From positions 18,947 through 82,946 of the forward strand of contig JBAXUB010000001.1 of the NCBI GenBank assembly GCA_037129895.1: a DNA stretch of 64,000 nucleotides, written 5' to 3'. Of the stretch, positions 1 through 64,000 are shown one piece after another. The translations under genes were made by a program, and so were the position numbers. This stretch comes from Candidatus Tayloriibacteriota bacterium. Lineage in GTDB: Bacteria; Patescibacteriota; Minisyncoccia; Phycocordibacterales; PALSA-1337. Positions within the stretch are counted from its first letter, which is position 1, and each line of letters opens with the position of its first letter. The notes under the pieces were generated by a model. That model did not search any database. It worked only from the letters and a program-made list of their open reading frames with translations, and was not told the origin of the DNA.

Positions 1-103
1 AGACGGCAGAGCCTTGATTTCAGGATCCCTCGTCAAGTTTCCTATGATATATACTTTGTTTAGGTACATAATGGATATGAGAATTACTAATTGTTAATAT
101 GCT

Positions 104-607
104 CTATTTTACCTCCTTGACCATATCATCAATACTCTTGTCCATATCTTCTATAGATATTGGTGCAACGTCTTTCTTTTCATCTATTACTACCCCTGGT
201 TCCATAACACGCTTTGGCATGATTGCGGCAGCTATCTGTGATGCCCTCTTGCCCAAATATGTGTTTTCCTTGGTTGTGGAGAGAAGTATCATGCGCAATA
301 CTGTAGGAACCAACTCAACTGACTTTTTGACTGATTCTACAACGCTTGAACTCAACTCGAACTTGATCCAACCAAAGTATGCCTTGTCATATTTCTCATA
401 TGAACCAGATACTGTCTTCACCCTCATCGTATAAGCGAGTTGCTCTAGATGTGGTAACTCGTCAGCTATAACTGACGCGCCAGCTTTAGTAATGATGCTC
501 TTTACTTTCTCTGCTTCTAGAGAAACATTCTCCTCAGCAACAGAACCCGCGACCAAGTATCCTATCTCGTAGACCGATATGCGGTCATCAATATTTGTGT
601 CTTGCAT
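104..607 (-). CDS. rpsF: 30S ribosomal protein S6, with an acidic C-terminal tail. The ORF-track N-terminal extension to 982 is probably not translated; an internal Met (MQDTNIDD...) is the likely start.
   Basis: YEIGYLV...LAYTMRVKT...YFGWIKFEL aligns with the S6 pattern YEIVFMV...LAYPINK...YVLMNVE. The upstream part of the ORF is low-complexity. Confidence 0.65.
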   Translation of the reverse strand: MQDTNIDDRISVYEIGYLVAGSVAEENVSLEAEKVKSIITKAGASVIADELPHLEQLAYTMRVKTVSGSYEKYDKAYFGWIKFELSSSVVESVKKSVELVPTVLRMILLSTTKENTYLGKRASQIAAAIMPKRVMEPGVVIDEKKDVAPISIEDMDKSIDDMVKEVK

Positions 608-1045
608 ATTTTGTTTGCACTCAGTGACCCTTAAACTGGGATCCTCTATGTTTTCGACGTCGAGGAACTGACTGCGATTACTTATAATGTAATACGAGAC
701 TACCATAATATTGGCCTCTATGCAAGAGTATGACTCATTCTGGGTGCTTTTCATGCAGGTTGAAAAACACCTGTAAAAGAGGTGCCTAGACGATAGCATT
801 CCATAGATAAAATCCTGATAAAATCTGTATAAAGAAATGATAAAAAAGTAATAAAGAAAAGTATAAAGAATTAGAAATATATTTATGCCAGGGACCACAA
901 CATCTTTATTACAACTCTGCGGATGAAGGAAACTAAATATTTTCTTACTAATATGCGCACCACCAGACAGTCCTCGAGTCACAAAAAGGGTTTCTGTGGT
1001 TTTGGAACATTGGTCCTAGACCGATGGTTTTAAAACGCCAATAAC

Positions 1046-1888
1046 CTAGACATGTAACCCAAAGAAATCAACAGCATTCTTCAATAATCTAGCTGAAACA
1101 ATTTCCTCCGATTCACCGCGAATCTTGGCAATCTGTTTGACAACTTCTATAACATAAACCGGCTCATTCCTCTTGCCTCGATAAGGTATAGGAGTCACAT
1201 AAGGACAATCAGTCTCACTCATCACCCTGTCCAGTGGCACGGACTTGATCAGTTCATCATAATTCCTGGCGAATGTGATAACTCCAGTAAAGGATATACT
1301 ACACCCGATCGCCAAGGCACTATTCATATCATCCATGGTGCCAGCAAAGAAATGGAAATTTGCAGCAACTTTGGCATGTTCTTTCAAGATCGTTATAGAC
1401 TGCTTATAAGCATTCACAGGATCAGAAACACCACTATTCTTACCATTTCTCACATGCAGCATGAGAGGTTTCCCTACATTATTGGCAATTTCAATATGTT
1501 CGATGAATAGTTTCTCTTGATCTTCCATCTCCGCCGAACTCAATACACCTACCGGTGAATGCGTGTGGAAATAGTCCAGACCGCACTCTCCGATCGCTAT
1601 AACTTTTGGATTAGCGGCCAATTTCTGAAATGCCGCTTTATCGAACGGCCCCGCATGACCGTGACCTTGATCACCCCTCACTGTCGTTACATGTGTTGGA
1701 TGCATACCGATCACAGCCCACATATCATCATATTTTTCAGCTAACGTAACACACTTCTCTGACGACTCGAGATCAGTGCCGACCAGGACTATACCAACAC
1801 CAGCATCTTGTGCTCGTTTGATCACTTTTTCCCTATCTGCATCATATTCAGGGAAATTTATATGACCATGAATATCGATGTATTTCAT
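1046..1888 (-). CDS. tatD: TatD-family metal-dependent hydrolase/DNase
   Basis: N-terminal IDIHGH motif and ...GECGLDY... are typical of TatD. Confidence 0.85.
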   Translation of the reverse strand: MKYIDIHGHINFPEYDADREKVIKRAQDAGVGIVLVGTDLESSEKCVTLAEKYDDMWAVIGMHPTHVTTVRGDQGHGHAGPFDKAAFQKLAANPKVIAIGECGLDYFHTHSPVGVLSSAEMEDQEKLFIEHIEIANNVGKPLMLHVRNGKNSGVSDPVNAYKQSITILKEHAKVAANFHFFAGTMDDMNSALAIGCSISFTGVITFARNYDELIKSVPLDRVMSETDCPYVTPIPYRGKRNEPVYVIEVVKQIAKIRGESEEIVSARLLKNAVDFFGLHV

Positions 1889-1905
1889 TTATTTATCAAA
1901 ATCGT

Positions 1906-3390
1906 TTACTTCCTCAAGAACAGTGGACTCTCTGGCATCTTGTTTTCTCGTATATATGTAAGAATCTTCTCAGCGGTTTCTGGTAATAGTGGCAGCAAAA
2001 ACGTCGCAACTTCACCGAGAGATACTACCAATTCAGTTATGAGCTTTTTGCCGCCTTCTTTGTCAGTCTTCACTAGTGAAAATGGTTTTTCCTTCTGAAT
2101 CTTCTGATCGAGAACCGCTATCTTTTCCCAAACAACATTCATGGCTTTTTGGAGATTGAAGCCTTCGATTGCATCGAAATATTCCTTACTATCTAGTTTT
2201 TCATACGAAAGTGGCGCGGGCATATCAGTTTTTTCCAGATTGTCAGCCGCCATCTTCATGATCCTAGATGTTAGATTACCTATACCATTGGCCAGCCCTG
2301 CATTGTATGTTTCCTTGAATTTCTCCATAGTAAAAGGACTATCTTCGAAGGGGTGCAGCTCTTTTGTTACGAAGTACCTGAAAGCATCTGTTCCATATTC
2401 TCTGACAACATCTATAGGATCGACAGTATTACCCAGAGACTTGGACATTTTGACGCCACCCTCACCAGTTACGAAGCCATTGATGACGATAACTTTGGAT
2501 GGTGTGAGCCCCACAGACATGAGCATCGATTGCCACATTGCTGACTGCTGACGCAAGTTGTCCTTGCCACAATATTGAACGACACCACCAGTTTCATTCC
2601 ACCATTTCTTGAATGAAACCATATCATCCGGCCAGCCGATAGTTGATACATAGTTCACCAATGCATCGAACCACACATACATGACTTGAGTTGCATCATC
2701 TGGAACAGGTATCCCCCACGGCATCTTGCTAGCGAGTCTAGAAATGCTGAAATCTTCTATGCCTCTCTCAACGAAAGCACGGATCTCATTCAGACGTGTA
2801 TTCGGTATAACGAATGAATTCTTACTCTCTGCATTCGTATCAGATGAAGATCCTCGCTCATATAGATCCATGAGGGGCTTTTGATATAGACTGAAACGGA
2901 AGAAATAGTTCTCTTCATTAATTATTTCGATTTCCTGCAATGGATGGAGCGGACACCTTCCATCGACTAGTTCTGACTCGGTTTTCTCAAGTTCACATCC
3001 TACGCAATATTTAATGGAATAATTCTTCTTATAAATGAGGCCGTTCTTGTTGGCTAACTTCCAGAACTCCTGTGCCGCCATAACATGATGTGGATCGGTC
3101 GTACGAACAAACTTTATATCTGTGCTTATGCCGAGTAATGGTAATATCTCACGAAATTTATCAGATATACCGTCCACATATTTCTGTGGATCCAAATGCG
3201 CTTGAGCAGCCTTCTGGTAAATCTTTATTCCATGTTCATCTGTACCTGTATTGAAAAAAACATCATAACCCAACAGTTTCTTATACCTAGCGATAACATC
3301 CGCACGTACGAATTCCAATGCGTGGCCAACATGAGCTTCTGCATTTACGTATGGTAAAGTCGTCGTTATATAAAATGGTTTTTTTGTCAT
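1906..3390 (-). CDS. metG: Methionyl-tRNA synthetase, lacking the C-terminal tRNA-binding domain
   Basis: HIGH-region AHVGHALE and the KMSKSLGN motif are present. At 494 aa it is the short MetRS type. Confidence 0.9.
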   Translation of the reverse strand: MTKKPFYITTTLPYVNAEAHVGHALEFVRADVIARYKKLLGYDVFFNTGTDEHGIKIYQKAAQAHLDPQKYVDGISDKFREILPLLGISTDIKFVRTTDPHHVMAAQEFWKLANKNGLIYKKNYSIKYCVGCELEKTESELVDGRCPLHPLQEIEIINEENYFFRFSLYQKPLMDLYERGSSSDTNAESKNSFVIPNTRLNEIRAFVERGIEDFSISRLASKMPWGIPVPDDATQVMYVWFDALVNYVSTIGWPDDMVSFKKWWNETGGVVQYCGKDNLRQQSAMWQSMLMSVGLTPSKVIVINGFVTGEGGVKMSKSLGNTVDPIDVVREYGTDAFRYFVTKELHPFEDSPFTMEKFKETYNAGLANGIGNLTSRIMKMAADNLEKTDMPAPLSYEKLDSKEYFDAIEGFNLQKAMNVVWEKIAVLDQKIQKEKPFSLVKTDKEGGKKLITELVVSLGEVATFLLPLLPETAEKILTYIRENKMPESPLFLRK

Positions 3391-3400
3391 CTGGGATATT

Positions 3401-4501
3401 CTATACTACCTTGCCCACCTTATCTAGTGCTGCCCTCTCTGCCCTTTCGGCGTTCTTGTATTTCTCTATATCATGGATATATTCCATAAGTGCAGCCGAC
3501 AGAGGCACAGCGATGAGCGCACCCAATACTCCAGCGAGTTTCGCGCCAATAACTAAGGCAAGTATGACGACTATAGGAGAGATGCCCACGATCTTCTTGA
3601 CCACCAATGGATAGAATACTTGGCTTTCCAATTGGTAAATTATGAGATACAAGCAGACAACCAATATTCCTATACCGACTCCACGATCAGTGAAACTAAC
3701 GAGGATCGCTGGCACAGAGGAAATGATCGGCCCAAAGACCGGTATGATCTCGAGTAATGCAGCGAACAATGCCAATATGAGAGCATGTTTGACTCCTACG
3801 GATACGAGCATTATATACACGAGAACTCCGACGACTATTCCCAATATGATCTGCCCTTGTAGCCATAGAGCGATCTTACGCTGTGATCTCTTCCATAGAT
3901 CTATGATGTAATCATGATGTCTAACCGGTGCAACGATACGCAAGAAATCATCTACTCCATCCTCTTTTACAGCTAAATAGAATGACAGAACAATGATCAA
4001 AATGAAACTGAATAGACCGCCGAATATTGTACCAGCTGTTTGGAAAGCATTATCACTAGTACCGACGATCAAGGACTGTAAATAACTAACAAAATCTACA
4101 AGCGATAAAGTGTGTGAGCCGAGACCGTATGAGGATTGTCCTAGAGATACACCTGTGCTACTGATCGGACTCCACAATTCCTGCAAAGATATCGTCTCAG
4201 GTAATGACGAGACGAAGTTCATAGCATCTCGGACAATGATAGGCATGAAGAATATCAATATACCGGCCAAGAGTGCTGACGCAATGATATATACCGTGAT
4301 AACAGTGGCGACTCTATGAATCTTGCGCCTTTTCAATCGGCGGATGAGTGGCTCTATCGTCGATGCTATAACCACGGCCGCAACAACCACGAGGACGATA
4401 TCAGAAAGATAATATATAGCCGCTAGCAATATTAGAATGAGGAAAAATCTAATGATCGTTCCCGTATTTATCACGATGTGACTGTGTTTGGGAGTATCCA
4501 T
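3401..4501 (-). CDS. AI-2E family transporter (PerM-like membrane protein)
   Basis: Multi-TM protein with an LLEIIPVFGPIIS motif typical of the AI-2E/UPF0118 family. Confidence 0.75.
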   Translation of the reverse strand: MDTPKHSHIVINTGTIIRFFLILILLAAIYYLSDIVLVVVAAVVIASTIEPLIRRLKRRKIHRVATVITVYIIASALLAGILIFFMPIIVRDAMNFVSSLPETISLQELWSPISSTGVSLGQSSYGLGSHTLSLVDFVSYLQSLIVGTSDNAFQTAGTIFGGLFSFILIIVLSFYLAVKEDGVDDFLRIVAPVRHHDYIIDLWKRSQRKIALWLQGQIILGIVVGVLVYIMLVSVGVKHALILALFAALLEIIPVFGPIISSVPAILVSFTDRGVGIGILVVCLYLIIYQLESQVFYPLVVKKIVGISPIVVILALVIGAKLAGVLGALIAVPLSAALMEYIHDIEKYKNAERAERAALDKVGKVV

Positions 4502-4528
4502 AATATCTGATTATATCACACCCCTCAT

Positions 4529-5818
4529 CTATATATGAAAATACGACTTGAAGACTTCTGGATCTTTGAATTTACCGATAATGGCCATATTGAGTCCCCT
4601 ATTAACGAAAACTTCATTCGCCAATGCCTTTATATCTTCTGCGGTTACAGAATCCACCTTCTTCATGAATTCCTCCGGCGTATCTATCTTCCTCTTCAAG
4701 ATTTCCTGAAAACCACAATACTCCGCACGTGACTCCGATGTCTCAAGTTCGAGTAATGTAGTGCCGGAAATATAATCCTTGACCTTCTTCAATTCACCGG
4801 CACTGACGAGATCGGTTTTCAATATTTTACATTGATTCAATATCTCCTTTATCGCCTCCTCGACTCTGGCATTATCTACACCCGCCGAGATAGTGAGGTC
4901 TCCATGATCTGTGAACGGATCGTGTGAAGCACGAATGTAATAACATATACCGAGCTCATCTCTCATCTTTGAAAATAATCTCGAACTCATACCCCCGCCG
5001 AGCAGGGTTGTAAGTACGGTCATAGCTGGTATTCTCGGATCATTGATAGAGAACGTTCTCGAAGCAATCACGAGATGTGTTTGATCAGTTTCTTTGAATA
5101 AAGTCTTAATGGCCGGTTCCTCCTGGGACTCGACAACTGGGAGCTTCGGCTTATTAATATCGGTGGCAACAGTCGCGAACATCTTCTCTATTTTGTTGAT
5201 CGTGGCCTTTTCATCGAATGATCCGGAAACCAATACTGTCGTAGCAGAACTCACGTAATGATCCTTCCTATAGCTAACAAAATCAGCACGACCAAAAGAT
5301 TTGATATTATCCTCAGTACCCAAGACACTCCAACCTGCAGGACTATCGCCAAACATAAGCTCCGACAAGACTTCATGAACTCTGCGTTGAGGAAGATCGT
5401 TATACATGCGTACTTCTTCGATGATCACACCTTTCTCTTTGTTTATCTCTGACTCATCGAAAAGCGGATTCATATACATATCTGAGACAATATCCAATAT
5501 TTCATCCAAACGATGTGACGCCGCTTTGGCATAGTAGCCAGTGAATTCTTGAGTGGTAAAAGCGTTGTACTGAGCACCCACTGAATCTAATTCGCGAGAT
5601 ATATCGCTGGCTTTTGGTCTCCTCGGTGTACCCTTGAAAACCATATGCTCCAAGAAATGAGATATGCCATTCTGTTTCTTTGTCTCATATTTCGAGCCAG
5701 CTTCAACCATGACTAATACTGTGACCGAAGGATTCTCAGCCATTGGTACAGTAACGACTCTAAGTCCGCTTTTTAATATTGTTTTATTGAATTTCATATA
5801 TTCTAACAAACTACTCAT
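4529..5818 (-). CDS. M16-family (insulinase/pitrilysin-like) zinc peptidase
   Basis: Inverted zinc motif HFLEHMVF (HxxEH) near the N-terminus; about 430 aa. Confidence 0.8.
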   Translation of the reverse strand: MSSLLEYMKFNKTILKSGLRVVTVPMAENPSVTVLVMVEAGSKYETKKQNGISHFLEHMVFKGTPRRPKASDISRELDSVGAQYNAFTTQEFTGYYAKAASHRLDEILDIVSDMYMNPLFDESEINKEKGVIIEEVRMYNDLPQRRVHEVLSELMFGDSPAGWSVLGTEDNIKSFGRADFVSYRKDHYVSSATTVLVSGSFDEKATINKIEKMFATVATDINKPKLPVVESQEEPAIKTLFKETDQTHLVIASRTFSINDPRIPAMTVLTTLLGGGMSSRLFSKMRDELGICYYIRASHDPFTDHGDLTISAGVDNARVEEAIKEILNQCKILKTDLVSAGELKKVKDYISGTTLLELETSESRAEYCGFQEILKRKIDTPEEFMKKVDSVTAEDIKALANEVFVNRGLNMAIIGKFKDPEVFKSYFHI

Positions 5819-7151
5819 TCCCTATGCCGATTTTTTGCTTCAAATATTTGAGCAGATCAGCTTCGGTAACTCTCTCCTGTTTACCTGAATCACGATCTCG
5901 AACAGTTACACCTGTACCTTTCTCTATAGTCTCAAAGTCAACAGTGACGCAGAGTGGCGTACCGATCTCATCTTGACGACGATAACGTTTTCCTATATTG
6001 CCATTATCATCATAGTCAGTCATCGGTATCTCCTTCTGAATCGTCTTGAATATCTCCTCTGCTTTCTTTATGAGCTCCGGTTTATTCCTTAGCAACGGAA
6101 ATACGGCCACCTTATAAGGTGCTACCCTCGGATGAAGCTTGAGATATGTTCTCTTGTCACCACCTAAGTCATCTTCAGTATATGCATCACAGAGTATAGC
6201 GAGTACTGTCCTATCTAGTCCGAATGATGGCTCTATACAATGTGGTATGAATCTCTCTTTGGTTTCTTCATCATAATAGGAAAGATCAACTTTACTGAAA
6301 TCAGAATGCTGTTTGAGATCGAAATCTCCACGATAGGCCAATCCATATAATTCCTTTTTACCAAAAGGAAAATCAAACTCAAAATCGATAGTTCGTTTCG
6401 AATAGTGTGCACGGTCAGCCTGTGCCACTTCCAACTCGTGGACTTTGGAAGCGTCTAGCCCGACATCGGCCGTGAATGCGAGAACTTCTTTCCTGAAATA
6501 TTCAAATGATGTCTCCCACAGTTTTGGATTGACGAAATACTCTATTTCCATCTGTTCAAACTCGCGAGATCGGAAAAGGAAATCCCTAGGCGCTATCTCA
6601 TTACGGAAAGCCTTTCCTATCTGTGCCATACCAAACGGTAGTCTCGGATGTTGAGTGTCCAATACATTCTTGAAATTCACGAACATTCCCTGTGCAGTCT
6701 CTGGTCGTAGATATGATACCGACGAAGCGTCTTGGATAGCTCCAACATGAGTCTCGAACATCATATTGAACTTCCTCTCTTCACCCAAGTCTCCACCACA
6801 ATCTGGACACTTCTTTTTGTTAGTAGCATCACCTTCTATCTGATCGGCACGAAATCTATGCTTGCATTTCTTGCACTCGACGAGTGGATCAGCGAAGCCT
6901 GATGCGTGACCACTAGCTTGCCAGACTCTCTGATTCATGAGGATGGCTGCATCAACTCGGAACATGTTTCTCTTCCCCACAACGAAGCGGCTGTACCAAG
7001 CATCTTTGATGTTAGATTTCAACGCTTCTCCGAAAGGACCATAGTCCCATGTACCGGCTAAACCGCCATATATCTCTGAACCTTGGAATATAAAACCACG
7101 TCGCTTACAAAGTGCGACTACCGCATCCATTTTGTCTTCTTGTTTATTCAT
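5811..7151 (-). CDS. glyQS: Glycyl-tRNA synthetase, class II alpha2 type
   Basis: N-terminus ...RRGFIFQGSEIYGGLAGTWDYGPFG... is characteristic of dimeric GlyRS. Confidence 0.9.
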   Translation of the reverse strand: MNKQEDKMDAVVALCKRRGFIFQGSEIYGGLAGTWDYGPFGEALKSNIKDAWYSRFVVGKRNMFRVDAAILMNQRVWQASGHASGFADPLVECKKCKHRFRADQIEGDATNKKKCPDCGGDLGEERKFNMMFETHVGAIQDASSVSYLRPETAQGMFVNFKNVLDTQHPRLPFGMAQIGKAFRNEIAPRDFLFRSREFEQMEIEYFVNPKLWETSFEYFRKEVLAFTADVGLDASKVHELEVAQADRAHYSKRTIDFEFDFPFGKKELYGLAYRGDFDLKQHSDFSKVDLSYYDEETKERFIPHCIEPSFGLDRTVLAILCDAYTEDDLGGDKRTYLKLHPRVAPYKVAVFPLLRNKPELIKKAEEIFKTIQKEIPMTDYDDNGNIGKRYRRQDEIGTPLCVTVDFETIEKGTGVTVRDRDSGKQERVTEADLLKYLKQKIGIGNE

Positions 7152-7196
7152 ATCGCTATTCTACACTTAAAAAGGTAACAGTGACAAGTATAAATA

Positions 7197-9131
7197 CTAC
7201 TTCACCACCACACCATCTCCATCATTATATATTGGGTCTGTACTGAATCTCGTTGAGAGCTCCTCTTGTGTACTAGTCAATTGTGTTCCTGTAAACGCAT
7301 CTGCCGCAGTTAGAGATGTCTGATTGACCAGAGTTACTGGCTGACCGATCTGGTTCACCGCTGGAGTAACTGACAATTGGAATGATACTTCTCTCCTTCT
7401 CAATGAATTCAATGTATAAGTACCAACATTTCCAACTACCCAAGTGACGCGACCACTATTCGGGTCATAAGTAATATTTTCATTACTTGGATTGAAGACG
7501 TTTAACCATTTGACTGAAGGCGGTAAAGTGGTTGTAACTTGTGCATTTCCAACAGCGTTTGAAGTATTGTCTACATTCCATATTATTGTGAAAGTTGAAG
7601 GCTGTTCTACTTTCGGAGGTATTGGTCCAGTATTCACGAATGGTCCAACACTACGCACAACTCTACCAGACAGGCTCACGCTAGAAGAGACTCTGATATT
7701 ACGTGCAACCACTGAATGCAAATTACTAGAAACACTAGTCTCCTGTGTACGATCTCCAGAAACACTCGTCGATAGAGTCACCAATGGATTGGTTACAGCC
7801 CGAACCGAGGAACCGAAATCTCTTGGAGTGAGACGGAAAGATACAGTACCTTTAGACCCCGCTCCTACACTAGCGAATTCTGGATTTGTTTGTTGATTCC
7901 AGACGATCTCATCTGAACTGGAGTTAAAATATCCTCTATCAGGCGACACCTTGGTCTTGTCATATGCAGAACCAGATAGTTTCAATGTAATGATTAGATT
8001 TGATACAGATACTGGCAGATTGTTGACCCAGCTCACCTCTACCTGATCTTCTTGTCCGAACTGTCCGACATAATCACTATTTGAACTGTTACCATTTATT
8101 GACATAACCAACGATATGAAAGGCTTTTGCACGGTCATATCCTGCTCCGCTGCAACATATTGAGTCCCTATGAGCGTAGCATCTGATACACTCGTTGCTC
8201 CTGCCGTGAAGCGAAAGACTTTCGTATCACTATTTTCTCCCGTCAGTTTGCCGTGAATCGTTACTACCCTCTCCGCACCAGCTGGTATATCACCGATTTT
8301 CCATATCGTATTGTTTGTCTGTGGTTTCAAATCAGCAGATATGAAGGTGAAGCCAAATGGATACTGAGATTTCAATAATATATTTTTCAATGTTTCTTGC
8401 GAGTTTGATTTTACTTTTACGGTCATATCGAATTCTTGACCAGATGACACTTCTTTATATGAATCAACCGTTAAGCTTATCGGTGATGAGTTGATGAGGA
8501 CATCATAAGTCTTGCTCTTGGTAAAAAGTGAGTTTGATCCTTTGACTTTATACGTAACATTGACGGCGATCGTCTTCTGCATATTTTCTTCACCGAATAT
8601 TATGGCTCTAACTATTTTCTCCGACGACTTGCCAGCCGCCAAGTCACCAACCAATTCATGATAGGTCTTCATCTCCTTCGTCGAATCATTGGGGTCTGTT
8701 GTGCCTGCTGGGAAATCAACCGCCAAGTCAGCCGTCTGTAAGTCAACATTATTTCGATTCGTCACAATGACGCCGAAAGATACTGGCGTACCGCCAGGTA
8801 TAGAAACTGGACCATTGATACTGATATCTATATTGTCTGCCGAAATGAGATTGGCACCATTTAGAAACAAATATGCTCCGAGACCTATAGCGATGACACA
8901 GAATATTACTGAACCGATCAATATCTTCTTCAAATATGACATAGAGTGATCTTCGAAATTTTGGTTAAGTGTCGTCTCCACAGGCTTCTCTACCGGCTCT
9001 TCCCATGAAGTCTTCATCTCTGACGGCTTGTCATTGAAGCGCAGCTTGCGCCTAGTTCGCACGTCAGGAGCACCTCTCGAATACAGAGATTTCTTCAATT
9101 CTTCAATGTAGCTTTTATCTTCTGACTCCAC
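7197..9131 (-). CDS. Large membrane-anchored surface protein: N-in, one TM, Ser/Thr/Asn/Val-rich beta-like ectodomain. Function unknown.
   Basis: Single TM ILIGSVIFCVIAIGLGAYLFL after a charged N-terminus. The remainder is a low-complexity beta-rich extracellular region. Confidence 0.5.
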   Translation of the reverse strand: MESEDKSYIEELKKSLYSRGAPDVRTRRKLRFNDKPSEMKTSWEEPVEKPVETTLNQNFEDHSMSYLKKILIGSVIFCVIAIGLGAYLFLNGANLISADNIDISINGPVSIPGGTPVSFGVIVTNRNNVDLQTADLAVDFPAGTTDPNDSTKEMKTYHELVGDLAAGKSSEKIVRAIIFGEENMQKTIAVNVTYKVKGSNSLFTKSKTYDVLINSSPISLTVDSYKEVSSGQEFDMTVKVKSNSQETLKNILLKSQYPFGFTFISADLKPQTNNTIWKIGDIPAGAERVVTIHGKLTGENSDTKVFRFTAGATSVSDATLIGTQYVAAEQDMTVQKPFISLVMSINGNSSNSDYVGQFGQEDQVEVSWVNNLPVSVSNLIITLKLSGSAYDKTKVSPDRGYFNSSSDEIVWNQQTNPEFASVGAGSKGTVSFRLTPRDFGSSVRAVTNPLVTLSTSVSGDRTQETSVSSNLHSVVARNIRVSSSVSLSGRVVRSVGPFVNTGPIPPKVEQPSTFTIIWNVDNTSNAVGNAQVTTTLPPSVKWLNVFNPSNENITYDPNSGRVTWVVGNVGTYTLNSLRRREVSFQLSVTPAVNQIGQPVTLVNQTSLTAADAFTGTQLTSTQEELSTRFSTDPIYNDGDGVVVK

Positions 9132-9179
9132 GTGTATATTTTACAACTAATCTGGATAAATCACCAATTGTTCGACCTA

Positions 9180-9806
9180 TTACAGATGCGACTCCTGCAA
9201 CGCTTTATTGATATGTTGATTGATTATTTTCCTTTTCAAGCTTACCCGATCCAACAAATCATGAGTGATCCCGCCAAACCTGATCTCTTCACCAATATCT
9301 TGATCCTTACCAATATATCCCAATAAATGTAGGACCCTATATACAACGATCGATTCCAATGAAGCTAGACGATCAATATCTTTTCTATCAATTATTAATA
9401 TATTTAATAAAGACGATTCCAGAGAATCGAATAACTCTGGGTGTGGATCCTCGCCTTGGAGAAATCTCTTGAGTAATAGTGCAACCCTAGCTACTAGATC
9501 ACGATCACCACCTCCCTCACTACCCACTTTCTCCATTCCCTGCGCACTCGTCAATCTCCAATATTCTTTTCCCCTAACGAATGAATACACCCCCCAAGAA
9601 TAGTCCTGTATGAAATACCTCAGTTTTGATTTCTCCAATCGTATTCCTTGCGCAGTCGCAAAGATCAAACCAAAATCGCGAGTAAATATTGATAATATTT
9701 TTCCCGCATCGCCGTATGGACGTGAACCGACAACAAAACCAGCTGTAGTATGTATTGCATGCATGATGATTCTGACTTGCGACCAGACGGCTAAACCGAT
9801 AGCCAA
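9180..9806 (-). CDS. recO: DNA repair protein RecO (start may be the internal Met at 9764)
   Basis: N-terminal OB-fold pattern GFVVGSRPYGDAGKILSIFTRDFGLI resembles the RecO segment eaiVLrrrpyGEsd.il.lltre.G. Confidence 0.55.
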   Translation of the reverse strand: MAIGLAVWSQVRIIMHAIHTTAGFVVGSRPYGDAGKILSIFTRDFGLIFATAQGIRLEKSKLRYFIQDYSWGVYSFVRGKEYWRLTSAQGMEKVGSEGGGDRDLVARVALLLKRFLQGEDPHPELFDSLESSLLNILIIDRKDIDRLASLESIVVYRVLHLLGYIGKDQDIGEEIRFGGITHDLLDRVSLKRKIINQHINKALQESHL

Positions 9807-9820
9807 CTCGAACTGGCACT

Positions 9821-12800
9821 TTATCTAATATCCAACTTCACATTCAATTCACCGACAGCCTGACTCTCCCCAGTCACACTCGAGAACGATATACCTTTGA
9901 CTGAAGTAGCTGCAGAAATCGCCTTCTCATTCTTTTCAATAAATGTCTTGCCGGCTACATCCGTATCAACTATGAGAGATACCTTATCATTCACGGTAAA
10001 GCCCCTATCCTTGCGAAGATCCTGAATAACGCGTATGAGTTCACGAACTGTTCCCTCTTCTTTCAGTGCTGGAGTTATAGCGATATCTAACTCGACTTCT
10101 TGAGTGAGACCCGCCAAAAACATAACTTCCTTTACATTGACTTCATCCATGATGAGTTCACAGAACTCTGGACTGAGTCCCGCCGACTTCTCTGTATTAT
10201 TGACCGTCAATTTTGCCAAAGGTTGTCTAACGTTGATCTTGGCTTTCATACGGGCTTCGAGACCTTTCGAAGCAATGTCTCTAACTATTTGCATGTTCTC
10301 GATCAATTTCGCATCGGATTTTCCAACTTCTGGCCAAGACGTGAGATGTACGCTATTAGTAGAGCCGAACAATTCCTGATGTAGATACTCAGCATAGAGT
10401 GGAGTAAACGGCGCCATCAATCTCGCTAGAGTTGAGAGCACGTATCTAGTAGTAGATAGAGCCTGTATCTTATCTACACCATCATTCTTGAACCGATCTC
10501 TAGATCTACGCAGATACCATTGAGAGAGTTCAGCTATAAAATCACGGATCGCCCTGGTCGGTTCAAAGAATTTGTAATTGTCTAGATTTTTCGTTGTTGT
10601 TTCTATCAACTGACTTAGTTTGGCGATGATCCATCGATCCAAGATATTGGAAGACAACGATCTGTCCACTGCCCTCTTTTCTAATGTAGCATCACCCAAC
10701 TCCTCGACACTTCTATTCTCATATAGTTTATAGAATGCTGTAACATTGGATATGAGATTGAATACTTTCTTCACAACCTCATCAACAGTTTTCTCATCAA
10801 AATTCTTTGAATCTCCTGGCTGATTGACGGAATACATCCAAAAACGTAGTGCGTCTGCTCCATATTTATCCATCATATCCCAAGGACTAACGACGTTGCC
10901 GATGGACTTACTCATCTTCTTGCCTTTGGCATCCAGGATATGTCCCAAACAGATTACATTCTTGTACGCCTTACCTTTACCCATGATCGCTCCGATAGCA
11001 TGCAATGTATAGAACCATCCACGTGTCTGATCGATCGCCTCCGAGATGAAATCCGCCGGATAAGCAATGTCCCGACCGATCTCTTCATTCCCGCCCAACT
11101 CATGCTCCTGCGAAAACGGCATCGATCCGGAATCGAACCAGACGTCCAAAACTTCCCTAGCACGACTCATCGTCCCGCCACACTGGCAATCCAACTTTAC
11201 ATCATCTATGAATGGTTTATGTAGATCAAGCTCATAATCCGCATTGTGAGGCAAGATAGAAAAATCCACTGGTCGCACTTCTGCGTTTGCGATGAAATCT
11301 TCCTGCTTTCGGTAGATTCTAGCACTATCGATATCATGACCTGCTGCAGCTGCAAACAATGTATAGGCCGGAGTCTCATGAGTGACGATCAATATCGTTT
11401 TGCCCTCATATTTACTTTCCATATCATATAGGAATTCACCCATACGTCTCTTTATATCCATATAGTCTTCCCCTCCTTCTGGTTTCCATAACCATCGGTC
11501 ATTCTCGCCGCATGCACGAGCCAATTCATCCACACCCTTCCCATCGAAAATTCCCGCACCATATTCTCTGATCCGATCATCTACAATAACTCTCGACGAA
11601 TCGAGGCCGACTACATCACGTACTATCTCAGCAGTTTCTCTAGTTCGTAGGAGTGGAGATGTAAAGATAAGATCGATTTTTGATGATACCAACTTCGCAG
11701 CAGAATCACTCACGTCTTTCTCGCCTTTCTCGGTCAAGTTGATGATGGAAGTAGCCGCAGTATCTAGAATATTCCTAACATTGTTCTCTGCTTCGCCATG
11801 TCTCATGACCAAGTATTTGTTCTTCGATCTCTTGGCCAATTCAGAAACAACACCAACCACTCTAGTAGATTTACACTTCTCACATGTCCATACAGGCAAC
11901 GGCGTCCCCCAATAACGCTCTCTCGATATTGCCCAATCCTTGATCTCACGTAGCCACTCACCAAAACGACCCTCCTTGATATGTTCGGGTTCCCAATGTA
12001 TCCCCTCATTTTCCTTAACTAATGTGTCGCGCAAACTAGACATCCGCAAATACCATGAATCGCGAGCGAAATATATGAGAGGTGTATGACAACGCCAACA
12101 GAATGGATATGTGTGTTCATACTTTTCCTTGGCAAACAAAAGTTTTCGTCCAGCCAAATCCTTTATGATAGTGACATCCGTGCCAGGATCTTTGACGAAA
12201 AGACCAGCCAATGATCCGGCCTCTTTCTTGAAAGTACCATCATCATTCACCAAGTGGAATTTCGGAAGCCCTACCTTCGTCCCCAATTCAAAATCATCCT
12301 GACCATACATAACTGCTATATGAACGATTCCAGTTCCGTCAGACGTTGTAACGAACGGAGCGGCGTAGACTCTATATGCATTCGCTAGCTTCTCCTTTTC
12401 GGTACCTTGCACATTGTCCTTGAGAAAGGGATACAAAGGGTTATAGGCGAGACCTACCAATGTTCCACCTTTCACAGTTTCCAACACGCTCGCATTTTCA
12501 AAATGTGACTTCAATGCTTCGAACCTCTCTTTCGCCAAAATCACCACTTCCCCGCTTGCGACTTTTACTTTTACATATTCGATATCGGCATTAATCGCTA
12601 AACCAACATTCCCTGGCAACGTCCACGGAGTAGTCGTCCATGCCAACAAGTATGTATTAGCTTCACCAACGACTTCAAATTTTACATAAACTGATAGATC
12701 TTTGACCGTCTCATATCCTTGCGCCAATTCGTGTGAAGAAAGACCCGTCCCACAACGTGGGCACCACGGAACTACTTTGTAGTCTTTATAAAGTAGTTTC

Positions 12801-13345
12801 TTGTTTTCAGCAGTTTTGATTATACTCCAAACCGACTCTATATATTGCGACTTGTAAGTTATATATGGATTCTCTAGGTCCACCCAATAACCCATACGAT
12901 CAGTGAAGTCCTCCCATTCATGTACGTACTTCCAGACACTCGCTTTGCACTTCTCATTGAATAGGCCTATGCCGTATGACTCTATTTCTTTTTTGGACTT
13001 CAGCCCGAGTTCCTTTTCTACTTGTAACTCAACTGGCAGACCATGTGTATCCCATCCACCTTTTCGACGTACATGATAACCCTGCATCGTCTTGTATCTA
13101 GGAATTGCATCCTTGAAAGCACGCGCCTCTAGATGATGGATACCTGGTCTACCGTTAGCTGTCGGAGGTCCTTCATAAAATACGAACTCGCCCTTTGGAG
13201 ACTCCTTGCCCAATGACTTTTCGAAAACGCTATTCTCTTTCCAATACTTCAAAATCGCCTCTTCACGCAATGCATGGGGACTTTTCACTGAATTTGTTGA
13301 ATACTGGCTATTCTCTCGATCAGTTTTGTTGTTTGGAAGAGGCAT
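9821..13345 (-). CDS. ileS: Isoleucyl-tRNA synthetase with an inserted histidine-phosphatase (PGAM-like) domain
   Basis: PGIHHL (HIGH) and KMSKSIGN are present, with an editing domain. Residues about 508-700 (YLVMRHGEAENN...LIVTHETP...) form a nested RHG phosphatase domain. Confidence 0.9.
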   Translation of the reverse strand: MPLPNNKTDRENSQYSTNSVKSPHALREEAILKYWKENSVFEKSLGKESPKGEFVFYEGPPTANGRPGIHHLEARAFKDAIPRYKTMQGYHVRRKGGWDTHGLPVELQVEKELGLKSKKEIESYGIGLFNEKCKASVWKYVHEWEDFTDRMGYWVDLENPYITYKSQYIESVWSIIKTAENKKLLYKDYKVVPWCPRCGTGLSSHELAQGYETVKDLSVYVKFEVVGEANTYLLAWTTTPWTLPGNVGLAINADIEYVKVKVASGEVVILAKERFEALKSHFENASVLETVKGGTLVGLAYNPLYPFLKDNVQGTEKEKLANAYRVYAAPFVTTSDGTGIVHIAVMYGQDDFELGTKVGLPKFHLVNDDGTFKKEAGSLAGLFVKDPGTDVTIIKDLAGRKLLFAKEKYEHTYPFCWRCHTPLIYFARDSWYLRMSSLRDTLVKENEGIHWEPEHIKEGRFGEWLREIKDWAISRERYWGTPLPVWTCEKCKSTRVVGVVSELAKRSKNKYLVMRHGEAENNVRNILDTAATSIINLTEKGEKDVSDSAAKLVSSKIDLIFTSPLLRTRETAEIVRDVVGLDSSRVIVDDRIREYGAGIFDGKGVDELARACGENDRWLWKPEGGEDYMDIKRRMGEFLYDMESKYEGKTILIVTHETPAYTLFAAAAGHDIDSARIYRKQEDFIANAEVRPVDFSILPHNADYELDLHKPFIDDVKLDCQCGGTMSRAREVLDVWFDSGSMPFSQEHELGGNEEIGRDIAYPADFISEAIDQTRGWFYTLHAIGAIMGKGKAYKNVICLGHILDAKGKKMSKSIGNVVSPWDMMDKYGADALRFWMYSVNQPGDSKNFDEKTVDEVVKKVFNLISNVTAFYKLYENRSVEELGDATLEKRAVDRSLSSNILDRWIIAKLSQLIETTTKNLDNYKFFEPTRAIRDFIAELSQWYLRRSRDRFKNDGVDKIQALSTTRYVLSTLARLMAPFTPLYAEYLHQELFGSTNSVHLTSWPEVGKSDAKLIENMQIVRDIASKGLEARMKAKINVRQPLAKLTVNNTEKSAGLSPEFCELIMDEVNVKEVMFLAGLTQEVELDIAITPALKEEGTVRELIRVIQDLRKDRGFTVNDKVSLIVDTDVAGKTFIEKNEKAISAATSVKGISFSSVTGESQAVGELNVKLDIR

Positions 13346-13480
13346 GATATTGAATCACCGAATAATGGTATTTATGGCATTCATTCTAGCATTTTTTTGA
13401 TTAATTGGAATAAAAATGCTCAGAACAGCTAAAAGCGATTCTGAGCGAGTGAAGTCGAGAGACCAGTACAACATGTGTCG

Positions 13481-13921
13481 TTAAGCCGGCACTCGTAACC
13501 GTGACAAGATGCACAACACTTCATCAACGAGGAGTCTGTGTCCGGACTTGACCATCGGGATTTCGTAACGCAGACCATTTAATCCCTGGTCATGCCAGAT
13601 GCGTATCTCCATGAACTCTGCAGCTGATTCAGCCTTCTTGAGATCACAGAGGACGCTAGGATCGTATAACTCGAAGCTGGCGATCCAAGCTGCTTGCATA
13701 TGCTTAACATCAGCTGGATCGATCTTGAGACCAACCCAACACCCGGTCTGTGGTAAAGTCTTCTTCACCGGGCAACAACAACGAAATCCTGGCCGTGTTT
13801 GCTCAATGTGCGCAATTTCGATCGGAAACTCGGCCAACTCTGTATACAACAGAGGTACGGCCCTAGGTATCAATCTATTCATATGTAATTCTCCTTCTGC
13901 CGAAACTCTACCATTAAACAA
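13481..13921 (-). CDS. Hypothetical Cys-containing protein (FRCCCPV) of higher GC than its neighbours
   Basis: 146-aa ORF co-oriented with the flanking argS/ileS. No family recognised. A competing plus-strand ORF at 13599..13946 is less likely. Confidence 0.35.
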   Translation of the reverse strand: MFNGRVSAEGELHMNRLIPRAVPLLYTELAEFPIEIAHIEQTRPGFRCCCPVKKTLPQTGCWVGLKIDPADVKHMQAAWIASFELYDPSVLCDLKKAESAAEFMEIRIWHDQGLNGLRYEIPMVKSGHRLLVDEVLCILSRLRVPA

Positions 13922-13932
13922 ATATAAATCAA

Positions 13933-15666
13933 CTACATCTTCCTAGGAACTTTGATCCCCAGTATCCACAAACCGCGAGTCATGGTTTTCAAGAATGCTT
14001 TGGTAAGTTCAACCCTGTAATCAGACATGGGATCTTTTTTATCGAGAATAGTCTCCGCAGCATAGAAACTATTGAAACTTCCTGCCAATTGAACCAAATA
14101 ATTGGAAACGATCTGAGGAGCGTATTCAATATTGGCGCGCTCAGCAATATCTGGAAAACGAACCAACAATTTTTCTAGTACACCAACATGATCTGGTTTT
14201 TGTATTGCTAATGACGCAGATTTCGATCCTCCTGCCTTCTCAATGATCGAATTGGCTCGTACAGCTGAATATTGTAGATACGGACCAGAGTCCCCTTCAA
14301 ATGATATAGACGCTGCAGAATCAAATATTACATTACCACCGATCGCCTGACGCAATATCGTATATTTGATCGCTCCAACTGCTATATCTGTAGCGATCTC
14401 GTCACTTTCATCGGCAGTGAAATTTCGTTCAGCGATCCTCTCTATCACCATTTTTTTCATCTCACCGATCAATGAATCCGCAGTTATAACATTACCTGTT
14501 CTAGATGACATTTTGCCTTGAGAAAAACGCAGCATTCCATGACCGATATGGAATGTCTTTCCACCATTTTTTTCATCAATCAGAGACAAGACCTTTCTGA
14601 TGACTTTGAAATATTCATTTTGCTCATTGGCTGTCACGACGATCGATCTTTCTACATTTGGATATTTGCGAAATTTTGTAACATTCAAGCCAACATCTTT
14701 GGTCTCATAAGTTGGCAAACCGCGAGAATTGATAAATACTCTAGTATGTAAACCATACTCTTCCCCTTTGAATACAACCGCACCGTCGCTTTCCTCGAAA
14801 ACTTCGGTGGCTCCCCGTCCTTTCATATGTGCCCGAACTACTTCTAGCCCAATAGCCGCTACTTCACTCTCAAATATCTGTGTATCAAACTTTGTACCCA
14901 GAATTCCATATAGCAATTGGAAGTGATCCAAACTCCATCCCCTACCCTTGTCATACAGATCATTCACTGACTGATCAGACTTGTCATATATGACTTGATT
15001 GAGCTCATCAATCTCGTTTTTCACCGTCGGATCAGCATCATAGGCTTTTGTCCCTTCAACATACATCTTCCCCAAGAATTGCGTCCTCTCCTCGATAGGT
15101 GCAGCTTCGGATGGAATCTCTTCCAGGTGTTGTTGCATCGCCCAGATCGATTTTGCAATATGTAGACCGATATCAGACGGATAACAGATCCTAATTATTT
15201 TCTTGCCAGAAAACTCTATAAGTCTAGAAACTGATTCCCCTATCGTATTGGACATGATGTGCCCGATATGGAAAGCTTTGAAGGTATTTGGATCGGTATA
15301 TTCTATGAGTACCTCACCCGCATTTTCCTTATGATCCGCACCTACACCACCGATCACGTGATCAGTCTTTGCAATATTCAAAATCTCATCGAAGAAAATC
15401 TGATCCTTCAATTTGAAATTGATAAATCCGACTCCAGCAACCTGCACATCCACGATGAAATCAGGTCTGACATTTTTCATATCTGCTACGATTTTTTCTG
15501 CCAGAACTTTCGGTGACGTACCCAATTGTTTCGAGTAGACAAGCGCCACATTGGTCGTAAGATCACCGTGATCCATGTTTTCTGGATAATCCAACTTGAT
15601 CTGCGGCTGAGCTACACCTAGGGACCTCAGTGATTTTTCGACTAGATTTATCAGTTCTTGCTTCAT
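13933..15666 (-). CDS. argS: Arginyl-tRNA synthetase
   Basis: HIGH motif (FHIGHIMSN), length 577 aa, overall ArgRS pattern. Confidence 0.9.
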   Translation of the reverse strand: MKQELINLVEKSLRSLGVAQPQIKLDYPENMDHGDLTTNVALVYSKQLGTSPKVLAEKIVADMKNVRPDFIVDVQVAGVGFINFKLKDQIFFDEILNIAKTDHVIGGVGADHKENAGEVLIEYTDPNTFKAFHIGHIMSNTIGESVSRLIEFSGKKIIRICYPSDIGLHIAKSIWAMQQHLEEIPSEAAPIEERTQFLGKMYVEGTKAYDADPTVKNEIDELNQVIYDKSDQSVNDLYDKGRGWSLDHFQLLYGILGTKFDTQIFESEVAAIGLEVVRAHMKGRGATEVFEESDGAVVFKGEEYGLHTRVFINSRGLPTYETKDVGLNVTKFRKYPNVERSIVVTANEQNEYFKVIRKVLSLIDEKNGGKTFHIGHGMLRFSQGKMSSRTGNVITADSLIGEMKKMVIERIAERNFTADESDEIATDIAVGAIKYTILRQAIGGNVIFDSAASISFEGDSGPYLQYSAVRANSIIEKAGGSKSASLAIQKPDHVGVLEKLLVRFPDIAERANIEYAPQIVSNYLVQLAGSFNSFYAAETILDKKDPMSDYRVELTKAFLKTMTRGLWILGIKVPRKM

Positions 15667-15997
15667 GCTTCAATATTAACAGAGATACTCGAACTTCATC
15701 ATATTGACAATGTGCAGAAAAAGAGTATAATAGTAAATGGCTAGGAGGTTTTGAGGTCCAATCTCCTGTACTCGCTCTTCCTCGAGAGTCCAAACTATAA
15801 TCCCGGAATGAGTCCGTACTTAATTAGGGGTACTTTGGTTCCTCACCGACACAATGAATACTTAGGCCACCTGCCGAGTTGAACGGCGAATTCTTCATTG
15901 ACGGCCCCACACCTCAGATGCACCCTCTTCTGGTTCGAAATATCAGGAAACTCCGTAAAAAGAGTCCTGATACATTATTCACTAAAGAGGGCGCTAC

Positions 15998-16030
15998 CAC
16001 GAGTGATCCACTAGGACTTCGTGTTTTTTT
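15998..16030 (+). terminator. Hairpin (CACGA...TCGTG) followed by T7, a plus-strand intrinsic terminator candidate
   Basis: cacgagtgatccactaggacttcgtgttttttt. Confidence 0.4.
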
Positions 16031-16034
16031 ATAT

Positions 16035-16097
16035 TTACTTACAAACACTAGGAAAAACCGGCTTCTTCAAGACAGCATCGATCTTTCCTGCAATTGT
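16035..16097 (-). repeat. Degenerate copy of the glyA 3' end (encodes ..AGKIDAVLKKPVFPSVCK*), a direct repeat of 17213..17275
   Basis: About 80% nucleotide identity to the authentic glyA C-terminal codons, reading on the same strand. Confidence 0.8.
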
Positions 16098-16126
16098 TTA
16101 CTGAACGAGGCATAGCAATATAATTC

Positions 16127-16138
16127 TTGACTTGTCAA
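16127..16138. promoter_or_regulatory. Perfect palindrome TTGACttGTCAA 32 bp upstream of the sigma-factor start, a candidate -35/operator
   Basis: Seen directly in the sequence. Contains a TTGAC -35-like hexamer. Confidence 0.3.
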
Positions 16139-16169
16139 TAGTGAATATGCTAACCTCTCAACAGACAAA

Positions 16170-17138
16170 TTGATGATACTTTTTAGCAGAACTATGAAAA
16201 CTCAAAATGACGGCTCCGACCTGTTACTATACAGTCGGGCAATCCACGAACATCCCCTACTGACAGAGCAAGAGGTAGTCGAGCTCTGCAAACAGAGGAC
16301 TGCCGGAAGCCTGGAGGCATACGACAAACTAATCCTGCATAACTTGAGATTAGTGATATTCATAGCGAAAGACTTCTCAAATAGAGGACTGGAGTTGTCC
16401 GACGCGATCCAAGAAGGAATGATGGGGCTCATGATCGCTATTCAGCGATTCGACCCATCTATAGGTCTATCGCTCAGCGGTTATGCGGGCTTGTGCATAA
16501 GAAACAAGATGCATCGGGCACTTTTCAATCAAAGCCAGGGTATTCGCATTCCTGTTCACTTTCGTGAGACTTTTCACAAAATCAAACGAATCCAGGACCA
16601 ACTACTCACTGTATTAGATAGGGAGCCAACATTCGAAGAGATCGGCCACGAACTTAACAAGAGTGCCGCTTACGTTTCGAATGTTCTTGACTCTATGTTG
16701 AGGACACGTTCCACATCGATCGACGCCGAAATAGAACTCGATGGTGACACTTCTCTAGACGGCAGACACCAATCAATCGCTGACCAACAAGTCCTCGACC
16801 CGTCAATGGCACTAGATGCAAAAGAGACCTTGCATATACTGAAATCACGCCTTGAACAATTGCCTGCTGATATCACAAACCTCGACAACCTCAAAGAGAA
16901 ACACCGAGAAGTGTTCCGGATGCGATACAATTTTGATCACCAGTATACACCTCTTGTCAGTCTCGTAGATATAGCGAAAGAGTTTGACATGAGCAAACAA
17001 AGAATCCAACAGAGTCTCTGTTTCACCTGGCGCAAATTGAACAAGACCGGTGTACGAGGTTCTGACCGTTGGGTCGTCACCACGCTCGACCGGATCGATG
17101 AGCTAGAGTCGATCGTCGCTGCTATTGAAAACAATTGA
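16170..17138 (+). CDS. RNA polymerase sigma factor, sigma-70 family (regions 2, 3 and 4 present; no region 1.1)
   Basis: Region 2 DAIQEGMMGLMIAIQRFDP and a region 4 HTH (LVSLVDIAKEFDMSKQRIQQ). Confidence 0.85.
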   Translation: MMILFSRTMKTQNDGSDLLLYSRAIHEHPLLTEQEVVELCKQRTAGSLEAYDKLILHNLRLVIFIAKDFSNRGLELSDAIQEGMMGLMIAIQRFDPSIGLSLSGYAGLCIRNKMHRALFNQSQGIRIPVHFRETFHKIKRIQDQLLTVLDREPTFEEIGHELNKSAAYVSNVLDSMLRTRSTSIDAEIELDGDTSLDGRHQSIADQQVLDPSMALDAKETLHILKSRLEQLPADITNLDNLKEKHREVFRMRYNFDHQYTPLVSLVDIAKEFDMSKQRIQQSLCFTWRKLNKTGVRGSDRWVVTTLDRIDELESIVAAIENN

Positions 17139-17167
17139 GCCACGAAAATCGACCTACAACAATACAC

Positions 17168-17200
17168 AACCAGACCAATTAAGCGGTCTGGTTTTTTATT
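17168..17200 (+). terminator. Intrinsic terminator of the sigma-factor gene
   Basis: aaCCAGACCaattaagcGGTCTGGttttttattt. Confidence 0.7.
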
Positions 17201-17212
17201 TAATGATGCAAA

Positions 17213-17275
17213 CTATTTGCAGACCTGAGGAGAAACCGGCTTTTTCAAAACAGCATCGATCTTTCGAGCAATCTT
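17213..17275 (-). repeat. Authentic glyA 3' end; direct-repeat partner of 16035..16097
   Basis: See the paired repeat feature. Confidence 0.8.
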
Positions 17276-18430
17276 TACAAAATCTTTCTCTTTCCTACCA
17301 CGAGTAGTCTCTGCGGCGGTGCCAAGTCGTATGCCTGACGGGTCAGCTGGTGGACGTGTGTCGAAAGGAATGGCGTTCTTGTTGACGATGATACCTGCTT
17401 GTTCGAGTCTAGTACTAGCCTCTTTACCAGTAACTCCGCCAGCACCATTTTCATTCACATGACCGTCATGCCAAGTATCTACCAAAACTAGATGACTATC
17501 CGTGCCACCAGAGATGACCCTCCAACCAAACTTTCTCAGGTGTTCCGCCAAAACTGCAGCATTCTTCACAACTTGTGCAGCGTATTTCTTGAATTTTGGA
17601 CTAGCTGCTTCTTTGAGTGCCACTGCAACAGCAGCAATCTGATTTATATGTGGTCCACCCTGTAGTCCAGGAAAAACTGCCTTGTCTATCTTCTTGTCCA
17701 ATTCCCTATCATCGCGTCTCACGAATATGAGAGCTGCGCGTGGGCCACGGAGAGTTTTGTGTGTAGTCGTCGTAACAATATCAGCATATGGAAAAGGTGC
17801 AGGATATGCACCACCAGCTACCAATCCAGCGATATGAGACATATCAACCATGAGTAAAGCCTGAGCCGCGTCCGCAACTTCCCTCATCTTGACCCAATCA
17901 ATAATACGAGGATAGGCCGTATAGCCAGCAACTATGATCGCCGGCTTTTCTGCCACAGCCTTTTCTCGAAGCTGATCGTAATTCAATACTTCAGTTGTCT
18001 TATCTACACCATATGGCACCTGAGTCCAAAACTTTCCTGTAGCAGAAACTTTGTGCCCATGCGTAAGGTGTCCTCCTTGATCGAGTGACATCCCCATGAT
18101 CTTACCGCCTTGTGGGACTAACGCGGTATAGACTGCCAGATTCGCTGGTGAACCCGAGAGAGCTTGCACGTTTACATGCCACTTATCATGATCGAGCCCG
18201 AATAATTCTAACGCCCTTTCCATACACAGACTCTCTATCTTATCTACTATCTCATTACCCCCATAATATCTCTTTCCCGGATAACCCTCCGCATATTTAT
18301 TGGTAAGTTCTGAGCCAAGTGCCTCTAACACATCATTCGAAACATAATTCTCCGAAGCTATCAGGTTGACGACTTTTTTCTGTCTATTCTTTTCTGACAA
18401 TATTAATTTTTTTATTTGTTTATCTTTCAT
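17213..18430 (-). CDS. glyA: Serine hydroxymethyltransferase (start at internal Met MKDKQIKK)
   Basis: LIASENYVS...YAEGYPGKRYYGG signature; PLP-lysine region present. Confidence 0.9.
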   Translation of the reverse strand: MKDKQIKKLILSEKNRQKKVVNLIASENYVSNDVLEALGSELTNKYAEGYPGKRYYGGNEIVDKIESLCMERALELFGLDHDKWHVNVQALSGSPANLAVYTALVPQGGKIMGMSLDQGGHLTHGHKVSATGKFWTQVPYGVDKTTEVLNYDQLREKAVAEKPAIIVAGYTAYPRIIDWVKMREVADAAQALLMVDMSHIAGLVAGGAYPAPFPYADIVTTTTHKTLRGPRAALIFVRRDDRELDKKIDKAVFPGLQGGPHINQIAAVAVALKEAASPKFKKYAAQVVKNAAVLAEHLRKFGWRVISGGTDSHLVLVDTWHDGHVNENGAGGVTGKEASTRLEQAGIIVNKNAIPFDTRPPADPSGIRLGTAAETTRGRKEKDFVKIARKIDAVLKKPVSPQVCK

Positions 18431-18751
18431 ATGTATATCGTAACATAACATACCGCCTACAAAAAATGGTCCGCTACACCCAGTGTGTAACGGACCACCA
18501 ACCACCCATACAAAGGGAAGAAATCAACGACACACGACGCGACTTTAGTGACAAAATAGAATTTGTCCAATCCTTAGCCACTCATACGGTGATATGTCGT
18601 TTTTGTTTGACCATTGAAGGTCTGCGAGCCAAATGGCCCAGTACGGGACGCGAACTCATAGTTCGAATCTCTGATGAAAAGATTACTCCTCGTCCGCAAT
18701 TAATGCAAGCTAGTTATACACACGTTATCCACAGGCTATTCCGTGACTCGT

Positions 18752-19402
18752 CTACTTGAGCAGTTTGCGCATCTCCTCCAAGAAATCACTTTTCACTTCC
18801 TCGAAAGGCCTATTGGCGTCTATCGTAACATGCGGCACTTTCTTCAGAAATTTCAAATACCCCTTCCTCACCTTTTCGTGGAATATGATCTTTCTATTAT
18901 CGAAATGATCATACTTGGTAGTATTTCTGTTCGACTCATTGCGAGATCTCGCACGACGCAGACCAACCAGAGGATCCACATCCACAAACACATAGAGATC
19001 TGGGACATGTACCAACTTGTCACGAAGTAACCAGAAGATTTCCTCGAGATCGCCATTTGTTTGAGCTGCGACTTGATATGCAAAAGAAGAACCATCAAAT
19101 CTATCGGCCACCACCGACATTCCCGATTTCAATGACGGCTCGATCACATTCACCACATTGTCGAAGCGGGCGGCAAACATAAGACACAGTGTCGTCTCAG
19201 CCGGCGCAGTCTTCGCTAGAGGATTCTTGAGTGCAGCATTCCTGATGATCTCCGCATAAGGCGATCCTCCAGGTTCACGAGTTATGAGAGCAACACCCGG
19301 CATCTCCTTCGCGAGAGCGGCCATGAGTGAAGATTTACCGGAACCTTCTCCACCTTCAACAGCGATGAACATCGGTCTCTTTTTATTTCTCAATTTTTTC
19401 AT
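18752..19402 (-). CDS. tmk: Thymidylate (dTMP) kinase family dNMP kinase
   Basis: P-loop FIAVEGGEGSGKSS and TREPGGS motifs. Confidence 0.85.
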   Translation of the reverse strand: MKKLRNKKRPMFIAVEGGEGSGKSSLMAALAKEMPGVALITREPGGSPYAEIIRNAALKNPLAKTAPAETTLCLMFAARFDNVVNVIEPSLKSGMSVVADRFDGSSFAYQVAAQTNGDLEEIFWLLRDKLVHVPDLYVFVDVDPLVGLRRARSRNESNRNTTKYDHFDNRKIIFHEKVRKGYLKFLKKVPHVTIDANRPFEEVKSDFLEEMRKLLK

Positions 19403-19447
19403 GATTTTACTTTCTACATCACTTATACCAGAGAGAGATGACAGCGT

Positions 19448-19930
19448 CTACCTCTTCCTTGTGAATAACTCAGTCGCTCCTTCGACTAGGAAGACTCTAC
19501 TTATCCCCGCTTTGATCATTCGATCCCAGCAAGGCTTGCAACACCACCAATGACCATACAGGTATAGATCGGCTCCCCTGACTTTACCGCCACCATGTCT
19601 CGATATAGCATCCTTGACCGCCCTTGATTCTGCATGTTGTCGACAAGAAGCACAACCTGGACAAAGCCAATACTTCTGTCCTGATGGTATTTTCAACAAT
19701 CTTCTCACACAAAACCTTTCCTTATGAAAAGTTAGCAGTTTACTGTTCTTGATTGCTGACTGATTGGCACCTTTTCCTAGAATAACACCATCCCTGACGA
19801 CGACAGCACCCGTCGGGTGTTGTGTATCCGTTGACTTTTCCTCGCATAGCTTCATCGCCTCCTTCATATACAGATTGTTCGATGATACATATTCAACACT
19901 CCTGCCTTCTGGCATATATGGATAATTCAT
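19448..19930 (-). CDS. dCMP deaminase family protein (zinc-dependent CDA fold)
   Basis: HAE zinc motif (CRQHAESRAV) and PCxxC (CCKPCWDRM), plus an additional CPGC zinc site as in dCMP deaminases. Confidence 0.75.
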   Translation of the reverse strand: MNYPYMPEGRSVEYVSSNNLYMKEAMKLCEEKSTDTQHPTGAVVVRDGVILGKGANQSAIKNSKLLTFHKERFCVRRLLKIPSGQKYWLCPGCASCRQHAESRAVKDAISRHGGGKVRGADLYLYGHWWCCKPCWDRMIKAGISRVFLVEGATELFTRKR

Positions 19931-20006
19931 TTTGATAAATCCGCATTAAGAACCATTAACTAATAATTGTAAACTGTTTACTATTTCTTTAATTATATAT
20001 AATAGA

Positions 20007-20849
20007 ATGATTATGACCAAGTTTGACCAAATATACCAAGACATTGTGAAAAACATTATGAAGAAAGGCATGGTCGAGTTCAGTGAGAGAACTGGACACG
20101 AAACGAAAGTTCTAGTCGGTGTACATTTCCAAGTCGACATAGAGAAAGACGGCTTCCCCATCCTCACACTCCGCAAGTCGCCGATAAAGATGTTCGTCGC
20201 GGAACAAGTATGGTTTTTGTCTGGATCTAGAAAGCCAGAGGACTTCCTCCGAAATTATACGCACATATGGGATGACTTCACCAATCCAGGCGATGTCGTC
20301 ACTGTCGCATACGGATATAGATGGCGTAAACATTTTGGCAGAGACCAGATAGGACTATTAGTCGATCTATTAAAAAAAGAACCAAGCTCTAGACAAGCTG
20401 TCGTAGTAACATGGGATCCTGCACAGGATGGATTATCTATCGTAAAAAAGAAAAATGTTCCTTGTCCATATACATTCACCGTTAATATCGTTGCTGGCAG
20501 ATTGCACCTGCACAATATAGTCAGATCCAACGATGTAATGCTCGGATTCTCAGCGGATGTCCCAGGATTCGCACTACTCCAATGTATTCTCGCTCAAAAG
20601 CTAGGGGTGAGACCTGGTATATACTCTCACTCGATTTCCAATGCTCATATATATGATACACATTATGACGGTGCGAAAGAGTTGATCAAGAGGAAAAACA
20701 AACACAAGAAGATAACCCTGACTTTACCTAAGGACGCCTTTGACAGAGCAGAAAAGAAAGATCCGACACTCGTCGACCAGATAGTGGAAAACCTCGGAAA
20801 ACAATATAAACCGATGGAACCGATAAAGGGCTTGAAATTAATATTATAA
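20007..20849 (+). CDS. Thymidylate-synthase-fold (ThyA family) enzyme with Asp at the Asn177-equivalent. Possibly a dCMP methyltransferase or hydroxymethylase rather than canonical TS.
   Basis: Gap-free by-eye alignment to E. coli ThyA: ERTGHET, GFPILTLRKS, VWFLSGS, the VPCP nucleophile and VRSNDVMLGFSADVPGFALL. Confidence 0.8.
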   Translation: MIMTKFDQIYQDIVKNIMKKGMVEFSERTGHETKVLVGVHFQVDIEKDGFPILTLRKSPIKMFVAEQVWFLSGSRKPEDFLRNYTHIWDDFTNPGDVVTVAYGYRWRKHFGRDQIGLLVDLLKKEPSSRQAVVVTWDPAQDGLSIVKKKNVPCPYTFTVNIVAGRLHLHNIVRSNDVMLGFSADVPGFALLQCILAQKLGVRPGIYSHSISNAHIYDTHYDGAKELIKRKNKHKKITLTLPKDAFDRAEKKDPTLVDQIVENLGKQYKPMEPIKGLKLIL

Positions 20850-20861
20850 CCAACACACCCA

Positions 20862-21491
20862 ATGTCTATCATCACAAAAACTGAAATAGTAGAACTGATA
20901 AAGAATGGTGTACTTTCCATACGACCAGCTCTGGATAAGTTCCAATTACAAGAACACTCTATAGACCTACGTCTCGGCTATACTTTCATGATACCAAAGA
21001 TGTGGCACATGACTCCGAAAGGCCGTGAATCATTGGACATCACCCATTTCGATAAGCGTAACCATGAATACTTCGAAGTTGTCGAACTCGAACAAGGACA
21101 GTATTTCGAATTATTACCGCAGGAATACATCCTCGTCTCAACCTTAGAGACGATAAAGATGCCTAACAACTTGATGGGCGTTCTCTACCCGAGAGCTTCG
21201 ACCAATCGAAAAGGGCTTTCATTGGACCTTTCAGGAATAATAGATGCTGGCTATGACGGACAGTTAGTATTGCCTATCAGGAACAATACCCGCTCTCAAG
21301 CTATCAGACTATTCCCTGGCGAACGCCTATGCCAAGTTGTTTTCCAGGAGTTGAAAAGTTCTGTTACACCGAAACCAGGCAAATATCATCAGCGAGACAT
21401 CATCGAGGGTGTTGTCACTGAAAATAGAGAGGAGGCTGATCTCATATCCAGTGGCGATATTAAAGTGTTAAAGGAAAAGTTTAAGGTGTAA
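20862..21491 (+). CDS. dCTP deaminase/dUTPase-superfamily protein. Motif III is dUTPase-like and lacks the Dcd catalytic Glu.
   Basis: Dcd-like N-terminus. GIIDAGYDGQLVLPIRN...FPGERLCQVVF closely matches dUTPase motif III. Confidence 0.7.
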   Translation: MSIITKTEIVELIKNGVLSIRPALDKFQLQEHSIDLRLGYTFMIPKMWHMTPKGRESLDITHFDKRNHEYFEVVELEQGQYFELLPQEYILVSTLETIKMPNNLMGVLYPRASTNRKGLSLDLSGIIDAGYDGQLVLPIRNNTRSQAIRLFPGERLCQVVFQELKSSVTPKPGKYHQRDIIEGVVTENREEADLISSGDIKVLKEKFKV

Positions 21492-21520
21492 AATTACTGA
21501 ACGTATATTAATAATCGGCT

Positions 21521-21632
21521 TCGTGGGAAGTTTCCCCTCACGACTCTGCGGAAGGAAGGAAATGACACATTTTCTGATAAATAACCTCCCCATCATCGCA
21601 GTCCTCGAGTCGTTCGAGAAAACTTCCCACGA
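21521..21632 (+). promoter_or_regulatory. Structured leader candidate upstream of the DHFR gene
   Basis: 13-bp inverted repeat TCGTGGGAAGTTT/AAACTTCCCACGA encloses nested CGACTC/GAGTCG and CTGCG/CGCAG helices. Confidence 0.35.
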
Positions 21633-21664
21633 AACCGAAATAATCACAACAAATAATCACCACC

Positions 21665-22165
21665 ATGAAATGCTTCATAATCTCATGTCTCACAGCTGAC
21701 GGCTATATAGGGAAACATTCCACTCACGCAGCGATGTGGACGAGTAAAGAGGACAAGAAACGCTTCATCGAACTAACGAAGAAGGCCGGTGTGATCGTCA
21801 TGGGTCAAAACACTTGGACAACCCTCGGTGGCAAACCATTGAAAGACAGACTCAATATCGTGTACTCACCTACCCCGCTCGAACCTGTCGCAGGTATGGA
21901 AGTCACGACCAAGGATCCTGTGGAATTACTGCGTGACCTAGAAGCTCGAGGCTTCAAGGAAGTTGCCATATGTGGAGGTTCTCAGATATACACAATGTTT
22001 ATGAAAGCTGGCCTCGTCGATACTCTCTACCTCACTATTGAACCGATAGTATTCGGCGATGGTATGAGACTGTTCAAAGAGGATCTAAATAGTAAATTGA
22101 CACTGACTGAATGCACGAAGACAGACGGCGGGACATTGCTTCTAACATATTCTGTGATCAGGTAA
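21665..22165 (+). CDS. folA: Dihydrofolate reductase family protein
   Basis: 166 aa with DHFR/RibD-C-like pattern (IVMGQNTW..GKPL..R.NIV.S). Sits beside the thyA-family gene. Confidence 0.6.
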   Translation: MKCFIISCLTADGYIGKHSTHAAMWTSKEDKKRFIELTKKAGVIVMGQNTWTTLGGKPLKDRLNIVYSPTPLEPVAGMEVTTKDPVELLRDLEARGFKEVAICGGSQIYTMFMKAGLVDTLYLTIEPIVFGDGMRLFKEDLNSKLTLTECTKTDGGTLLLTYSVIR

Positions 22166-22225
22166 AAGGCACCGGATTATGGCAGTGACAGGTAAAGCAT
22201 TTGAAACTGCAGCGGTTTTTGTATT

Positions 22226-22253
22226 AAAAAAATCGCACCCAATATGAGTGCGA
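22226..22253 (-). terminator. Intrinsic terminator after the 22277..22783 gene
   Basis: Minus strand reads TCGCAC-loop-GTGCGA followed by TTTTTTT. Confidence 0.6.
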
Positions 22254-22276
22254 CAACACGAACATAAAAGAACAAT

Positions 22277-22783
22277 TCAAAATGTAGAGAGTTTCCCTCT
22301 ATTGGACTCTATCGAACGTGACAGACTACTAACACATTCGACAAGCTCGTCCAACTTTCTGAAATTGAAATGCCGTACCAAGTCCGGCCTGTCCAGATGA
22401 GCAAACTTGATCGACTCTAGAAACGAGATCGTCCGATTGGCTTGTGCATGGTCACCTAGAGTGAGTCCAACCAGGAGAGGCTTGCGAGCTTTCGCACGTG
22501 CCTCGACTTCTTGCACACACCGAGGGGTTGAGCACACTGACAACCAGATCATGAGATCACAAGTCTTCACAGGATCACTGATCCGAGGAACTTCGACAGG
22601 TAGATCATCCGTGATCTTCAAGACCGGCTCCACCGCATATACGTGGAATCCGGGCAGCTGTCTCAGTTTTTCCAAGAAATACAATACGTCCGTGAACAAA
22701 AAACCATCCGGAATACCCGGGGCCAACGCCAAGGGAAAAGTTACATATGTTTTCATAATCAGCTCTGAAACAAAGCCTACCAT
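22277..22783 (-). CDS. Hypothetical protein of higher GC than its neighbours
   Basis: 168-aa ORF. No motif recognised. Local GC is near 50% against about 40% around it. Confidence 0.5.
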   Translation of the reverse strand: MVGFVSELIMKTYVTFPLALAPGIPDGFLFTDVLYFLEKLRQLPGFHVYAVEPVLKITDDLPVEVPRISDPVKTCDLMIWLSVCSTPRCVQEVEARAKARKPLLVGLTLGDHAQANRTISFLESIKFAHLDRPDLVRHFNFRKLDELVECVSSLSRSIESNRGKLSTF

Positions 22784-22819
22784 TTACAATCCATTTCGCA
22801 AGTCACTGCCCTGCTGCAT

Positions 22820-22865
22820 AGGTCAGACCTATACAAACATGTAGAGGTCAGACCTCTACATGTTT
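22820..22865. promoter_or_regulatory. Two copies of the palindrome AGGTCAGACCT. The second lies in a 31-bp perfect palindrome that overlaps the rplK stop.
   Basis: AGGTCAGACCT at 22820 and 22845. aaacatgtagaggtc-a-gacctctacatgttt spans 22835..22865. Confidence 0.45.
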
Positions 22866-23286
22866 ACTTTACATCAACTCCCATCGATCGTGCTGTTCCA
22901 GCGATGATCTTTGCGGCCTGATCTATTGTATTTGCATTGAGATCTCCCATCTTCTTTTCGGCGATCTCTCTAGCCTGAGCTTTAGTGATAGTTCCGATCT
23001 TCTTTGTATTTGGCTTACCTGAACCCTTTTCTTGCTTCAAGGCTTTCAGAATCAAACTAGATGCTGGAGGAGATTTGAGTTTGAAATCGTAAGTACGGTC
23101 TTCGTAAACTGTGATAACAACAGGGATCATATCACCCATCATACCTTTCGTAGCATCATTGAACTTCTTTGTGAAGTCACCTATATTGACGCCAGCCTGA
23201 CCTAGTGTAGGGCCCAATGGAGGGGCAGGAGTAGCTTTCCCTGCTGGAGCGATAACCTTGACTTTCTTTATGATTTTCTTTGCCAT
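22864..23286 (-). CDS. rplK: 50S ribosomal protein L11
   Basis: [14 protein letters not shown] and the overall L11 sequence. Confidence 0.95.
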
Positions 23287-23334
23287 AGTAGTGATTTTGA
23301 GTCTAAACTAATAAATGATATTTGTAAACCTCGC

Positions 23335-23880
23335 TTATACTTTCTTTACTTGTAAGAAATCCAACTCAACAGGTGTCTCACGACCGAACATAGACACCAA
23401 TACTTTGATCTTGCCTCTCTGTGTATCAACTTCAGCGACCTTACCTTCGAAGTCCTTGAACGGTCCATCGGCAACTTTGACGAGGTCCCCGATCGAAAGG
23501 TCGATAGCATGCTGTGTATCACCCTTCTGCATGCGAGCAAATAGTGTTTCTACTTCTTTCGCATCCAATGGTACTGGCGAAACACCTGCACCCACGAAAC
23601 CTGTAACTCTAGGTGTGTTGCGAACAACATACCATGAGTCATCAGTGACGATCATATCTACGAGAACATAACCTGGGTATATCTTTTCTTCCTCTTCTAC
23701 TCTCTTGCCTGATTTGACCTTGATCTTCTTCTCTGTAGGGACGATAACATTGAATATCTTGCCTTCCATAGCGAGAGACTCAATACGCTGTTTCAAATTT
23801 CGAGCAACCGCATTTTCATAGCCCGCGTATGTATGTATCGCGTACCAATTACGTTCACCAGTTATTTGTTGTTTGGTCAT
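23335..23880 (-). CDS. nusG: Transcription termination/antitermination factor NusG
   Basis: NGN domain WYAIHTYAGYENAV and a C-terminal KOW (KIKVLVSMFGRETPVELDF). Confidence 0.9.
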   Translation of the reverse strand: MTKQQITGERNWYAIHTYAGYENAVARNLKQRIESLAMEGKIFNVIVPTEKKIKVKSGKRVEEEEKIYPGYVLVDMIVTDDSWYVVRNTPRVTGFVGAGVSPVPLDAKEVETLFARMQKGDTQHAIDLSIGDLVKVADGPFKDFEGKVAEVDTQRGKIKVLVSMFGRETPVELDFLQVKKV

Positions 23881-23913
23881 AATATTTTGAATAAATTAAA
23901 ATAGAATTGAAAT

Positions 23914-24093
23914 TTAGAATAGAAGAGTCAAAAGTTTAGCAAATACGAAGTCCGAAAAACCTAGAATAGCTGCCGTAGCTATAGACACCAATATAACCAA
24001 CACTGTAAAACGTATCGTCTGATTGCGAGTAGGCCAATTGACATGGACCATTTCTGCGCGTGTATCTTTGATGTAATTTGTAAGTCTGGACAT
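23914..24093 (-). CDS. secE: Preprotein translocase subunit SecE. This 59-aa gene is not in the ORF track; it was found by reading the frame upstream of nusG.
   Basis: MSRLTNYIKDTRAEMVHVNWPTRNQTIRFTVLVILVSIATAAILGFSDFVFAKLLTLLF: single TM with the conserved SecE N-terminus, in the secE-nusG-rplK order. Confidence 0.8.
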   Translation of the reverse strand: MSRLTNYIKDTRAEMVHVNWPTRNQTIRFTVLVILVSIATAAILGFSDFVFAKLLTLLF

Positions 24094-24104
24094 ATATTTT
24101 CTTT

Positions 24105-24128
24105 TTTATTAAAAAACCCCGCCTGGGG
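24105..24128 (-). terminator. Weak hairpin plus U-tract immediately upstream of secE
   Basis: Minus strand reads CCCCAGGCGGGG followed by TTTTTT. Confidence 0.3.
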
Positions 24129-24165
24129 ATAACATGTGTATAATATACCCAATATTCACCAAAGT

Positions 24166-24190
24166 CAAGGCCGTGAATAACACGGCCTTG
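24166..24190. repeat. Perfect 10-bp inverted repeat CAAGGCCGTG-aataa-CACGGCCTTG
   Basis: Seen directly. No U-tract on either side. Confidence 0.4.
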
Positions 24191-24220
24191 TAGCACATTT
24201 GGCGACCAATTAGAGCCCTA

Positions 24221-25006
24221 CTACTTTATCTCGTAAGTTATACTCACACTACTCGTGATTTTCTGCTCACCAACAGATATCTCTGGAGCGACTGCAGCAC
24301 CGGTAGCCATCATCTTGTTAGAAGTATCCATGGCGTACATGAGAGGTCTCGGGCTACTACCATTCTCAGAAAAACTGATCACACGAACGATACTAACTCC
24401 CAATTGGCTCGCTAGTTCTCTGGCTTTTGCCTCAGCGTTTGTTATAGCGATACCGCGTGCTTTTGCCTGGATTGACTCCGGCTTATCAACAGAGAAAGAC
24501 AGACTATTCACATTTTCTACATTGAGGGAACCGATGGAAGCAAACAATGCGCCAGCCTTACCTAGATCACGAACCTTGACCTCGGTAGTTTGGCTCACAT
24601 CATAGCCAGTTAGAACTGACTTGCCTGGCCTACAATTGCCATTAGCAGAACAAACTGAGCTCTGATATTCATAATGAGGATTGATGTTATATGAAGTCGT
24701 TCGAATATCCTTGTCGGCTACTCCACCGTCTCTAACAGCTTTCAGGGCCGCATTGGCCTGGTCTGTTGCTTGCTTCTGTGCTTCTACTACTGTAGCTGCT
24801 GTCTTGTTAACTGTGAACGAGAAAGTTGCAATATCAGGAACTGCCATAGCGTCCCCTGTTCCATCAACTGAGATAGTGTTGACTATCTGATCACTTTTAC
24901 CGACATAACCGATCATCTTTATTTCTTTAATAGAAAGGACTAGCAACAATACTGTGAGTAATGCTAGAGCGCCTATCGCTGTACTCCAAAATTTTTGTGG
25001 GATCAT
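24221..25006 (-). CDS. SIMPL/DUF541 domain periplasmic protein
   Basis: N-terminal TM/signal followed by the ..ISVDGTG.A.VPD.A.FSFTV... SIMPL pattern. Confidence 0.6.
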   Translation of the reverse strand: MIPQKFWSTAIGALALLTVLLLVLSIKEIKMIGYVGKSDQIVNTISVDGTGDAMAVPDIATFSFTVNKTAATVVEAQKQATDQANAALKAVRDGGVADKDIRTTSYNINPHYEYQSSVCSANGNCRPGKSVLTGYDVSQTTEVKVRDLGKAGALFASIGSLNVENVNSLSFSVDKPESIQAKARGIAITNAEAKARELASQLGVSIVRVISFSENGSSPRPLMYAMDTSNKMMATGAAVAPEISVGEQKITSSVSITYEIK

Positions 25007-25074
25007 TTTATTTATATTAATTAATAATTATTAAATACGGAACGTAAAGCAAACACGAGAATACACTGTAAATA

Positions 25075-25908
25075 CTACCTTCTCGTATCACACAAATCAA
25101 TCAAGTTTTCGAATAACGCGAGAACTGTCATCGCCCCTACCCCACCAGGAACTGGTGAAATCGCCCTGACTACTCCTGAAACTGCAGCAAAATCAACATC
25201 CCCAACCAATCTCTCAGTGCCTATACGAGAAATGCCAACATCTATAACGACCTGATCAGGATTGACGTGCTCAACTCTTATAAGTCCAGGCTTTCCAGTC
25301 GCCACTATCAATATATCTGCTTCCTTTGTACCAAAAACCAGATCGGCTGTCTGACTATGACAAACCGTCACTTTCGCACCAGCGGTCTCACACATTGCGG
25401 CAATAGGTTTTCCAACTAGATCAGACCTACCAACAACTGTTACATTCTTTCCTTTGAGTAAAAATCCGTAACTATCCAATAATTCCTTTATACCCCTAGC
25501 TGTTGCTGGCATTATACCCTCGCCGTGTGACCATTTGGCAACGTTCGCTGACGTGAGAGCATCAACGTCCTTATCTGGATCTATAGCCTCGATCACTGCA
25601 AATTTATCAATGCTTGAAGGCAGTGGAAGCTGAACGATGATGCCATTTATACTGTCGTCGTTATTCAATGATTCTATATGATCTAGGAGTTCTCGTCGTG
25701 ATATACCTTCACTAAACTGTTTGTGGAGAACATCTACACCGATTTTCTCTGCAAACAACTTTTTTGCACGGATAAATGATGTCGAATCAGCCCTTTCACC
25801 AACTTGAATGATGGCCAATTTTGGCATAAAGGAAAGTTTCGCGACCCCATTTTTCAATAGAGGAAGCCTCGTTTCCCTAGTTTTTCGGCCATCAATAATG
25901 ATAGTCAT
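25075..25908 (-). CDS. folD: Bifunctional methylene-THF dehydrogenase / methenyl-THF cyclohydrolase
   Basis: MTIIIDGRK... start; LAIIQVGERADS and PGGVGAMTV motifs. Confidence 0.9.
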   Translation of the reverse strand: MTIIIDGRKTRETRLPLLKNGVAKLSFMPKLAIIQVGERADSTSFIRAKKLFAEKIGVDVLHKQFSEGISRRELLDHIESLNNDDSINGIIVQLPLPSSIDKFAVIEAIDPDKDVDALTSANVAKWSHGEGIMPATARGIKELLDSYGFLLKGKNVTVVGRSDLVGKPIAAMCETAGAKVTVCHSQTADLVFGTKEADILIVATGKPGLIRVEHVNPDQVVIDVGISRIGTERLVGDVDFAAVSGVVRAISPVPGGVGAMTVLALFENLIDLCDTRR

Positions 25909-26008
25909 GATATGAAGAGCATACCATAGAAAATTACCAAACAGGAAATCGTAGGAACTACTCGTACACATAACTAAATCAATATTGATATATTCAACTC
26001 ATACATCT

Positions 26009-26902
26009 CTACCTACTCCATCTAGCGAATATCCCCGCCGGTAATAGCCTCCCCGATCGTTCACTTATCGCCAATTCTCCTATCTCTATCTTCCCACCAA
26101 ACTTTTCCACGAGTGGAATCAGAATATTCTCATACGCTATCGCTGAATATCCAGCAGAATATCCATTTATCAAGAAAAATAGTGGCTTGTCTTTCAATAA
26201 TTGAATACATTGACCAACGAGTGGTAGGAAATGTTCCTCTATTTTCCATAACTCACTCTCTGGACCATGACCGAATGATGGTGGGTCCATGATGATACCG
26301 TCATACTTATTGCCGCGTTTGACTTCCCTGCGCACGAATTCACGGGCATCGTCGAGTATCCAGCGAACTGGTTTGTCTTTGAGTCCTGAAAGTTCTGCAT
26401 TATCTCTAGCCCATGTTATTGCAGTCTTCGAACTGTCGACGTGTACCACACTTGCTCCCGCTTTCGCACAAGCTAACGTCGCACCTCCGGTATAACCAAA
26501 TAGATTGAGTACCTGTATTGCATCGTTCTCTCCCCCCTCATGAGAGTGGAGAGAACTCTGAATGATATCACCGAGCCACTCCCAGTTTGTTGACTGCTCA
26601 GGAAATATGCCGACGTGTTTGAACGACGATGGTTTCACCCAGAACTTGAGCCCAGCCGCCTCTATCGGCCAACGGTCAATTTTCCCATTCTTCATCGTCC
26701 ATACACCATCATTACCTCGTCTATCGAAATGTCCTATAGCTTTCTTCCATTCATCTTGTGAAAGACTCTTTTGCCACAGAGACTGCGGGTCAGGCCTAGA
26801 CAATACAACCTCGCCGAATCTTTCGAGTTTCTCCCCTTCGCCAGAATCGATCAACTCATAATCCTTGCTCGGTTCTGTTATTTGGATAATTGATGATTTC
26901 AT
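26009..26902 (-). CDS. Class I SAM-dependent methyltransferase (RlmI/YccW-like, no PUA domain)
   Basis: Rossmann GYTGGATLACAKAGA plus a DPPSFG-type motif, as in RlmI-like rRNA m5C methyltransferases. Confidence 0.6.
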   Translation of the reverse strand: MKSSIIQITEPSKDYELIDSGEGEKLERFGEVVLSRPDPQSLWQKSLSQDEWKKAIGHFDRRGNDGVWTMKNGKIDRWPIEAAGLKFWVKPSSFKHVGIFPEQSTNWEWLGDIIQSSLHSHEGGENDAIQVLNLFGYTGGATLACAKAGASVVHVDSSKTAITWARDNAELSGLKDKPVRWILDDAREFVRREVKRGNKYDGIIMDPPSFGHGPESELWKIEEHFLPLVGQCIQLLKDKPLFFLINGYSAGYSAIAYENILIPLVEKFGGKIEIGELAISERSGRLLPAGIFARWSR

Positions 26903-26940
26903 TTATTTTTATTGGCCACCCTAACTTATACTATTCTACA

Positions 26941-27438
26941 CTATTCAGAAATTCCTGGATGGAACTTTCTCATTATAACCACGGTCATGATACACAATAT
27001 AGTCGTGATGACTGCTGATCCTAGACAATATATACAATATGAGTGTAGAACGAACATCTGCAAACCAGTGAACCAGAGAGACGCCAACAAACCTGGAATA
27101 GTGAGGAACAGTGCGAATTTCAAGAATTCAGTTCTATGAACAGCGAGTCGAGTTATATGCTTTGATTCTAAGAAAATGATACAACCTATCGCGATCAATA
27201 GATAGTATATCGAACCGGTGAGAGAAACTGGTATACCGAACACGCTAGAATATGAACTAGTTAATACTTTTTCACAACCACCAGTCACTGAACATGGTGG
27301 TATCACTCCACTATAATGCTCAACGGTTAGATACGTAGCATCAGCGAATCCTATAACCGCGATAACGAGCACCAATATCACCAACCTACTGGATAGTGCT
27401 TGAAGCGGCCTCGTCCACAAGTTTTTTAATTTCTTCAT
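26941..27438 (-). CDS. Vitamin K epoxide reductase (VKOR) family membrane protein. It overlaps the upstream dsbA-like gene in another frame, so the true start is uncertain.
   Basis: Multi-TM protein with conserved Cys pair C..GGC and active-site CIYC. Confidence 0.65.
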   Translation of the reverse strand: MKKLKNLWTRPLQALSSRLVILVLVIAVIGFADATYLTVEHYSGVIPPCSVTGGCEKVLTSSYSSVFGIPVSLTGSIYYLLIAIGCIIFLESKHITRLAVHRTEFLKFALFLTIPGLLASLWFTGLQMFVLHSYCIYCLGSAVITTILCIMTVVIMRKFHPGISE

Positions 27439-28048
27439 ATGAATATGACTCAGAATTAACTTCTTTACCATTGATAAAGAACGTAGGAGTATGATCAATA
27501 CCGATCTTCACACTCTCTTGTTGTTGCGCTGTAACCTTGGCCAATGTAGAACTACTAACTCGGTCAGATTTGAACATGGCAAGATCCATTCCTAGAGAAC
27601 CAGCATAGCCATCAAAGATCGCTTCGGCCTCGGAGTTCGACTTCTCAGCCCAATCACTCTGATTGGCGTATATGAGACTATACATCTGCCAGAATTTGCC
27701 CTGATTGGTAGCTGCTTCAGCTGCAGTAGCCGCAGGAATAGCATTTGGATGTTGTAAGAGTGGAAAATGACGGAAAACCATACGTAGAGTAGTCGATGAC
27801 TCATTGAATACTTTCTCAATGACTGGGAAATACACGGCACAGGCTGGACATTGGAAATCCTCATATTCGATAAGTGTTACGGGAGCATCTATATTTCCAC
27901 GAATGTGATCTAGAGAAGTAACCTCTGCTGGAACGAGTGACTTCGTCAACCTATTCGGATCTTTATTCATAGCGACGATGAGACCCCAGACAATGAGGCC
28001 GAGCACGATGATAAAACTCACCCAAAAAATGATTCTTTTTGTATTCAT
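27386..28048 (-). CDS. DsbA-family thiol:disulfide oxidoreductase (thioredoxin fold)
   Basis: Signal anchor plus CPAC active site (YEDFQCPACAVYFP). Confidence 0.8.
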   Translation of the reverse strand: MNTKRIIFWVSFIIVLGLIVWGLIVAMNKDPNRLTKSLVPAEVTSLDHIRGNIDAPVTLIEYEDFQCPACAVYFPVIEKVFNESSTTLRMVFRHFPLLQHPNAIPAATAAEAATNQGKFWQMYSLIYANQSDWAEKSNSEAEAIFDGYAGSLGMDLAMFKSDRVSSSTLAKVTAQQQESVKIGIDHTPTFFINGKEVNSESYSYEEIKKLVDEAASSTIQ

Positions 28049-28067
28049 AGGAATTCAGTATATATGT

Positions 28068-28850
28068 CTATAAACCCTGAGTCAACGATACGATCTTGTA
28101 GCCTTTGTTTTCAATATCAGTAAATACTTTGTCCAATACATTACCTGTTATATCATCACCGATATGCATCAGATATATATTACCTGATGCTAGATTGGAC
28201 ATGATACGATCGATGACCTCTTGCTCCGTTACACCGATCGACTGTTCCCAATCGTGCGCGTCAACAGTCCACATTACAGATTGATACCCTGCCCTGGCCG
28301 CCACTCCCCTCACACGTTGGTCGCCATCACCATAAGGCAATCGAAAGAACGGCTTCGATGATGTTCCTAATGTAGCTTTTAGTAGCATGTCCATTCTATT
28401 CAACTCCTTGATAATTTCCTCACCTTTCATGACTGGCAAGTGCTGGTGATCATAAGTATGATTGAATATTTCATGACCTCCGGCGTTTATCTCTTTTACA
28501 AGTGCTTGATTTTCTCGAATGAACTTACCTGTGATGAAAAAAGTTCCCTTCACATGATGTTTGGCTAGTATTTGCAATATTTTCTCGCCGGATTGTGCTG
28601 TTGATCCTCCGTCAAATGTGAATACGACCTGCTTTTTACTCTGATCTCCATGAGTAATCTCTCTCGATGAGACTCCTAATCCAACATCGACCGGTATAAT
28701 ATCTTTTTTCCCATTATCGAGAATACTACCGATCACTACCAATACACATATGAGCAATATCACGACACCGATCCCCTTCACTATCGGAAACCGCTCTAGT
28801 GTGAAGCCTCTACCTGGAATCATGTTGCTGAGAAATTTATTTATTTTCAC
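28068..28850 (-). CDS. Polysaccharide deacetylase (NodB homology domain)
   Basis: VVFTFDGG...GTFF...H..DH. motifs. Confidence 0.8.
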   Translation of the reverse strand: MKINKFLSNMIPGRGFTLERFPIVKGIGVVILLICVLVVIGSILDNGKKDIIPVDVGLGVSSREITHGDQSKKQVVFTFDGGSTAQSGEKILQILAKHHVKGTFFITGKFIRENQALVKEINAGGHEIFNHTYDHQHLPVMKGEEIIKELNRMDMLLKATLGTSSKPFFRLPYGDGDQRVRGVAARAGYQSVMWTVDAHDWEQSIGVTEQEVIDRIMSNLASGNIYLMHIGDDITGNVLDKVFTDIENKGYKIVSLTQGL

Positions 28851-28974
28851 CGCATTATTATATCACGTTGATAGATGACATTTGTACCGAGATATATACG
28901 CAAGTAATAAAAAAGTGACCACCCCCCGAAGGAAGTGGTCACATTGAATTTTTACCAGACTGGGCGACTGGCGG

Positions 28975-29271
28975 CTACCGGCGATGGTAGCGCCAGGCAC
29001 GACCATCGTGCCACCGTACCACTCCCGGCGAGTGGTAGTAGAATACCACGCCTGGTGGCGGCGCCTGGTATATCATGGGCGGGCCGTAATTTGCAAATGG
29101 CAACGGTGGCCCTGGCGGCGGACCTTCCACGTAAACGGGCTCCACATAGACGGGCGACGGAGATGACATAAAAGTCATTTTCGTCTTTCCGACTTGGAAA
29201 GCACAACCCGAGAACAGGCCGACCACCAGTAGCGCCACCGACACCAACACCGACATATTTTTCGTTTTCAT
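28975..29271 (-). CDS. Small proline-rich lipoprotein in a GC-rich patch (lipobox LFSGC)
   Basis: MKTKNMSVLVSVALLVVGLFSGC signal. The mature part is P/G/Y-rich. Local GC is about 60%. Confidence 0.5.
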   Translation of the reverse strand: MKTKNMSVLVSVALLVVGLFSGCAFQVGKTKMTFMSSPSPVYVEPVYVEGPPPGPPLPFANYGPPMIYQAPPPGVVFYYHSPGVVRWHDGRAWRYHRR

Positions 29272-29390
29272 AATTCTGGCTCCAAATTTATGAGGAAACA
29301 TATCCCCATATCTACCCTGTATTATACTACAAATCACCCATAAGTCAATACCTATGGAAATGGCCGGGTTACGGCGTATTATGACTTCTA

Positions 29391-29606
29391 TTACAATCCG
29401 AGAGTAGTACTATTCAATAATCCTGAGTAAGTACTCATGAATGACGGTATGACGAAGGCCAGAGCGATGAGTGGTAGAACGAAGACGATGACAGTCCCCC
29501 ACATCGTCCATAGATAATACTTTCTAGTCTTTTCAACAGAAACGAATATCTGATCTATGATCTCTCTTTGCTCACGAATTTCTTTTTCTATAGCTTGAAG
29601 GTCCAT
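29391..29606 (-). CDS. Small hypothetical membrane protein
   Basis: 71 aa with one or two TM segments. Confidence 0.35.
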   Translation of the reverse strand: MDLQAIEKEIREQREIIDQIFVSVEKTRKYYLWTMWGTVIVFVLPLIALAFVIPSFMSTYSGLLNSTTLGL

Positions 29607-29632
29607 GGATGAATTATATCATTATAAGATAA

Positions 29633-30490
29633 TTAACGCGCTACCCAGAAATATATGAGGATCAATACGCCGAGAACTATTCTATAATAACCAAACAGTT
29701 TGAAATCGTGACTCTGTATGAACTTCATTATAAACTTGATAACGACTAGTGCTACGAGAAATGCTGTGACGAACCCGACCACCAGCAATACTATTTCCGA
29801 TCCACTGATCGACGCACCATGTTTCAATAAACTATAACCGGAAGCGGCGATCATCGTCGGTATAGCCAGGAAAAATGAGAACTCTACAGCCACTGACCTC
29901 GAGGCACCAAGCATCATAGCCCCTATGATGGTAGCGGCAGCTCTAGATGTCCCCGGAACCATCGATAGACATTGGATGAGCCCGATATAGAATGCCGTCA
30001 TATATGAAATATCTGCAACTGATCGGATCCTAGATTCTATCTGCTTTCTCTCTATGTATATGAGAATGATACCGCCAACGATGAGTGCTCCAGCAACCAC
30101 CCATGGACTGAATAACTTATTTTCAATGAAACTACCGAGTAGGCCCCCGATCAGTATTGCTGGGATGACACCGACGATAGTTTTCTTCCAAGTATTGAAT
30201 ACTTCGGATCTAGTCGTAGTTTGCACTCCAGTCGAAAGATCTGTCTTACCGAATGGCCAAAGCTTCGCCCAAAAAAATATGATAACTGCCAAAATCGCAC
30301 CGAGCTGGATCACCACATCGAACATCTTTGTAAACGACTCGCCAAAATTGACCCATTGATTGATGAGGATGAGGTGCCCTGTCGAAGAGATCGGCAAGAA
30401 TTCTGTGATTCCCTCCACAACACCGAGTATTAATGCTTTTATTATTGGTATGAACATGGCGGTTATTTTTTTATAATAGTCATAATACAA
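29633..30490 (-). CDS. uppP: Undecaprenyl-diphosphatase
   Basis: VEGITEFLPISSTGHLIL signature. Confidence 0.9.
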   Translation of the reverse strand: MYYDYYKKITAMFIPIIKALILGVVEGITEFLPISSTGHLILINQWVNFGESFTKMFDVVIQLGAILAVIIFFWAKLWPFGKTDLSTGVQTTTRSEVFNTWKKTIVGVIPAILIGGLLGSFIENKLFSPWVVAGALIVGGIILIYIERKQIESRIRSVADISYMTAFYIGLIQCLSMVPGTSRAAATIIGAMMLGASRSVAVEFSFFLAIPTMIAASGYSLLKHGASISGSEIVLLVVGFVTAFLVALVVIKFIMKFIQSHDFKLFGYYRIVLGVLILIYFWVAR

Positions 30491-31098
30491 TCAGGATCTG
30501 CACCATTACCCATCGGACGATCACGCATTTCGACTCTATGACCATCCTGCTTGAGCGTCTCTAAATAATCCATGAATCCTTTCACCCCATCTTCTTTCTT
30601 TTGGAATTTCTCGAAGCCCTTGGGATCAATGTCTTTCATCCCCTGTTCAATATTTGCTTTATTGAAAGCTGTATAAATTTCTGGAGTAAAAATGTCTGCC
30701 ATAAACTTTCCGCCAGTCTTCAAGACTCTCAACATTTCATCTAACATTTTCTTACTATGATCAATGTCTTGAACATCCATAGGTAATACATGCTTGGCTG
30801 TTATAATGTCGAATGTTTCATCATCGAAATGTAGATCGTCTGCATTTTCATTGAACAACCCGTCTCGTTCTACCGTAAAGAACTTCTCACTTCTTTCTAC
30901 ACCAAAGGCGTTCTTGTTACCTCTAGCTTGTCTCAAATACAAGATGAAATCCCCCCTAGCAGTCCCAACATCCAATATCGACTTCTGTAAATCCTCTGGC
31001 GTCAATCCGAAATATTTGACATATTTATTAAATTTCTCCTCGTATTGCTGTACATTCTCTGTTTGTGTATCTATGATATTTTCTGGTGAATTACTCAT
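30463..31098 (-). CDS. Class I SAM-dependent methyltransferase
   Basis: Motif I ILDVGTARGDF. Confidence 0.7.
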   Translation of the reverse strand: MSNSPENIIDTQTENVQQYEEKFNKYVKYFGLTPEDLQKSILDVGTARGDFILYLRQARGNKNAFGVERSEKFFTVERDGLFNENADDLHFDDETFDIITAKHVLPMDVQDIDHSKKMLDEMLRVLKTGGKFMADIFTPEIYTAFNKANIEQGMKDIDPKGFEKFQKKEDGVKGFMDYLETLKQDGHRVEMRDRPMGNGADPDCIMTIIKK

Positions 31099-31149
31099 GT
31101 TTGTATTTTAATAATAGGATTATAGCAGAAATTTCCTTGACCATATTTA

Positions 31150-31917
31150 TCAACTTATGAGAGTTACCACCGCCGCCTTGTATATATCCATTTTCACTGA
31201 CTCTCTTTCAGTTTTCTGACTAATATGACTCTCATCACCCACAGTCTGACCATTGATAAGATTGTCACTAACATATAACAGTGCAGCACTTGGCACATTC
31301 TGTTGCTTAGAAACGGAAAATAAAGTCGCTGTCTCCATCTCTACACCAAAATATCCATCTTTTGACCATGACTCAATATGATCCCACGTCTCCCCCATCA
31401 TAGCCTGATTGCTAATAATCGGACCAGCCCAGACTTTGTTTTTCCCAGAATAATTACTTACCAACTGTTTACGTAAAGTATCATTAGAATAATGTCTATA
31501 ATCTTTTGCATTTGGTTCATACGTTCTCGTTGTACTTTCATTACCATAACTCCAAGATGGCGAAATTAACTCCATATCTCTAATATTAGGATTGAGTCCT
31601 CCACAGCTGCCAATATGAATATTCTTTTTTGATCCAAATAGGCTTGCCAGGTGTATCATCTCCGAAAGAAGTGCTCCACCATACATTACGACAAACCAAT
31701 ACTTTTTACTCTTAATATCTAATTCAAGTACATATGATAGAAAACCCTGACGTTTTATGATGGAATATTCAATTCCCAAATCCTTCAATGTTTTCTGGAT
31801 ATTCGAATCATGCTTTGCCCTATCCCAGGCACCATAGGATAAGAAGGCCTCCACGACATAATCATCCGGTAGATCAAACATATTAATAAAATCTTTGCGG
31901 GTAAAAGCTTTGTACAT
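31150..31917 (-). CDS. Nucleoside phosphorylase family protein (PNP/UDP/MTAP fold)
   Basis: GVEMETATLFSVS, like the GxEMEsaAL motif of phosphorylase family 1. Confidence 0.6.
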   Translation of the reverse strand: MYKAFTRKDFINMFDLPDDYVVEAFLSYGAWDRAKHDSNIQKTLKDLGIEYSIIKRQGFLSYVLELDIKSKKYWFVVMYGGALLSEMIHLASLFGSKKNIHIGSCGGLNPNIRDMELISPSWSYGNESTTRTYEPNAKDYRHYSNDTLRKQLVSNYSGKNKVWAGPIISNQAMMGETWDHIESWSKDGYFGVEMETATLFSVSKQQNVPSAALLYVSDNLINGQTVGDESHISQKTERESVKMDIYKAAVVTLIS

Positions 31918-32005
31918 ACCAAAAGTCTATCAGGATAAGACATAAATGTCATCGCACACAACATAACCCTACCCCACCACACCACTTTGTGATAACATTC
32001 AAATC

Positions 32006-32365
32006 ATGGAAGGACCAAATGTAGAAAAATACGAAGCCGAAAACCTTATAAAGAAGACAGAACATGAAGATAAGATTGACGTTTCTAGCATAAAGATCGG
32101 CGATGAGATATTAATAGAAACTGGTGGATCAAAATACACTCTCGAACATAGAGAAGATGGCTTCTATATTTCTGGAAACCCCAAATACTGTCCAACACCA
32201 ACTAAAGTGATCATCCAAGGCTGCACTTGGGGTGGCTCAATGCTCATGAAAGACGTGATATCCGAAGGAATGCGTCTCGAATTCTCGATTATTGACACAA
32301 ACAAAACAGTAACAACCTCAGCGATCAAAAAGATTACAAACGGCTCACAGTCCATAGCCGAATGA
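32006..32365 (+). CDS. Hypothetical protein
   Basis: 119-aa ORF, no motif recognised. Confidence 0.35.
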   Translation: MEGPNVEKYEAENLIKKTEHEDKIDVSSIKIGDEILIETGGSKYTLEHREDGFYISGNPKYCPTPTKVIIQGCTWGGSMLMKDVISEGMRLEFSIIDTNKTVTTSAIKKITNGSQSIAE

Positions 32366-32405
32366 TGAATAGTCGATCCTACGATACATCCAAGCCCAAT
32401 TAGAT

Positions 32406-33965
32406 CTAATTACGCAAGAGTGGCAAACTCACCACGAACGAAGTACCCCTACCCTCACCGCCAGACTCAACTCGGATTTTGCCGCCATGTTTTCCTACGA
32501 TCTTCTTTGACAGGAACAAACCGATTCCCATACCCTCCGTATCGGACTTCATTGCTTTTTCTGTTCTATAAAACTTCGTGAATATATATCCTAGATCTTC
32601 CTTGCTTATACCGATACCCGTATCAGAAACTCTGATCGTCACGAATCTATTGTCATCGATCGTCTCAATGGAGATCCTGCCACCACTCGGTGTATATGTG
32701 ACTGCATTATCGATAAGTGTTTGAAAGACAAACTGTATTTTGTTCGTATCAACAGAGACCAACCCTTTCGACTGGAGCATCGTCTCGAAGTGGATATTCT
32801 TTGCCTTGGCCCTACTATTACAATTCTCACAGACAATTTTGATCAATTTGTTAACCTCAGTTGGTGCTAGCCTATACTCATAACTCTTGTCACTGGGATC
32901 AGCTAGGTTGACTAGGAGATTTGTGAGGTCGATCAATCTCTCATTGGCTCTCTGTATATGTTCGACATCAGGTTTGAGATTGGCTGGAACACCTTTCGCT
33001 AGATTATCCACGGACCATTTGACCCAGGTGAGAGGCGTACGGAATTTGTGTGTAATTACACTGATGAACTCATACTTCAAGACATCGGTTTCCCTGATCC
33101 TTCTCCAGACAATGAGAACAGCGACAGCTCCGATCATAGCCAACACGAGAGATGTCAGCCAATTCGGGAACAATGGAGAACTCTGAATGATCAGACTGTT
33201 GATATAGTTCAAGAATATGAGCGCTATACCGATCACACCCGATACTATTGCGTAAATAAACGCCCTCTTCGCCACAATGTTGATATTCATCAATTCAAAA
33301 TTTAGAGCGGCGTATGTAAACGGAATACAATAGAAAGGCACGAACAGGAATCCCCATACTGGATCGATAGGAATATTGTATATCAAAAGAAAATCGATCG
33401 ACCCAATCGTATACCCAAGGATCAAAGCAATAAAGAAATATTTCATTCTATTTTTCTCAATTATACTTGCTGCCAGATAAAGTTTTCGCATCTGGTAGAA
33501 CATGTACAAGACAACCCCAAAGAAGAACAGGAGCATCACCCAATAATATGGCCCAGGCTCATAATAATTCGGGAAGTACAATTTTGGAACAGATTCAACT
33601 AGGAAAAGCCTCGGATTAATGATGAAAAATGCGAGAAGACCGACACCAATAACGTACAACAGGGTTATTGTTTTCCTATATTCAATATGTTTACCGAGTA
33701 AAGCTAAAATACAATGGATCCCAAAGACTGGCAAAAATATATCCACCAAGTTGAACATCAGTATACGTCGTGACAATTCACTATCTTCAACACTGACACC
33801 GATAGCGTGTGATGTGATGAATATGGTAACGCCAGCATACAGCAAGAGTAATATGACCTTAGCAATATTATTCTTGGCCTTGACCAAAGCGAACAATGAA
33901 AAAAAGATCATGAGCAAAATGTCGATAGAATATACAATGTCATGAATTAGTAGATGAATATTCAT
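32406..33965 (-). CDS. Sensor histidine kinase (polytopic N-terminal membrane domain + HisKA + HATPase_c). No cognate response regulator is adjacent.
   Basis: H-box ITHKFRTPLT; G-boxes DTGIGI and GMGIGL. Confidence 0.85.
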   Translation of the reverse strand: MNIHLLIHDIVYSIDILLMIFFSLFALVKAKNNIAKVILLLLYAGVTIFITSHAIGVSVEDSELSRRILMFNLVDIFLPVFGIHCILALLGKHIEYRKTITLLYVIGVGLLAFFIINPRLFLVESVPKLYFPNYYEPGPYYWVMLLFFFGVVLYMFYQMRKLYLAASIIEKNRMKYFFIALILGYTIGSIDFLLIYNIPIDPVWGFLFVPFYCIPFTYAALNFELMNINIVAKRAFIYAIVSGVIGIALIFLNYINSLIIQSSPLFPNWLTSLVLAMIGAVAVLIVWRRIRETDVLKYEFISVITHKFRTPLTWVKWSVDNLAKGVPANLKPDVEHIQRANERLIDLTNLLVNLADPSDKSYEYRLAPTEVNKLIKIVCENCNSRAKAKNIHFETMLQSKGLVSVDTNKIQFVFQTLIDNAVTYTPSGGRISIETIDDNRFVTIRVSDTGIGISKEDLGYIFTKFYRTEKAMKSDTEGMGIGLFLSKKIVGKHGGKIRVESGGEGRGTSFVVSLPLLRN

Positions 33966-34077
33966 TGGTAGAACAACTTAAATCTTGTATCAATTATACC
34001 AGAGATATATGTTTTAGAATATTGTATAAGTAAAAGAAAGTCCTGACCGTAGCCAGAACTCTCTTGTTCCGCCACGA

Positions 34078-34512
34078 TCAGGACTGTTTGAAGTTGTCCT
34101 CGACTATCACAAAGAGTGTTTGCCTATCGAACAACCCGTGTGATGGTAAATGGAAGCCGCACGTCCTCAACATATTGAAGTCAACCGATAATATCGACTC
34201 CAAGCTGGTAACCAGGTCATCGATGGTGCTTTCGACGAATGCCAATGAAGAGGAAACGATCATACGGTACCCAAATCGTCCTTCCCCATCTACGTCGACA
34301 TAGACGTCGACAATCTCGGCCCCCTGCGGACCAGCGTCTGGCATAGATATCTTCATCCCTTTGGGTGGAAGAGCTGGAAGTGATATGTTGCCCTCGAAGA
34401 TATATGCAGGCAGTTCTGCCCACCGAGTCTCTCCTGGTAAAGATTCCTTTTGGAGACCTATTTTCACCCCATAATTCCACTGAACAGACATTTTCATAAC
34501 TTCTTCCTTCAT
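34078..34512 (-). CDS. Hypothetical protein (GC-rich island)
   Basis: ORF of about 140 aa in a region of about 49% GC. Confidence 0.45.
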   Translation of the reverse strand: MKEEVMKMSVQWNYGVKIGLQKESLPGETRWAELPAYIFEGNISLPALPPKGMKISMPDAGPQGAEIVDVYVDVDGEGRFGYRMIVSSSLAFVESTIDDLVTSLESILSVDFNMLRTCGFHLPSHGLFDRQTLFVIVEDNFKQS

Positions 34513-34647
34513 CGATTTACTATCCGAGACAATCTATGTCTCCTAGGTGCTTGTGTCGACAAGCATTTATCACCTAGCTCGAAATGAGAAAGTTCAATCT
34601 TCTGAGATTCGAACATATATTTCTGTATTTTGCAAGGTGGATTCACT

Positions 34648-34674
34648 GGGTCCACTATTGGATAGATTTAGAAC
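34648..34674. repeat. Conserved 27-mer gggtccactattggatagatttagaac (copy 1), preceded on the minus strand by a terminator hairpin
   Basis: Near-identical to 35105..35131. Confidence 0.7.
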
Positions 34675-34680
34675 TTGTTT

Positions 34681-34719
34681 GGGATAAAAGAATAACCACC
34701 TAGTCTCTACTCAGGTGGT
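34681..34719 (-). terminator. Intrinsic terminator of the 34719..35063 gene
   Basis: ACCACCT-loop-AGGTGGT followed by TATTCTTTTAT on the minus strand. Confidence 0.6.
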
Positions 34720-35063
34720 TACTGTGTTCCAAACCTATTCTTCTGTTCCGCTGGCCAAAGCGGACAATGCGCGACAAATGTCGCTATCATCCCATTGGTT
34801 ATGTGGTACCAAAACAGCTCTCCGCAACCCGGACACTTCGCTACCACTGCCAGATTAGCTCCGGTCGCGTCTGAGCTGGTGGCATGCTTGGTAAAACCAA
34901 CAACCATGCGCGCCATCCGGCGGATGTTGCCAGATGGATAGATGCGTGTGTCTTTACAGTCTTCCGTACACATATAAACACACATACGGTCTTGAGCTTT
35001 GTCAGCATCAGTCCACTTAAGTCCCCAATCGGAAACAGCTTCTCCTGTTTCGTATTCGTTCAT
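34719..35063 (-). CDS. Hypothetical Cys-rich protein (CPGC, CxxxC) in the GC-rich island
   Basis: 114-aa ORF. A TGcTATAAT extended -10 lies just upstream. Confidence 0.45.
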   Translation of the reverse strand: MNEYETGEAVSDWGLKWTDADKAQDRMCVYMCTEDCKDTRIYPSGNIRRMARMVVGFTKHATSSDATGANLAVVAKCPGCGELFWYHITNGMIATFVAHCPLWPAEQKNRFGTQ

Positions 35064-35104
35064 AAATAAAAAGGGCTTCGCACTAATTATAGCACAAATA
35101 ACAT

Positions 35105-35131
35105 GGGTCCCCTATTGGATAGATTTAGAAC
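35105..35131. repeat. Conserved 27-mer (copy 2) gggtcccctattggatagatttagaac
   Basis: Near-identical to 34648..34674. Confidence 0.7.
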
Positions 35132-35196
35132 CTGCTACGGGTAAGAAAAGAGCCCACAAGGTGAGATGTAAACTCCTTCCTCGTGAGCCTTTGAAA

Positions 35197-35772
35197 CTAA
35201 TCAGTCTTCCGCACCTGAATCGGGTATTTCGAAGCCCAATACTTCGTGAGCTCCACCCACTTATCGCCTGACAGGACAAATGTGGTCTTGTGAACAGTCA
35301 TTGCCTCGGCGAGCCATCCCCCCTTACTTGCTCCCAGTGCGATAGCGAGTGACGACACAAGCCTGATGATCGTTTCGCAGAATCCGACCTTTCCAATTGG
35401 TCTGACCAGAACCCAAATATTTCCATACTTGAGTTCTTCTTCCGTCTTAGGTCCGCTGACAATAACGTCAATGTTTCCATTCAACCACTCATTTACGACC
35501 GGCACTATTTCTTTCAGGTCATCTTCTTCGGGAGCGCGGAGGCGGATATCTTCCACTCTGCAAGAGAGCACCCCTTCTTTTCCGTTCTCCGAATGGGCCT
35601 CGACACGCCACAAGAAGAATGGACTAGCTAGCGTGCCACTATTAAGGGCCTTCGTGTGCGCAGTGAACCGTGTCCTGCAGAGGGCTATTGAACGACCCTC
35701 ACTATTTGTTTTACGCCACCATACGAATGTATCCTGCCTGGTGGGAGGCAGTCTTTTTCGTCCTCTTTTCAA
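35197..35772 (-). CDS. Hypothetical protein (GC-rich island)
   Basis: 191-aa ORF, no family recognised. Confidence 0.45.
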   Translation of the reverse strand: MKRGRKRLPPTRQDTFVWWRKTNSEGRSIALCRTRFTAHTKALNSGTLASPFFLWRVEAHSENGKEGVLSCRVEDIRLRAPEEDDLKEIVPVVNEWLNGNIDVIVSGPKTEEELKYGNIWVLVRPIGKVGFCETIIRLVSSLAIALGASKGGWLAEAMTVHKTTFVLSGDKWVELTKYWASKYPIQVRKTD

Positions 35773-36044
35773 TTTTCCTTTCCCTGTCTACTATCCTTGC
35801 CACGTTATGCGACAAGCGGCCAATAATCAATCAGCACGTTATAAGACAGTTCTAAAATTAGCCTACAATCATTAAGTTGTTTTGTCAAGCTGGGTGCCGT
35901 CGTAGAGGTTATTAGAACTATTTTTGAGAGGAGGAATGATGTGACGATTTATATTCCTGCATTCTGCCCCTCGCTTGAGTTCACTATATAAAAGGCAAAC
36001 CGCAGAGATTGCTCCCTGCGGCTGTTTGAAATTGACTCAAGGAC

Positions 36045-36383
36045 TTACTTTTGCTTTAACTCGTTCGTCTGCGAGTCCCACTCGAATTGGTGCAAACATT
36101 CCTTGACACACGTGACGCTGAAGATGATATTGGCCTTACCCCCGTAGGTGCCGTCTGGAGCTGGAGACAGGATGACAGTACCGTACACATCAAATTCACC
36201 TTGACTACCAGTTTGAAACGCCATCTTTCCGTCGAAGTTTATCGTCTTCTCATCAGCTTCGTTTGCGCTCTTGAGGTTGACTTCGTGTTCACCGAAACGA
36301 ACCTTACGATTTACTACGAGTTCCACAGCTTCGACTAACAGAGAAGTGGCCAGAGCGGTTGAGGCGAATATTTTGATTTTCAT
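36045..36383 (-). CDS. Hypothetical secreted protein (signal peptide)
   Basis: MKIKIFASTALATSLLVEA signal. Confidence 0.5.
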   Translation of the reverse strand: MKIKIFASTALATSLLVEAVELVVNRKVRFGEHEVNLKSANEADEKTINFDGKMAFQTGSQGEFDVYGTVILSPAPDGTYGGKANIIFSVTCVKECLHQFEWDSQTNELKQK

Positions 36384-36523
36384 ATGTACTCCTTTGAGCT
36401 ACTCTAGGCGCATCCTAGAAAGACTCTAAACTGGGCATTTGCCCGCTGGTTCGAGCTGAAGTGCCAAACCTAGCAGTTTTGAATCTTTATGTATTATACA
36501 CCTCTTATAGTGTATTGTCAAGC

Positions 36524-36598
36524 TGGGTGACTAATGGGATTCGAACCCATACTGCGGCTTTCACAGAGCCGAGTGCTAACCATTACACCATAGCCACC
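36524..36598 (-). tRNA. tRNA-His (GTG) with the extra 5' G
   Basis: GGTGGCTATGGTGTAATGGTTAGCAC-TCGGCTCTGTGAAAGCCG-...TGGGTTCGAATCCCA; anticodon loop CTGTGAA. Confidence 0.9.
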
Positions 36599-36627
36599 AT
36601 ATACCCCAAACCTTTACCTACACCAAA

Positions 36628-37179
36628 CTACTCATAAGTCGGGGACTCCTCATTTATACCAGATTTATGGTTAGTAAGTCGAGCCATGGCATAGAACAAC
36701 GAAGAAAGCCTGTTCATGAACGCCAGTGTCTCCTTACCAACTTTTATCTCCCCCTTCTCCTCTCCCGCCACTATTCTACGCTCTGCCTTGCGTGCCATCG
36801 TACGTGAAATATCTAACATTGCAGCCATCTCTGTGCCACCAGAAACAAAAAACGTTTTTATTGGTGGCATCGCTTTCTCCATAGCATCAATCCATGTTTC
36901 CATCTTTTTGACCTTATTTCCATCGATCGTTTTCTCGGCACCAGCTACTTCTGCTTGGACGATGAATAGGCCATTCTGAGCCCAATCGATCATTTGCTCA
37001 ATTTTCATTCCATCCACTTTCCATCTGAACGATTTTGACCTGACCTTGACCATACCTAGAAAAGAATTGACCTCGTCCAAAGTTCCCAAAGCTTCGGCTG
37101 TCATAGAATTCTTGGACATTCTCTGATCACAACCAAATTTCTTTGTTTTTCCATCATCGCCTTTTCTCGTGTATAACAT
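36628..37179 (-). CDS. ATP:cob(I)alamin adenosyltransferase, PduO type
   Basis: MLYTRKGDDGKT... N-terminus typical of PduO/MMAB. Confidence 0.7.
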   Translation of the reverse strand: MLYTRKGDDGKTKKFGCDQRMSKNSMTAEALGTLDEVNSFLGMVKVRSKSFRWKVDGMKIEQMIDWAQNGLFIVQAEVAGAEKTIDGNKVKKMETWIDAMEKAMPPIKTFFVSGGTEMAAMLDISRTMARKAERRIVAGEEKGEIKVGKETLAFMNRLSSLFYAMARLTNHKSGINEESPTYE

Positions 37180-37180
37180 G

Positions 37181-37265
37181 TGCGCGAGAGAGGACTTGAA
37201 CCTCCAAGCCCATAAGGGCACATCCACCTCAAGGATGCGTGTCTGCCAATTTCACCACTCGCGCG
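37181..37265 (-). tRNA. tRNA-Leu (GAG), class II with long variable arm
   Basis: GCGCGAGTGGTGAAATTGGCAGACACGCATCCTTGAGGTGGATG...GGTTCAAGTCC...CTCGCGCA. Confidence 0.9.
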
Positions 37266-37282
37266 TCTTTTTGTCAACTACA

Positions 37283-37957
37283 TTAACCCTCAAGACTCTT
37301 TAACGTTCTTACTATAGCTAATATAGCTTCAAATTTCAACTTCTTTCTAGTTAAATACAGAATCTCTCCACCCATGTATAAATGAGTCATAATCTTTTCC
37401 GCTTCACTTTTAGCGTATTTTAATTGGAAACATGAACTATTTTTGCTTTTTGTAACATGACCTTTGACGTTGATGCGATTCAACAGTTCCCATCTTATCC
37501 AACTTAGAAACACTGGACTTGCCGAACAAAATCCTAAATACCAAAGGAACGATACTTTCCACCGCCTATCATAATATGAATGTATATAACCATCTCCATC
37601 GAATACACCACGAAGAAAATGAAAGAAGTACTCCGAGGGTATCGCTATCTCTTTTAATACTTTAGACTTCGCAGGGCCAATACCAATCTGAAGTAGGAAC
37701 TTAACAAAATTTACGTCGCCAATTTGGATCCGATAAGTGTGACTGAACTTATAACCACTATAATTGTGACCAATGTTGCTGTGGATATTCAAACATCTCA
37801 TAATGTTTCTTATTTGTTCGAAATCCTTTGAGACAAAAGATACATGCCTCCTATCTCCATATACACACCCATCTGTAACAAATAGTCCGATAGCATATGC
37901 AAAATTTGCTGACCACTCGATTTTTACTTTTCCTTTTGGTTTTGGTCCTCTTTTCAT
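37283..37957 (-). CDS. Free-standing two-motif LAGLIDADG homing endonuclease, directly 5' of tRNA-Leu
   Basis: Motif 1 FAYAIGLFVTDGCV; motif 2 FLRGVFDGDGYI. Confidence 0.85.
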   Translation of the reverse strand: MKRGPKPKGKVKIEWSANFAYAIGLFVTDGCVYGDRRHVSFVSKDFEQIRNIMRCLNIHSNIGHNYSGYKFSHTYRIQIGDVNFVKFLLQIGIGPAKSKVLKEIAIPSEYFFHFLRGVFDGDGYIHSYYDRRWKVSFLWYLGFCSASPVFLSWIRWELLNRINVKGHVTKSKNSSCFQLKYAKSEAEKIMTHLYMGGEILYLTRKKLKFEAILAIVRTLKSLEG

Positions 37958-38062
37958 AATGTTTTGTTAATCAATTATTAACTTTATGTACTCAAAAAAC
38001 AGGCCCTATTGGCTCTGTCTTTTGTTATTATTGAATTTTCTTGTCGTATCGGGAGGAACTTG

Positions 38063-38503
38063 TTATTTCTTCCCCTCTTCTACAGTTTCTTTCTTTTCTT
38101 CTATAACCGGAGCTACACCATCTGTACTAACAACCTTCTCCTCCCTAACCGCCATGATGCGACGCATCTGGTGACGAATCTCCTTGGCAGCCTTCCTGCG
38201 GATGAAGTATAGTTTACCGCGGCGAACCTTAGACCTACGAATAGTCTCTATCTCATCGATCATAGGAGAATACAATGGGAATATGCGCTCTACTCCGACA
38301 CCATCAATAACTTTTCTAACAGTGAAAGTAGCGCCAGCTTGGTGGCCATGTTTGGTAGCCAAAACTAGACCTTCGAATGCCTGAAGACGGAATTTACCCT
38401 TGTCTTCCTCAATCTTCTGCCATACACGAACGAGATCACCTGAACGAATGTCCATTTTCTCGCGTTCAGCTATATTTGCAGTTGTAATTACCTTGGTAGC
38501 CAT
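38063..38503 (-). CDS. rplS: 50S ribosomal protein L19
   Basis: ...FEGLVLA...FTVRKV.DGVGVERIFPLYSP... with a lysine-rich C-terminal tail. Confidence 0.9.
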   Translation of the reverse strand: MATKVITTANIAEREKMDIRSGDLVRVWQKIEEDKGKFRLQAFEGLVLATKHGHQAGATFTVRKVIDGVGVERIFPLYSPMIDEIETIRRSKVRRGKLYFIRRKAAKEIRHQMRRIMAVREEKVVSTDGVAPVIEEKKETVEEGKK

Positions 38504-38518
38504 AGTGGGAATACATTA

Positions 38519-39277
38519 TCACAAGGGCAGCTTTAAATCAAATTTTGAAACCGCTTTCTTGAAATCGGTAGGTAATGGGGCCAAGACTTTGATCTTCTTA
38601 CCTTTTGTATCGGTAAACTCTATAGAATATGAATGCAGGGCCAATCTCTCGAAACCAAGGGCCATAAGTCGTCTCGGTGCGTACAAACTATCACCTACCA
38701 CTGGATGATTGATAGCGCTGAAATGCACACGTATCTGATGAGTCCTGCCCGTCTTTGGTTCTACTTCAACAAGTGAGAACTTCTCATTATCAGTTTCAAA
38801 ATTCACAATACGCGTCCAATAAGTTTGAGCTTCTCTGATCTCCCCTCTCGCTGTTGGGTATGCTGACCACTTTCTAAAATCACTATTACTCCTCCCTATC
38901 GGTCTGTCGATCGTTCCGAACTCTTCTTTCATCTCTCCCCAAACAAAAGCCAGATATTTCTTGGCAATTGTTCTATCTTTGAATTGCTGTTTCAGACTCG
39001 CGTGGCCCGTTTTTGTTTTTGCAATGATGATCACTCCGGAAGTTTCTCTATCCAATCGATGAACTATACCCGCTCTGTTCAATGGATTACCTTCAGAATC
39101 ATTCATCGGATCTCCAACATTCTTGGCCTTTGGATAATTTTCCAATACCCAATCAGCGAGAAATGGCCCCTCGTTCTTGCCATCAGAATGCACCATTAGA
39201 CCGGCTGGTTTACTGACAACCAGACAGTCCTTGTCCTCATATAGGACTTTGATGCTATTTAGCAGTTTCTTGCTCAT
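38519..39277 (-). CDS. RluA-family pseudouridine synthase (start at internal Met MSKKLL)
   Basis: LVVSKPAGLMVH and HRLDRETSGVIIIAKT catalytic Asp motif. Confidence 0.85.
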   Translation of the reverse strand: MSKKLLNSIKVLYEDKDCLVVSKPAGLMVHSDGKNEGPFLADWVLENYPKAKNVGDPMNDSEGNPLNRAGIVHRLDRETSGVIIIAKTKTGHASLKQQFKDRTIAKKYLAFVWGEMKEEFGTIDRPIGRSNSDFRKWSAYPTARGEIREAQTYWTRIVNFETDNEKFSLVEVEPKTGRTHQIRVHFSAINHPVVGDSLYAPRRLMALGFERLALHSYSIEFTDTKGKKIKVLAPLPTDFKKAVSKFDLKLPL

Positions 39278-39385
39278 ATCATGAATATACGCTAATCTAT
39301 TAGCGTATACAAGCGCACTTAGCTGTCTTGGTAGGTAAAGACCAAACCTAGTGGTGCACAGAGTATATTTAAAAACAAAACACAT

Positions 39386-39458
39386 GCGCCCTTAGCTCAG
39401 TTGGTAGAGCGACCCCTTTACACGGGGAAGGTCAGGAGTTCGAATCTCTTAGGGCGCA
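39386..39458 (+). tRNA. tRNA-Val (TAC)
   Basis: GCGCCCTTAGCTCAGTTGGTAGAGC-GACCCCTTTACACGGGG-...GGAGTTCGAATCTCT...AGGGCGCA. Confidence 0.9.
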
Positions 39459-39513
39459 CAATTCTATATTTGTCTGCTATAATTCATAGTACTTATTATA
39501 AGTACCTATAATT

Positions 39514-40620
39514 ATGAATACAAAAAAATCACTTTCAGTTGTCACAGTAATTGCTGCTTCATTAGTTCTAACACTGATCACTACGAAACCAGCAACGGCA
39601 CAACTAGGACTCCCTTCTATTTTACCTATCGTACCGATATCATTTTCATTCCAGTCAAATCTACAGTACGGCGAAACAAAATACCCGGATGTGAATTATC
39701 TGCAGACATTTTTGAATCAGGATTCCAGAACAGCTGTTAGTGATGCTGGCCCAGGATCGATGAATGAATTAACTTCATATTTCGGCCAAAAGACAAAAGA
39801 AGCTGTAATGAGATTCCAACAACTTTTTGCCGCCGACATACTAGCACCGGCCCATCTAACTCAACCAACCGGAATATTCGGACCACTTTCTAGAGCAAAG
39901 GCCAATAGTATACTATCTAGTCAACGAAGTGACCTGACGAATATTCAACTACCTCTAGGTATCAGTACCCCATTTTCATCTGGTGAATCTTTCGGTCAAG
40001 CACGACCTATACTATCTCCATTCAATGTTGGAACTGCTTCAGGATCAAGTTCCGGCTCAGTTGGTGGCATATCATCCCCTATTTCAGGCCTTACTGGCTC
40101 AACAGGCGGCACCTCTGGTAGTAGTGGTTCATCTGGAGGTGTTGGAGCTGGCATAGCAGGTGGCCTAGCAGGAGGAGTGATCGGTGGTGCAGCTGGAGGA
40201 TTGACTGGTGGTCTCACTGGCGGCCTCACAGGGAGCGGATCGACAGGTGGAGTCACTGATGCAGGAAATGACCCGGCCTCACAAGATCTATTTGATTATC
40301 AAACTGGCGGAAGCAGTAGTGGAACTAGTGGCGGAATGACTTCATATTTTGGAGGGCGAATAACAAGGGTAACATATTGTTGCACTGGTGATATCGCTCT
40401 CGATATTATGCCCGTAGGTAACGGTGGACAGCTTACACTTCTATTCCAACAGGGACAAAGTAAACTTTATGAGAGCTACAATATTTTCATTTCTGGAGCC
40501 AATGTTCTAGGTAGCTATTCACAAGGTGGAGGCGGATCGTGTGAGACACTCGATTCTGAGTGTGAATCAACAGTGAGCACACGCGGCACGATAAAAATGA
40601 TCGGTACTTCAGCTATATAA
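39514..40620 (+). CDS. Secreted Gly/Ser-rich repetitive protein (signal peptide, GGLTGG repeats, Cys-containing C-terminal domain)
   Basis: Signal TKPATAQ. Low-complexity G/S repeats. The antisense Pro-rich ORF is a mirror artifact. Confidence 0.6.
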   Translation: MNTKKSLSVVTVIAASLVLTLITTKPATAQLGLPSILPIVPISFSFQSNLQYGETKYPDVNYLQTFLNQDSRTAVSDAGPGSMNELTSYFGQKTKEAVMRFQQLFAADILAPAHLTQPTGIFGPLSRAKANSILSSQRSDLTNIQLPLGISTPFSSGESFGQARPILSPFNVGTASGSSSGSVGGISSPISGLTGSTGGTSGSSGSSGGVGAGIAGGLAGGVIGGAAGGLTGGLTGGLTGSGSTGGVTDAGNDPASQDLFDYQTGGSSSGTSGGMTSYFGGRITRVTYCCTGDIALDIMPVGNGGQLTLLFQQGQSKLYESYNIFISGANVLGSYSQGGGGSCETLDSECESTVSTRGTIKMIGTSAI

Positions 40621-40627
40621 GAATTAT

Positions 40628-40665
40628 TGTCCCCTCGGTTGGAATCGAACCAACATCAACGGCTT
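40628..40665 (-). repeat. 38-bp direct duplicate of the 3' half of tRNA-Arg(TCT), an att-like scar
   Basis: tgtcccctcggttggaatcgaaccaacatcaacggctt is identical to 40694..40731. Confidence 0.8.
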
Positions 40666-40695
40666 CATGTTCCTGTAGGATATCTAACGTATTTG

Positions 40696-40767
40696 TCCCC
40701 TCGGTTGGAATCGAACCAACATCAACGGCTTAGAAGTCCGCTGTTCTATCCATTGAACTACAAGGGG
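40696..40767 (-). tRNA. tRNA-Arg (TCT); the anticodon stem has one A-G mismatch at 31-39
   Basis: CCCCTTGTAGTTCAATGGATAGAAC-AGCGGACTTCTAAGCCGT-TGAT-GTTGGTTCGATTCCAAC-CGAGGGGA. Confidence 0.75.
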
Positions 40768-40820
40768 ATAGCACACCAACAAGTTAACACAAATCGGAGC
40801 GACAGACCAATTTCTGGACA

Positions 40821-41150
40821 TCATCTGGACGGATCACCAACGATTACTGGATCACTAACTATCGAGGTCCGGTTGATCTTGTGTTTTACTTGTAGAGCAA
40901 CAGCCTCATCCAATGCACTCTGTTCGAATGGTAATTTTGCTACTGCGGATTGTATAGAAGCGTCATTCACACCAGAAATCGTAGTCTGATATATCGAGTA
41001 ATCAAAGAATACAAGTCCAATCGTCAATAAACATGTCCCAACAACTATGAACACCCAATCGATGTGCGGATCTCTACTCAGATAATGCTTGTTTGTTGGA
41101 ATTTTCATCATATTGATTTTACACCACTTAGATTGAAACCGAGTGACCAC
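40821..41150 (-). CDS. Small membrane protein, last gene of the pilM-N-O cluster (possible PilP-like)
   Basis: Single TM VFIVVGTCLLTIGLVFF; operon position after the pilO-like gene. Confidence 0.4.
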   Translation of the reverse strand: MVTRFQSKWCKINMMKIPTNKHYLSRDPHIDWVFIVVGTCLLTIGLVFFDYSIYQTTISGVNDASIQSAVAKLPFEQSALDEAVALQVKHKINRTSIVSDPVIVGDPSR

Positions 41151-41653
41151 ATGGTTGATGACTTACCATCAGCAGGACCTATCGCATCGAAACGAACCCC
41201 GTCGATAAATACTTTATACGCCATATTTTCTGCCAACATCAACGTCTTGAAAACCGATGACCATGATCCTTGAGCTGATACCCTCGCACTCATATAACCA
41301 TTGACTGCCAAATCCCCTTCCGCTGATGCCATATTATCTATCGAACTTATCGCTATCGTACTGCCAGATGCACTCCCTAGAGATTCCAGACTTTCGATAA
41401 AAGAGATGGAGGCATCAGGCTGTATGAATTCTTGATAGAGTTGATTCCAGCTATTTTCGACATTATCATTCAGATTCTTGATCTTTGCTGCTTCATTTTG
41501 CATAGCTATCAATGACCCGGATTCTGCTCTCGCATTCACCGTATCCTGTGTCATACTCGTGATCGCAAACTTCATATAGGAAAATATTGAAGCGACCAAG
41601 ATAGTAACTGTTATAGAGAGAGTCAAGAGAAAGATATGATGAGTATTTTTCAT
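41108..41653 (-). CDS. pilO: Type IV pilus assembly protein PilO-like
   Basis: N-terminal TM plus coiled-coil periplasmic domain, after pilN. Confidence 0.55.
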   Translation of the reverse strand: MKNTHHIFLLTLSITVTILVASIFSYMKFAITSMTQDTVNARAESGSLIAMQNEAAKIKNLNDNVENSWNQLYQEFIQPDASISFIESLESLGSASGSTIAISSIDNMASAEGDLAVNGYMSARVSAQGSWSSVFKTLMLAENMAYKVFIDGVRFDAIGPADGKSSTMWSLGFNLSGVKSI

Positions 41654-42198
41654 GGTGTTTGATCGTTAGTTACCGAAAGAGAAAATGAAATATTCTTGCT
41701 CTTTGCCAACAATGAAACTGGAACATCTACTTTATTACCCAATTTGCCGAGGATCAGCTTGTTCTTCAATGCCAACAATTCCTCGCGATTGGGTGACATA
41801 CCGACGATAGTCGTAACCACGGTTGTTGGAGAAGTTCTCGCTACAGATATAGAAGTGATCGTAGACTTACCTCTGGCATCTAGAATACCTTTCACTATAC
41901 TCGAATACTCCGTCTTACCTTTCGGTGAGCTTGCCAAGATCTTGATGATATTTGCCTTCTTCAATAAGTCAGACTTGGAATTACTCTTCCCGCTTTTTTC
42001 TGCTGCCGCCTTGAGAGGTGCGAGCTCTGCATATGCAGCACTCTTGTCCAAAGCAGCATGAATGAACGATGGCAACAGTAACACTGCTCCTATTATGAAT
42101 GCGGTAGAAATCATGAAGAGAAATACGATGAAAGCACGTATCCTATATTCATGACGCAGTGACTTCCTCAATGTTATTGGTATCAATGTGTGTCTCAT
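41650..42198 (-). CDS. pilN: Type IV pilus assembly protein PilN-like
   Basis: Short cytoplasmic N-terminus, one TM, periplasmic domain, directly downstream of pilM. Confidence 0.55.
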   Translation of the reverse strand: MRHTLIPITLRKSLRHEYRIRAFIVFLFMISTAFIIGAVLLLPSFIHAALDKSAAYAELAPLKAAAEKSGKSNSKSDLLKKANIIKILASSPKGKTEYSSIVKGILDARGKSTITSISVARTSPTTVVTTIVGMSPNREELLALKNKLILGKLGNKVDVPVSLLAKSKNISFSLSVTNDQTP

Positions 42199-42202
42199 AT
42201 AT

Positions 42203-43138
42203 TTATAGATCCAATGCCAGACCAGCTACTACGATGTAATCTAGCGACTCGACTTTTGGTATATTCGGTGTGTACGAATCTAGATTCAATGAATTCTGCC
42301 AAGTGTTAGCGATACTCACAGGACACTTGTCTTTCTCATTGAGAGAAGCAGCTATCTGATCTTCGAACTCCGGTGCCCTACTGCCAGCAAGCAAGATCTC
42401 GTCTATGTGTCCCCCGGGTCTACTAGACCAGTATGTTAGTGAATGGTTTATATTTTGCGCCAATGAATTACCATCGCCATGACCGACCGTAGAAGTGAAA
42501 CAGACTACGCCTGCAGAAACTATATATATACCTATCTTACTTTTCATTACATGTACAACCATGGACGTCTTCTTCGGATCACAACTCAATGCCGCTCTGG
42601 CGATAGACTTTGGTGCAACTTCGAAAGCGACTGGGAAGACACCGGCGCTCTGTAGCAACGAGATCTGCTTTTCCACATAAGTACGCGGAACGACTGATAC
42701 ACTTGCGCGCAGTATTCCTTCGGTGACTTCAATCGGCATGAGATCAAAATAGAAAACGGCATCTTTCGCCAACAATGGAACGTTCTCTTCCAACTTGAAT
42801 TCGATGTTCTGCGCAATATCCTTCTCACTCTCTCCTACAACATCTGTCTGGAATAGATAAGCCTTTTCTTCTGGGATAGAGACACTGACATAATTGAGAT
42901 TATTCTTTTCATCAAATTTCTTCAATAGATCGACGAACACCACTTCGTTCTTTATATCACCACCCAATATAGTATCGTCCGGCAATAATACCTGATCATA
43001 TTTACTGATGATTTGGCCACGGGAACTCGGAGAATATTGTAGACAACGTATAGCGTCATCAGATATCTCCAATCCGGCAAATCTCATGGACATATATTTT
43101 GGTGGAGGAAACGCCTTGAAGAACAATGACTGATGCAT
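42203..43138 (-). CDS. pilM: Type IV pilus assembly ATPase-like protein PilM (actin/FtsA fold)
   Basis: About 300 aa in a PilM/FtsA-like arrangement, followed by pilN/pilO-like genes. Confidence 0.65.
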   Translation of the reverse strand: MHQSLFFKAFPPPKYMSMRFAGLEISDDAIRCLQYSPSSRGQIISKYDQVLLPDDTILGGDIKNEVVFVDLLKKFDEKNNLNYVSVSIPEEKAYLFQTDVVGESEKDIAQNIEFKLEENVPLLAKDAVFYFDLMPIEVTEGILRASVSVVPRTYVEKQISLLQSAGVFPVAFEVAPKSIARAALSCDPKKTSMVVHVMKSKIGIYIVSAGVVCFTSTVGHGDGNSLAQNINHSLTYWSSRPGGHIDEILLAGSRAPEFEDQIAASLNEKDKCPVSIANTWQNSLNLDSYTPNIPKVESLDYIVVAGLALDL

Positions 43139-43195
43139 GTCACATATTATACAGCAGAGATCAATTATTGGATATTGGAAAACTAATTGTACTTG

Positions 43196-43813
43196 CTACA
43201 CCTTTTTCAGAGATTTCAAGTATTCTTGAACGACCTTATAGACTGCAGGAGCAGCTGAGATAATGATGATAACCAATACTAGCGGGATGATATACCTGTC
43301 TGGATTTGGGACGACTGATCCAAAGACGTAACCAATGAGCAACATTCCCCAAGTCCATATGAATCCGCCGATCAGATTATATGTGAAAAAAGTCTTGTAT
43401 TTCATATTCCCTATTCCAGCGACGATAGGTGCGAATGTACGAATAGCTGGGATGAATCTCGCGATGATGATAGTTTTTCCTCCATGCTTTTCATAGAATT
43501 CCTGCGCACGTATGATGTATTTCTTATTGAAAAATAGAGAGTCCTCTTTATTGAATATCGCTGGCCCAACTTTCTTGCCAAATGCATAGCCAGTACTATC
43601 ACCGAGCACTGCTGCGATAAATGTAAATATGAGTAATATGATTATCGGCAAATGCCCTTGTGAAGCGAGGTAACCAGCAGTAACCAACAATGAATCACCT
43701 GGAAAGAAAAATCCAAAGAATGCACCAGTTTCCAAATATATAATAGCGATAACACCGATCACACCGAGTGTCGATATTAGAAATTGTGGATTTAGTAAGT
43801 CGGTTATATTCAT
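43196..43813 (-). CDS. DedA/SNARE-associated family membrane protein
   Basis: ...GDSLLVTAGYLAS...ARFIPAIRTFAPIVAG... pattern. Confidence 0.75.
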   Translation of the reverse strand: MNITDLLNPQFLISTLGVIGVIAIIYLETGAFFGFFFPGDSLLVTAGYLASQGHLPIIILLIFTFIAAVLGDSTGYAFGKKVGPAIFNKEDSLFFNKKYIIRAQEFYEKHGGKTIIIARFIPAIRTFAPIVAGIGNMKYKTFFTYNLIGGFIWTWGMLLIGYVFGSVVPNPDRYIIPLVLVIIIISAAPAVYKVVQEYLKSLKKV

Positions 43814-43820
43814 ACTTTAT

Positions 43821-44267
43821 CTATGCAGCTATAGTTCCTGCAGGAATCGTATCGTTCGGTTCAAGTAGAGAAAAACCGCCTTCTGGAGTTGATACAGCAA
43901 AGAGCATGCCATTACTATCAGAACCTTTGATCTTACGAGGTTCTAGATTTGTAACAAACATGCAAGTCTTGCCGACGAGGACAGCAGGATCTGGATATCG
44001 TAAGGCTATTCCAGAGACGATTTGCCTCGGAACATTTACGTACTCTTTGATAACCTCAGTTGTCGGGGTCACGGTATTTGCCTCTGTAGGACTTACCAAC
44101 ACCTTATCCACAGGAGCTGATACCTCACCCTCTTTCTTTACTTCAACTTTTTCGCCAAAATCAACCATGAGTTTCAGTAGTTTATCTGTATCAGGGATTT
44201 TCTCAGCTGATAATATTTTACCAGCCCGAATCTCTACTTTCTTGAATTCGTCATATGAAATAGACAT
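43821..44267 (-). CDS. Stand-alone tRNA-binding domain protein (CsaA/Trbp111/MetRS C-terminal type OB fold)
   Basis: FKKVEIRAGKILSAEKIPDTDKLLKLMVDFGE...GMLFA pattern of the EMAP/tRNA-binding domain. Confidence 0.7.
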   Translation of the reverse strand: MSISYDEFKKVEIRAGKILSAEKIPDTDKLLKLMVDFGEKVEVKKEGEVSAPVDKVLVSPTEANTVTPTTEVIKEYVNVPRQIVSGIALRYPDPAVLVGKTCMFVTNLEPRKIKGSDSNGMLFAVSTPEGGFSLLEPNDTIPAGTIAA

Positions 44268-44299
44268 GTTTTTATTAAAATAATAATATAAATAAATTC

Positions 44300-44683
44300 T
44301 TACTGATTCTTACTACGATCTAGATAGCTCTGCAGGATGATAGCCGCGGCCGAAGCATCCGTGAGAGCCGTCTTGCCTTGCCAACGCTCAGCCTGAATAC
44401 TGCTCATGAATTCTGCCTCTAGGTATACAGTGAAGCCTCGTGCTTCGAGCTCATCTTTCAAGTCCATGCTGTCCAACAATATCTCGTTTGGTTCACCTTT
44501 GTAATTACGTGACTCACCCATCACGATCTCCTTTGTTTCGTTATCAATGGCGATCTTTTCGATCTCTTCTAATAGGGTTGGTGTATTCAAAATAACCGAA
44601 ACTGGTAAGGCAAACTCGCGTTTCTCATCTGAAACAGCTACCCCCACCCTCTTTGATCCGTAATCGATACCTAGTATACGCAT
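44300..44683 (-). CDS. ruvX: Putative pre-16S rRNA nuclease / Holliday junction resolvase-like protein YqgF/RuvX
   Basis: MRILGIDYGSKRVGVAVSD. Confidence 0.85.
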   Translation of the reverse strand: MRILGIDYGSKRVGVAVSDEKREFALPVSVILNTPTLLEEIEKIAIDNETKEIVMGESRNYKGEPNEILLDSMDLKDELEARGFTVYLEAEFMSSIQAERWQGKTALTDASAAAIILQSYLDRSKNQ

Positions 44684-44725
44684 GAATAGAGCATACCATG
44701 TTAAGTAAAATGCTATAATAGAAGT

Positions 44726-45748
44726 ATGCTTCAGCAGTCTAATGATAAAAGAGTTAAATTTCAACCGGGTGAACAAGCAAGGTTTCTCGTGCGTGTAATC
44801 AATAAACTGTGCATTACGCAGACAACTCTTGCAACCATGGCGGGCATAAGTGTTCGACGTATTTCCGATTGGAAAGCAGAAAAAAGTACGATGCCATTAT
44901 CAGTTGTGAATTTACTATCAAAAAAATCTGGACTCAACTTACCGCACGGTATTCACTACATAGATCGATATGCCCATACGAGAGCGGCCGGAAAAAAAGG
45001 TGGAAAGGCAACTATAGAGAAATACCACGGTTTCCCCGACCCAAATAGGACACGCCTTTCTGCATGGAAAAAATGGTGGGAAGAATCTGGACGAGAAAAA
45101 ACTATCACCGCATCAACAAAGCCTGCGAGAATCCCGAATGATTCTTCCAACCTGGCGGAATTTACAGGAATAATGATGGGAGATGGCGGAATTTCAAAAT
45201 ACCAAATAAGTGTGACTCTAAACAAAATTGATGACTATGACTATTCATTGTTTGTACGTAACCTTATGAATAACCTTTTCCAAGTGGTTCCTTCGTTAGT
45301 CAAAAAACTAGATGAAAAAGCACTCATTTTGAATATATCACGACTTCAATTGGTCAGATTTTGTAATGATCACCTCAATCTACCAACTGGACACAAGATT
45401 CGTCATGGATTATATGTTCCTTCGTGGATAATGAAGAAAACCGTCTATAAAAGATCATTTCTCCGCGGACTTTTTGATACTGATGGTTGTGTAGTTATAG
45501 AAAAACATAAGGTCGACAAAGTGGTGTACTCTTATGCTCGCCTAAACTTCACGTCATATTGTCCAATATTATCGAAGTCCACATTCCAAATATTGACCGA
45601 GCTTGGATATACACCGAGGGTGCGTAGAAAAGAAAGATCAATACAACTTGAAAATTATGACGAAATATGTGATTATTTCAGAGTTGTAGGAACGCACAAT
45701 CCTAAACACACGGAACGTCTGAGGAAAGTCGGAATATTCCGTTCGTAA
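44726..45748 (+). CDS. LAGLIDADG homing endonuclease with an N-terminal HTH, directly 5' of tRNA-Ser
   Basis: Motif 1 LAEFTGIMMGDGGI; motif 2 FLRGLFDTDGCVVI; XRE-like HTH near the N-terminus. Confidence 0.85.
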   Translation: MLQQSNDKRVKFQPGEQARFLVRVINKLCITQTTLATMAGISVRRISDWKAEKSTMPLSVVNLLSKKSGLNLPHGIHYIDRYAHTRAAGKKGGKATIEKYHGFPDPNRTRLSAWKKWWEESGREKTITASTKPARIPNDSSNLAEFTGIMMGDGGISKYQISVTLNKIDDYDYSLFVRNLMNNLFQVVPSLVKKLDEKALILNISRLQLVRFCNDHLNLPTGHKIRHGLYVPSWIMKKTVYKRSFLRGLFDTDGCVVIEKHKVDKVVYSYARLNFTSYCPILSKSTFQILTELGYTPRVRRKERSIQLENYDEICDYFRVVGTHNPKHTERLRKVGIFRS

Positions 45749-45757
45749 GAATCCAAA

Positions 45758-45844
45758 GGAGGAGTGGCAGAGTGGTCGATTGCACCGCTCTTGAAAAGCG
45801 GAACCTGGGAAACTGGGTCGTGAGTTCGAATCTCACCTCCTCCG
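45758..45844 (+). tRNA. tRNA-Ser (TGA), class II
   Basis: GGAGGAGTGGCAGAGTGGTCGATTGCA-CCGCTCTTGAAAAGCGG-long variable arm-GTGAGTTCGAATCTCAC-CTCCTCCG. Confidence 0.9.
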
Positions 45845-46130
45845 CAAATGATCTAAAGAAATCTCTAATAGTCCTTATAACAGGACATCGATTTTTTGAC
45901 CATTACTGAAACCAGAAATGCACAATTCCCGCCATATTTAGGATGAATACGAAAAACGTGAGCATGCAGAACATGATCAGGCCGCCGAAGGTGAATACTT
46001 CTAATACGAATTCTTTCATATATTAATAAAAGCATACAATCAATATTTTAACTACTCTGAGGACTCCCTACTATTAACTTATAAACATCGTCACGGTACA
46101 TTCCCCTGCGAGGAATGCTATAATTCTCAC

Positions 46131-46595
46131 ATGGCTACAGAAGCATTAATTTCTTGGAACGCTCCAGAGCACTTCTATGTGGAAAAACATCAGGATTGGT
46201 ACTGGGCAGTTGGGATAGTCACTCTCACCCTGGCAGCGGTATGTTTCATACTAGGAAGTATCATCCCTGGGATATTCGTTGTAGTAGCTGCTGTCGCACT
46301 AGTCGTACACGCTTCTCGTCCCCCACGCATAGTCACTCACGAAGTCAATGACCGTGGTATCGTCGTAGACAACGTCCTGTATCCATTCCTTACCTTAGAA
46401 TCTTTCTGGATACCGCATGATGAACCAATTCCCAAGCTGATAGTAAAATCCCGAAAAATGTTCATGCCTTTCATCATCATTTTCATCGAAGAAGTTGACC
46501 CCGAACAGGTCCGCGAAGTTATGTTGCGGTACATTGCTGAAACTGAACATCAGGAGTCTCTACTCAAGCATATTCTCGAATGGTTTGGGTTTTAG
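46131..46595 (+). CDS. Hypothetical membrane protein
   Basis: Two TM segments near the N-terminus; no motif recognised. Confidence 0.45.
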   Translation: MATEALISWNAPEHFYVEKHQDWYWAVGIVTLTLAAVCFILGSIIPGIFVVVAAVALVVHASRPPRIVTHEVNDRGIVVDNVLYPFLTLESFWIPHDEPIPKLIVKSRKMFMPFIIIFIEEVDPEQVREVMLRYIAETEHQESLLKHILEWFGF

Positions 46596-46622
46596 GAAAA
46601 ATATGATAATGTGTCCATACCT

Positions 46623-46697
46623 GCCCTCGTCGTTTAATGGATAGGACGCAGGATTGCGGATCCTGCAATCGAGGTTCGATTCCTCGCGGGGGCACCA
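46623..46697 (+). tRNA. tRNA-Arg (anticodon GCG as read); the only tRNA here that encodes CCA
   Basis: GCCCTCGTCGTTTAATGGATAGGAC-GCAGGATTGCGGATCCTGC-AATC-GAGGTTCGATTCCTCG-CGGGGGCACCA. Confidence 0.7.
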
Positions 46698-46799
46698 GAA
46701 CCAAAAACTGCCAGCTCTCGCTGGTTGTTTTTGTGTAGCTCGGTTTACGTAATATGCTATAATTTTTTATATTTATTAGATTAATTCCAAGCAACTAAC

Positions 46800-47615
46800 A
46801 TGGAAAATGTTCCGCTAAATGATACCGCGCCAATATACGCACCTTCCCCAGAACCTGCAGTTCCGATGTCGAATGGAAAATTCTATAGAAGCAAACTTTT
46901 CATAGGTATTGCAGTAGCTCTCATAGTCATACTCGGTATCGGTATATATCTCATATCACAGGGATCAATAAAGAAACTATTCTCAACCGAAACAAGTGGC
47001 AAGATCCATATAACATTCAAGAAAGACGTAACCGCCGCAACAGCAAACGCAGAATTCCAGACGATTGGCATCCCCGTTTCCGAGTCAATGTTCAAATCAG
47101 ACAGAACTCTAGTCGCTACACCGCACCGTGGCGACGCGAAACTATACGGAAAACAACTAGAGAAAGACCCTCTAGTAAAAAGTGTCGACTATAGCAATAC
47201 CGATGATAACTTGAAGCAATACAAAGAAAAGATCAAGGAGGATACAGCCTACCTATATGTGACATTCAAGCAACCGATGAGCAGCGATGAAGTATTGAAG
47301 TGGGAAAAAGAAAAATTTCCGAAACTAGTTGATGTTAGTTTGAAAGACAAAAGTAATACTATGGGCCAAAATTCCAATGGTCTAGTAACCGTTATCAATA
47401 CAGAAAACGGCCAATTGTCATACGGTGGTACAAATCCGTGGGCAGAAACATTGAGTCAAACTGTTATGGTAGCCAAGGGCAAGGAAAAAGAGATGCTAAA
47501 GAAAATACTAACTTTCTCGACAGTCGAAAAAGCAGAGATTGCAAAGGTAGAAAATACAGACTGCAAGGATGGACCATGTCCTCCAAATAGACCTGGGATG
47601 CCAAACTTACCCTAG
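46800..47615 (+). CDS. Hypothetical membrane-anchored protein
   Basis: N-terminal Pro-rich segment, one TM (LFIGIAVALIVILGIGIYLI), then a 200-aa ectodomain. Confidence 0.5.
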   Translation: MENVPLNDTAPIYAPSPEPAVPMSNGKFYRSKLFIGIAVALIVILGIGIYLISQGSIKKLFSTETSGKIHITFKKDVTAATANAEFQTIGIPVSESMFKSDRTLVATPHRGDAKLYGKQLEKDPLVKSVDYSNTDDNLKQYKEKIKEDTAYLYVTFKQPMSSDEVLKWEKEKFPKLVDVSLKDKSNTMGQNSNGLVTVINTENGQLSYGGTNPWAETLSQTVMVAKGKEKEMLKKILTFSTVEKAEIAKVENTDCKDGPCPPNRPGMPNLP

Positions 47616-47870
47616 CTTCTTCAATGATGCCATCGCTCGAGATTTGAGTCTTGATGATGTATTGGCCTTGATATACCCAGTCTTTACTGCCTTATCTAGG
47701 GCTTGATATAGAGAAGAAACCAGCTTATTTGCACCTACCTTGTCTTTTGCTAGTACTGTCTTTCGGAATTCCTTTAGCTGATCATCGATCGTAGCTTTGC
47801 GACGGAGATTGAAAACACGCTTCTTCTTTGAGGCGCGTAGTGCTTTCTTTGCTGATGAAGTGATAGCCAT
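47607..47870 (-). CDS. rpsT: 30S ribosomal protein S20 (start at internal Met MAITSSAKKAL)
   Basis: MAITSSAKKALRASKKKRVFNLRRK... matches the S20 N-terminus (SAKKR..Q.EK.R..N...). Confidence 0.8.
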   Translation of the reverse strand: MAITSSAKKALRASKKKRVFNLRRKATIDDQLKEFRKTVLAKDKVGANKLVSSLYQALDKAVKTGYIKANTSSRLKSRAMASLKKLG

Positions 47871-47995
47871 ATGTGTTGTGCTGCATAACTTAACATGTCC
47901 GAGGAGAAAAGTAAAGCGTGTGCAACCCAACCTTGAACACATATTGATGATCTACTCAAATAGAAATCTGACCTATTCTCTTGTATGATGTAACC

Positions 47996-48580
47996 ATGAT
48001 AGCCAGCTTGAAGGGCACAATCACATACACAGACGCTAAGTACGCCATAGTTGAAACGGGTGGAGTTGGCTACAAGGTGTTTCTAACAGCTGATAATATT
48101 CACAACCTGAAGATCGGCAGTACCTCTTCCCTATGGATACACATGGTAGTTAGAGATGATGCGATGGATCTATATGGATTTGGCTCAAAGAAAGAAAAAG
48201 ATTTCTTCGAATTACTCATATCAGTTTCCAGTATCGGACCAAAGTCCGCCATCAATATTCTCGGACTGGTACACATAGACACTCTAGCGAGCGCCATAAG
48301 GAGTGGCTCAACAACACACCTAGTCAAAGTCTCGGGTATTGGCAGAAAGACTGCAGAAAAGATAGTGATGGAATTGCAAGACAAGCTCGGCGGTATAAGT
48401 AGCGACGGTGGTGCAGAATCAGTCGCGGGCATGTCTAGTGATATGGACGCTATCGAAGCCCTGAAAGCACTTGGTTATGAAGCCGACGAAGCTCGTGAGG
48501 CATTGAAGAAAATAAGCAAGGAGATTGAAGATACTGGCCAGAAAGTAAAAGCGGCACTGAAACTTCTAGGTAGACATTAA
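47996..48580 (+). CDS. ruvA: Holliday junction DNA helicase RuvA
   Basis: MIASLKGTI...VETGGVGYKVF... Confidence 0.85.
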   Translation: MIASLKGTITYTDAKYAIVETGGVGYKVFLTADNIHNLKIGSTSSLWIHMVVRDDAMDLYGFGSKKEKDFFELLISVSSIGPKSAINILGLVHIDTLASAIRSGSTTHLVKVSGIGRKTAEKIVMELQDKLGGISSDGGAESVAGMSSDMDAIEALKALGYEADEAREALKKISKEIEDTGQKVKAALKLLGRH

Positions 48581-48604
48581 TCATTATCTATAAATACAAA
48601 CTCC

Positions 48605-49918
48605 ATGATCGACAACATCCTACACAAAATACGCAGCTATATCATTCCGGACAAGGTATTCAACTTCTTTCAGCCGATATACCACTGGAAACTATCACTT
48701 CTCGCGGCTATCTGGTATCGCTTCCCTTCTAGAAAGATAAAGGTGATAGCGGTAACTGGTACAAAAGGTAAAAGTTCAACCGTAGAGATAATAAACGCGA
48801 TATTAGAAGAGGCTGGCTATAAGACCGCCGTATCAAACACTATCAGATTCAAAGTTGGTGATGAGTCTTGGGATAATCTATACAAAATGAGTATGCCTGG
48901 AAGATTCGCAGTTCAGAAACTCATCCGCAAAGCGGTCCGAGCTGGTTGTAACTATATAATTATCGAGATGACTTCTCAGGGAGCATTATTATACAGGCAC
49001 AGATTCATAGAATTGGACGCTCTCGTATTTACCAATATTTCTCCAGAACATATCGAGGCACATGGTTCTTATGAAAATTACCTATTCTCCAAGCTTTCGA
49101 TCGCCCAGAATATGGGCCGTTCCAAGAAGAAAGATCGCGTCATCATAGCGAACGCCGATGATGAGGAAAGTAGTAAATTCCTAGAAGCCCCAGTTGATAG
49201 AAGGATGACTTTCAGTGTGAAAGATGCAGAACCTTATGAAGTTAACAAGGAAGGTTTGAATTTCACATTGGCCGGCAAGCCAGTTCATTCTCATTTATCC
49301 GGTTTATTCAACCTTTACAATATCTTAGCGGCAGTCGCTGCGGCTCACAGCCAAAATGTTTCTGACAATGAGATCGCTCGAGCCTTGGACGGCTTCACTG
49401 GCATCCCAGGAAGAGTGCAGAAAATCGAAGTTGACTCATCAGATTTTCCACAAGAAAGTATCGGCACTACAAAGAAGCAAGATTTTACTGTAATAGTTGA
49501 CTACGCGCATACAGCAGATTCGCTAGAAAAGCTTTATCAGGTTTTCCAATCTTCTAGAAATATCTGCGTACTCGGTGGAACAGGTGGTGGCAGAGACACA
49601 TGGAAACGCAAAGAAATGGGCACAATCGCTGATAAATATTGCGAGGAAATCATTCTCACAGACGAGGACCCTTATGATGAAGACCCAGCGAAAATCGTCG
49701 CCGACGTTGCAGCTGGTATCAGTTCTCAAAAGCCAACCATCATCATGGACCGTCGCGAAGCCATCCGTGAAGCCGTAAAGCGTGCAAAGACTGGAGATGC
49801 TATCCTCATAACAGGTAAAGGCACTGACCCATACATCATGGGTGCCAAAGGTCTGAAAACCCCTTGGTCTGACGCGAAGGTCGCCAAAGAAGAGCTAGTC
49901 AAAGCATTGGTCAAGTAG
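48605..49918 (+). CDS. murE: Mur ligase family protein (MurE-like, lacks the N-terminal domain)
   Basis: VIAVTGTKGKSST P-loop; DYAHTADSLEKL; C-terminal Mur ligase domain. Confidence 0.55.
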   Translation: MIDNILHKIRSYIIPDKVFNFFQPIYHWKLSLLAAIWYRFPSRKIKVIAVTGTKGKSSTVEIINAILEEAGYKTAVSNTIRFKVGDESWDNLYKMSMPGRFAVQKLIRKAVRAGCNYIIIEMTSQGALLYRHRFIELDALVFTNISPEHIEAHGSYENYLFSKLSIAQNMGRSKKKDRVIIANADDEESSKFLEAPVDRRMTFSVKDAEPYEVNKEGLNFTLAGKPVHSHLSGLFNLYNILAAVAAAHSQNVSDNEIARALDGFTGIPGRVQKIEVDSSDFPQESIGTTKKQDFTVIVDYAHTADSLEKLYQVFQSSRNICVLGGTGGGRDTWKRKEMGTIADKYCEEIILTDEDPYDEDPAKIVADVAAGISSQKPTIIMDRREAIREAVKRAKTGDAILITGKGTDPYIMGAKGLKTPWSDAKVAKEELVKALVK

Positions 49919-49972
49919 AATTTTGATTGAATAGAGTGACAGATATACTCCTCCCCCATTTTCCTCCCTACA

Positions 49973-51244
49973 TCAAATTACTAAACTAATTCCAAACTTG
50001 GAATTAAGTACGCTACGCGTCTTCGGCCCCACTATTCCCTTTTCGCCGGTAATGTCATATTTATTTTGAAATTCTTCCAATGCTTTCATCGTACACGGAC
50101 CAAACGATCCAGTACGCGGGCAATCATTCATTTTCTTATCTTTTGGTGGATATACACCATCAACAACAAACGCTGTCTGTAAAGCGTATATTTCGGAAGA
50201 AGAACCTGTAGTCATGGACGATGTATCTCTCCATTCGTATGGCAATAGCAACGTATCATATGATAGAGACTTGCTAACAACCATGTTCTTGTCGAAAAAA
50301 TCTTGCAGTCCTAAATATGTTTGGAAAGCCAAGTCCACTATCGAAGCCTTGCGCAGATCGTCCTTTACGAATTGCGGTTCATATATATAACCATATTCAA
50401 TGAGCATGCTAGCGGCATCAGAAGTATTATAAGCCCCGATAGCGATGAGATCTGGTTCTTCGACAATACCAGTCGATTCTCCGGGGAGATCACTCACTGG
50501 ATTGAATCTAGACAACCTCTTGAAGACGCTTTCTGCAACAGCGAGAGTTGTCGTACTATTGTAATATTGTTTTTCTGGCACATAGATAGCGATACCTGAA
50601 TATTTTCCAGGAGTATTAGGACCGTGTCCAGGATTATCATTGAAATGAATGTGAATGATGATATCTACATCGTTTTCATTGGCCCACTTGGTCATACCGA
50701 AAAGTCTGTAAGCCACATCCGTCGGTGCTTTGTTATGAATGACAGTCGGCACCACCGGCTTGATCGAACCGACCGATATTAGTTGCGTCATTTCTTCGTG
50801 GTGAGCTTTTGTCCACGTAACTATATCCTGCCAGCCGGTCGCGAAATATGTATCGAAAACTGGATTCCATGATTTTTCACTCCTAGTTACAAATACTTGG
50901 AAATGTTCATTGCTCTGTAATAGTTTCTGCAAATTGTTGGCGAGCTGGATATTCAGATCCCGCTCCTTGAGACTACCGAATTCTGCGCCACCATAGTTGG
51001 CTTCGTGACCAGGCACGATCAATATACTAACTTTCCTCGATGGTGTACTCGTATTCGAAGCTAGATATTTGGATTTTATCTGCTCTACCGTCTTTGGGTT
51101 ATGAGATAGTATAACTAAAGCAACCTGATCGCTGGTATCAGAGACACTGATCAAGAAATTGCGGAATTGATCCGGATAAGTCAGAGCGTACCACGGTGCA
51201 CCGAGGCCAAATACTGCTAGAAAAACAGCTAGATAATAACGCAT
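49973..51244 (-). CDS. Cell-wall amidase (Amidase_3-like) with a C-terminal peptidoglycan-binding domain
   Basis: ILIVPGHEANYGG...DLNIQLA and a second metal site (DIIIHIHFND). The C-terminus (ALEEFQNKYDITGEKGIVGPKT) is PG_binding_1-like. Confidence 0.55.
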   Translation of the reverse strand: MRYYLAVFLAVFGLGAPWYALTYPDQFRNFLISVSDTSDQVALVILSHNPKTVEQIKSKYLASNTSTPSRKVSILIVPGHEANYGGAEFGSLKERDLNIQLANNLQKLLQSNEHFQVFVTRSEKSWNPVFDTYFATGWQDIVTWTKAHHEEMTQLISVGSIKPVVPTVIHNKAPTDVAYRLFGMTKWANENDVDIIIHIHFNDNPGHGPNTPGKYSGIAIYVPEKQYYNSTTTLAVAESVFKRLSRFNPVSDLPGESTGIVEEPDLIAIGAYNTSDAASMLIEYGYIYEPQFVKDDLRKASIVDLAFQTYLGLQDFFDKNMVVSKSLSYDTLLLPYEWRDTSSMTTGSSSEIYALQTAFVVDGVYPPKDKKMNDCPRTGSFGPCTMKALEEFQNKYDITGEKGIVGPKTRSVLNSKFGISLVI

Positions 51245-51313
51245 GAGTTTATTATAGCATTTGATTAATGTATTTTGTTTAGTTATTGTGAATTAATTGC
51301 AGATCCAAACAAT

Positions 51314-52252
51314 ATGCCAGAACTTCCAGAGGTACAAACAACGGTAAACGGGCTCAGAGATCACATCGTAGGGCTCACGGTGAAAGATGCATGGTCCAAT
51401 TATGATAGTCCATATTACAAAGGATCAGAAACCATCAAGGATCCCCTATTTTTCAAGTACTTCAGATCTACTGTACACGGAAAGAAGGTGATCTCTGTCG
51501 AGAGGCGCGCCAAAAATATACTCATCAACGTGACTGGCGGCAAAACCATACTCGTTCATATGAAAATGACTGGCCATTTATTATATGGACTTTACAAATT
51601 CAACAAAAGCGAGACTGCGGAAATAAAGAGGGACCCGTGGGAACCGATAAGTCCCAGTGGTTTGAAAGATCCATATAATAGACGTGTTAGGTTCGTGATC
51701 ACATTCACCAATGGTAAACACATGGCCCTTTCAGACACACGCAGGTTCGCGAAGGTTACCCTAGTCGATACAAGAACTGTCCATGAATCAGAACACTTGA
51801 TCGGTGTTGGTCCTGAACCACTGGATGATGCATTCACATTTTTCAAATTTAATGAGAGGATCGATCTACGGCCGACTGGGAAAATAAAGCTCGTTCTATT
51901 GGACCAAAACATCATTGCGGGTATTGGAAACATATACGCAGACGAATCTCTGTGGCGTGCTGGCATTCACCCACTTAGAACAGTTAATTCTCTAACTTCC
52001 ACTGAGAGAAAACTAGTATTCAGAGCGATCAAGCACACACTATCGCATGGAATAGATTTTGGTGGTGATTCGATGTCAGACTATCGCAATGTCATGGGCG
52101 AAAGAGGAAAATTCCAGGACGAACACATGGCCTATCAGAGAACTGGAGAAAAGTGCGGGAAACCTCGCTGTAGTGGCACGATAATACGTATCGTCGTCGG
52201 TGGTAGAGGAACACATCTCTGTGATACACATCAGATCAACCCAGCTTCTTGA
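51314..52252 (+). CDS. mutM: Formamidopyrimidine-DNA glycosylase (Fpg/Nei family)
   Basis: MPELPEVQT N-terminus. C-terminal zinc finger CGKPRC..C...C. Confidence 0.85.
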   Translation: MPELPEVQTTVNGLRDHIVGLTVKDAWSNYDSPYYKGSETIKDPLFFKYFRSTVHGKKVISVERRAKNILINVTGGKTILVHMKMTGHLLYGLYKFNKSETAEIKRDPWEPISPSGLKDPYNRRVRFVITFTNGKHMALSDTRRFAKVTLVDTRTVHESEHLIGVGPEPLDDAFTFFKFNERIDLRPTGKIKLVLLDQNIIAGIGNIYADESLWRAGIHPLRTVNSLTSTERKLVFRAIKHTLSHGIDFGGDSMSDYRNVMGERGKFQDEHMAYQRTGEKCGKPRCSGTIIRIVVGGRGTHLCDTHQINPAS

Positions 52253-52276
52253 GGAATGATGACCGTGTCGGCCATA

Positions 52277-52747
52277 CTATCTATTGAATAGAACGATCCC
52301 GGCAGTTACGGAGACATTCAAGGACTCCTTCTTCCCTTTCATGGGGATTTCGATAACAGTATCCGCCAATTTAATGAGGAATTCAGATACACCCTCGACT
52401 TCATTACCCAGAATGTACACAACTTTTTGACCTCGCTCGAACTCAGAAATGTCCCTCGAGTTGGCAGTCTGTTCGACAACAACAACTTCGAAACCGTCTT
52501 TATGCAATTGCTTGATACATTCTATGACATCGGATTTGGTAGCTAGATGTTCCCAAGCAACCAGATCTTCAGATCCCAACCCAACTTTTGCTAAATCCTT
52601 CCTCTTGCGTCCAAAACGGTCTATCGGCACAGGGGTTGTCTCCGTGCAATAGATTCTAGATACTCCCGCACATTCAGCTGTACGAAAAATAGAGCCTACA
52701 TTATGTACACTTCGAATATTGTCCAGTAATATGCGCGTTTCTTTCAT
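52277..52747 (-). CDS. SpoU/TrmH-family tRNA/rRNA 2'-O-methyltransferase (TrmL-like)
   Basis: LDNIRSVHNVGSIFRTAECAGV. Confidence 0.8.
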   Translation of the reverse strand: MKETRILLDNIRSVHNVGSIFRTAECAGVSRIYCTETTPVPIDRFGRKRKDLAKVGLGSEDLVAWEHLATKSDVIECIKQLHKDGFEVVVVEQTANSRDISEFERGQKVVYILGNEVEGVSEFLIKLADTVIEIPMKGKKESLNVSVTAGIVLFNR

Positions 52748-52786
52748 GATATAATGAGTACATTATCATACTAATCATATAATTCT

Positions 52787-53149
52787 ATGCTTACTGTTTT
52801 TCCAAATCTATTATCATATAACCAATTGTCCCCTTTCCTCATACGCGTAACCCTCGGTATTATCATGGTTTATTGGTCATATATATCGATACGTGAGCAA
52901 AACAAGCATGCCGGTAAACTCTCTGTCGGTATCGTTGAGGGCATCTCCGGAATTCTACTCATCATCGGCCTATGGACTCAAGTCGCTGCCTTGGTTATAT
53001 TCGTTGACCTCGCTATTCGAACTGTTCAGAAAATCATGAAGAAATCATTTCTAACGGATGGAGTCAATTACTACTTCATACTCCTCATCATGGCGGCGTC
53101 TCTCGTTTTCATGAGTGCTGGATTACTAGCTTTCGATCTACCTTTATAA
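52787..53149 (+). CDS. DoxX-like small membrane protein
   Basis: Three or four TM segments, 120 aa. Confidence 0.45.
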   Translation: MLTVFPNLLSYNQLSPFLIRVTLGIIMVYWSYISIREQNKHAGKLSVGIVEGISGILLIIGLWTQVAALVIFVDLAIRTVQKIMKKSFLTDGVNYYFILLIMAASLVFMSAGLLAFDLPL

Positions 53150-53166
53150 ATATAATATAAACTACT

Positions 53167-53484
53167 ATGGATATGCACCAAGGGGCTTCTGCCGACGCGT
53201 TAAAAAAACTAGAAACAGAGATGCTTATCGAAAACAAATCGATACAAAGCAAAGATGCAGACTTGAAAAAGAAAATGGCCGAGATAGAAACCAAAAAGAC
53301 AGAATTAAAAAACGAGACCGCCAAGATAGAAACCAAGAAGACCGAACTTACTAGACTTGAAAATGACGCAAAATTGCTTCAGATGGATCTAGACAGGATA
53401 AAACATCAGCGATCTGAAAATGAACAAAAGATAAGACAGGTATCATTGGATCTACAGAAATTAATAAAGGGTGAACACAAATAA
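53167..53484 (+). CDS. Coiled-coil protein with the internal repeat IETKKTEL
   Basis: Charged heptad-like repeats; no enzymatic motif. Confidence 0.45.
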   Translation: MDMHQGASADALKKLETEMLIENKSIQSKDADLKKKMAEIETKKTELKNETAKIETKKTELTRLENDAKLLQMDLDRIKHQRSENEQKIRQVSLDLQKLIKGEHK

Positions 53485-53538
53485 TTAGTACCAACCGCAA
53501 AACAATATTTAATCTATTAAAAACATAATTTTATATAT

Positions 53539-55785
53539 ATGATATATTTCATTGTTATCGTCTTTATCATCTACACACTGTATCGACTAAACACTATAGA
53601 CAAGAATATATCTGATATAAAAAATGCCTCTAGTACGATCAAACCATCTATCAGTAACGCCCATGTAAATGCTACTCTAGATAATATCGAAACACCAATA
53701 AAGAACACCCCGGAAATTGTAACGAAACAAACGTCAGACTCGACACCTCTAGTTTCTCGACCAACAGAAAAACTAGCAACGGAAAACCGCACAGCTTCGA
53801 TTCCAACTAACAAACAAAGTAATTCTGACACAGAATTCAAACTTGGCGGCAAGGTATTCACTGGTGTAGGTGTAGTTGCTGTTCTATTGGGTGTTGGATT
53901 CTTCCTGCGCTACGCATTCGAAAATAACCTTATTTCACAAGGCGCTAGAGTATTTATCGGTTGCATATTCGGAGCTATCCTGATCGGAATAGGCCACTAC
54001 CTACGCAAAAAATATGCATCTTACGGAACATCTCTCATTGGTGCTGGTCTCGGTATGTTTTATCTATCGATATACGCGGCATATAGTTTCTACCAATTGA
54101 TCGACCCATTTCTAGCGTTTGTATGTCTCACAATGATAACTGCAGCAAGTGTATGCCTGGCACTTTGGTATGATTCAAAACCACTTATCGGATTCTCCTT
54201 TGCTGGTGCCTTCATCATGCCGTTCCTCTTACCATTTTCAGAAAACATGAACACTCTCTTCGTCTATATCATAGTCGTGAACGCTGGCGCACTATTCATT
54301 GCACGTTATAAGGTCTGGCCGGTACTAACGATCGGCAGTCTCATTGGCACCTCTCTTATATATGTAAAATGGTTATCTGGTCCTTATACTGACGACCTCT
54401 TCACGCCTACTATTGTCTACTGTACCATCATTTTCCTCTCTTACTTTACGACCAGTCTACTCAATTTTATTTACAGAGACAGAAACTACCAAGGGGTCGA
54501 CGCTTTCTTGCTCTACGCAACACCGATCGCCTATTTTCTATTGAATCTCCAGATTATGAAGACACAAGACAGCATCGCCCTTCTCGCCTTCGTTATTGGC
54601 ATGTTCAATTTCATCATGTTTTGTATCATCAGGTTTGGATTCAGTCACATCGGTGATCTCAAAAAATTCTCCGAGGGTATCTTGTTTATGGCAACAATAT
54701 TTATTGCAGGAGCTGTCGGTCTACACTTTGAAGGATCTACGCTCACGATCATGTGGACATTGCAGGCTGCTGCGATGACATATATTGGATATATACTGAG
54801 AAGCAAGATCAACTCACTATTGGGTGTTGGTATGTCGGTACTTGTTGGTCTCAAAATTCTATTTGTCGGAGTAACTTTACCAGATGGTGCTGTTGCAATA
54901 TTCAATGGTCGCGGAATCACCCTTCTATTGGTAACTATTATGTATATAGCGATCTGGGCTATATTTCATTACGAGATGCTAAAATCTGAAAACGACTCGT
55001 ATATCAATAAGGACGAAGGTACGGCATCAAAAAACATTGCGATCGTCGGTACCTTAGGTACGATCTTGCTGTGGATCAATCTAGAGGCTTACGGTTTTAT
55101 CACGGACTACCTATCATATATGCCATTATTGTGGATACTATTCGGAATAGTGGTCATATCTGTTTCATTCTTTATAAGGGAGAAACTACCGCGTTTCTTG
55201 GCCTATCCTGTTATCATAACAGCTTTCATAGTGATGATATTCGATCAGTGGCACATCGACCCGGTCAATTATCCACTATTCTTCAATACTAGACTTTTAA
55301 CCGCTGTCGTACTGGCTATTGTTTGTGGCGTTATAGTCAAACTAATGAAAATATATTCTTCGCAATTGGCAGAAGGAGAAAAAGGTATTCGTCTCACATT
55401 CCTTCTTCTAGGCAATCTCGCAGTTATCTGGGCTGGAACATTAGAGATACTGACTTACTTCAACCAGCAACTGATTGTATTACCAGATCAAACAAGTGTG
55501 ATTATAGAGAATACGAAGCGTGTTACCCTATCCATCTTCTGGTTACTATATGCGCTCGCTGGGCTCGGTATAGGAATATTCATGAGGTCAGTATTCGCTA
55601 GATATTTCTCAATCTGCCTATTTGGTATCACTATATTCAAAATATTCCTTTACGACACCGCAAATTTGAGTGACGTATACCGCTTCGTCTCATTCATCGT
55701 CTTAGGTATAATCCTTCTCATTGTCGGATTCTCATACTACAGATTCAAGGACCGAATAGAACAATTCGTTAACGCGTCAGAATAA
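53539..55785 (+). CDS. Large polytopic membrane protein (DUF2339-like)
   Basis: 748 aa with more than 15 predicted TM segments following a hydrophilic N-terminal region. Confidence 0.6.
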   Translation: MIYFIVIVFIIYTLYRLNTIDKNISDIKNASSTIKPSISNAHVNATLDNIETPIKNTPEIVTKQTSDSTPLVSRPTEKLATENRTASIPTNKQSNSDTEFKLGGKVFTGVGVVAVLLGVGFFLRYAFENNLISQGARVFIGCIFGAILIGIGHYLRKKYASYGTSLIGAGLGMFYLSIYAAYSFYQLIDPFLAFVCLTMITAASVCLALWYDSKPLIGFSFAGAFIMPFLLPFSENMNTLFVYIIVVNAGALFIARYKVWPVLTIGSLIGTSLIYVKWLSGPYTDDLFTPTIVYCTIIFLSYFTTSLLNFIYRDRNYQGVDAFLLYATPIAYFLLNLQIMKTQDSIALLAFVIGMFNFIMFCIIRFGFSHIGDLKKFSEGILFMATIFIAGAVGLHFEGSTLTIMWTLQAAAMTYIGYILRSKINSLLGVGMSVLVGLKILFVGVTLPDGAVAIFNGRGITLLLVTIMYIAIWAIFHYEMLKSENDSYINKDEGTASKNIAIVGTLGTILLWINLEAYGFITDYLSYMPLLWILFGIVVISVSFFIREKLPRFLAYPVIITAFIVMIFDQWHIDPVNYPLFFNTRLLTAVVLAIVCGVIVKLMKIYSSQLAEGEKGIRLTFLLLGNLAVIWAGTLEILTYFNQQLIVLPDQTSVIIENTKRVTLSIFWLLYALAGLGIGIFMRSVFARYFSICLFGITIFKIFLYDTANLSDVYRFVSFIVLGIILLIVGFSYYRFKDRIEQFVNASE

Positions 55786-55975
55786 TTAAGTCATTGATGA
55801 AAAGACTCATAAAGAACTCGAGGAAAGGATTGTGAAGCTCTGCCAAGGGAAGTAGATATGTCAGAAGCGGCATTTCTGCCGCTCCGAGGCCGAAGCCGTT
55901 TGTACCTATAAACTACCATAATGGCTAAAAATTACAAGTTTTTGAAACTATTTTTAATTGATTGAAAATCATCTG

Positions 55976-56048
55976 TGCGCCCAGTTGGATTCGAACCAAC
56001 GACCCACTCCTTAAAAGGGAGTTGCTCTACCACCTGAGCTATGGGCGC
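55976..56048 (-). tRNA. tRNA-Lys (TTT)
   Basis: GCGCCCATAGCTCAGGTGGTAGAGCA-ACTCCCTTTTAAGGAGT-GGGTC-GTTGGTTCGAATCCAAC-TGGGCGCA. Confidence 0.9.
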
Positions 56049-56070
56049 GTGCTGAAACCTTAACACGAAA

Positions 56071-56748
56071 TTACAACTGTAGCAAAAGTTTCTCTGTCCC
56101 CAGTTCCATATCGATCAATCCCCTATGTCCATCATGGTATAGGCGAACTATACTAGTCAACAACTTCTCTAGTTCAACTTTCGAATACTTGGTCGACCCT
56201 TTGCCACCACTAGAGACGATCATTGTCTTCACCTTCCAGAACAACGTACCCAATATACTCTCTGATCCGATACCACAATCCACCGCCTGCCTATAAATTG
56301 TCCAAGAACTAGCTCTATTACGACTAGCGACAGCGTCCCCTAGTGCAAATACATTGAAATCCGAGCCGCCCCCGAACACTTTACCCGCAGCGACTAGATC
56401 CGTTACAACGACTTTCTCCGCACCTTCATCAAATGCTTTTTTCAGACTAGTGAGCAGTTTTCCTTCGAGAACGACAAAGATATTACTAGACTCATTCATA
56501 GGAGAAACCATGTCCCCGATCTGCTCTTTCGCATCTGCATTCTCAGTAACTCTGTCTAGAAAAACTATATACTTATTGGAAAACAAACCTTGCCCACCGA
56601 GATGCTCCTCGATAATAGAAGTATTCCAACCGTCGGCATTGATGGGCACATATGACGCATCCGGCTTCCTGGCACGCAGAGATTCTACGAGCTTGTGCGC
56701 CTTGTCTCTGGATCTACCTATATCTGTTCCATGATAAACGTAAAGCAT
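56071..56748 (-). CDS. holA: DNA polymerase III delta-subunit-like protein
   Basis: MLYVYHGTD... start and a LFS.KYIVFLD pattern resembling the delta N-terminal domain. Adjacent to polA. Confidence 0.45.
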   Translation of the reverse strand: MLYVYHGTDIGRSRDKAHKLVESLRARKPDASYVPINADGWNTSIIEEHLGGQGLFSNKYIVFLDRVTENADAKEQIGDMVSPMNESSNIFVVLEGKLLTSLKKAFDEGAEKVVVTDLVAAGKVFGGGSDFNVFALGDAVASRNRASSWTIYRQAVDCGIGSESILGTLFWKVKTMIVSSGGKGSTKYSKVELEKLLTSIVRLYHDGHRGLIDMELGTEKLLLQL

Positions 56749-56749
56749 G

Positions 56750-59173
56750 TTATTTTAACTCCCCCCAATTCTTGCCTACTGCGTATGAAGCCTTGAGTAC
56801 CACACCACTCACTTCTTTCGGATCAATGACGGACTCCATGATCTTTTGTATCTGTGGGGCAACTTTCTCTACAGCACTCTCTCGCATTTCATATACGAGT
56901 TCATCGTGAACTTGAAGTGTTAGGAAAACATCCTCCTGAAGGCCTTCTTTTTCAATATACCGATCAACCTCTGAGATCGCAAGCTTTATGACATCCGCCT
57001 CAGTTCCCTGTATCGGAGCGTTGATCGCCATACGCTCAGCTCCCGCACGAATATACGGAATTTTTGACTTTATACCCTGGAAATACCTGCGACGGCCAAA
57101 ATATGTCTCAGTGAAGCCCTTCTGTGCTGTCTCAGACTTTATCCTATCTAGATATTTTGCCAAACCAGAAAACGTCTCGAAGTATTGATTCAGATAATTC
57201 TGTGCCTCTTCACGAGTACTGCCCAGATTTTGTTTCAAAGCCAATACTCCCATTCCGTACATAATCCCAAAATTGATAACTTTTGCCTGACGTCGCATGT
57301 CTTTGGTAACTTTGTCCTGCGGAACTTTGAATACGAACGAAGCGACTGATGTGTGTACATCTTCTCCCCTATTGAATATACCGATGAGCTTCTCGTCTCC
57401 AGATAGGAATGCAGCTATACGCAATTCCATCTGAGAATAATCGAATGCACCTAGGAGGAAACCCTTTTCGGCAATGAATGCGTCACGAATCTTCTTTCCA
57501 TGGTCTGACTTTATGGGGATATTCTGCAAATTTGGATTCTGTGAAGCCATACGACCTGTCGTTGTGCCAGCAGGTATGAACTCCGCGTGTAATCGTCCAC
57601 CATCATCCAACAATGGCGGTATCGCATCTATATATGTAGAGAGAAGTTTTTGTAATTCCCTATATTCAAATATATTCGGAACGATAGGATGCAGATCTCT
57701 CAGTTTTTCAAGCTCTGACTCACGAGTGGATCTAGCCCCTCCAGCTGTTTTCTTCATATTCTTGGCTTCGAGTCCGAGTTTGTCGAACAAAACCTCACCG
57801 AGTTGTTTCGGCGAATTAATATTGAACTCCATACCCGCATCTTTCCATATCATTTCCTCCAATGAAGAAAGAGTTGCATGGTACTCCTTGGACAAGTTCT
57901 GCAATATTGCACGATCTATCTTTACTCCCTTTTCTTTCATTTTGTGCATGATGGGGATGAGTGGCAACTCTATCTTTTCATATAGATTTCTCAAACCTAG
58001 TTTATCTAGATCGTCGAAAATCTTTTTCTTGGCGGATTGAAAATCATCAACGTTGGCATAATTCATAATATCCTCTATCTTTGGATTGGTTATATCCGAA
58101 TTGATGAGCCACAAAGCAACTGCGGTTATCTCTAATTCACCTGCCGGGACGGCCTGGAATAATGCGGTCTGACTAGTTTGTACTTCCGTCTCATCCTGAA
58201 CTCTGTTTTGTGGTTTTGCCCCAGAAACGGCCTTTTCTAGTCTCTGCGTCAATGTCCTGAACTCCAATTCCGTCCATAGAGCATTGGCTTTCTTCACATC
58301 TAAAGCCTCCTTGAATGTCTTCTCTGGTAACTTGAACTCGATCGGTGCGTCTCGACGTATCGTTGCTAACATCTTACTGAATTCAGCTTCCTCTTTATTA
58401 TCCTTCAATAATTGAATGATCCGAGGCGTAATTCCCGCTTTCTTGAAGGCTTCCTCATGGCCAGCTTCCAGCTCTTTGTAAATATTCTCTATAGTACCGA
58501 AAGTGGTGATGAGAATCGTCGCTGTTTTTTCACCTATCCCCTTTACACCAACAATGTTGTCAGATGGGTCTCCACGCAAACCTTTGTAATCAGGTATAAG
58601 CAGCGGACCGAAACTGAACCGTTCCATCACAGCTTTCTCATCATAGATGATCGTATCCTTTATACCTTTCTTCAGTGTGTATACTTTCACATCTTCGCCT
58701 CTCACTAACTGCAACGTATCCATGTCTCCAGAGGCGATCACGACTTCTGTATTAGCGGACGAATCTTTCACTATTTGTTCCACAATCGTTCCTAACATAT
58801 CATCCGCCTCGAAGCCGGCCTTTTCATAAATTGGAATATTCATGGCACGATAAACATCATAAGACCTCTTTATTTGCATAATAAGGTCATCCTCAGTCTT
58901 TTGCCTGCCGGCTTTGTACTCCTTATATGCTTCATGTCTATAAGTTGGCGCGGCCATATCATAACAAGCAACCACATAATCAGGCTTCAGATCCTCAACG
59001 ATCTTGATGATCATAGTAGAGAGACCATACAGTGCCCCTGTTGGCTCACCTTTCGCAGTAGAAAAGTCAGGTAATGCATGATAGGCACGATGCAAAATAG
59101 CATGAGAATCTAACAATACTAGCCTTTTCTGCTTTTCTTCAATATTTTTTACCATATATTCGTATTGTAACAT
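56750..59173 (-). CDS. polA: DNA polymerase I (5'-3' exonuclease + polymerase domains)
   Basis: LVLLDSHAILHRAYHA (5' nuclease); RRQAKVINFGIMYGMG; LQVHDELVYE. Confidence 0.9.
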   Translation of the reverse strand: MLQYEYMVKNIEEKQKRLVLLDSHAILHRAYHALPDFSTAKGEPTGALYGLSTMIIKIVEDLKPDYVVACYDMAAPTYRHEAYKEYKAGRQKTEDDLIMQIKRSYDVYRAMNIPIYEKAGFEADDMLGTIVEQIVKDSSANTEVVIASGDMDTLQLVRGEDVKVYTLKKGIKDTIIYDEKAVMERFSFGPLLIPDYKGLRGDPSDNIVGVKGIGEKTATILITTFGTIENIYKELEAGHEEAFKKAGITPRIIQLLKDNKEEAEFSKMLATIRRDAPIEFKLPEKTFKEALDVKKANALWTELEFRTLTQRLEKAVSGAKPQNRVQDETEVQTSQTALFQAVPAGELEITAVALWLINSDITNPKIEDIMNYANVDDFQSAKKKIFDDLDKLGLRNLYEKIELPLIPIMHKMKEKGVKIDRAILQNLSKEYHATLSSLEEMIWKDAGMEFNINSPKQLGEVLFDKLGLEAKNMKKTAGGARSTRESELEKLRDLHPIVPNIFEYRELQKLLSTYIDAIPPLLDDGGRLHAEFIPAGTTTGRMASQNPNLQNIPIKSDHGKKIRDAFIAEKGFLLGAFDYSQMELRIAAFLSGDEKLIGIFNRGEDVHTSVASFVFKVPQDKVTKDMRRQAKVINFGIMYGMGVLALKQNLGSTREEAQNYLNQYFETFSGLAKYLDRIKSETAQKGFTETYFGRRRYFQGIKSKIPYIRAGAERMAINAPIQGTEADVIKLAISEVDRYIEKEGLQEDVFLTLQVHDELVYEMRESAVEKVAPQIQKIMESVIDPKEVSGVVLKASYAVGKNWGELK

Positions 59174-59221
59174 GTTATCCCCATAATATTTTAGTTACGC
59201 TACTTACTTGATGCTATAATC

Positions 59222-59590
59222 ATGAATGAAATGACTGATACTTTTTTCTCTACACAACTACTAGATGGTAAGCCTCCTCACAAAGAAAAACAACACCATC
59301 TGGCAGTACTATTCATAATAATCACTATAATCGGCATCTGTTTTGCCATATATTTGTCTTCTTACCTGCGCCCAGTAGAAATCCAAATTTCTGGCCCCAC
59401 TGATGCTGCCTTACAAGCCCAAATGCACGAGGCCATCATCGCACAACTAAATCAGCAATTACAAGCTCCAACTGCAACAGAACAAAGTGCTATCGATGCC
59501 CAACTCAGGAACAAGCCCAGTACAGCAACGCCCGAAGAACAGAATGCGATATCTAACCAACTTATTTCCGTGAGTGCTTCAGAAATTTAA
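59222..59590 (+). CDS. Hypothetical small membrane protein (Gln-rich)
   Basis: One TM (LAVLFIIITIIGICFAIYL). Confidence 0.4.
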   Translation: MNEMTDTFFSTQLLDGKPPHKEKQHHLAVLFIIITIIGICFAIYLSSYLRPVEIQISGPTDAALQAQMHEAIIAQLNQQLQAPTATEQSAIDAQLRNKPSTATPEEQNAISNQLISVSASEI

Positions 59591-59619
59591 TAAAATATTA
59601 ACCATTAATAAACATTACC

Positions 59620-60219
59620 ATGAACAAAACATCATTGATCAATCGCATCGTCACTGTAACAGGCCTAGCTCTCGGAGGATTCGCACTGTCTGTACTCGCC
59701 GCAACAACTTGGACAGCACCCTCCACACCTCCACCAGGAAATAATGTCGATGCCCCCATCAATGTTGGCGCCTCTACACAGAAGAAAGCTGGTGCTTTGG
59801 GTATAGGAAGTGGCACAATGCCTGGAGGAACCACAATTTTTGATGTTTTCGGTACTGCTGTGATCAATGCTCTACAAACAGCGAGTATCAATGTACAAGG
59901 AACCCCTGGAAGCCTCACGGTTTCTGGCCCTACAACACTGAATGGTCCGGTCAGGTTGACCAGTGGTGCATCGGCCAATGTTGGCAAGTATTTGCAAATG
60001 GCAGATGCTAGTGGAAATGTGACATGGGGTTCGCCGACATCAGGAACACCTGGTGCCGCACCAACAGTTACCGTAACAGCTGAAGCAACATATACCGTCG
60101 CCCCGAAAAAATTTAAGTGTCCTCCAGGACAAGTTATGACAGGTATTGCTTACCTAACCACAACGCCAGGCAACGTAACTGCTGTTTGCGACGAGCTGAG
60201 TGCGGTCGTAAGCTACTAA
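59620..60219 (+). CDS. Hypothetical secreted protein (signal peptide; Thr/Gly/Pro-rich)
   Basis: Signal ...LALGGFALSVLAATTW. No pilin-type N-terminal motif. Confidence 0.5.
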   Translation: MNKTSLINRIVTVTGLALGGFALSVLAATTWTAPSTPPPGNNVDAPINVGASTQKKAGALGIGSGTMPGGTTIFDVFGTAVINALQTASINVQGTPGSLTVSGPTTLNGPVRLTSGASANVGKYLQMADASGNVTWGSPTSGTPGAAPTVTVTAEATYTVAPKKFKCPPGQVMTGIAYLTTTPGNVTAVCDELSAVVSY

Positions 60220-60738
60220 CTAGACCTCCTTTATATTGTATTTATCATCAACAATCTCAAACCCCAACTCAATGAGTTCGGGGTTTTTGTTTCTATCTAT
60301 ACCAGCATTCTCCGGCCACTCAACGATGATGAGGTTGCCCGCGTCGGCAATTAACTGTTCCCAACCCAGCACCTCCAATTCCTCATATTTTTCTAAGCGA
60401 TAAGCATCGATGTGTACCAAACGTTTCCATGGATATGGGATGCTCTCAATGCTGGATTTTACAGTTGAATATCGTTTGTTGATGCCATACATCTTCATGA
60501 TGACGTACGTAGGACTGGTTATTTCACCCTGAACACCCAACACCTTCGCAATAGACTTCACAAATGCAGTCTTCCCCGCCCCGAGATGGCCGGATAGACC
60601 AACCAGTGTAGCCTCTCGCTCTAAACCACTATTCAGATTGATACTTCTAGAATTTTCCACGGAATTCGCCAGCCCAGATAACCATTCAGTTGCTATCTCC
60701 GTTGTTTGTTCCAGGGAATTAGATACATGTATCTTCAT
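60220..60738 (-). CDS. tsaE: tRNA t6A37 biosynthesis ATPase TsaE (YjeE)
   Basis: LVGLSGHLGAGKTAFVK P-loop and ...SPTYVIMKMY... . Confidence 0.8.
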   Translation of the reverse strand: MKIHVSNSLEQTTEIATEWLSGLANSVENSRSINLNSGLEREATLVGLSGHLGAGKTAFVKSIAKVLGVQGEITSPTYVIMKMYGINKRYSTVKSSIESIPYPWKRLVHIDAYRLEKYEELEVLGWEQLIADAGNLIIVEWPENAGIDRNKNPELIELGFEIVDDKYNIKEV

Positions 60739-60803
60739 GTGTCTACTATAGCAAATATTTATCCAGATTCGTATATTCGCATCGTTGTTGATATAATATC
60801 TAC

Positions 60804-62477
60804 ATGACATTGCAGTTTGACGAAGACAAACAAAATAGGAAAATATCAGACCTCCTACACAAAGAAGAGGAGGAGCTCGTGCAGATGTTAGCTGGAAAAT
60901 ATTCAGTTGAATATATCAACCTCCAAGCTACCCCTGTTAGCTCTGACGCCCTACGTCTCATAGAAGAAAAAACTGCCAGAGAGGCCCTACTCGCTGGATT
61001 CGCTCTCACGGACAAGAAGGTCAAGATTGCTGCCAGAAACCCTGAAGACCCGAAGGTTCTAGAAGTATTCGAAACACTCAAAACAAAAGGCTACATACCT
61101 GAATTATATATCTGTTCAACACTCAGTCTAGAAAAAGCATGGAAAACATACAAAGATATGTCATTCGCCTACGAGAGCAAAGCCGGCTCACTAGAAATAT
61201 CCAGCGAAGAGATCTCCGCTATCATAGACCAAGCAAAAAGTCTGCCAACGATCGTCTCTATTCTGGAAAATACCATGTCTGCCAACAAGAGTTACAGGGT
61301 TTCCAGAATACTCGAGACTGTAGTAGCGGGAGCACTGGCCATAGATGCTTCAGACATACACCTAGAGCCAGAGGAAAAGTATGTCCAACTCCGATATCGT
61401 CTAGATGGTGTGCTCCAAGAAGTTACGAGATTTGATACGGAGACATATGGACTCCTTCTCTCTAGGATCAAACTCATATCTGGGATGAAATTGAATATAA
61501 AGAAAGATTCCCAAGATGGTCGCTTCAGTATCCATCTAGCTATCGGTCAGATAGAAGTCCGTGTATCCATACTACCAGGCGCTTATAACGAATCAGTAGT
61601 TATGCGTATTTTGAATCCAAAGTCTATTAACGTCAGTCTGGAAGATCTGGGCATACATGAAAAATTGCTGGCCATCCTTCTCAAAGAAATGGACCGCCCA
61701 GACGGCATGATATTAACAACAGGACCGACAGGATCAGGTAAAACAACCACCCTGTACGCCTTTTTGAAGAAAATCCACAATACTCAAGTCAAGATCATCA
61801 CCATCGAAGACCCTATCGAATACCACCTCCCTGGAATCGTGCAGACACAGGTCAATGACAAGGGCTACAACTTCCTAGAAGGTCTACGAGCAGCAGTTAG
61901 ACAAGACCCTGACATCATCATGGTCGGTGAAATCCGAGACAACGAGACCGCTGACATTGCTATCAATTCTGCTCTAACTGGTCACTTGGTTTTCTCTACA
62001 TTACACACGAACGATGCCGCAGGTACATTCCCCCGTTTGATCGATCTAGGAGTAAATTCAAAAGTTATTACATCAGCGCTACGTGTGGCTATGGCTCAGA
62101 GACTTACACGAAGATTGTGCCAGTTCTGTAAAAAGGAAACTCTTCTCGAGGGCGACGAAAAAACACAGATCGAGGCAGTGATAAGTTCAATAGAGGACAA
62201 ATCTCTGATACCGGCTGAGAGATCAAAGATGTGGATAGCGGCTGGTTGCGAAAAATGTAACAAAACGGGTTATAAAGGTAGAATAGGTGTATATGAGGCA
62301 ATACTGACAGACCAAAAAGTTGAGGATGCTGTAGAAAGCAACCCCAGTGAACGTGAAATATGGAACGCGGCCAAAGGTCAAGGAATATTGACCATGAAAC
62401 AAGACGGTATCATCAAAATATTGAAAGGTATGACTTCTCTATCAGAACTGCAAAGGGTTATTTCTCTTGAGGATTGA
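60804..62477 (+). CDS. pilB: Type IV pilus assembly / type II secretion ATPase (PilB/GspE family)
   Basis: Walker A LTTGPTGSGKTTTL. Asp box, His box and a C-terminal tetracysteine motif CQFC...CEKC. Confidence 0.9.
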   Translation: MTLQFDEDKQNRKISDLLHKEEEELVQMLAGKYSVEYINLQATPVSSDALRLIEEKTAREALLAGFALTDKKVKIAARNPEDPKVLEVFETLKTKGYIPELYICSTLSLEKAWKTYKDMSFAYESKAGSLEISSEEISAIIDQAKSLPTIVSILENTMSANKSYRVSRILETVVAGALAIDASDIHLEPEEKYVQLRYRLDGVLQEVTRFDTETYGLLLSRIKLISGMKLNIKKDSQDGRFSIHLAIGQIEVRVSILPGAYNESVVMRILNPKSINVSLEDLGIHEKLLAILLKEMDRPDGMILTTGPTGSGKTTTLYAFLKKIHNTQVKIITIEDPIEYHLPGIVQTQVNDKGYNFLEGLRAAVRQDPDIIMVGEIRDNETADIAINSALTGHLVFSTLHTNDAAGTFPRLIDLGVNSKVITSALRVAMAQRLTRRLCQFCKKETLLEGDEKTQIEAVISSIEDKSLIPAERSKMWIAAGCEKCNKTGYKGRIGVYEAILTDQKVEDAVESNPSEREIWNAAKGQGILTMKQDGIIKILKGMTSLSELQRVISLED

Positions 62478-62606
62478 TAAAAAGTGTTATCCAATTCGTT
62501 ATCCACAAAAAAATCATTGCTTTTTCTACTACCCAGAGAGTAGTATGGCATTAGTGGTGAGTTCCAATAAATTTTGATTTCAAATACAGGAATCTCTAAG
62601 CAAAAT

Positions 62607-62669
62607 CTTGTCGCGTGATGCGATAAGCGAGGTAGAGTCCCGAGGATAATTACAGTAAACTACGACAAG
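62607..62669. ncRNA. Candidate structured RNA element in the 320-bp pilB-ruvB spacer
   Basis: Nested inverted repeats: CTTGTCG ... GTAG ... TCCcgaGGA ... CTAC GACAAG. Confidence 0.2.
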
Positions 62670-62798
62670 CGTAGCAACCAGAATGTCCTTAGCACTATAC
62701 CCAAACCTGGGAAGGCCCTTGCTTAGAGATTCTTGTCTTCGAAAGTGAAATCTAGCTAATTTAATGCTTCACCGATATCTTAGCATATACATAATCAA

Positions 62799-63809
62799 AT
62801 GTCAATAGCATCCAACAAAACTACACCTGCTGAGAAGGATTTGGGGTTTCTCGATCAAACTCTTAGGCCTTCACATTGGAATGAATACATCGGTCAGCAA
62901 AACATAAAGAACAATCTACATATACTCCTTACAGCTGCGAAAGAACGCGAACACCCTCCAGAACATATACTTTTCTATGGTCCACCAGGGCTAGGCAAGA
63001 CGACACTTGCACATCTCATCGCCAAGGAAACAGGTGCTCAGATGAGAGTTACTTCTGGACCAGCGATCCTCAAGGTTGGTGACCTAGCTTCAATTCTAAC
63101 CAATTTGTCTAATGGGGACATACTGTTTATAGATGAGATACACCGACTGAACAAAGCTATAGAAGAGATCCTCTACCCCGCTATGGAAACAGGTAAGCTA
63201 GATATCATCATCGGTAAAGGTCCATCTGCTCGAACTATACAATTGGACCTTCCGCCATTTACTTTGATAGCTGCGACAACTCGTATAGCGATGATCTCTG
63301 CGCCTCTCAGGTCTCGATTTTCTGGTGGTGTTTTCAAACTAGAATTTTATTCTGACCGAGAGATCGCTGATATAGTCAAACGATCATCGAAAATCCTAGG
63401 AACTGACATTGATGAAGATGCTGTGAGCGAAATCGCTACTCGTTCTAGATTCACACCACGTACTGCCAACTATCACCTAAAGAGGTGTCGTGATTATGCA
63501 CAGATAAACAAGACCAAGTTATCAAAGAGCATTGTTACCAAAGCATTGGAAATGCTAGGTGTAGACACGATCGGTCTAACAGCCGCTGATCGAGACATAA
63601 TCAAGGTGATCATAAACAAATTCAGCGGTGGTCCCGTTGGTTTGAATACTATTGCCGCTGCACTATCTGAAGAGCAGGCTACTATAGAAGAAGTCTATGA
63701 ACCTTACCTCATACAACTAGGTCTACTCGAACGTACCCCTCGCGGTAGGATTGCCACTGATAAAGCTTACGCGCACCTAGACATAAAAGGTGCAAATAAG
63801 TTGTTGTAA
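62799..63809 (+). CDS. ruvB: Holliday junction DNA helicase RuvB
   Basis: LFYGPPGLGKTTLAHLIA Walker A; sensor motifs; winged-helix C-terminus. Confidence 0.9.
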   Translation: MSIASNKTTPAEKDLGFLDQTLRPSHWNEYIGQQNIKNNLHILLTAAKEREHPPEHILFYGPPGLGKTTLAHLIAKETGAQMRVTSGPAILKVGDLASILTNLSNGDILFIDEIHRLNKAIEEILYPAMETGKLDIIIGKGPSARTIQLDLPPFTLIAATTRIAMISAPLRSRFSGGVFKLEFYSDREIADIVKRSSKILGTDIDEDAVSEIATRSRFTPRTANYHLKRCRDYAQINKTKLSKSIVTKALEMLGVDTIGLTAADRDIIKVIINKFSGGPVGLNTIAAALSEEQATIEEVYEPYLIQLGLLERTPRGRIATDKAYAHLDIKGANKLL

Positions 63810-63861
63810 GCTAGTTTGTATTTTCATCAATATTGGTATACATTAGTTATGTAATAATAAC

Positions 63862-64000
63862 AAAAAAACCATGTCAGGACACAATAAATTTTCGAAAATC
63901 AAACACTTGAAGGCCAAGAACGACGCACAAAAGAGCAAAAACTTCGGGAAACTGGTACGTCTGCTAACAGTAGAGTCAAAGAAAGCTCACGGAAATCTAA
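63862..64000 (+). CDS. yebC: YebC/PmpR-family transcriptional regulator (5' partial; runs off the window)
   Basis: MSGHNKFSKIKHLKAKNDAQKSKNFGKL resembles [28 protein letters not shown]. Confidence 0.75.

Follow-up and report, generated by a model that had tools for sequence, protein, structure and literature searches.

A complete tRNA gene followed almost immediately by a second copy of its own 3' part raises the question of how the copy arose and why it has been kept. Such a pair occurs at a tRNA-Arg(UCU) gene in the window analyzed here (the whole stretch of 64,000 nucleotides), and a preliminary description had read it as the attL/attR arrangement of a site-specific integrase, probably the scar of an excised or deleted element or else a minimal duplication. 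The window is ordinary housekeeping chromosome from a Patescibacteria (Saccharibacteria-like) genome of approximately 42% GC and encodes aminoacyl-tRNA synthetases, DNA polymerase I, RuvABC, folate and thymidylate enzymes, and murein enzymes. Of the window's open reading frames (ORFs), 40 were scanned singly (10 neighboring and 30 further ORFs), and in none was a domain of an integrase or recombinase detected.

The tRNA-Arg(UCU) gene and its downstream copy

The functional tRNA-Arg(UCU) gene lies on the minus strand at 40696 to 40767 and matches Rfam RF00005 over its full length (65.5 bits); ARAGORN places tRNA-Arg(tct) at 40695 to 40767 on the same strand. The gene measures 72 nt to the discriminator and has no encoded CCA. 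A repeat search identified a direct repeat of 39 nt, 100% identical between its two copies. Copy 1, within the live gene (40693 to 40731, minus strand), comprises tRNA nt 37 to 73 and the 3-nt trailer CAA, and copy 2 (40627 to 40665, minus strand) is a displaced tRNA 3' fragment that has no 5' half and is not a gene. The shared block thus extends from nt 37, the sixth and second-last base of the anticodon loop, through the discriminator and into a CAA that is not part of the tRNA. The copies start 66 nt apart and are separated by a 27-bp spacer (40666 to 40692, minus strand). The preliminary description had reported a perfect 38-bp copy running from the 3' strand of the anticodon stem to the acceptor end; a perfect direct repeat of the gene's own 3' part it is, but its length is 39 nt and it starts in the anticodon loop. 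The 30-bp separation given there is correct when counted from the discriminator, the gap between the repeats themselves being 27 bp.

Read on the minus strand, the gene ends in ...CCGAGGGGA and is followed by the trailer CAA, the spacer ATACGTTAGATATCCTACAGGAACATG, and then AAGCCGTTGATGTTGGTTCGATTCCAACCGAGGGGA-CAA, so that gene-side repeat, spacer, and fragment together occupy 105 bp, or 1.6 units of 66. Beyond the fragment come TAATTC and, in reverse complement, the stop codon belonging to a convergent 368-amino-acid ORF (39514 to 40620, plus strand; weak PG_binding_1 similarity), which ends 6 bp from copy 2 and forms the right-hand boundary of a variable segment between tRNA-Val and tRNA-Arg. 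On the other side, gene calls and tblastn synteny place a 96-amino-acid ORF, p96 (40821 to 41111, minus strand), as the last gene of a conserved block, RuvX-tRNA_bind-VTT-PilM-p182-p181-p96, which precedes tRNA-Arg on the same strand in all relatives recovered. When the window was searched with the 39-mer, allowing up to 3 mismatches, only these two sites were found, with none expected (100 shuffles).

The complete upstream copy is the sole tRNA of the pair according to both ARAGORN and Rfam, which confirms the earlier reading of an intact gene followed by a nonfunctional fragment of its own 3' part and answers which copy is functional. Rfam assigns copy 2 to no family, be it tRNA or any other, even at an E value of ≤5, and ARAGORN is silent on it as well; that the duplicate might be part of a different annotated RNA was an objection that the preliminary description had foreseen. 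A second functional tRNA was rejected given that neither program finds a full cloverleaf in copy 2; the 27-nt spacer is too short for a 5' half and shows no significant similarity to one. Also rejected were a split or intron-containing tRNA (the locus has an intact gene, and for an "intron" of 66 nt no bacterial splicing route is known) and a CRISPR-like array (the repeat occurs only twice and consists of the tRNA itself, and the scanned ORFs contain no Cas domains).

The gene also has an A-G pair at positions 31 and 39, at the bottom of the anticodon stem. This oddity had been remarked on at the outset and is real, being flagged as a noncanonical pair in the Rfam alignment of the identical gene from relative L007 (below). 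It is invariant in all relatives recovered, including those with other T stems, and because it is present in every relative examined, the A31-G39 pair is a lineage trait and neither a sequence error nor a sign of decay.

Inheritance of the fragment and its resemblance to the adjacent gene

Approximately 25 related loci, designated here by L numbers, were recovered through homologue look-ups of the flanking proteins and one metagenome scan with the tRNA 3' half; a scan of genome contigs with the neighboring protein yielded only two distant loci, both without tRNA-Arg(UCU), and three look-ups led to paralogous contexts in which the locus is missing. L007 to L011 have a PsiU protein 96% identical to that of the window and carry, in order, the gene, a 27-nt spacer (26/27 identical), the fragment (36/39), a 156-bp insert of approximately 63% GC, and a 21-bp third copy. 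The fragment of L007 has three adjacent changes in the variable loop (GAT to CTG). Its third partial copy (TTGTCCCCTCGGTTGGAATCG on the plus strand) extends from C56 of the T loop to the 3' end plus CAA, beside the stop codon, and the GC-rich insert and this 21-bp fragment are nested within the 39-bp-type fragment. All 72 nucleotides of the gene are the same in L007, L012, L015, L016, L022, L023, and L038.

The agreement between the window and L007 is best judged against the divergence of their surroundings. Third-codon-position identity is 0.52 to 0.55 in the pilus genes and 0.70 to 0.73 in the last 56 to 106 codons of the convergent ORF, and intergenic identity ranges from 0.65 to 0.85. Spacer and fragment together are identical at 62 of 66 positions; the probability of at least 62 identical positions is 1.7e-6 if neutral identity is 0.7 and approximately 0.02 if it is 0.85. 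For the spacer alone (26/27), P is approximately 8e-4 at a neutral identity of 0.7, and the excess over other intergenic DNA (0.82 to 0.85) is only marginal (P of approximately 0.02). Because L007 has the same spacer despite near-saturated synonymous divergence, and because recognizable leftovers persist at 64 to 65% PsiU identity (L015 and L023), the window structure is to be regarded, from these comparisons, as inherited and not as a fresh excision scar. The proposal of a recently excised element accordingly fails, as L007 has the same structure at third-codon-position identities of 0.52 to 0.73.

Divergence from L007 is uneven over window positions 36400 to 46000 as a whole, with third-codon-position identities of 0.97 for CobAT, 0.91 for the LAGLIDADG ORF, 0.80 for L19, 0.70 for PsiU, 0.62 for the PG-binding ORF, and 0.52 to 0.55 for the pilus genes. 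This mosaic would imply frequent recombination with tracts of approximately 1 kilobase.

A more distant relative, L034 (PsiU approximately 75% identical to that of the window; contig at 2.3x coverage), has the gene, a 41-nt spacer, and a fragment, AGC-GTTGATGGAGGTTCGATTCCTCCCGAGGGGAC. In gene and fragment alike, its T stem reads GGAGG/CCTCC where the window has GTTGG/CCAAC. The fragment thus has all 4 of the 4 lineage-specific T-stem changes in common with its gene, with 35/36 identity otherwise. The spacers of L034 and the window have no detectable similarity, and the last 8 nt of the L034 spacer (GAGCGGAC) equal tRNA nt 25 to 32. Downstream of the L034 fragment (1699 to 2060) lies a gene for a DUF4383 membrane protein with a TGA at codon 10, which may be an error, given the 2.3x coverage, or mark a pseudogene; the window and L007 lack this gene, and their fragment lies directly beside the convergent ORF instead.

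The fragment is therefore inherited across lineages and follows the sequence of its own gene: the two agree at 39/39 positions in the window and at 36/39 in L007, and all four T-stem changes of the L034 gene recur in its fragment. In a shuffle test of the spacers, only the window-L007 and window-L015 pairs were significantly alike; the L034 copy carries its partner's lineage-specific changes while the spacers differ, as in concerted evolution. Short-tract gene conversion, from the live gene to the fragment 66 bp away, would be the simplest cause of this tracking, a pattern drawn from three lineages of which L034 may have acquired its fragment independently.

Other relatives retain less. In L015 (PsiU 64%), AGATCTCC-ACAGGGACATAAAAGCCGTAGA sits 20 to 50 nt past the gene, and the trailer can be aligned with the last part of the window spacer and the adjoining 11 nt at the fragment start (score of 28 versus 14.4 ± 2.2; 0/1,000 shuffles). 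Against the window spacer alone the z score is 4.9, the last 19 nt of that spacer being homologous to the L015 trailer, which diverges after the fragment start into a hairpin and a T run; the next 3 kb encode a methyltransferase, a MazF toxin, and an IS3 transposase. L023 (PsiU 65%) has CGGTTGATG (tRNA nt 40 to 48, 8/9) joined to a TATAAT −10 box, a match whose significance is our own estimate. L016, L017, and L019 (PsiU approximately 78%) have the gene, a 68-nt GC-rich trailer, and a 19- to 21-nt copy of the stretch from the T loop to the 3' end, after which comes the TGGTATAAT promoter of the DUF4383 gene. The whole of the L016 trailer has its homologue in the initial 65 nt of the L007 insert (z score of 22; 29/30 at the start), and in the central hairpin three base pairs differ between the two with both sides changed (alignment read by eye). 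Since the DNA past the L016 partial copy is homologous to that past the L034 fragment (z score of 11), the two copies occupy the same position, before the DUF4383 promoter. The gene stands bare, with no fragment, in L012, L038, and L039, and in L036, L037, and L013 an insertion sequence (IS), whose inverted ends measure 28 bp and whose target duplication measures 8 bp, lies 28 nt past tRNA-Arg. The fragment is consequently not universally needed: L007 carries a mutated version, L015 and L023 retain eroded remnants, and L012 and L038 lack it altogether.

Several other small sequence features came to light at these loci. The IS-like insertion past tRNA-Arg (L036, 4560 to 4719; L037, 4330 to 4377; L013, 6915 to 6965) is a feature of one lineage, has the terminal inverted repeat GGGGCATATCCCCGCACACCCTAATTTG and the 8-bp target duplication AATTGACT, and was pieced together from same-sample contigs that end in the repeat. 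Small, hairpin-rich repeats of approximately 63% GC are scattered between genes in relatives of 40 to 45% GC (L007, 7167 to 7322; L016, 1122 to 1190 and 446 to 530; L023, 2200 to 2360 and 11895 to 12052; L036, 216 to 319), and none was found in the window. In the copy past tRNA-Arg, the hairpin still pairs in both L007 and L016 despite changes on both of its sides, and the copy terminates in an inverted version of the T-arm 3' strand. A trailer motif, CACTWCTTCG-hairpin-CTTCGAAGTGCARGC, follows several different tRNA genes (L015, 5136 to 5321; L022, 217 to 267; L012, 115 to 154) and was not seen after the window tRNAs; it may act as a common signal for the 3' processing of tRNAs or for termination.

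Other tRNA genes of the window likewise have companions. A degenerate, internally deleted 47-nt copy of tRNA-Val(TAC), GCGCACTTAGCTGTCTTGGTAGGTAAAGACC...CCTAGTGGTGCAC (39313 to 39359, plus strand), lies 27 nt upstream of tRNA-Val (39386 to 39459), on the other side of the same variable segment. Its 5' fragment (GCGCCCTTAGCTGTYTTGGTAG..., with GTY for CAG at nt 13 to 15) is also found in L007, L034, and L013, its 3' acceptor-like part in the window, L007, and L012, and the copy is better conserved than the intergenic DNA around it. Of two free-standing LAGLIDADG_3 ORFs, one (224 amino acids; 37283 to 37957, minus strand) adjoins tRNA-Leu (37180 to 37264) and is not in L007; the other (340 amino acids; 44726 to 45748, plus strand) ends 10 nt before tRNA-Ser (45758 to 45845). 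The latter is 95% identical to its L007 counterpart in DNA, with a third-codon-position identity of 0.91 versus 0.52 to 0.6 in neighboring genes, which suggests that homing-endonuclease-like genes spread recently beside tRNA genes.

Origin of the duplication and rival explanations

On balance, we take copy 2 to be a dead, inherited fragment that marks an old partial duplication on the 3' side of the gene; most likely this began as an att-type duplication whose cargo was lost, and conversion would since have kept it like the gene. As to the origin itself, we infer approximately equal chances for an integrase and for a duplication through replication or recombination. Integrase-type insertion with subsequent loss of cargo is ranked first because the fragment borders lie in both loops that integrases use, because such fragments are documented products of integration, and because the segment downstream is variable. 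According to Williams (2002), as cited in 10.1101/2020.11.02.365908, the anticodon loop and the T loop are two symmetric sublocations of tyrosine integrases; identity begins at nt 37 in the window and, for the 21-bp fragment of L007 and L016, at C56, the third base of the T loop. A restored tRNA gene and its displaced fragment mark the ends of genomic islands according to Islander (PMC4383910), and 44-bp tRNA-fragment repeats flank the PYG1 island of Pyrococcus yayanosii (PMC9897764). Downstream of the gene, L015 has the methyltransferase, MazF, and IS3 genes, L036, L037, and L013 have the IS, and L007 and L016 have the GC-rich insert, which marks the 3' side of tRNA-Arg(UCU) as a long-lived hot spot for insertion and deletion in this Saccharibacteria-like clade.

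Under this preferred reading, recombination of the tyrosine-integrase type would have placed DNA into the tRNA-Arg gene of an ancestor of the clade, the insert supplying a replacement 3' part and the original 3' part being displaced downstream. The cargo would later have been deleted to a few tens of base pairs, and short-tract conversion from the selected gene would keep the fragment identical or nearly so. The homology between gene and fragment (39 bp, 66 bp apart) would also permit clean loss of the fragment by recombination, so that it could be cleared in some lineages and erode in others. A second, similar event may have introduced the GC-rich structured insert with its 21-bp duplicate of the T loop to the 3' end, nested in the fragment in L007, abutting the gene in L016, and lost from the window. 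All states could then be derived by pop-outs from an L007-like order of gene, 27-nt spacer, copy 2, GC-rich insert, and copy 3: recombination of copy 2 with copy 3 would give the window arrangement, recombination of the gene with copy 2 that of L016, and both together that of L012. The attP of such an element would carry ...ACAGGRACAT(AA)/AAGCCGTTGATG..., and a matching element would be expected to show the junction pattern ACAGGRACAT-N(0,2)-AAGCCGTTRATG.

The attL/attR interpretation of the preliminary description thus stands in part. Its geometry fits integrases that target tRNA genes, with a direct repeat built from the 3' portion of the tRNA, of which one copy belongs to the complete gene, and with empty single-copy sites in L012, L038, and L039. 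What does not fit is the 27-bp spacer, with no bracketed element carrying an integrase gene in the window. That description had proposed looking in relatives for an element at this site; the empty sites of L012 and L038 were found, but no occupied site among the approximately 25 loci, nor, within their available flanks, any distant second copy of the tRNA 3' end. Five scans of IMG/VR (with the 39-mer, a 20-nt core of the spacer, a 20-mer from the T loop to the 3' end, and anticodon-arm patterns) returned nothing relevant and no attP; the sole hits, to a relaxed pattern, were tRNA arrays of phages with no relation to the locus. When the L007 GC-rich insert was compared with phages and plasmids by BLAST, nothing matched, and the window locus, compared with phages, showed generic tRNA similarity only. 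Two further facts speak against an integrase: with a start at nt 37 instead of nt 32, the 7-nt anticodon loop, the canonical overlap, is not shared in full (the 21-bp fragment, too, starts 2 nt within the T loop), and two lineages are both down to spacers of 27 and 41 nt, which would be odd for independent deletions of cargo. The 26/27 conservation of the spacer with L007 is the one fact that gene conversion cannot account for; possible causes are constraint on the pre-tRNA trailer and a recent exchange by recombination over a short stretch.

Alternatively, the duplication may have arisen locally with no part played by an integrase. Replication slippage, template switching, or unequal crossing-over, favored by anticodon and T arms that form hairpins, may have placed a copy of the gene's 3' part a few tens of base pairs downstream, and the same conversion and erosion would have followed. 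Replication-based duplication at these arms is a serious rival, though we rate a local origin of this kind as the less likely of the two. It is in keeping with the lack of any recombinase or element in the window ORFs and related loci and with a tiny spacer of host-like composition, and the pseudo-tRNA-Val piece beside its parent gene shows that partial tRNA duplicates arise and persist in the clade. Moreover, L034, L015, and L013 have a spacer whose end is similar to the tRNA's own anticodon-stem 5' strand (P of 0.02 to 0.05 by right-anchored alignment), as would be expected if the original duplicate began near nt 26; in the window, however, comparison of the spacer with the tRNA 5' half gives a P of 0.29. 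A complete tandem tRNA pseudogene is not supported, the shuffling tests being borderline in L034, L015, and L013 and null in the window. A tandem origin also requires two full units (A-B-A-B with a period of 66), whereas only 1.6 are present, and the DNA past copy 2 is unlike the spacer in both the window and L007 (approximately 6/27, by eye). Because the spacer is not repeated past copy 2, where the convergent ORF ends, plain tandem duplication is disfavored. That both fragment borders fall in loops used by integrases likewise tells against local duplication.

We think it unlikely that spacer and fragment form a selected cis element, whether for pre-tRNA 3' processing or termination, as a 3' structure of the convergent mRNA, as a decoy att site, or as a spare for repair; the fragment probably does nothing for translation. 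Such selection would be consistent with the far better conservation of spacer and fragment relative to L007 than of synonymous sites, with the match between fragment and gene in three lineages, with the placement of the L007 GC-rich insert in the fragment and not in the gene, and with the L015 remnant, a hairpin followed by a T run. However, the fragment is lost or eroded in syntenic L012, L038, L016, L022, L023, and L015, L007 tolerates three changes in it, and the spacers of different lineages are mostly unlike. Folding of trailer plus fragment RNA from four lineages gave no stable or conserved fold (z scores of +0.7 to −1.1), a search for promoter and terminator motifs found none, and Rfam offers no match. 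The conservation, moreover, exceeds that of other intergenic DNA only marginally (P of approximately 0.02 at 0.85). If it nevertheless reflected selection instead of conversion, the locus would represent a new kind of tRNA-linked cis element, which the evidence does not require.

Slightly less probable still is the more specific idea of a selected spare or decoy 3' half, held in register with the gene by recombination. If this were true, the spare or decoy half could absorb insertions aimed at the tRNA, as with the GC-rich insert of L007, and could restore the gene after damage. Paired stem changes could build up off-line and be copied to the gene at once, as for GGAGG/CCTCC in L034. Together with the pseudo-tRNA-Val, the fragment would then point to clade-wide partial tRNA copies beside tRNA genes in the reduced genomes of Patescibacteria.

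A recent or still active att pair, from which a minimal element was just excised or deleted in the window strain, is highly improbable. The 39/39 identity and att-like geometry would suit it, but the same 27-bp spacer occurs in a lineage near synonymous saturation, clean excision by an integrase leaves one copy, a 66-bp unit can neither encode nor circularize as an element, and no element was found in the relatives or in viral data.

An assembly or sequencing artefact, for which nothing specific speaks beyond the source being a metagenome assembly, can for practical purposes be set aside: the window lies within a 137-kb MEGAHIT k=141 contig (ERZ27300156) whose k-mers span the entire 105-bp structure, the stored copy of the contig carries the identical sequence, and the assemblies of five other samples independently contain homologous structures. 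For SRR7053653, itself an independent sample, the Logan unitigs (k=31) that carry the flanking genes (L002 and L004) stop exactly one base outside the outer repeat borders and, given the behavior of de Bruijn graphs, such breaks indicate a true repeat of at least 31 bp there; unitigs L010, L011, and L035 end inside the tRNA and are uninformative. The sequence error that the preliminary description had named as a possible refutation is therefore not the explanation, the k=141 contig and the second-sample unitigs being in agreement.

Significance and comparison with known systems

A fragment of a tRNA gene beside its gene is a known kind of structure; unusual here are the minimal spacing, the long persistence, and the covariation with the gene. 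For annotation, the locus offers a clean example of a tRNA fragment that should not be called a gene, and it illustrates that a gene and fragment pair need not signal a present or recent mobile element. More generally, it suggests that, even in a genome as small and streamlined as this one, a 39-bp fragment can keep full identity with its parent gene through a long period of divergence.

Three known systems offer points of comparison. The pair resembles integrase attL/attR islands in combining a complete gene with a displaced 3' copy in direct orientation, in the start of the fragment within the anticodon loop (window) or T loop (L007 and L016), and in the empty sites and variable downstream segment of relatives. 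It differs from them in that 27 bp separate the copies where a known case has kilobases and an integrase gene, in that no element or attP was detected and identity falls short of the whole loop, and in being inherited across deeply diverged lineages with a fragment that covaries with the gene.

The distal repeats of the E. coli tyrT operon are units of 178 bp, each opening with the final 19 nt of tRNA-Tyr. There, too, short 3'-terminal tRNA pieces recur close behind the gene in the absence of a mobile element, and recombination between such repeats alters copy number. The tyrT operon, however, contains a small ORF and several tandem units of full period; the locus described here has a single, longer extra copy that starts in the anticodon loop and no second spacer.

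Gene conversion homogenizes rRNA operons, tuf genes, and duplicated mitochondrial control regions. Although the tract here is only 39 bp and one partner is a nonfunctional fragment, the pair resembles the concerted evolution of rRNA operons and tuf genes in that the copy follows its partner's substitutions while the unique flanks diverge.

Follow-up and report, generated by a model that had tools for sequence, protein, structure and literature searches.

Two families of free-standing LAGLIDADG endonuclease genes at the 5' edge of tRNA-Ser and tRNA-Leu genes in Patescibacteria are probable homing elements

Sequence comparison points to two large families of LAGLIDADG endonuclease genes in Patescibacteria (CPR), each situated at the 5' edge of one tRNA and together spread over hundreds of genomes. 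The adjacency of both families to their own tRNA identity is far beyond chance. We consider it probable that they are free-standing selfish homing endonucleases specialized on the 5' edge of class II tRNA genes, with tRNA-Ser being the partner of family 1 and tRNA-Leu(GAG) that of family 2. One member of each family, here called HEG1 and HEG2, is present in the window, i.e., the whole stretch of 64,000 nucleotides analyzed here from a Candidatus Tayloriibacteriota bacterium (contig JBAXUB010000001.1, positions 18,947 to 82,946).

HEG1 (positions 44726 to 45748 of the window, forward strand, as are all of its features below) encodes a 340-amino-acid protein that, as an earlier note on this DNA had claimed, carries two LAGLIDADG motifs, FTGIMMGDG at residues 146 to 154 (45161 to 45187) and LRGLFDTDG at residues 246 to 254 (45461 to 45487). 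The predicted catalytic residues, Asp153 and Asp253, are encoded at 45182 to 45184 and 45482 to 45484, respectively. Among 35 family 1 sequences, G152, D153, and G154 of the first motif and G248, L249, D251, T252, D253, and G254 of the second are invariant. The Pfam profile LAGLIDADG_3 (PF14528) matches HEG1 with an E value of 2e-7 (31.5 bits against a curated cutoff of 22.5) and matches all 35 of these family members, and the AF2 model (mean pLDDT of 89) has the pseudo-dimeric alpha-beta-beta-alpha-beta-beta-alpha fold. The best Foldseek match of this model is I-Tsp061I (2DCH; E value of 3e-11, TM score of 0.76), and by profile and structure comparison together the two-domain fold is nearest to I-Tsp061I, I-DmoI, and intein endonucleases. 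HEG1 is predicted to belong to the monomeric two-motif LAGLIDADG type, with an acidic residue kept at the end of each motif.

The protein also has an N-terminal XRE/Cro-C1-type helix-turn-helix (HTH) domain (residues 16 to 68; 44771 to 44929). The profile matches in HEG1 taken singly are weak, both for Pfam HTH_3 and HTH_26 at residues 30 to 65 and for the PDB profiles of C.BclI, CylR2, HigA, and P22 C2 at residues 20 to 72. The earlier assignment of an XRE-like HTH is nevertheless backed across the family, where HTH_3 matches 10 of 35 members (best E value of 9e-7) and HTH_26 matches 8 of 35, and by a helical bundle at residues 16 to 68 of the AF2 model. We speculate that this domain could add to DNA recognition or repress the gene's own promoter. 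An origin of HEG1 in phages or defense systems was considered and rejected, as we found no phage homolog of the protein and PADLOC matched it to no known defense family.

The HEG1 stop codon ends at 45748 and tRNA-Ser(UGA) starts at 45758 (45758 to 45845, forward strand; ARAGORN; Rfam, 60.5 bits), leaving a gap of exactly 9 nt, as the earlier note had stated. The tRNA is probably cotranscribed with HEG1 in the window, and a terminator-like hairpin followed by a T run, detected by consensus scan (45871 to 45896, forward strand), would close this unit. On the other side, the divergent ruvX (YqgF) gene (44300 to 44683, reverse strand) bounds the insertion site on the left, its true start being at 44683 (MRILGIDYG) rather than that of a longer ORF overlapping HEG1. 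Upstream of HEG1, we read an extended -10 element, TGcTATAAT (44711 to 44719, forward strand), the hexamer of which is separated from the ATG by 6 nt. A TAnnnT hexamer ending 5 to 9 nt before the ATG, nearly always 6 nt and mostly after TG, was found in 51 of 56 family 1 loci, versus 15% for the same geometry at random positions. Given this spacing, the HEG1 mRNA should be leaderless, with the transcription start itself deduced from the position of the -10 box.

The 24 nt that follow the -10 box (44720 to 44743, forward strand), made up of the 6 nt between that box and the ATG plus codons 1 to 6, resemble the 5' part of tRNA-Ser (positions 1 to 24), with the ATG falling on tRNA positions 7 to 9. 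Across family 1, the 5' junctions agree with the tRNA-Ser majority sequence in a single register, in which on average 14.6 of 24 positions match, whereas 349 other registers gave a mean of 6.2 (standard deviation of 0.77, maximum of 9.7). The match ends after tRNA-Ser position 24 and is serine specific, with other tRNA identities scoring 8.5 to 10.8; the window copy matches at only 12 of 24 positions. The first 24 nt of the family 1 transcription unit thus appear to be an old, diverged relic of tRNA-Ser nucleotides 1 to 24, in which case the founding insertion, or a later fusion, would have involved the tRNA-Ser gene itself.

The earlier note had cited a second endonuclease gene, next to a tRNA-Leu, and this case held up. 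HEG2 (37283 to 37957, reverse strand, as are its motifs and neighbors below) encodes a free-standing 224-amino-acid protein that matches LAGLIDADG_3 (E value of 1e-10), and its stop codon lies 18 nt before tRNA-Leu(GAG) (37180 to 37264; ARAGORN; Rfam, 48.3 bits under laxer filters). Its two motifs lie at 37868 to 37894 and 37589 to 37615. D29 and the stretch DGDG at residues 120 to 123 are invariant among 34 family 2 sequences, with D29 and D122 as the predicted catalytic aspartates. Since HEG1 and HEG2 are only about 26% identical, and that over one motif region only, we place them in different families; family 2 lacks any HTH and nonetheless has the same architecture as family 1. A candidate tRNA relic in family 2, scoring 8.8 of 24 against tRNA-Leu at offset -6, was rejected as not significant (null of 6.1 ± 0.9, maximum of 9.6).

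The final codons of the endonuclease gene often contain the promoter of the tRNA. In HEG2, a sigma-70-type promoter for tRNA-Leu, TTGAAA-17-TATAGT, is predicted at 37311 to 37339 (reverse strand), and the embedded pattern occurs in 47 of 72 family 2 loci. Synonymous codon choice is skewed toward it, with leucine encoded by TTG in 87% of cases versus a background of 21% and isoleucine by ATA in 87% versus 35%, and empty family 2 sites keep the same tRNA-Leu promoter string. The conserved upstream neighbor of the HEG2 site is rplS, encoding ribosomal protein L19 (38063 to 38503), which lies directly upstream in 62 of 80 family 2 loci.

Both tRNA associations extend well beyond the window. For each family we took the best 80 loci, a choice biased toward intact copies; in family 1, the DNA downstream could be read for 76 relatives (the window and 75 loci of different genomes), and in 72 of these 76 a co-oriented tRNA-Ser starts between -56 and +32 nt from the endonuclease stop. 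In the other four, the DNA at the stop codon holds a pseudo-tRNA, a 5' fragment of 15 nt, or a 3' remnant of tRNA-Ser, or else an intact tRNA-Ser lies 63 nt downstream. The anticodons of the linked tRNA-Ser genes were gct (52 loci), tga (12 loci), cga (7 loci), and act (1 locus), whereas family 2 is tied only to tRNA-Leu(GAG), at 72 of 73 loci. The suggestion that LAGLIDADG genes are systematically linked to co-oriented class II tRNAs therefore stands as far as a systematic, tRNA-specific link is concerned; class II status as such is represented by just these two families. A recognition sequence common to both flanks, which the earlier note had envisaged, is not apparent, each family having its own tRNA.

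The presence of these genes is patchy among the close relatives sampled, which numbered only 3 to 8. The HEG1 site is occupied in the window and in one relative (L172), at the same site, and empty in three others (L169, L170, and L171), where ruvX lies 118, 61, and 63 nt, respectively, from the 5' end of tRNA-Ser(tga); the distance is thus 61 to 118 nt at empty sites versus 1,074 nt when occupied. An intact HEG2 was found in none of the eight relatives sampled through L19, four of which (L163, L164, L166, and L167) have clean empty sites while a fifth (L161) carries a frameshifted and truncated HEG2 pseudogene; rplS and tRNA-Leu(gag) are 86 to 122 nt apart at empty sites versus about 730 to 860 nt at occupied ones. 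A 96-amino-acid ORF at another locus (L165) was rejected as a HEG2 remnant because it had no HMM match. The two genes are distributed independently, as illustrated by GCA_025355565.1, in which HEG1 is present and HEG2 is absent. In both families the insert and the ORF are of about the same size, as in free-standing, intronless homing, and HEG1 and HEG2 together display occupied, empty, and degenerate versions of the same site in related genomes. Alignments of the window with L164 or L171 are too diverged to give nucleotide-exact insertion boundaries. This mixture of empty, occupied, and frameshifted sites is consistent with the pattern expected of a homing endonuclease.

Descent has a clear vertical component, since the family 1 tree roughly tracks host taxonomy, and the long residence of intact ORFs could also mean host benefit. 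Intact ORFs and invariant catalytic residues persist across 35 to 60% sequence divergence. The window and L172 are 57% identical in HEG1 versus 82% in ruvX and 83% in L19. Within one HEG clade, and on a shared backbone in which Arg(gcg) on the opposite strand is followed by tRNA-Ser genes, the gene has switched between tRNA-Ser paralogs (L016 versus L005 and L045; also L015, L024, and L043). In family 2, one pair of loci (L093 and L128) shares 69% identity in HEG2 but 37% in L19, while another (L112 and L154) shares 76% in L19 but 52% in HEG2; nearest neighbors by HEG2 and by L19 coincide in 13 of 50 loci. The overall correlation between HEG2 and L19 is flat (r = 0.03), for which saturation may be part of the cause. 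We have reduced our claim that this flatness proves rampant transfer, as the nearest neighbors show short-range codescent and saturation is plausible.

In the scenario that we favor, the element would fill the short spacer between an upstream gene and a tRNA gene, as the occupied sites display, and would be transcribed as a leaderless mRNA from the -10 box 6 nt before its ATG, a start predicted from the observed geometry. The tRNA would then be expressed by cotranscription, as is likely in the window, or from the promoter sequence found within the last endonuclease codons. Spread would take place through cleavage of HEG-less alleles at or near the promoter or the 5' part of the tRNA gene, and repair from the HEG-bearing allele would copy the gene in, possibly with the adjacent tRNA. 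After fixation, the gene would degrade and disappear, as the pseudogene and the empty sites indicate, leaving the mix of intact, degenerate, and empty sites. Counting against this explanation, the downstream tRNA is complete, and a target within the tRNA would leave self-immunity to be accounted for.

A more specific version, which we put forward tentatively and with some doubt, is that the target is the tRNA gene itself. Here, the element would have entered tRNA-Ser at the end of the D-loop (approximately nucleotide 24/25), the tRNA promoter and the first 24 nt would have become the leaderless start with the ATG at positions 7 to 9, and a replacement tRNA 5' part or whole allele at the 3' end would keep the host alive, making the element a tRNA-rebuilding homing cassette, a design not known from any homing endonuclease. 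If this were true, tRNA alleles would also be replaced horizontally as the element spreads. The tRNA-Ser(tga) of the window shares 88% identity with a HEG-linked tRNA (L008) versus 73 to 75% with HEG-less alleles of closer relatives, a signal of cotransfer drawn from few tRNA-Ser(tga) genes. We keep it only as a hint for tRNA-Ser(tga), and we have dropped the idea of an immune allele or cotransfer for tRNA-Leu, whose identity correlates with neither HEG2 nor L19. Diversified D-arms in HEG-linked tRNA-Ser were likewise rejected; HEG-linked and HEG-free genes have similar ranges of D-arm types, and tRNA-Ser(gct) with and without a HEG can have the same type.

Several features would also suit a domesticated regulator, i.e., a host DNA-binding HTH-LAGLIDADG factor comparable to WhiA that controls transcription of the adjacent tRNA at or near its promoter and that stays beside the tRNA because it works in cis. 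The N-terminal HTH of HEG1, the overlap of the endonuclease gene with the tRNA promoter, the likeness of the HEG1 5' end to tRNA-Ser DNA, which could act as an operator, the hundreds of intact full-length copies (838 clusters in family 1 at an E value of ≤1e-30 with 50% identity clustering), and the partly vertical descent can all be read in this manner. We nevertheless consider a regulator unlikely, as most of the closest relatives lack the gene and keep ordinary promoters at tRNA-Ser(tga) and tRNA-Leu(gag), and one locus (L161) is a pseudogene. Moreover, the catalytic Asp is invariant in both motifs of both families, which is unexpected for a pure binder, the HTH-less family 2 shares the arrangement, and HEG1 evolves faster than the neighboring genes. 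WhiA has a C-terminal HTH, has lost the catalytic residues, and is broadly conserved in its clades. HEG1 is like WhiA in combining a LAGLIDADG-type fold with an HTH domain, and Pfam LAGLIDADG_WhiA weakly matches 5 of 35 family 1 members, but its HTH is N-terminal, its catalytic Asp is invariant rather than its motifs being degenerate, and its distribution is patchy rather than near universal in a clade.

The vertical component could instead reflect plain inherited synteny, with one ancient insertion beside a tRNA being passed on as a decaying passenger and no targeting implied. The coarse agreement of the family 1 tree with host taxonomy, the conserved order rluD-rplS-HEG2-tRNA-Leu, and the 13 of 50 coinciding HEG2/L19 neighbors speak in its favor. 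We regard it as quite improbable, given that family 1 lies before three or four tRNA-Ser isoacceptors in many and varied gene contexts, with switches within clades and with the ruvX neighbor of the window recurring in only 3 of 80 loci, that two unrelated families have one architecture, and that ORFs and catalytic residues have stayed intact over such divergence; some HEG2/L19 pairs are strongly discordant, and close relatives have empty sites. More improbable still, in our judgment, is a nuclease kept by the host for cutting foreign or paralogous tRNA genes, in anti-phage defense or in tRNA gene conversion or amplification. A precedent is SegB, an enzyme encoded within the tRNA clusters of phages that cleaves tRNA genes and causes them to be amplified (PMC13096335; PMC2330249), and duplicated tRNA-Ser genes or fragments adjoin HEG1 relatives at two loci (L035 and L037). 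Yet the searches for defense and phage relatives of HEG1 were negative, HEG2 had only a generic "homing endonuclease" match, we noted no defense genes beside HEG1 or HEG2, be it in the window or at related loci, and the patchy distribution suits a selfish element as well or better. The inserts at L035 and L037 were considered as decayed second endonuclease copies and rejected, as blastx gave nothing convincing.

The nearest known case to the homing elements proposed here is SegB of phages T4 and T6. SegB is free-standing and reportedly cleaves tRNA genes and favors inheritance of the region that holds them, and its homologs are often colocated with tRNAs (PMC2330249, as cited in PMC13096335). 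Like SegB, HEG1 and HEG2 are encoded outside any intron or intein, among or beside tRNA genes. SegB, however, is a GIY-YIG enzyme of phage genomes with a loose sequence preference and many cleavage sites, whereas each family described here is of the LAGLIDADG type, resides in bacterial chromosomes, and keeps to a single tRNA identity, sitting at a set distance from the tRNA +1 and overlapping the tRNA promoter. Since their catalytic domain is LAGLIDADG rather than the GIY-YIG or HNH domain of Seg and Mob proteins, the elements may be SegB-like in their working while lying outside the SegB protein family.

Earlier work had found LAGLIDADG homing endonuclease genes to be frequent in the rRNA genes of CPR bacteria (PMC11270868). 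HEG1 and HEG2 have the fold, two-motif monomer, and catalytic acidic residues in common with I-Tsp061I, I-DmoI, and PI-PfuI, which are archaeal/CPR intron- or intein-borne LAGLIDADG_3 enzymes, and family 1 differs from such enzymes by its extra N-terminal HTH and helical linker of about 140 amino acids. Unlike the intron-, intein-, or rRNA-borne genes, the HEG ORF lies upstream of an uninterrupted host RNA gene. Group I introns with homing endonucleases occur in tRNA genes (LAGLIDADG in cyanobacterial tRNA-Arg(CCU), HNH in tRNA-Asn of Patescibacteria; PMC13011429) and likewise exploit tRNA genes as conserved targets. In contrast to those self-splicing introns of the anticodon loop, both HEG ORFs lie between genes, the tRNAs are continuous, and Rfam detected tRNAs alone around HEG1 and HEG2, with no intron family. 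With tRNA-targeting integrative elements, HEG1 shares a tRNA landing site and a duplicated piece of tRNA flanking the insert (the relic of nucleotides 1 to 24). Those elements carry integrases, and it is the 3' part of the tRNA that they duplicate, whereas HEG1 has no integrase, its insert is about 1 kb, and the duplicated part is the 5' one, old and diverged.

In the full-text literature searched, which left most subscription journals outside its scope, we found no account of tRNA-anchored LAGLIDADG genes in bacterial chromosomes. If correct, our reading would give homing endonucleases a further niche besides introns, inteins, and the intergenic sites of phages, namely the promoter and 5' edge of particular tRNA genes on bacterial chromosomes. 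CPR bacteria would be shown to harbor, despite their reduced genomes, two large families of homing elements, which bears on how such elements persist in small genomes. The reading would also explain hundreds of ORFs now annotated as "hypothetical," "XRE regulator," or "Lon-like protease," and would provide candidate meganucleases whose natural targets are guessable from empty sites. The architecture is unusual, with tRNA promoters inside coding sequence, apparently leaderless mRNAs, and an N terminus that seems to be translated from a tRNA D-arm; should the tRNA travel with the element, tRNA alleles could be replaced horizontally by this route. Two of the related loci also carry other LAGLIDADG ORFs (L011, 6776 to 7534; L034, 550 to 1572), which lie elsewhere than 5' of a tRNA.

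Our data confirmed that the two LAGLIDADG genes belong to families that each have their own tRNA, tRNA-Ser for family 1 (HEG1) and tRNA-Leu(GAG) for family 2 (HEG2). HEG1 has hundreds of full-length relatives (330 to 350 aa, 33 to 57% identity; 838 clusters at 50% identity, E ≤ 1e-30), encoded in at least 484 species-level genomes; the 80 listed are either titled as CPR MAGs or are bins whose labels are generic or seem wrong. We surveyed the best 80 loci plus the window, with readable downstream DNA in 76; a co-oriented tRNA-Ser starts at −56 to +32 nt from the HEG1 stop (median, +9) in 72 of them, with anticodons gct (52), tga (12), cga (7) and act (1), and no non-Ser tRNA holds this position in any of the 76. 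Even the exceptions keep at least part of a tRNA-Ser: in L042 an intact gene lies 63 nt past the stop, and the other three carry a trace at the stop codon. In L035 (5042-5291) this is a degenerate pseudo-tRNA-Ser (82% over 77 nt) and in L037 (4967-5137) a 15-nt piece of the tRNA 5′ end, each with an intact copy after it; L063 (1294-1320) has just a remnant of the tRNA 3′ end. Such debris suggests repeated breakage and repair at the adjoining tRNA. HEG2 yielded 572 matches at 50 to 64% identity; of the 80 metagenomic loci and the window, 73 could be tested, and in 72 of these the start of a tRNA-Leu falls at −88 to +32 nt relative to the stop, always with anticodon GAG and usually in the order rluD-rplS-HEG2-tRNA-Leu(GAG). 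The sole exception has a premature stop in its ORF. The systematic LAGLIDADG-tRNA association that the earlier note proposed from two cases is thus borne out in both families.

That note's description of the window genes was likewise accurate. HEG1 (44726-45748, +) encodes 340 aa matching Pfam LAGLIDADG_3 above the curated cutoff, contains both quoted motifs (45161-45187 and 45461-45487), and ends 9 nt before tRNA-Ser(UGA) (45758-45845), which is followed by a terminator-like hairpin at 45871. The XRE-type helix-turn-helix (HTH) gives weak Pfam matches at aa 30 to 65 in HEG1 itself and has family-wide support, with HTH_3 found in 10 and HTH_26 in 8 of 35 family members. The tRNA-Leu case is also real: HEG2 (37283-37957, −; 224 aa, LAGLIDADG_3), identical in protein sequence to one recorded from a Candidatus Taylorbacteria genome, which assigns the window to a CPR/Patescibacteria bacterium, ends 18 nt before tRNA-Leu(GAG) (37180-37264). 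We treat the two as separate families because their proteins are barely alignable (about 26% identity over one motif region only). In the AF2 model of HEG1 (mean pLDDT, 89), an N-terminal helical HTH bundle (aa 16 to 68) and two long helices (aa 83 to 129) accompany a two-domain LAGLIDADG core; among solved structures, I-Tsp061I from an archaeal intron is closest (E = 3e-11, TM 0.76), with intein endonuclease domains, I-AniI and I-DmoI also near.

Both sites vary among close relatives of the window genome, sampled through their L19 protein (75 to 89% identical). None of eight such relatives has an intact HEG2: the site is clean and empty in four (rplS 86 to 122 nt from tRNA-Leu(GAG)), other genes follow rplS in three, and one holds a frameshifted, 3′-truncated HEG2 pseudogene (L161, 3038-3648, equivalent to L169, 10538-11148). 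At the HEG1 site, compared in four of these genomes, three are empty, with 61 to 118 nt separating ruvX from the tRNA-Ser(UGA) 5′ end, and the fourth is occupied at precisely this position by a HEG1 with 57% identity. This fourth genome lacks HEG2, indicating that each family is gained and lost independently of the other. For both, the inserted DNA is roughly as long as the ORF. As a side observation, an opposite-strand gene (416 aa, no assigned function) separates the L161 pseudogene from tRNA-Leu(GAG), and two relatives without HEG2 have serine recombinase or Zn-ribbon recombinase genes nearby (L165, 3480-4985, −; L168, 5250-5426, −); other mobile DNA may thus insert preferentially in the rplS/tRNA-Leu region.

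Such a mixture of intact, decayed and empty sites is what would be expected for homing endonuclease genes, with a sizeable vertical component. HEG1 evolves faster than its neighbors, as the window copy and the one at the same site in the relative share 57% identity, versus 82 to 83% for ruvX and L19, and within one HEG1 clade with a shared backbone the gene precedes either tRNA-Ser(gct) or tRNA-Ser(tga). HEG2 and L19 show short-range codescent (nearest neighbors agree in 13 of 50 loci) along with strong discordances (69% HEG2 with 37% L19 identity; 76% L19 with 52% HEG2). A host regulator similar to WhiA is hard to reconcile with the absence of the gene from relatives, the existence of the HEG2 pseudogene and the invariance, in both families, of the catalytic Asp ending each LAGLIDADG motif. 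The closest functional analog of these putative homing endonucleases is SegB of phages T4 and T6, summarized as a free-standing GIY-YIG endonuclease in phage tRNA clusters that cuts tRNA genes (PMC13096335, citing PMC2330249). CPR rRNA insertions are known to harbor LAGLIDADG genes (PMC11270868), and tRNA genes are known to harbor intron-borne endonucleases (PMC13011429); a free-standing LAGLIDADG gene at the 5′ edge of a tRNA is mentioned in neither source, and our full-text literature search found no description of one.

The genes are also interwoven with the expression signals of their tRNAs. In most HEG2 loci the final codons, R-K-R-L-K-I-x-K-x-L-A-I-V-G, encode TTGAAA-17-TATAGT (37339-37311 in the window), with synonymous codon choice strongly skewed to the promoter (Leu as TTG, 87% versus 21% background; Ile as ATA, 87% versus 35%). 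Since the same string is kept at empty sites (...TTAGCTATAGT), the end of the ORF doubles as the promoter of the tRNA. A large tRNA-Ser(gct) clade of HEG1 is analogous, with the −35 box within conserved K-H-L-K-R-Y codons (TTG, 68% versus 18%) and the −10 box just past the stop. The clade of the window copy often has too little space for a separate promoter, so that the tRNA is presumably cotranscribed with the ORF. Many HEG1 ORFs extend into the tRNA and consequently end in sequences like GGVG or GEVPKWL; tails of this kind occur in 27 of 120 cluster representatives from an independent set. At the other end of HEG1, 51 of 56 loci have a −10-like hexamer, in most cases directly after a TG, that ends 5 to 9 nt upstream of the ATG (6 nt in nearly all), compared with 15% at random positions (window, TGcTATAAT, 44711-44719); so short a distance predicts a leaderless mRNA. 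HEG2 loci have a similar geometry, judged by eye. Separately, a perfect TTGACA box lies 7 to 9 nt upstream of tRNA-Leu(GAG) +1 in the window (37272-37277, −) and recurs in many HEG2 loci (e.g., L081, L092, L098, L109, L112, L143, L154 and L160), with a similar box, TTTGAAAA, at the empty sites L163 and L164. Paired across a 17-nt spacer with a −10-like TGgTGAAAT in the tRNA D-arm, the TTGACA box would place the transcription start inside tRNA-Leu.

The start of HEG1 itself carries a tRNA relic. Its first six codons, together with the 6 nt that precede them, are homologous, in a single register, to tRNA-Ser positions 1 to 24 (consensus GGAG.TATGGCTGAA..GTTTAAA versus tRNA GGAGGGGTGGCAGAGTGGTTTAAA), so the N-terminal M-A-E-S/W-F-K is a translated D-arm. 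Matches average 14.6 of 24, against a mean of 6.2 for 349 other registers (SD, 0.77; maximum, 9.7), stop abruptly past position 24 and are specific to Ser. The relic is more eroded in the window (12/24) and absent from basal Microgenomates members and about one-quarter of cluster representatives. It may stem from an insertion within a tRNA-Ser gene whose 5′ part was regenerated downstream. Alternatively, a deletion may have joined the ORF to an upstream tandem tRNA-Ser, of which the promoter and the first 24 nt were left; HEG1 loci often contain tRNA-Ser genes in tandem. In a small sample, the window tRNA-Ser(UGA) is 88% identical to that of HEG-bearing L008 versus 73 to 75% to those of closer HEG-less relatives, a hint that it might travel with HEG1 or be an immune allele; tRNA-Leu gives no such signal.

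Several minor observations concern annotation and neighboring genes. Read from a TTG at 44776 (−), the longest ruvX ORF shares 51 nt with the start of HEG1; homology places the true start at the ATG at 44683 (MRILGIDYG), so that 44684-44776 (−) is not part of the gene. Rfam at default filters and gathering threshold missed the window tRNA-Leu (48.3 bits with laxer filters), and default filters likewise missed the tRNA-Ser genes of L037 and L042; fast filters may lead to undercalling of class II tRNAs. LAGLIDADG ORFs of other families in L011 (6776-7534, +) and L034 (550-1572, +) do not lie 5′ of a tRNA; one directly follows tRNA-Leu(taa), and the other, with a long extension at its N terminus, precedes an unrelated gene. 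Finally, tRNA-Ser genes with anticodon ACU, mostly upstream of HEG1 and divergent, with one directly downstream, occur on the minus strand in L026 (891-977), L046 (3841-3928), L055 (1001-1088), L057 (3845-3934), L062 (1822-1909) and L063 (123-210) and on the plus strand in L068 (4389-4477). An A34 tRNA-Ser is unusual for bacteria; in the five genes checked, direct reading of the sequence gave the anticodon loop TTACTAA.
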